This document shows positions 1 through 20,000 of a stretch of DNA of 20,000 nucleotides, in pieces; position 1 is the first letter of the stretch; every line of letters begins with the position of its first letter. The notes beneath the pieces were generated by a model. The model did no database searches. It was given only the letters and a program-made list of their open reading frames with translations, and was not told where the DNA came from. The translations under genes were made by a program, and so were the position numbers. Source of the stretch: Albugo candida. Its lineage: Eukaryota. The stretch is from assembly GCA_040437565.1 (NCBI GenBank), contig JBDOQK010000053.1, positions 246,079 through 266,078 on the forward strand, written 5' to 3'.

Positions 1-456
1 CTGAAAGTAATTGGACACTGTTGTCCTTCTACAAACAAACTAATCCAAATTAAAAGAAAAACAATGGAATCACGCGAGACGCATCGGATTAATGCTAGAA
101 TGGGCTCATCTGTGTGGATATATAAAGTCGAGCTAAAGTCAACTTAAAAGATTGCGTAACGAGCGCACGGCCAATGTTTATCACCATCAAAGTATTTGAA
201 TAAACGAATTAAACGGAAGTAGTCGCCTTGAGACAACGCAAGTGGAATCTAGTAGGGATGTCACCATAGAGACGCAGTGTGGTGTTGAATGTGCAAAAGT
301 CGTGCGAGAAGGAACGAAAGAGATATAAAAACGTTCATGCTGCTGATAGTCCCCAGGATCTGCTTCTGTCTAACGGCACCTTCTTCGCAAAATTCAAGAT
401 ATGTTTTGGAGGCAGCATTGGATGGATTTGGTGTATTTCGGATCGTTACTACGTTA

Positions 457-960
457 TTAATCTTGCGATTTGACGGGGGGTTCCCACAGCTTGTGTTCTG
501 CACTCAGTAAAATATAAAATTGAGTAATAATTGCCAGATAATCTTACCCAAATACACAGGTATCACGCTTAATTCATCTTCCGCTTGCTCAATGAGCTCT
601 TCCAACTGCCCGCAGTTGATTTCCTTCTCTATCACATCTTCCTGCCGCTCAAGTGAGTCCCAGATGTTGGAGTATTAAGGACTATTTACGCACATTTTCG
701 TTGTCTTCAACAATTTTGAGTCGAAACTTTGTGATTCGCTCGACTGCATCTCTGTAAGCAGCATCCTCAGGGAGCACCTGAATCTGTAAGCTGGGTGCGC
801 AAAGACAGCGGGGAATCGACGGAGTTTATACCTTTACTTCTTCAAGTGTTCTCTGATATAGATGCACCAAGTCTTGCCGTGCGTTTGGATTAACTGCAAG
901 CCCAACTAGTCCAGTAGAAGTCTTCCGCACCGCTGCATTTAGTGCTCGGGTCACCCACAT
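457..960 (-). CDS. NDUFA5: NADH:ubiquinone oxidoreductase (complex I) subunit A5/B13, 4 exons, ~117 aa
   Basis: Manual translation of exons 960-832, 783-694, 641-548, 497-457 with GT-AG introns gives MWVTRALNAAVRKTSTGLVGLAVNPNARQDLVHLYQRTLEEVK-IQVLPEDAAYRDAVERITKFRLKIVEDNEN-EDVIEKEINCGQLEELIEQAEDELSVIPVYL-EHKLWEPPVKSQD*. TGLVGL, AAYR, GQLEELIEQAEDEL and the terminal KxWE are typical of NDUFA5. An alternative in-frame acceptor 6 nt downstream would drop 'IQ'. Confidence 0.95.
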
Positions 961-1017
961 GTTGACGATGTACCGTTATCTGTGGAATACAAGTCGGATC
1001 GGCAGCACATTTCGATA

Positions 1018-1904
1018 ATGAACAAAGAAAGCAGCCGTAAATCGCCATCGACTGATAGCACGAGCCTCAAGTGCGCTTGGCGCATCATAGGTCGTGAATG
1101 TAACGAGACCAATCTCGCTTTCCTCAACTGCAAGGCGGAAAATGATCATCCCACGGCTTGCTTATCTCAGGGCGAAAAAGCAGTTGCGTGTGGACTACGA
1201 GTGTAATGAAATAGCGCTGACCTTTTCTATTGAATTGGTATGATGAGAATACTCAATAGACTGCGGACAATCGAAGAACAATGTGGTGAAGCGTTCGCGG
1301 CATATAACGCCGCCATGAAAAAGAACTGGCATCAGTTCGACGAGTGTCGTAAAGAGGAAGCTGCATTGATTGCATNNNNNNNNNNNNNNNNNNNNNNNNN
1401 NNNNNNNNNNNNNNNNNNNNNNNNNNNNNNNNNNNNNNNNNNNNNNNNNNNNNNNNNNNNNNNNNNNNNNNNNNNCTGATAGCACGAGCCTCAAGTGCGC
1501 TTGGCGCATCATAGGTCGTGAATGTAACGAGACCAATCTCGCTTTCCTCAACTGCAAGGCGGAAAATGATCATCCCACGGCTTGCTTATCTCAGGGCGAA
1601 AAAGCAGTTGCGTGTGGACTACGAGTGTAATGAAATAGCGCTGACCTTTTCTATTGAATTGGTATGATGAGAATACTCAATAGACTGCGGACAATCGAAG
1701 AACAATGTGGTGAAGCGTTCGCGGCATATAACGCCGCCATGAAAAAGAACTGGCATCAGTTCGACGAGTGTCGTAAAGAGGAAGCTGCATTGATTGCATG
1801 CTGGAAACAGAAAGCTGAACAGGTATTTCTTTGAGTTTACTGAATAATTCAAAAGTGAACGACTAATTTGGATCTTGATGTAGAGAGCTAAACAGGACAG
1901 CTAG
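1018..1904 (+). CDS. NDUFA8: Complex I subunit A8 (19 kDa/PGIV, CX9C protein), 3 exons, ~114 aa after collapsing the assembly duplication
   Basis: Exon 1018-1202, intron 1203-1259, exon 1260-1375 continuing at 1800-1822, intron 1823-1883 (branch CTAAT), exon 1884-1904. Protein has DSTSLKCAWRIIGREC, the CX9C motifs CNETNLAFLNC, CLSQGEKAVAC and CRKEEAALIAC, and spacing that matches NDUFA8. The last exon is less certain. Confidence 0.88.
1052..1799. repeat. 324-bp direct duplication (1052-1375 = 1476-1799) around a 100-N gap; probable unmerged contig overlap
   Basis: Sequence after the gap restarts at ctgatagcacgagcc (1052) and appears identical up to the gap edge. Confidence 0.9.
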
Positions 1905-2097
1905 CTAGCTCATCGAGCAGTTTGGAGCAGACGGATAAAACCTCACGTGGCTGAATAGTCTAGATACCTGCATTCATATAGTCACAATATAAACTGTTGC
2001 TTGGAATTCGCACAAGTTTTATTAGATCAAAACGACCTGATACTTCTAGCCGATTTGAGTCGAAAGCATGCAAAACTAAACGGTCTCAATAAGCAAA

Positions 2098-2396
2098 CTA
2101 GAGAGCTGTCTGACGTGCGAGTTCAGTTAGAGCCATGTCGCTCTCGCCTTTTCCACGAATATATCCTGCAAGTGCAAATGTGTCGGATTCGCCAGTAAAT
2201 AGTCCGTGTTCGTTCACCCGACCGATGCTAATCTGGACGGATGATTGATCTTTGGCCGCTATTATTCGATTTGTCCATGAGCTACACAGTAAATGAAGAC
2301 ATTAATTAAATACAGCAATGGCTTATGTGTCTGATGTCAGCAATACCATTTACGTGGGATATAGATATCGATGTTTTGTCCAGCTTCGTTCTGCAT
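2098..2396 (-). CDS. RPS21: 40S ribosomal protein S21 (eS21), 2 exons, 77 aa
   Basis: Exons 2396-2347 and 2281-2098 with a GT-AG intron 2346-2282 give MQNEAGQNIDIYIPRKCSWTNRIIAAKDQSSVQISIGRVNEHGLFTGESDTFALAGYIRGKGESDMALTELARQTAL*. MQN..D.YIPRKCS..NRII.AKD and GESD are eS21 hallmarks. Confidence 0.97.
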
Positions 2397-2521
2397 TTTT
2401 AATCCCAATTAGACTTTGCGCTAATCTCCAATCGTTCAAAACATAATGCTCACACTATTTCACCAAAGCCTAGTTCTAATTGCACACACTAAACTTGCAT
2501 CACAGGAAGGAAGTTGTGCCA

Positions 2522-2920
2522 ATGGAACAAAATGTGGTTGCCCAATACAATTCGATGAAGTCAGAAGTCCGTCAGCTCGCGGAAAAAATGGCAGAATTAC
2601 AAGCAGAGATTGCGGAGCATGATCGAGTTATCATGACACTGCAAGGTCTACCATCTTCACGCAAAGCATTTAGAATGATTGGAGGTGTCCTGATTGAACG
2701 AACTGTTGAAGAAGTTCTTCCAGCTGTGACACTCAATCGCAATGGAGTTGCTCAAGTTTTGGAGCAGTTAAATGCAAATATTCATCAGAAAGAAGCAGCC
2801 GCAAATGAACTACAGGTAGAGGGCTGTTTTACACATACAATTTGAACCTGCTTCACTAAAGCTTACAGATGTTTTTTTTATACATAACAGCGCAAGCATA
2901 ACATACAAATGCAACCTTGA
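2522..2920 (+). CDS. PFDN2: Prefoldin subunit 2, 2 exons, ~107 aa
   Basis: Coiled-coil protein with EH..VI.TL..L...RKAFRMIGGVLIERTVEEVLPAV, typical of prefoldin 2. Intron 2816-2890 gives the C-terminus LQRKHNIQMQP*. Start placed at the first in-frame ATG (2522); an upstream exon is not excluded. Confidence 0.92.
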
Positions 2921-3079
2921 AGAATGTAGCTATAGAAATCTATTAAAGNNNNNNNNNNNNNNNNNNNNNNNNNNNNNNNNNNNNNNNNNNNNNNNNNNNN
3001 NNNNNNNNNNNNNNNNNNNNNNNNNNNNNNNNNNNNNNNNNNNNNNNNTGAAGAATGTAGCTATAGAAATCTATTAAAG
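2918..3079. repeat. 31-bp duplication (2918-2948 = 3049-3079) around a 100-N gap; assembly overlap
   Basis: tgaagaatgtagctatagaaatctattaaag occurs on both sides of the gap. Confidence 0.9.
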
Positions 3080-3183
3080 ATGACTGCATCTGTCTTTGCA
3101 GCTTTAGGTGAAATACACTATTTTCGATCCTTGGTTTTGAGGTTAAACTGTCGATTTTACACCATCAAATTTTAGATTCTAAG

Positions 3184-3555
3184 ATGAATCGCTTCACGAC
3201 ATTACTCCGCCCGCTTTCACGCGCTTGTGTACGCAGTCCAAATACAGTTCGACCGAATGTACGTTTCGCACGTGACCAATTCCGTTTCTTCTCTGCACAA
3301 ACTTTTTTGGATCGTCACGAAGTAAGTGATCGTGTTCTTTCGGTAATAAAAAACTTTGAAAAAGTGGATGGAGACAAAGTCACCGACGCTGCTAAATTTG
3401 TGGATGATCTCGGTCTTGATTCGCTGGATGTGGTCGAAGTGATAATGGCTATGGAAGAGGAGTTCACGATCGAGATTCCAGACAACGAAGTGGACAAGCT
3501 AACGACACCAGCTCAAGTGATTGAATACGTTGCGGCACATCCGATGGCCAAGTAG
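3184..3555 (+). CDS. NDUFAB1: Mitochondrial acyl carrier protein (also a complex I accessory subunit), 123 aa
   Basis: Arg-rich, nearly acid-free N-terminal presequence followed by DLGLDSLDVVEVIMAMEEEF.IEIPD, the phosphopantetheine-Ser motif. Confidence 0.96.
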   Translation: MNRFTTLLRPLSRACVRSPNTVRPNVRFARDQFRFFSAQTFLDRHEVSDRVLSVIKNFEKVDGDKVTDAAKFVDDLGLDSLDVVEVIMAMEEEFTIEIPDNEVDKLTTPAQVIEYVAAHPMAK

Positions 3556-3646
3556 TTTGAAAGAGATGTTCAATATACTACAATCTTTTTTAGCGCTGTC
3601 AACGCTTAAGAGCTAATGGCCTTTAGCGATCATAAACGGCCGCCCT

Positions 3647-4185
3647 CTAATTTTCTTTAGGCTTTTGCAATTGTTTCAAAATATCACTAATTTGGTTGCG
3701 GACTATCGGCTGTCCTGTAGCTGTACGTGCACTTAGCATCGCATGCCTTTTTTTGCGAACTTTGATGGTTTTCTGAATGTTCTCGTGCTTTTGTTTCTTC
3801 AATTCAATTCCTTCCTCACGCTTGGACTTTATTTGTTCGGCTTTTCTCTTCGCTTTGAAGAGCGGATCTGGTCGATTGTTAATGAGAGGCTTTTTCCGTT
3901 GGGTTTCTGATACCTTTACAAACATTAGAGAGCGTCTCTGCAGTGAAATAGACCACGTACTTGATTTGTGAGTGTGCTAAAGAATTGATCGTAAAAACTC
4001 ATCGACCCATTGCTACTTTGTTGTTCGCTCTTGTTCTTCGCGATCTTTTCGCGTGTACGCTTCCATTGACACTTTCGTATCATTTTCTGCTTTGATTCAG
4101 ACTTATCTTTCCTCCTTTCACATCGTTTTCCATTCATAAATCGCGTCAAACTTACTGCTCCATTTTTTCCACGCGATTTTTCCAT
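3647..4185 (-). CDS. Basic rRNA-processing protein of the Fyv7/TAP26 (CCDC59) type, 2 exons, ~163 aa
   Basis: ORFs 3925-4185 and 3647-3925 are joined in frame by a 47-nt intron 3960-3914 (GTACGT...CTAAT...AAG). Lys/Arg-rich, with C-terminal LSARTATGQPIVRNQISDILKQL resembling the T..GQP......LL.KI motif of Fyv7/TAP26. Confidence 0.75.
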
Positions 4186-4216
4186 TTGTTAATATTTTCT
4201 GTATTGATTGGTCGGA

Positions 4217-5131
4217 ATGCTCGCTCAAGTAAAATGCACTCGAAATTTACTCTGTTCCAACTGGCAAAGTAATGGACAATTAACCATGCAAATTGCAGGC
4301 TTTTCAAGTAGAATTGACCATGCGATAACACAGATACCTCCTCCGTCTCCTGGTCGAGGAATACTTGGGCGCGCTGCTAATTTCGACATCAGAAAAAGCA
4401 AAAATGGGATCAAATCGTGGAACTGGCTATTCAGTTTGCTGGGATACAATAACAACGATGATAAATTGTATCGGGAATCCGTCAAACTACTACAAAGCTG
4501 TGTGAATCAGTCGGCCGTACCGAATTTGTATCATGCGATTCGACTACGTCCCGATTTTCGCGGTCAGCAAGCACTTTTAATGGCTCATGTTTGGCTCGTT
4601 CATCGTCGACTTGGAAAGCAAGGAGAAGCTGGGAGAGTCTTACAAGAAGGTGTGTTTGATCGTCTTTGGGAAGAAACGGTATCGCGTATTCGTCATCAAA
4701 AGGTGTCTGAACTCACAGTCAACAAATATTTGAAACAAGTGCAGCAGGTGTGCTTTAATGCTTGTATTGCTTACGATACGGGTCTTGAGAGAAGTAAGGA
4801 TGATTTCAACACAGCGATTCGATGTCATCTGTTGGCAGAAGACGACTTACATGTTCCAGATGAACAGTACGTTCAGATGACGAGTAAGTATCTTTGGCAG
4901 AATATGAAAATGCTGGACAAACTTGACGAGAAATACCTTAAGAAAGGAGTCATTCCTTGGGATCACGTACCGGATATAGCGGGCTTCAAGCAGCTCGATG
5001 TCGTACTGATCGGACAGAAATTTGGAAATTGGAGGACTGCGTTGGACAATCGTGGCAAGATGTATTACTGGCACTCTGAGAGTCGATTGTCGGCTTGGGA
5101 GCTTCCAGAAAAGGACACAATGGCGCAGTAG
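4217..5131 (+). CDS. CBP3: Ubiquinol-cytochrome c reductase chaperone CBP3/UQCC1 family protein with C-terminal WW domain, ~304 aa
   Basis: Intronless ORF with DF......LMAHVWLVHRRL, LWEET..RI, VNKYLK and AYD.GL motifs of the Cbp3 domain. C-terminal W.TALD.RGKMYYWH.ES..SAWELP fits the WW consensus. Start could also be a later ATG. Confidence 0.88.
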   Translation: MLAQVKCTRNLLCSNWQSNGQLTMQIAGFSSRIDHAITQIPPPSPGRGILGRAANFDIRKSKNGIKSWNWLFSLLGYNNNDDKLYRESVKLLQSCVNQSAVPNLYHAIRLRPDFRGQQALLMAHVWLVHRRLGKQGEAGRVLQEGVFDRLWEETVSRIRHQKVSELTVNKYLKQVQQVCFNACIAYDTGLERSKDDFNTAIRCHLLAEDDLHVPDEQYVQMTSKYLWQNMKMLDKLDEKYLKKGVIPWDHVPDIAGFKQLDVVLIGQKFGNWRTALDNRGKMYYWHSESRLSAWELPEKDTMAQ

Positions 5132-5177
5132 CCGAAAGAAACACAATTAGGAAATCAATTATTCTGCCTTTCGAATT

Positions 5178-6941
5178 TCACATTTTTGGAACGGCAAATG
5201 GACCTCCACCGATACCGACATCAAAACATTGTGCATCTTGTGACTTTTCAAGGGATTTTACTTTGCCACCTGATAGCTCCACACTTTGTTTTCTTTGGTT
5301 TGATCTCTCGAAGCGGCTGCGACAAGCCCATAATCCCAACGATGGATTCGAGATATAATAAAACTCTTCAGTGCCATCTTTGGTTGTGTTGTAACCTTCT
5401 TTGAGATCATCAATCGAGTACTTTTGTAGCATTTCTGCCAAATCTCCGTATTCGAACCCAACGCTTTCAATCTCCTCTTGGGTCAAGAATCCTGTACAAT
5501 ATCGGATACGAAATCGACCTTCAGAGGATCCATGAATCAGGTGGGCAGCAGCGCTCAGATTTTTCATCAGATCGCGGCTCTGGTCCAAATACTCAAGTAT
5601 CTCCTATCGATGCTACATCTCAGTATTGGTAAGTCAGTCCCCTTTCTTACCGGAGTTGTTCGGTACCCATACTTTCGGATCAGCTCGTCGATCCGCAAGT
5701 CTTCACCAAAGTGCTTGACGCCAGGTGCAAGTATGATCAATTCACCGTCATCCGCGATCGCCATCCTTGTACGATAAATACTCTTATTGCCCAGCCAAGT
5801 CGATTTGTACTCCTCTGGATGCAGATAGACCACAACCTGCAAGCATTCTCGATAATCGCAATTTTGAATGAGACTTTTCGCGTACTCTTTTCAATGGTAA
5901 TTCGAGTAACTTGAAATTAACTTCCAGAGATAACGCGGACGCTCGTAGAAAGCATTCTTCGTCATCACCGATGAAAACTCCACGGGTTACAAGCTGTCCA
6001 TCCTCGCTACAAGCCAGACATTGGAATGGCGAAATCAACGAATATTATACGACTTACGCTCGTGAAATTACTGTTTGAATGTATAACAGAGGCAGATCAT
6101 TGAGGAAATGCTCGGACGCGTAATTCAGCACTTGACGTAATGGATTATTGGCACGCCCCATCATACGTTCCATGCCGTACACTGCCCCGATGAAATGGGA
6201 AAAATTGATAGCATCACTTCCTCCTGTGCCGACAAAAATATTTTTGTTGTAATTTGCCATTCCCATCACTTCGTGTGGAACTACTTGACCGATCGAAATG
6301 ATCAAGTCATGCTTCCCATCCCATATCTGCAATAGAAATTGGAGTCAGATAACTTCTATAGAGACGATAACGCACTAGTTTGTTGATTTGAGCTGGCCAT
6401 GGTTCATGAACTTTGCCATCGCTGGCGGCCGCGACTAACTCCGATGGAACCATGCCAATTGTCACAACATCATTTCTAGCAGTAACATTTTGTGAATGGT
6501 CAAGTGATCATGAACATTCAGCACCGCCAATCGTGAACGCGGAACAAGTGTTTTGGAATCGAGCCATACATCTTCAGATAAAGTCAGATACTGCACGACT
6601 TGCACAAAATCACGATACCTTTGTAATTTCGCTATCTGTCATTGGAGCGTGTGTCCCAAGAGCGGGTAAGACATCCACAATCGCGTCCTGTAAATGATTA
6701 TATAGGAATTGTGATATGATACCGGCATTTCTATCGCATACACGTCCATCATTGATCAAATCATCCCAGAACACAACTCGTACGAATGATAGCGGGTGAA
6801 ATCCGGGGGAACAAGCATTACGCGCTGCAGCGTTTTCCCCGTGTTGGCTGCGTATTGAGTGAGCGCATTTCTGACTATGTCGCCGAGTTGCTTGTCTGTG
6901 ATTATGGAATTCTCGCTCCCTTCCGCGTGGTATAAACCCAT
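5178..6941 (-). CDS. LarA-superfamily (lactate racemase/DUF2088) nickel-pincer-type hydroxyacid racemase/epimerase homologue, 8 exons, ~472 aa
   Basis: Exons 6941-6784, 6730-6619, 6571-6525, 6475-6376, 6326-6058, 6006-5886, 5836-5651, 5603-5178 with seven GT-AG introns of 47-53 nt splice into one open frame. Motifs PPDFTR, PALGTH.PM, HDWR, GQVVPHEVMGMANYNKN.FVG.GG, INFSH, STWLGNKSIYRTRMAIADDGELII.APG and AAHLIHGSSEGRF. Confidence 0.9.
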
Positions 6942-6994
6942 TTACTCCAATCAAATGAGCATTTTGTGCATCACGACCCCCGGCGTATGATACA

Positions 6995-7882
6995 ATGAAC
7001 ACTGCGGCAGCAAACATCGTTTCTGAGCTATCCAAAGCGGAATTTGGTTTGCACATCACCGTGAAAGTCGAAAGTGTTCTATAAACACTTTGTTATCATA
7101 GGAACTGGAGAAAGCGCACTTCAAGTGGTATTCACGGGGCAAATTGAGTCGATCCTTGCAAGTAGTACACATACAAGCTCATAGCTATCTGACAATTTCT
7201 GTAAAGATTCCTGGTGTATCAAATCTCTATTGCCGATACACGATCACGAGTGGGTCGGACTGGAAGCTTCAACACGTAAAGCATCTGTCGACCATTGACA
7301 GAATTTGTTGAGACTCACTGCTGAACGGATTAGGGATTTGATACCGGGCTGTCACAAATCGCGTTTGGAGGCGGTCGTTGGAAGGATGGAATCACGCTGA
7401 ATTTTCCCATTGACATTTCCTATACTACTACAAACTTGTTTGGTTGGCCTCGTGTTGTTATCAGTGTTAGTCTAGGCCTGGGTCAGGAGTCAAGCGAGGC
7501 TGATAGTATTTGCAGGTCTATGGTCTGGATGTGCTCGGAAGAGATGTTGTGAGAGGATATGGGACCACATATTTGCCAACAGCAGGATGCAATATTGTTC
7601 GTGAAATTCCGTTATTTAAACCACAGTCTTCCTCTCTGCTGCAGCATTGGACAGCCATTTTGACTGCGACCCAGCCTGAGGTACGTCACTTTTCTACAAC
7701 TGAAACGAATGCTGAGGTAGAACACTTTTTTTTAGTATTATGATTCCAGATTCATTGCTCAGAATGAAGGAAGAGCAGTTACACGAGTCTCGTCTGGAGG
7801 AATAGCTGTCCTGAGAATAAATACTATGACACGAGGGATAATGGAGCACGGATATACCATCAGACGTCCTAATGCTCGTTAA
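6995..7882 (+). CDS. B9D1: B9 domain-containing protein 1 (ciliary transition zone, MKS module), 6 exons, ~206 aa
   Basis: Exons 6995-7046, 7102-7157, 7207-7275, 7334-7465, 7516-7680, 7736-7882 give GQIES, LYCRY....GSDW, GLSQI, NFPIDI...TN.[33 protein letters not shown].LQ and PEYYD...IAQ.EGR.VTRV, colinear with B9D1. Exon 1 is the least certain. Confidence 0.93.
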
Positions 7883-8394
7883 CGAACGGTGCAGTGAATG
7901 ATAGTAAACGATATGGTTTGCGTGAGTTCAATGGATTCACTGCTCCAATGATACAATTCGCTGCTGTCCCTAGGTCCTCACGTTAAGTCAAAAATAATAA
8001 ACTGAATAAACCAGAGCACGCCCGGAGCATACGTCCACCTCTTTATAGTGAGCAACTGAGTGACTTCTCTTATAAGGCAAGCATGATATTATTTGAAGGA
8101 GAGTGATTACTTGCCAGATGTCGGAAACAATGTCAAGGCTTCACTTCAAAACTGATGATTGCGCACGTTCCTATGCTTCTGTCTTCGATGCGTCTGTAAA
8201 GAATGCGAGAATTCATATAATGGCTGATTGAACCATTGGTCCTGCATATCTAAAAATGGGTGTGACTTTCTATGTACTCTGTGACAGAAAGCGAAGAAGC
8301 TTTCACTTTTGTGATGTATCAAAAGTTGAAATATTATTTAGAGCAAGTGGAGAAATGATAACGTGGTCAGTGACTCGCATGACTAACGTTGAAG

Positions 8395-9262
8395 TCAAAA
8401 CCAGTTGAGTGGATTCAAACTCGCCCAAAACCCAGTCTTTTTTGGCTCAACCTTCGCTTGCGCAGGAGTCACCACCATACCACCACTGTTATTTGAAATC
8501 TCATCTCCTCCGTTTTTGTTCACGTTCCCATTTGATTCTGGTGTTGTTGTGGGCACACCGCTTTGTATGTATGAATTGCTGACAGGGTTCCCGATGATGA
8601 TTTTTTGATTAAGATAATTGCCTTGTGTATCATAGCAGCATGCCATAAGATGGTGCTTGGCAGCACAGCCGACCTGGTTGTGAGACCACCAAATGGCCAT
8701 TGACACAGATTCGTACTGCTGGGCAACTTCTGTCGTGTACGTCCAATCTGAGCTCATTGCTTTTATTTGTTGCATGTCTGATGCAAACTTGTTCCTAATA
8801 CCATCCCAGGACTCGAATGGGAAAATAGCACAGCTTTGTTGTAAGCCTTGTACAGTAAGTATGTCCTTTTCGCTTGCTCGATGTCGAGCCACATCCTTGA
8901 CAATTCTCNNNNNNNNNNNNNNNNNNNNNNNNNNNNNNNNNNNNNNNNNNNNNNNNNNNNNNNNNNNNNNNNNNNNNNNNNNNNNNNNNNNNNNNNNNNN
9001 NNNNNNNNAAGCCTTGTACAGTAAGTATGTCCTTTTCGCTTGCTCGATGTCGAGCCACATCCTTGACAATTCTCTTCGACTGTATCCTTAAGTGTTTATT
9101 CCAGCTGAGCTGATTAGCATTGAGTGGACCGCGAGAAGTATGATGTAGCTCTAAACAGAGTTCACGTGTTTTTCTACGTGATAGCGCAGTCTTTCCATAG
9201 GTGATCGGAAAGAAAGTTTGCGCCGCGAACATAAAGTAAGCGATCCAGTTTGAAGACTTCAT
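8395..9262 (-). CDS. Secreted CAP/SCP (PR-1-like) domain protein, divergent, ~233 aa after collapsing the gap duplication
   Basis: 9262-9075 joined to 8908-8395 is one open intronless frame. Signal-peptide-like MKSSNWIAYFMFAAQTFFPITYG, then LELHH..R......LSW...L and IW.S..QVGCA......CCYD..GNY typical of CAP domains, then a low-complexity T/N/G tail. Confidence 0.78.
8843..9074. repeat. 66-bp duplication (8843-8908 = 9009-9074) around a 100-N gap; assembly overlap
   Basis: Same aagccttgtacag...gacaattctc on both sides; collapsing it restores one reading frame. Confidence 0.9.
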
Positions 9263-10850
9263 GTGATTATAAAGCTGATAAATGAAAAATAGACAGAGTT
9301 GATGGCTTGAAGCACAAGGTCCTGCATAGTTCAACATGGGTACACTGTACAAAGGAAACATTTCTTAGCCTCAGTGAACACCTTTTTATGTTGAGCAACG
9401 CGTGTCAATCGGGTTGCATACGTATTGGATGCGTGTCATACGTGTCATACTTGCTGAAGTGGGTCAGCAGCTGATGATGATATGTGTGGATTGCTAGGTT
9501 TGCACAGCGATGTGCCTAAAATCGTTTGCTTTTACGAAGTGTGCACCGAGTCATCAATTATCTTCCGGATTAGTCATTTCACGACTACGTGAGCTTAAAT
9601 CAAGGTGTGTGATGATCTGTTTAATTACATTCGACACGTTTCGGAAGGTACCAAGAGAATGAATCTCGATCAATGCAATGCACACCAATCATTTGTTGGC
9701 TTGATAGAGAACCGCTCAGTAATCTTGGCTAAGATAAAAAAAATTATTACGGCAGTGATGGTTCTTTCACAAGTGCGATGCTCGCGATAACCCAATCAGA
9801 TAGACCTCATTTCCATAGCGAAACTTGTAGATCTACTGAATTTGTGATTTCTAAAAGGCGTATATTTCAGGGATGACCGAATTTCACATCTCGAAGACCT
9901 ATACCTTGATAATTTGTCGCCATCCTGGGCTTGATGGAGTAGTAAAACAAAGATCATCCAGACACTTGTTCCTGTTCATGTTTGTCGATGCATCGTATTT
10001 ACACTATAAGGTCTTCTGGACGTCTAGATTTATTCTAAACATAGATGAGTGATGTATGTGATCTTTCAGCGCGTGCTTTTGCTCGGTTACCCGCTAGCAT
10101 TCGAAGGCATATTTATACAACAATGATAGCCTTACTTATGTAACATGCAGTGCACTTCCTATGCCGTGCAGTGGACAAAATCATGGAAGCAATGCAAGTT
10201 CTCGATAATTCACTCCATTTTGAGGCGCACAACCTTATTAAGTCACTCTTCTCAAAACGGCTCGAATTTCTGAACGCATTTAGTATAAATAAAAAGACCG
10301 AAAATGTTGATCAACATGCATCCAGGATTACGAATGTGCGACAGAAGTTGTTGACAGGCATTCAGCCTGGAATGATTGCCACAATGCCGTCTAAGGCGTG
10401 CATTTGAGTGTGTTACTGATCCAAGTAGATGCTTGCATCGACCTTAACGTGATTGCATCGTATTGATCAATTTCCAGATATCAGCGAAGCCGTCGTTTTC
10501 AACACCCACCGCTGTCTGGCTAAGAGCAATTGAGTATACGCGCCGCCATGTTCGTACATGACCGCTCGTCTGGCATAAAGACGTTGTATATGTACGTAAC
10601 TACTTGCGCTGAGAACCGCAAACTGGAGAATATCTATCTTACTCATAAAGCTACTGTCTTCAAAAGCGTTTGATGTGTTTCCGGGTACGATCTTTTGAGG
10701 CTTCAGACATCCTGGTGTTGGTCTTGGACATTAACTTTGATAACTACGATAATGTATTGAGATGGAGACGATATGATCGCATGGATTAATCTGATAGCTT
10801 TATTGCATGAATAACTTTCTATCTATCACACTTGGAGGACACATTTTTGA

Positions 10851-11902
10851 AATCTGCTAAGTGATGTATTACGAAAGAAGAATGCTCTAAAGTTCTGTAG
10901 CAGGCAGGAATAATCATACAGGCGCCTGGTTCTCCTCGCAACTCCTATCCAGAAGCTTGATTAGGATCGACGCGTCGTCTGTCGTAGACCATACTGAAAT
11001 TGGTGCATGCGGAAATGCCGAAATAAGTAGCTCCTCTACCAGAAAATCGACGATCGCATGCTTCATAAGAGACACGAGTAACGTGGCTATAATATCTAGA
11101 CTTTTAGAGATACAAGAAATGCCTAATTTTTAAGTAAGTGGATTCATGTCTGTGCCGAATGCATAGCCTGAAGCACGTGCCTGGAGCAGCTAGATACAGC
11201 CTGAATGATGCTTTATTTTGTAGTGCATATGCGTCGGACCAATTCAAATCGGTAAGGTGGCGCTTGTCAAGGCTCAAAAATGTGTATGTCTTACTCAGCA
11301 AATGCTCCATGGAAGTGCACTTCAGTNNNNNNNNNNNNNNNNNNNNNNNNNNNNNNNNNNNNNNNNNNNNNNNNNNNNNNNNNNNNNNNNNNNNNNNNNN
11401 NNNNNNNNNNNNNNNNNNNNNNNNNNAATCTGCTAAGTGATGTATTACGAAAGAAGAATGCTCTAAAGTTCTGTAGCAGGCAGGAATAATCATACAGGCG
11501 CCTGGTTCTCCTCGCAACTCCTATCCAGAAGCTTGATTAGGATCGACGCGTCGTCTGTCGTAGACCATACTGAAATTGGTGCATGCGGAAATGCCGAAAT
11601 AAGTAGCTCCTCTACCAGAAAATCGACGATCGCATGCTTCATAAGAGACACGAGTAACGTGGCTATAATATCTAGACTTTTAGAGATACAAGAAATGCCT
11701 AATTTTTAAGTAAGTGGATTCATGTCTGTGCCGAATGCATAGCCTGAAGCACGTGCCTGGAGCAGCTAGATACAGCCTGAATGATGCTTTATTTTGTAGT
11801 GCATATGCGTCGGACCAATTCAAATCGGTAAGGTGGCGCTTGTCAAGGCTCAAAAATGTGTATGTCTTACTCAGCAAATGCTCCATGGAAGTGCACTTCA
11901 GT
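10851..11902. repeat. 476-bp duplication (10851-11326 = 11427-11902) around a 100-N gap; probable assembly overlap
   Basis: Offset of 576 nt; identical ORF translations appear in both copies. Confidence 0.88.
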
Positions 11903-12585
11903 GAGAACTACTCAGTTCTGACCATAACAAAAAAGTGCTCATGTACAGTAGTCAAGTATCCAGCGCAACCGCCTCAGAATGATCCTTTAATGAAAGTGGA
12001 AGTGTGCGGGCTCCAATTTATCTCATGATTTATCATCGGCTGGCAAAACAATAGTTTATGATCGTCTGCAAGTGACGTGATGTGGCTCAGCTAAGGACGC
12101 ATAGAGAGGTGATTGTCTTAAGCACGTCAACGAGTGGTAAAAGTAGGAGATAGAAGCGCTTTTGTGAGTTTTTCGAAATATGACTACGCTTCTGATTGTC
12201 ATGTAAGCTGAAGTATGCACTTCAGTGCAAAAACTCGAAATAATGTATGTGTCTCCCGATCTTATATGTTTGGCCTCGTTGGTAAAGACACTTACACACG
12301 AGGGTTTCTGACTCGGATTCAGAGTGATTGCCTCAAGAGCGCAAATCTACTGCACAGATCGAAGCATTCTCGGCTTTTCTTCTTCGATTCAATTCAGTCG
12401 GTCGCCAGGAAATTGCACCAGACATCAGCTATCATATTTCTTCCTTTCCCAAGTATACGACAATTACCGCCAGGAGCGGATCATTCAAGTCAAGCACGAG
12501 TGCAATCAAAATCAAAATTGCAATATATATTGACTATTTTTCGTCTGGCAAAAGCAATTCTTCATTTTTTTATCTTGGCCAATCG

Positions 12586-13958
12586 CTACAACAAGTCCTC
12601 TTCATTTGTTGCCACAAGTTTGTATGTTTTTACTTCGCCAGTATCGATGGTTACATTGTAAGCCCTCAAAAACGAGGAACCAAGTACCCACTCGTTGCTT
12701 TCCCCCGTTGATTTCCCAATGAGAAGAGTACATATATCACCTTCAGCGATTATAAACTGAGCCAATTTGAATTGAATTCGTTGCCCATGATGTCCAAAAT
12801 CAACTTCGACTTTGATTTTGGACATCATGGGCAACGAATTCAATTCAAATTGGCTCAGTTTATAATCGCTGAAGGNNNNNNNNNNNNNNNNNNNNNNNNN
12901 NNNNNNNNNNNNNNNNNNNNNNNNNNNNNNNNNNNNNNNNNNNNNNNNNNNNNNNNNNNNNNNNNNNNNNNNNNNACTTCGCCAGTATCGATGGTTACAT
13001 TGTAAGCCCTCAAAAACGAGGAACCAAGTACCCACTCGTTGCTTTCCCCCGTTGATTTCCCAATGAGAAGAGTACATATATCACCTTCAGCGATTATAAA
13101 CTGAGCCAATTTGAATTGAATTCGTTGCCCATGATGTCCAAAATCAAAGTCGAAGTTGAGTGGATGATAAAATATGTCTCTTTCATTCTCAATGGAATCA
13201 GCAATCAAACTGCATCGTCCCCGGATGCGGTTGTGTACTAGTTCCAATTTAAGATGTTCAAGATTTCCGCATTGTACGATCTGTTGGAAAATACGAGGCG
13301 GAATTCCGGATTCTATCATACCAAGTTGGAATGCAACGTTCTGATCCGCATAAGAAAACAACAGAAATTCAATGCCCGTCTTCTGGAAGTCGTTATACGT
13401 CAATATCCTTGAGGATTGTTGATTATCTCCAAAGTGAAGTCTAGGACCTTTACCCTTTACCCATGAAAATGAATACATCCCCGGATTTTTCGTAATATAG
13501 ATTTGGGGATCAATACTCGTCTCCGGAAAAGGGTACAGCTCCTTCCTTTCAACCAACTTTTGCAAAGAATTCCATTCTAGTTCCCAGCCTATATTGTATG
13601 TACCGGAACCAAATTTGTACTTAAGAAGAGCTTCTACCTTGATGCTGCTGGATGCGGCTGACTCACTTCCGTGTGTAGTCTCCCAGATCAACTCTTGAGC
13701 ACGAGATGGATTGTCCTCGATGGCGAGGATCAATTTATACAGCTTGCCTTTAGAATCGGCGGTCTCTTTCAAAGATCCATTACTCGAAAACATCACAGGG
13801 GGAGTGATATGGACTTTTAATCCCGTGTAATGGCGCTCATGCGTTTGAATGAATGATGCAGGGATCATTTTGACATGACATGCATTTAGAAATTGGTCAT
13901 GTGAGTGTATTACTCCTACGAAAACAAGGCCATACATTGTGAGGAAAGATGCTTTCAT
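12586..13958 (-). CDS. Secreted pepsin-like (A1 aspartic protease fold) protein lacking catalytic DTG/DSG motifs, ~342 aa after collapsing the gap duplication
   Basis: 13958-12976 joined to 12631-12586 is one frame. Signal-peptide-like MKASFLTMYGLVFVGVIHS; MYSFSW.....RLHFG, C.LLI and WVLGSSFLRAYNVTID match pepsin-family structural motifs (FSF.L...G.L.FG; WILGD.FLR.YY.VFD). Confidence 0.75.
12632..13147. repeat. 172-bp duplication (12632-12803 = 12976-13147) around a 100-N gap
   Basis: Same sequence at offset 344 up to ...tccaaaatcaa, after which the left copy folds back. Confidence 0.9.
12740..12875. repeat. Perfect 64-bp inverted repeat with 8-nt loop at a contig end (fold-back, probable artefact)
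   Basis: 12740-12803 is the reverse complement of 12812-12875, and the arm ends exactly at the N gap. Confidence 0.92.
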
Positions 13959-16900
13959 CGTTTCTACAGGTTTTGTTTTAACTAATTGGGTTAATTCTCA
14001 CCACGAATTTTCAATACATGGAGTTGCTTAGATGTCCAACTAGCAGTATGTACATCAAAGAAAGTACTCGGCTATCTTCTGTTTACATCGACCAATTATT
14101 CACAATTCTTTAGGTATTAGCTCCTGTGCTCAGAAGGTTTGCTCCTTTTAAATTACTTGTAAGCACCGAAGCGCACCTTCTACATTATACTGCGACTGTA
14201 AAGGCTCATATCTCTGTTAAAATCAGATGCACTGGAAAATGCTTCTGATCTGGCAACTCTCTTATTCTATAAAATGGCCCTTTCTTATACTCTGAGAGAG
14301 GGAACGAATATTCTTTCTTCCATGAGTGATGCGCTGATTACTTGCGTACGTTTAGAAATCGTGAAGTGAAAACCTCGAATCCAACTTGTCCAAAGCCAAG
14401 TTGGATTCGAGGTTTATAAGACATACAATACTTCAGGGACATTCGCTGAGTTTTCGCCCCTGCTTTACATGCCAGCCTAAACATGTTTTATTACACGGGA
14501 CCATGGATCACGCTGGCGATCAATCTCGAAGTTTGATATCAAGAAAGTCTTCATCCGCGTTTGTATGATATCCCGGGTCGCTTCACGTAGAGTGGAACAG
14601 CGCTCTTTGTGTATACTTTGGGTGCATTTTCCTCCTTGAGAATTTAGTGAATAGCCCGCAGATGTTCCTCTTGTTGAGGCTGTAACCTCAAATCAAATCA
14701 TTCGTCCAAGCCGTTTTAGGGCCCAAGATTTTAATCACAGCTATGTGAAACATGTGCCACGTGCCATTGCCATCAAAGTAAGGAGGACGCAGTAAATGCG
14801 CTTCTGGAATTATCATCGTACGAATCTCGTAAAGTTTTTATGAATAAAATGGGCATCATCAGAAGACTTGCCTTTGTGGCCGTGTTACGATATGCTCGCT
14901 ACAAATTTTCTGGCTCTGGTATTTTTTTGCTTAAGACATGCAAGTTAGACAAGGAAGCGCAACGGAATTTCCTTGCAACCCGAACGTTGGAGTTTCTCAG
15001 TTACTTGGAGTAGATTCGTGGACCTCGGTGCTTGTGGCACTGTATCTCAAGAGCATCAATCAGGCCCACATTATTGGGATATTCGCAGCATGCGTAGTGA
15101 CTGTGGTGAAACGTGGCATTTCCAGACCGAGTTTTCGAGAAACCTGCTGGCCAAACTGTAGTGTGTCACATCTCAAAGCGAAATCGGTGTGCACCATATC
15201 CCTGAGGCCTTACATAGTTCGACTACTTTGGTATATTTTGTAGAGAACACTCGCTACAAATTGGTCTGTGGTCTCAATTGGATTTCCCAATAACAGAAGG
15301 TATAGCGTGATGAGATTCTACCAAGCTAGGTGCTCCCGGTTGCACGATATTCTGACAACCTTTTTCGGCCCATGCTACTCTTATGAGCTTTTGGGTAGCC
15401 ATGTTGCTCGTAATCATCGCCTCTGTGGATATTTGGCACATTTGGTGAATACTCGCTCTTTCTTCCATCTTTGTCATCGGCTTCTTTGGACGGAAGCGTC
15501 AGCCTGTACATGGAGATAGTTTCTAGGAAGCATAGAAAAAGCACATGTCTCAGATGACTTGTATTTGACATTGACGAGGACGAATATTGCCGGTTTACTG
15601 GAAGGCGGTAGACGTGGATCCCAGACCTTTTACACGGCACAAGAATATGCGAGGTCAACGTTCCATGGGTACACCCGACGATTGGCATTACGGTGAAATC
15701 GAAGTTATGATCTGATTGCCACCTGTCAGAAGCATCAGGAGCACAGCTATGACAAAATCATCTCGCCTCCAGCACATTGTCATGGCTTATTTAGACCCAT
15801 CAGAGGTAGTCGACTCCACTTCGAGTCTCTCCACTTGTCAAATGCTTTTCATCGAATGCTCATGCAACCTAATACAATTTTGTTGCAGCATCGCAGACCA
15901 TAGGGCTCCGATTCCTGACTCCATTCATATACGTTCTCAATCGACGCAATTCGAGCTTCATGCCCATTGACTGCAAGGATGAATTCTGTTTGAATCGAAT
16001 CGACTAAGCTAATAGTCAGTTCAATCGGTTGATAGCACAACGCCAAATAACTATTAAATTAATTGAACGTGAGCGATTGAGCGTTCGTTTAACGTGCATC
16101 GTGCAAATGATGGGATGTTGATCAAAGCTGCTTTTTGCACTTGAAATGACTTCATGATTTAGTGTTCTCCTGGCAATCAAGCTAGGGGAAATGGTCACGT
16201 AGTTGTTATGGGAAGTATAATGAAGCCGAGTTGATCGCCAATGATAGTCAGTACATATTCAAAGCTCGTAGATATATTCAGTGCGTCCCGCATGATGATT
16301 GATTGAGGTTTGCGTTTGTGAGGAATATTCATCAAAACTTCCAATTTCCTATCAGAAAGCCGGGAAGCAGTACAATATATTGCGACTCTGGAGTTTCTTT
16401 GAGCTATTTGCACTACTTTGTACAAGGAGATGCCATTTGCATATACTGCAACCCAGGTTTTCTCAATCCAGACACCCTTTTCTACCATCGCCAGCTTAAT
16501 CGCCCGTACGTTCAAATTCGACATATTGCAATGACATTCCTTTATAAACCTCTCCGTTACACGATGCTATCCTTTTCAACGTGAGCAAGGGGTCATAGTA
16601 TTGACGCGAGCAAAATCAATAAGGAGGCTTGCTTCCAGTGAATGAATTATCTTGATCGAAGCAAACTTTCATGCTAGCTTTGGCGATAGTTCAACAATTG
16701 GAAGTGTGCACAATCCATTACGCAAAGCAGTCGGCCTCCTTAGGAAAACAAACAAAACGAGTGGAGACAACTCAATAATTGTCCGTCACTTTTATCAATT
16801 GGTTCGCGTCAAATATACAGCATAGGTGAGACAATAATGTGCAAGATGTTCCAAAAGCTAAACCTTTTCACAGAGTGTTTACTGATTGATACGAAGTGCA

Positions 16901-19002
16901 TCAAATTGCGGAATTCCAATGACATGATTATCCTGTATTGGATGATACGGATTCTGACCAAAACATTATCGCTCGTCGTAGGGAATCAGTCTCCGTATGT
17001 GTGAATTCACTTTCTGCTTGAAGAAAGCACACGTGTTATGAGCCTGTGATATCAATCAGAGACTGTGATGTGAGTAGTAAAGCTGAGTTTATTTCTATTT
17101 GTAAGCAAGTTTGACGAGCAAGAAAGTCGATAAATAAACGTTTGCTGACATTTGTATACGATTAGAGAATATGACAGAAGGCGGTCGTTGTTGATGTTCG
17201 ACTTCGATAGTGAGTGCAGTCATTGAATATGCTCATCTTGTTTACGACTTCACGTACGAAATCCTATTTTGTGGTGTGAAGGACATATACATCTCGCATG
17301 TGATATGCTCGACGCTGTGGTCGCAGCATGCTCTTCCGCGCTATCTTTCACGCTCAGTAAATATAGTATCAATTGAGATACTGATCAACGATGCTTAGTA
17401 GAGCGCATGACATCGTAATGAGGCGGTACTCTTATTTCATTTGATAAGCGACAATTCAACATGTACAACGAGTGTTCCCTTTTGATGTTAGTCAGCAGCC
17501 AGCGCATAAAAACGACGTTTCCCAGCAAATTGATCTTCTTTACTTCTCAGAGTGCTAGGTAGGAGATAGTACTGATCTGATTGTAACAGACAAGTTCTCA
17601 ACTATTTTACTACACGTACAACGTGCCAAATGGATTACGGTGAGTATGCGTCAGATGTTGGATTCGGAAAGAAGACGCTTACTATGGTAAGCAACGCTTC
17701 GCCTTCTTTGTCCAAGTCCGCAGGTTCTATTTCTCTACATAATGGCGCATTTAGGCTGTGAATTGCGTTAATGTACGATCCTAAGCTACTGTATGCTAAT
17801 ACAATACTTTCGGGCAGGTTATGGATTGTAATTTATGTGGCATACGACTGCAAAATTCAGCTTCTTATTCGCTGGAACAGATGTTCCTTGATCTGATTGG
17901 ATACGTTTTTCATACTTTTTCAAATGGGTATGTTTGGAGTTAGCCTAGATTAACGTGAAGGACGTAATGAGCGACCACCTTCATGCAACAAATATCTACT
18001 AAAAGTGTAAAAAGATGTATCCCCTATTTTATCGACGATTGGCCCCATGTCTCCGTAGATCAATCGAGATTGTACAATCGCCTGCTTGCGACACGTTTCG
18101 ATGAGTATCGATGAAGCAAACGGCTAGCGCACGATGCGCTCGGTTCGATTCAAAGATGAAGATCATTAAGACCCTAATACACCATTTCAAGTACTAGTCA
18201 TCGGGAATTTCTAGGGACTTTTGCAAGTGGAGAGCTTTGCGTCAACATAAACAGTCCTGGTGATATACTCTTCGAATCTTAAGGATTCTTTGAAAGAGGG
18301 AATCAAAGCCACCCACTCACTTCAAATTCTTTTACGCAAATTGTAAGATATCTGTGATGGGAACGAACAGTAGATAGCCGCGCATCTGTGCTTTTCTGAT
18401 TATACGAGTTGCACCTTTAACACGCACTAGCGCCAGCTTAATGTACCGTACACAGAAATGATCCATCAGCATCGATGATATGAAAAGATCGATTTGCCGT
18501 CAGTCGATTCCGTAGCAAAAACGATCACGAACAAACACATCTGCTGCGATATACCTCGGTCTCAGCATCGCATTATTGGGTAGCAGGATTCGACACGTTG
18601 AAATATTGTCACAGAACAAGAATTCGCGTCTTTACGATACATCACGGAGAATGGGTGCACTCGCCAAGCTTCTTCTCACAGTGTTTGCATTGGAATAGAT
18701 GCAAAAAAACTGTATCTGGAAATCATGCGGGAACCGCGGTAGCAAGCACGGTTCAAGCTGCTGTCGATTGTGCTTATAAATTGGTTTATGGGATGTAGTC
18801 TCGTGCTGTGAGGCGTCGAAGACACTGCTCGTGTGAAGATTATGAATTTGGTTTGATTATTGTCATTGATCTGGTCGTACCTACATTAAGTAAAACTTCG
18901 GCCCAGCACATCCCCATCATGTGTATGTACTCTCCGATCGCTACCATTTCGACTATCATGTACAGCTGCATGTTACCCGTTATCGACAGCCGGGTTAATA
19001 AG

Positions 19003-19965
19003 TATGATGCTAGAAGCCATTTTAATTGTGTGCGTCGTCCTATTTTATACCTAGAATTATATGCGATAATCCAAACGCTTTCTTCGCTGTTGTCCATAGC
19101 ATCAAACCATGTACGTTAAAGTCATGAAAGTGGGCATTCAGAGCTAGACCAGAATAGAATATTTATCATCGGTCAAAGCAAAGTAAGCAAAAAAAGTTTT
19201 TTGGATCTAAGTACTAGACCAGCTTGATAGATCTGAGAGTAAAGTGGTTCTTCTTCACCTAGGTAACGAGACTAAACTTTGTTCTATGGAGTTTCAACGA
19301 AAGTAATGTCTGCAAAAACATTCTCACGAATAGCAACTATATAAGACTATACCCCAGGCAGTCTCGGTTTCACTGAAAACGAATCTAGGGTGGAGACGCA
19401 TTCTTGCTGTTTTTTTAATGGTAGGAACTTTCTAGCTCGACTAAAGCGAACAGACCACAAAATGTTTTTGAGAAAGGCGACTCACAGGATATGATGTGAG
19501 ACGACATTTTACGTGTGCGTCTCCGCGTTTTTTGTTAATTGAATTATATGCGCTAATCCAAACCCATTATCCGCCGTTGTCAACACCAGCATACTATGTG
19601 CGTTGAAAATCATGAAAGTGGACATTTGGAGCTAGGCCTTTTCATATCTCGTTTGTGTCAATGAAAATTATGCATAAGATTTGTTTGAATTAGACGTACT
19701 CAGACCAGCTTAATAAAGTGAGAGAAAAGTGGTTCCCGTTCAGCTAGGTAACGAGACTAAACTTGGTCATGTGTTTCAATCAACGATAGTAATGGCCTAC
19801 AAAAACGTGCTAAAGTATAAAATCTATACTACACTGTAATGTAGGCAGTCTCGGTTTCCGTGAGAGCTGTCCAAGGCTGGATACGCATTCTTGTTATTAT
19901 TTTAACGGTAGGAAATCTGACTCGACGAATGCGAGCAGACCACAAGATATTTTTGAGAAAGGCGA
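19003..19965. repeat. Diverged head-to-tail tandem duplication, unit ~487 bp
   Basis: Shared blocks at offset 485-488: TATGATG, GAATTATATGCG.TAATCCAAAC, TCATGAAAGTGG, AGACCAGCTT, CTAGGTAACGAGACTAAACTT, AGGCAGTCTCGGTTTC, ACGCATTCTTG, CAGACCACAA, TTTTTGAGAAAGGCGA. Confidence 0.9.
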
Positions 19966-20000
19966 ATTGTAAGTGATAAAGCTCTTTTATCTCATAGCAT

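Follow-up and report, generated by a model that had tools for sequence, protein, structure and literature searches.

An intron-split LarA-family gene of Albugo candida, a likely mannonate/gluconate epimerase, in a genome with genes for the nickel-pincer nucleotide cofactor

The window analysed here is a stretch of 20,000 nucleotides from the white-rust oomycete Albugo candida (contig JBDOQK010000053.1, positions 246,079 to 266,078). At 5178..6941 its minus strand contains a LarA-family gene of the group 18 or GntE type, in which 472 codons and a stop codon are distributed over eight exons. Exon 1 (6784..6941) begins with the ATG at 6941 and carries D47 and R50; exon 2 (6619..6730) carries H80, the first catalytic His by alignment. 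Exon 3 (6525..6571) comprises 47 bases and is followed by exon 4 (6376..6475) and by exon 5 (6058..6326), which contains H157-E158-V159, K167 and H183. Beyond exon 6 (5886..6006), exon 7 (5651..5836) contributes W283, N286 and K287. Exon 8 (5178..5603) encodes A351-H352 and the C-terminal tail, whose glycine-rich motif (5199..5222, minus strand, residues 459-466) lies behind a variable linker, and the stop codon ends at 5178. All seven introns are bounded by GT..AG and measure 53, 47, 49, 49, 51, 49 and 47 bases. The 472-residue frame is open once the exons are joined; each intron, if kept, causes a frameshift or a stop. The A. candida genome assembly (G000) yielded a single copy of the gene.

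Splicing was checked in four of the eleven listed sequencing runs; none is recorded as RNA, and X1 was taken for RNA by guess. In one contig of X1, all seven introns are absent at the modelled sites. Runs X7 and X8 are colinear with the locus and retain the introns; across 2301 bases they differ from it by 23 and 25 substitutions, respectively, and by no indel. X5 yielded pieces of the locus only. The LarA-family gene of A. candida is thereby confirmed as real, intact and spliced, and the structure of eight exons and seven small introns drawn up in an earlier note on this DNA stands. The neighbours are ordinary eukaryotic genes for prefoldin, an acyl-carrier protein, an rRNA-processing protein, Cbp3/UQCC1 and a B9 protein.

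Several features of these neighbours were noted in passing. The LarA gene and the gene for the B9-domain (ciliary transition zone) protein are arranged head to head with 53 bases between the start codons (window 6941-6995), and the first B9 intron (7046-7100) is likewise spliced out in the X1 contig that carries LarA. The stop codon of the Cbp3/UQCC1 gene at 5131 is 46 bases from that of LarA. This chaperone (window 4208-5131, plus strand) shows a C-terminal WW domain with an E-value of 4e-5, which is below the cut-off. At 12855-13997 (minus strand) there is a weak aspartyl-protease match.

Contamination is said to occur in published A. candida assemblies (10.1101/2020.02.12.941195), and the nearest non-oomycete relatives of the LarA protein, many of them bacterial, are 58-65% identical to it. 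The view that the gene is a bacterial contaminant or a pseudogene nevertheless has a negligible probability. The gene has seven spliced introns and eukaryotic genes on both sides, its GC3 of 0.46 is like that of other genes of the assembly (0.43-0.49), and its product is the sister of the A. laibachii protein within an oomycete clade. The spliced contig and the tree refute this view, in agreement with the earlier note, which had dismissed bacterial contamination on account of the introns and the surrounding housekeeping genes.

The search with Lar_N (PF09861), which had been proposed as a check of family membership, gave a divided answer: the full-length oomycete orthologues P0008 and P0024 exceed the cut-off of 23.3 bits (42 and 44 bits), whereas exon 5 alone, a single exon of the split gene, reaches 18.4 bits, and a genome-wide profile search of the assembly missed the intron-split gene. 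The NCBIfam model NF052594 is the best match for all seven exons tested (of eight; exon 3 is too short). Its scores for these exons add up roughly to about 504 bits, with the caution that such a total is not a whole-protein score and that the cut-off is 500; the orthologues P0014 (561 bits) and P0234 (649 bits) exceed this cut-off. The lactate racemase model NF033504, whose cut-off is 460 bits, gives no more than 22-24 bits for the oomycete orthologues.

In a homology search with exon 5, all 8000 candidates scored were relatives. Among the 120 matches listed, the best named ones are from oomycetes (Pythium, Saprolegnia, Aphanomyces, Albugo laibachii, Plasmopara, Phytophthora, Bremia and others), followed by proteins of Bacteroidota and Planctomycetota, some of which are named 'D-mannonate epimerase'. 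The spliced protein is 80% identical to that of A. laibachii and shares 316 of 469 residues (67%) with P0234 of Phytophthora nicotianae. The relatives also include records named 'M96 mating-specific', which are longer and look like merged gene models, and P0399, a group-18-type homologue fused to a domain of the N-acylglucosamine 2-epimerase family. In the database model of the A. laibachii orthologue, P0014, the conserved D47 is replaced by Glu, and the tail motif and a few residues around exon 3 are missing; this may reflect an error of gene model or sequence rather than decay.

All active-site motifs that the earlier note had named were found, namely D47-F-T-R50, G-T-H80, P-H157, K167, H183 and K287. 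The residues D47, R50, H80, H157, K167, H183 and K287 correspond to D72, R75, H108, H174, K184, H200 and K298 of LarA1. The positions were mapped through Dataset S2 and 4NAR, the sole PDB match of the A. laibachii orthologue (E 1e-29), whose aligned residues are numbered as given for GntE2 of Thermotoga maritima in PMC7583248. Of 90 homologues, 87-89 retain each of the catalytic or NPN-binding residues, and 82-90 retain each of the 14 positions checked. The substitution in ANYNK to which the note had drawn attention is present; however, the Asn after Ala163 occurs in 82 of the 90 homologues and is the norm of the subfamily. With respect to specificity, E,V,A,H is the GntE signature and F,F,W,E/Q that of lactate racemase, according to PMC11770544. 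The window protein contains the former (E158, V159, A351, H352), and the latter set is absent from it.

The C-terminal tail motif D-x-G-[VI]-G-G-G-P was present in 40 of the 302 stored proteins scanned, and all of these that are named belong to oomycetes; eight more of the 302 possess a related GGVGGW end. The glycine-rich tail is thus found in oomycete and probable eukaryote homologues and is absent from the named bacterial ones. A function in docking or as a lid is conceivable.

The closest characterised relative is LarAH15 of P. nicotianae; both it and the Albugo protein are LarA homologues from oomycetes and belong to the GntE branch. The paper by Urdiain-Arraiza et al. (PMC11770544) describes LarAH15 as a narrow D-gluconate/D-mannonate 2-epimerase (GntE), lists one hexonate pair only in its substrate table, and reports for D-mannonate a KM of 9.4 mM, a kcat of 111 per s and a kcat/KM of 1.2 x 10^4. 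The enzyme was assayed with added NPN that had been made in vitro by bacterial enzymes. By that account, an activity had not been confirmed for any eukaryotic LarA homologue before LarAH15, the GntE branch is stated to contain all eukaryotic LarA homologues, and oomycete GntEs are proposed as fungicide targets. Some NPN-synthesis genes and LarA homologues in unicellular eukaryotes are also cited there, and the sections on LarAH15 are without an account of oomycete larB, larC, larE or a pathway. We assume that LarAH15 is identical with P0234, which shares all 14 checked positions with the Albugo protein except 165 (Phe for Tyr). The Albugo protein is likened by sequence to LarAH15, for which the activity has been measured. 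The novelty that the earlier note had attached to a eukaryotic LarA homologue is very likely lost, because one has been characterised in P. nicotianae.

Group 18 of the LarA homologues and GntE2 were defined by Desguin et al. (PMC7583248), and mannonate/gluconate interconversion has been shown for LarAH15, GntE1 and GntE2 (PMC11770544, PMC7583248). The model NF052594 bears the name 'nickel-dependent putative hexonate epimerase'. When compared by eye with the first group-18 row of Dataset S2, the Albugo protein matches at 19 of 20 signature positions; the sole mismatch is a Leu for Val at the I220 position. In contrast to the group 18 operons, the Albugo gene is eukaryotic, split by introns and not part of an operon, and its product has the extra C-terminal glycine-rich tail. 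GntE2 of T. maritima (LarAH20, PDB 4NAR) has the same catalytic set and loop Glu as the Albugo protein, but is distant from it, as the E-value given above indicates. LarA1 of Lactiplantibacillus plantarum has the NPN-binding and catalytic residues and the LarB, LarE, LarC pathway in common with Albugo; its specificity positions are F,F,W,E/Q, for which the Albugo protein has E,V,A,H. The model match, the GntE signature and the group-18 positions agree with the suggestion of the earlier note that the substrate is a sugar acid rather than lactate.

By analogy with the biochemistry of LarA and GntE enzymes, R50 would bind the phosphate of NPN, K167 may tether the cofactor and H183 would complete the nickel site, with H80 and H157 as the putative base and acid. 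A hydride would be transferred from C2 of the substrate to the cofactor and back onto the other face of the substrate.

The origin of the gene was studied with a tree of 65 rows (a quick tree had 101), from which partial proteins and near-copies were left out and in which the outgroup does not form one side of a branch. The 16 rows labelled oomycete, including P0003, form a clade with a support of 100/98. Within it, the window protein is sister to that of A. laibachii; it stands next to Peronosporales and Pythiales and is separated from Saprolegniales. The oomycete clade in turn has four probable eukaryote rows, one of them from EukProt, as its sister (98/99). Next outward, in a branching order that the tree leaves open, are two rows judged to be diatom-like and a clade rich in Planctomycetota; a single origin of all 22 eukaryote-like rows was not rejected (p-AU 0.37). 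Judging from this tree, the LarA gene was already present in the oomycete ancestor, is older than Albugo and has been inherited across the oomycetes, with probable relatives in other microbial eukaryotes. The earlier note had proposed an old horizontal acquisition, and the age is borne out by the oomycete clade. A transfer from bacteria is inferred from the nesting of these sequences among bacterial rows.

The genes for cofactor synthesis, for which the earlier note had considered an unlinked eukaryotic set as one option, were found by a search of the genome. larB lies on contig C7 (about 595,712-596,994, plus strand; 8 exons, 290 residues), larE on C50 (about 193,138-191,971, minus strand; 6 exons, 299 residues) and larC on C33 (from 235,552, minus strand; 8 exons), its C-terminal end falling into a 100-base assembly gap. 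The models were composed of GT..AG pairs that keep the frame open, and some boundaries have alternatives. All three genes are unlinked and intron-split and have open frames and intact family motifs. They are clustered neither with each other nor with pathway genes; their neighbours encode myosin, ribosomal L27e and sugar, amino-acid and choline transporters.

The LarE model agrees with P0121 in length and by blastp, and P0121 exceeds the TIGR00268 cut-off (192 vs 150). A database protein recorded for Albugo candida is identical to the LarE of this genome. The same-species LarC P0252, in which the C-terminal end is whole, exceeds the cut-offs of both LarC models (197 vs 90 and 140 vs 50). LarB, searched as three exon pieces, matches NF033503 only, with 161 bits over 172 of 290 residues, the cut-off for the whole protein being 175. 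In the LarE model, the SGGxDS loop is located at 36, a CxxC at 106-109 and a further Cys at 200; this CxxC-C motif, which occurs in all 12 named eukaryotic LarE proteins checked, defines the [4Fe-4S] type of LarE (PMC9283937). Unlike in the L. plantarum system, the Albugo LarE is accordingly of the iron-sulfur and not of the sacrificial type. Among 120 listed of 371 matches, the relatives of LarC include 11 named oomycete genera; those of LarE include Achlya and several diatoms. As side observations, the larC gene (L016 5053-4342, minus strand) encodes a long His-rich insert in the N-terminal part of the protein, which is longer still in Phytophthora LarC, and the P0252 model reads through intron 1, which is without an in-frame stop. 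P0270, recorded as a lactonase-LarC protein, has the appearance of two genes merged into one model; no lactonase gene is located beside the Albugo larC.

The N-termini of the four proteins differ in charge. Within the first 30 residues, LarB and LarE are basic (5 Arg/Lys, 1 Asp/Glu), LarC and LarA acidic. The mean N-terminal net charge is +2.6 for 12 named eukaryotic LarE, -0.4 for 16 prokaryote-type LarE and -3.5 for 14 oomycete-type LarC proteins, and the N-terminal extension of the Albugo LarE is no longer than in some prokaryotes. These values provide hints, to be taken as a lead only, of mitochondrial presequences on LarB and LarE.

The retained binding residues together with larB, larE and larC support the NPN chemistry envisaged in the earlier note. 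The note had also considered a scavenged cofactor or a cofactor-free role; both are unnecessary because the genome holds larB, larE and larC. A protein that works without self-made NPN, either cofactor-free or with cofactor from leaf bacteria, while larBCE serve another client or decay, is accordingly very improbable. Other clients are conceivable, since NPN-using folds beyond LarA exist (aldo-keto reductase and ornithine cyclodeaminase; PMC13524815), and a search of the assembly for a NicO-family nickel transporter gave no match, a weak negative for intron-split genes. Against this, every cofactor-binding residue is conserved, the three frames are open with their motifs intact, LarC occurs across oomycete genera, and urease is present in the genome, from which it follows that A. 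candida uses nickel. Taken together, the LarA gene likely encodes a nickel-dependent mannonate/gluconate epimerase in a genome with its own NPN genes, an assignment that we hold with good confidence on the basis of the sequence comparisons.

The metabolic context of bacterial homologues was examined in six loci. As L026 nearly duplicates L025, it was set aside, and the scan covered 36 of the 55 frames in the remaining five. Near the epimerase gene, UxaC, D-mannonate oxidoreductase and gnd were each found in two of five loci, UxaE and gluconokinase each in one. An N-terminal kinase of the shikimate/gluconokinase type is fused to 4 of 14 long homologues scanned, and the one tested exceeds the gluconokinase cut-off.

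In A. candida, a candidate partner is encoded on contig C10 (about 488,480-485,148, minus strand; L033 5481-2149), where five exons specify a long-chain dehydrogenase fused to a uronate isomerase of the Bh0493 type. A 100-base gap with a repeated stretch within this gene is an assembly artefact. The gene was first reached through a weak mannitol-dehydrogenase match. Its C-terminal half matches the uronate isomerase Bh0493 of Bacillus halodurans (E 3e-44 and 3e-59) and keeps the residues corresponding to H26, H28, W325, W326, D355 and R357, which we take to be functional in that enzyme. Bh0493 presumably also takes glucuronate; its title reaction is the conversion of galacturonate to tagaturonate. 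The N-terminal half is a long-chain polyol dehydrogenase, the profile of which is about equidistant from E. coli UxaB (55 bits), YdfI (49) and UxuB (41), with a slight lean to UxaB; its only NCBIfam match, to tagaturonate reductase, falls far short of the cut-off. A metagenome search with the isomerase part yielded 42 loci, 13 of which match the dehydrogenase part as well; for many of the others the sequence is too short for a decision. When the entire fusion exon was used as the query, the metagenome scan gave no match. An Atlas cluster of 78 eukaryotic members resembles the fusion (score 0.79, a lead only). The same two-domain architecture, a mannitol dehydrogenase joined to a Bh0493 homologue, was noted in Phytophthora sojae by Nguyen et al. 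2008, as cited in PMC4017328, where nothing beyond the fusion itself is mentioned; the literature searched did not connect it with an NPN epimerase.

Myo-inositol oxygenase (MIOX), which makes D-glucuronate, is present in the genome. Searches of the assembly for classical UxaC were empty and missed the divergent Bh0493-type isomerase; those for UxuA, UxaA, UxaE and KDPG aldolase gave no match either. An empty family search carries little weight where genes are split, as the same method missed larA and the isomerase. For the SDR-type mannonate oxidoreductase of Bacteroidales, the assembly yielded generic SDRs only, with at best 32-33% identity. An intron-bearing gluconokinase fragment occupies C7302:1-307 (L019), a 307-base contig of doubtful origin; its GC3 is 0.35, compared to 0.43-0.49 for five genes of the assembly, and it possibly stems from another eukaryote in the assembly. 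The gluconokinase candidates on large contigs encode HslU, glycerol kinase and an AAA ATPase instead, and another match was a distant PFK. Further searches of the assembly revealed no gluconokinase beyond the fragment and no match for a PfkB-type kinase. 6-Phosphogluconate dehydrogenase has been reported for Phytophthora and Pythium (PMC6493774).

The simplest reading of this gene set is a route from glucuronate via fructuronate and mannonate to gluconate. D-Glucuronate, supplied by myo-inositol oxygenase or from host glycans, would be converted to fructuronate and then mannonate by the fused isomerase/dehydrogenase; the NPN epimerase would turn mannonate into gluconate, which would enter the pentose-phosphate pathway as in the bacterial group-18 operons. 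The same role, feeding mannonate into that pathway, has been proposed for T. maritima GntE2 (as cited in PMC7583248). In comparison, the Albugo partners are unlinked and the kinase is uncertain; moreover, the Albugo isomerase is of the Bh0493 type and fused to the long-chain dehydrogenase, and no UxaE was found. That this route is the job of the epimerase is a tentative proposal, to which we give somewhat less than an even chance because the reductase leans to UxaB, the reaction of Bh0493 is on galacturonate and gluconokinase was found on a doubtful contig only.

These three points are also compatible with an NPN enzyme whose physiological substrate is another hexonate or uronate, such as D-altronate formed from galacturonate via the fusion protein, or L-gulonate/L-idonate, with mannonate being simply the substrate that was assayed in vitro; the label 'putative hexonate epimerase' of group 18 fits as well. 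This alternative is improbable, since LarAH15 turns over D-mannonate well (see the kcat/KM cited above from PMC11770544), the bacterial relatives adjoin D-mannonate oxidoreductase, gnd and gluconokinase, and the search for altronate dehydratase was without a match. Earlier publications already cover the class of enzyme, the existence of eukaryotic members and the fusion protein. New is the candidate physiological route by which mannonate would be fed to the NPN epimerase. A full-text literature search, outside which most subscription papers lie, contained no description of an oomycete larBCE set and no link between the fusion protein, MIOX and the NPN epimerase.

A bolder version of the glucuronate route, which we consider rather unlikely, holds that oomycetes, the gene-poor obligate biotroph Albugo among them, possess a full nickel-dependent shunt that leads to gluconate from either myo-inositol or uronates of the host and, in addition, build NPN across two compartments, with LarB and the iron-sulfur LarE in mitochondria and nickel insertion by LarC as well as the epimerase in the cytosol. 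If true, this shunt of MIOX, fused isomerase/reductase and NPN epimerase would differ from the glucuronate routes of animals, fungi and plants.

To our knowledge, few nickel enzymes are known, and all tests of the eukaryotic LarA member to date have relied on cofactor that bacterial enzymes had produced. Intact larB, larE and larC beside a single LarA homologue in a gene-poor genus argue for a eukaryote that makes this organometallic cofactor itself. The loss of a very large number of metabolic gene families has been reported for Albugo, amounting to 168 in A. laibachii (10.1101/2020.02.12.941195); the retention of larB, larE, larC and the LarA gene despite these losses argues that the reaction matters in the plant. 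With larA, larB, larC, larE and the fusion protein, a short and testable list of genes is available for the missing physiological role.
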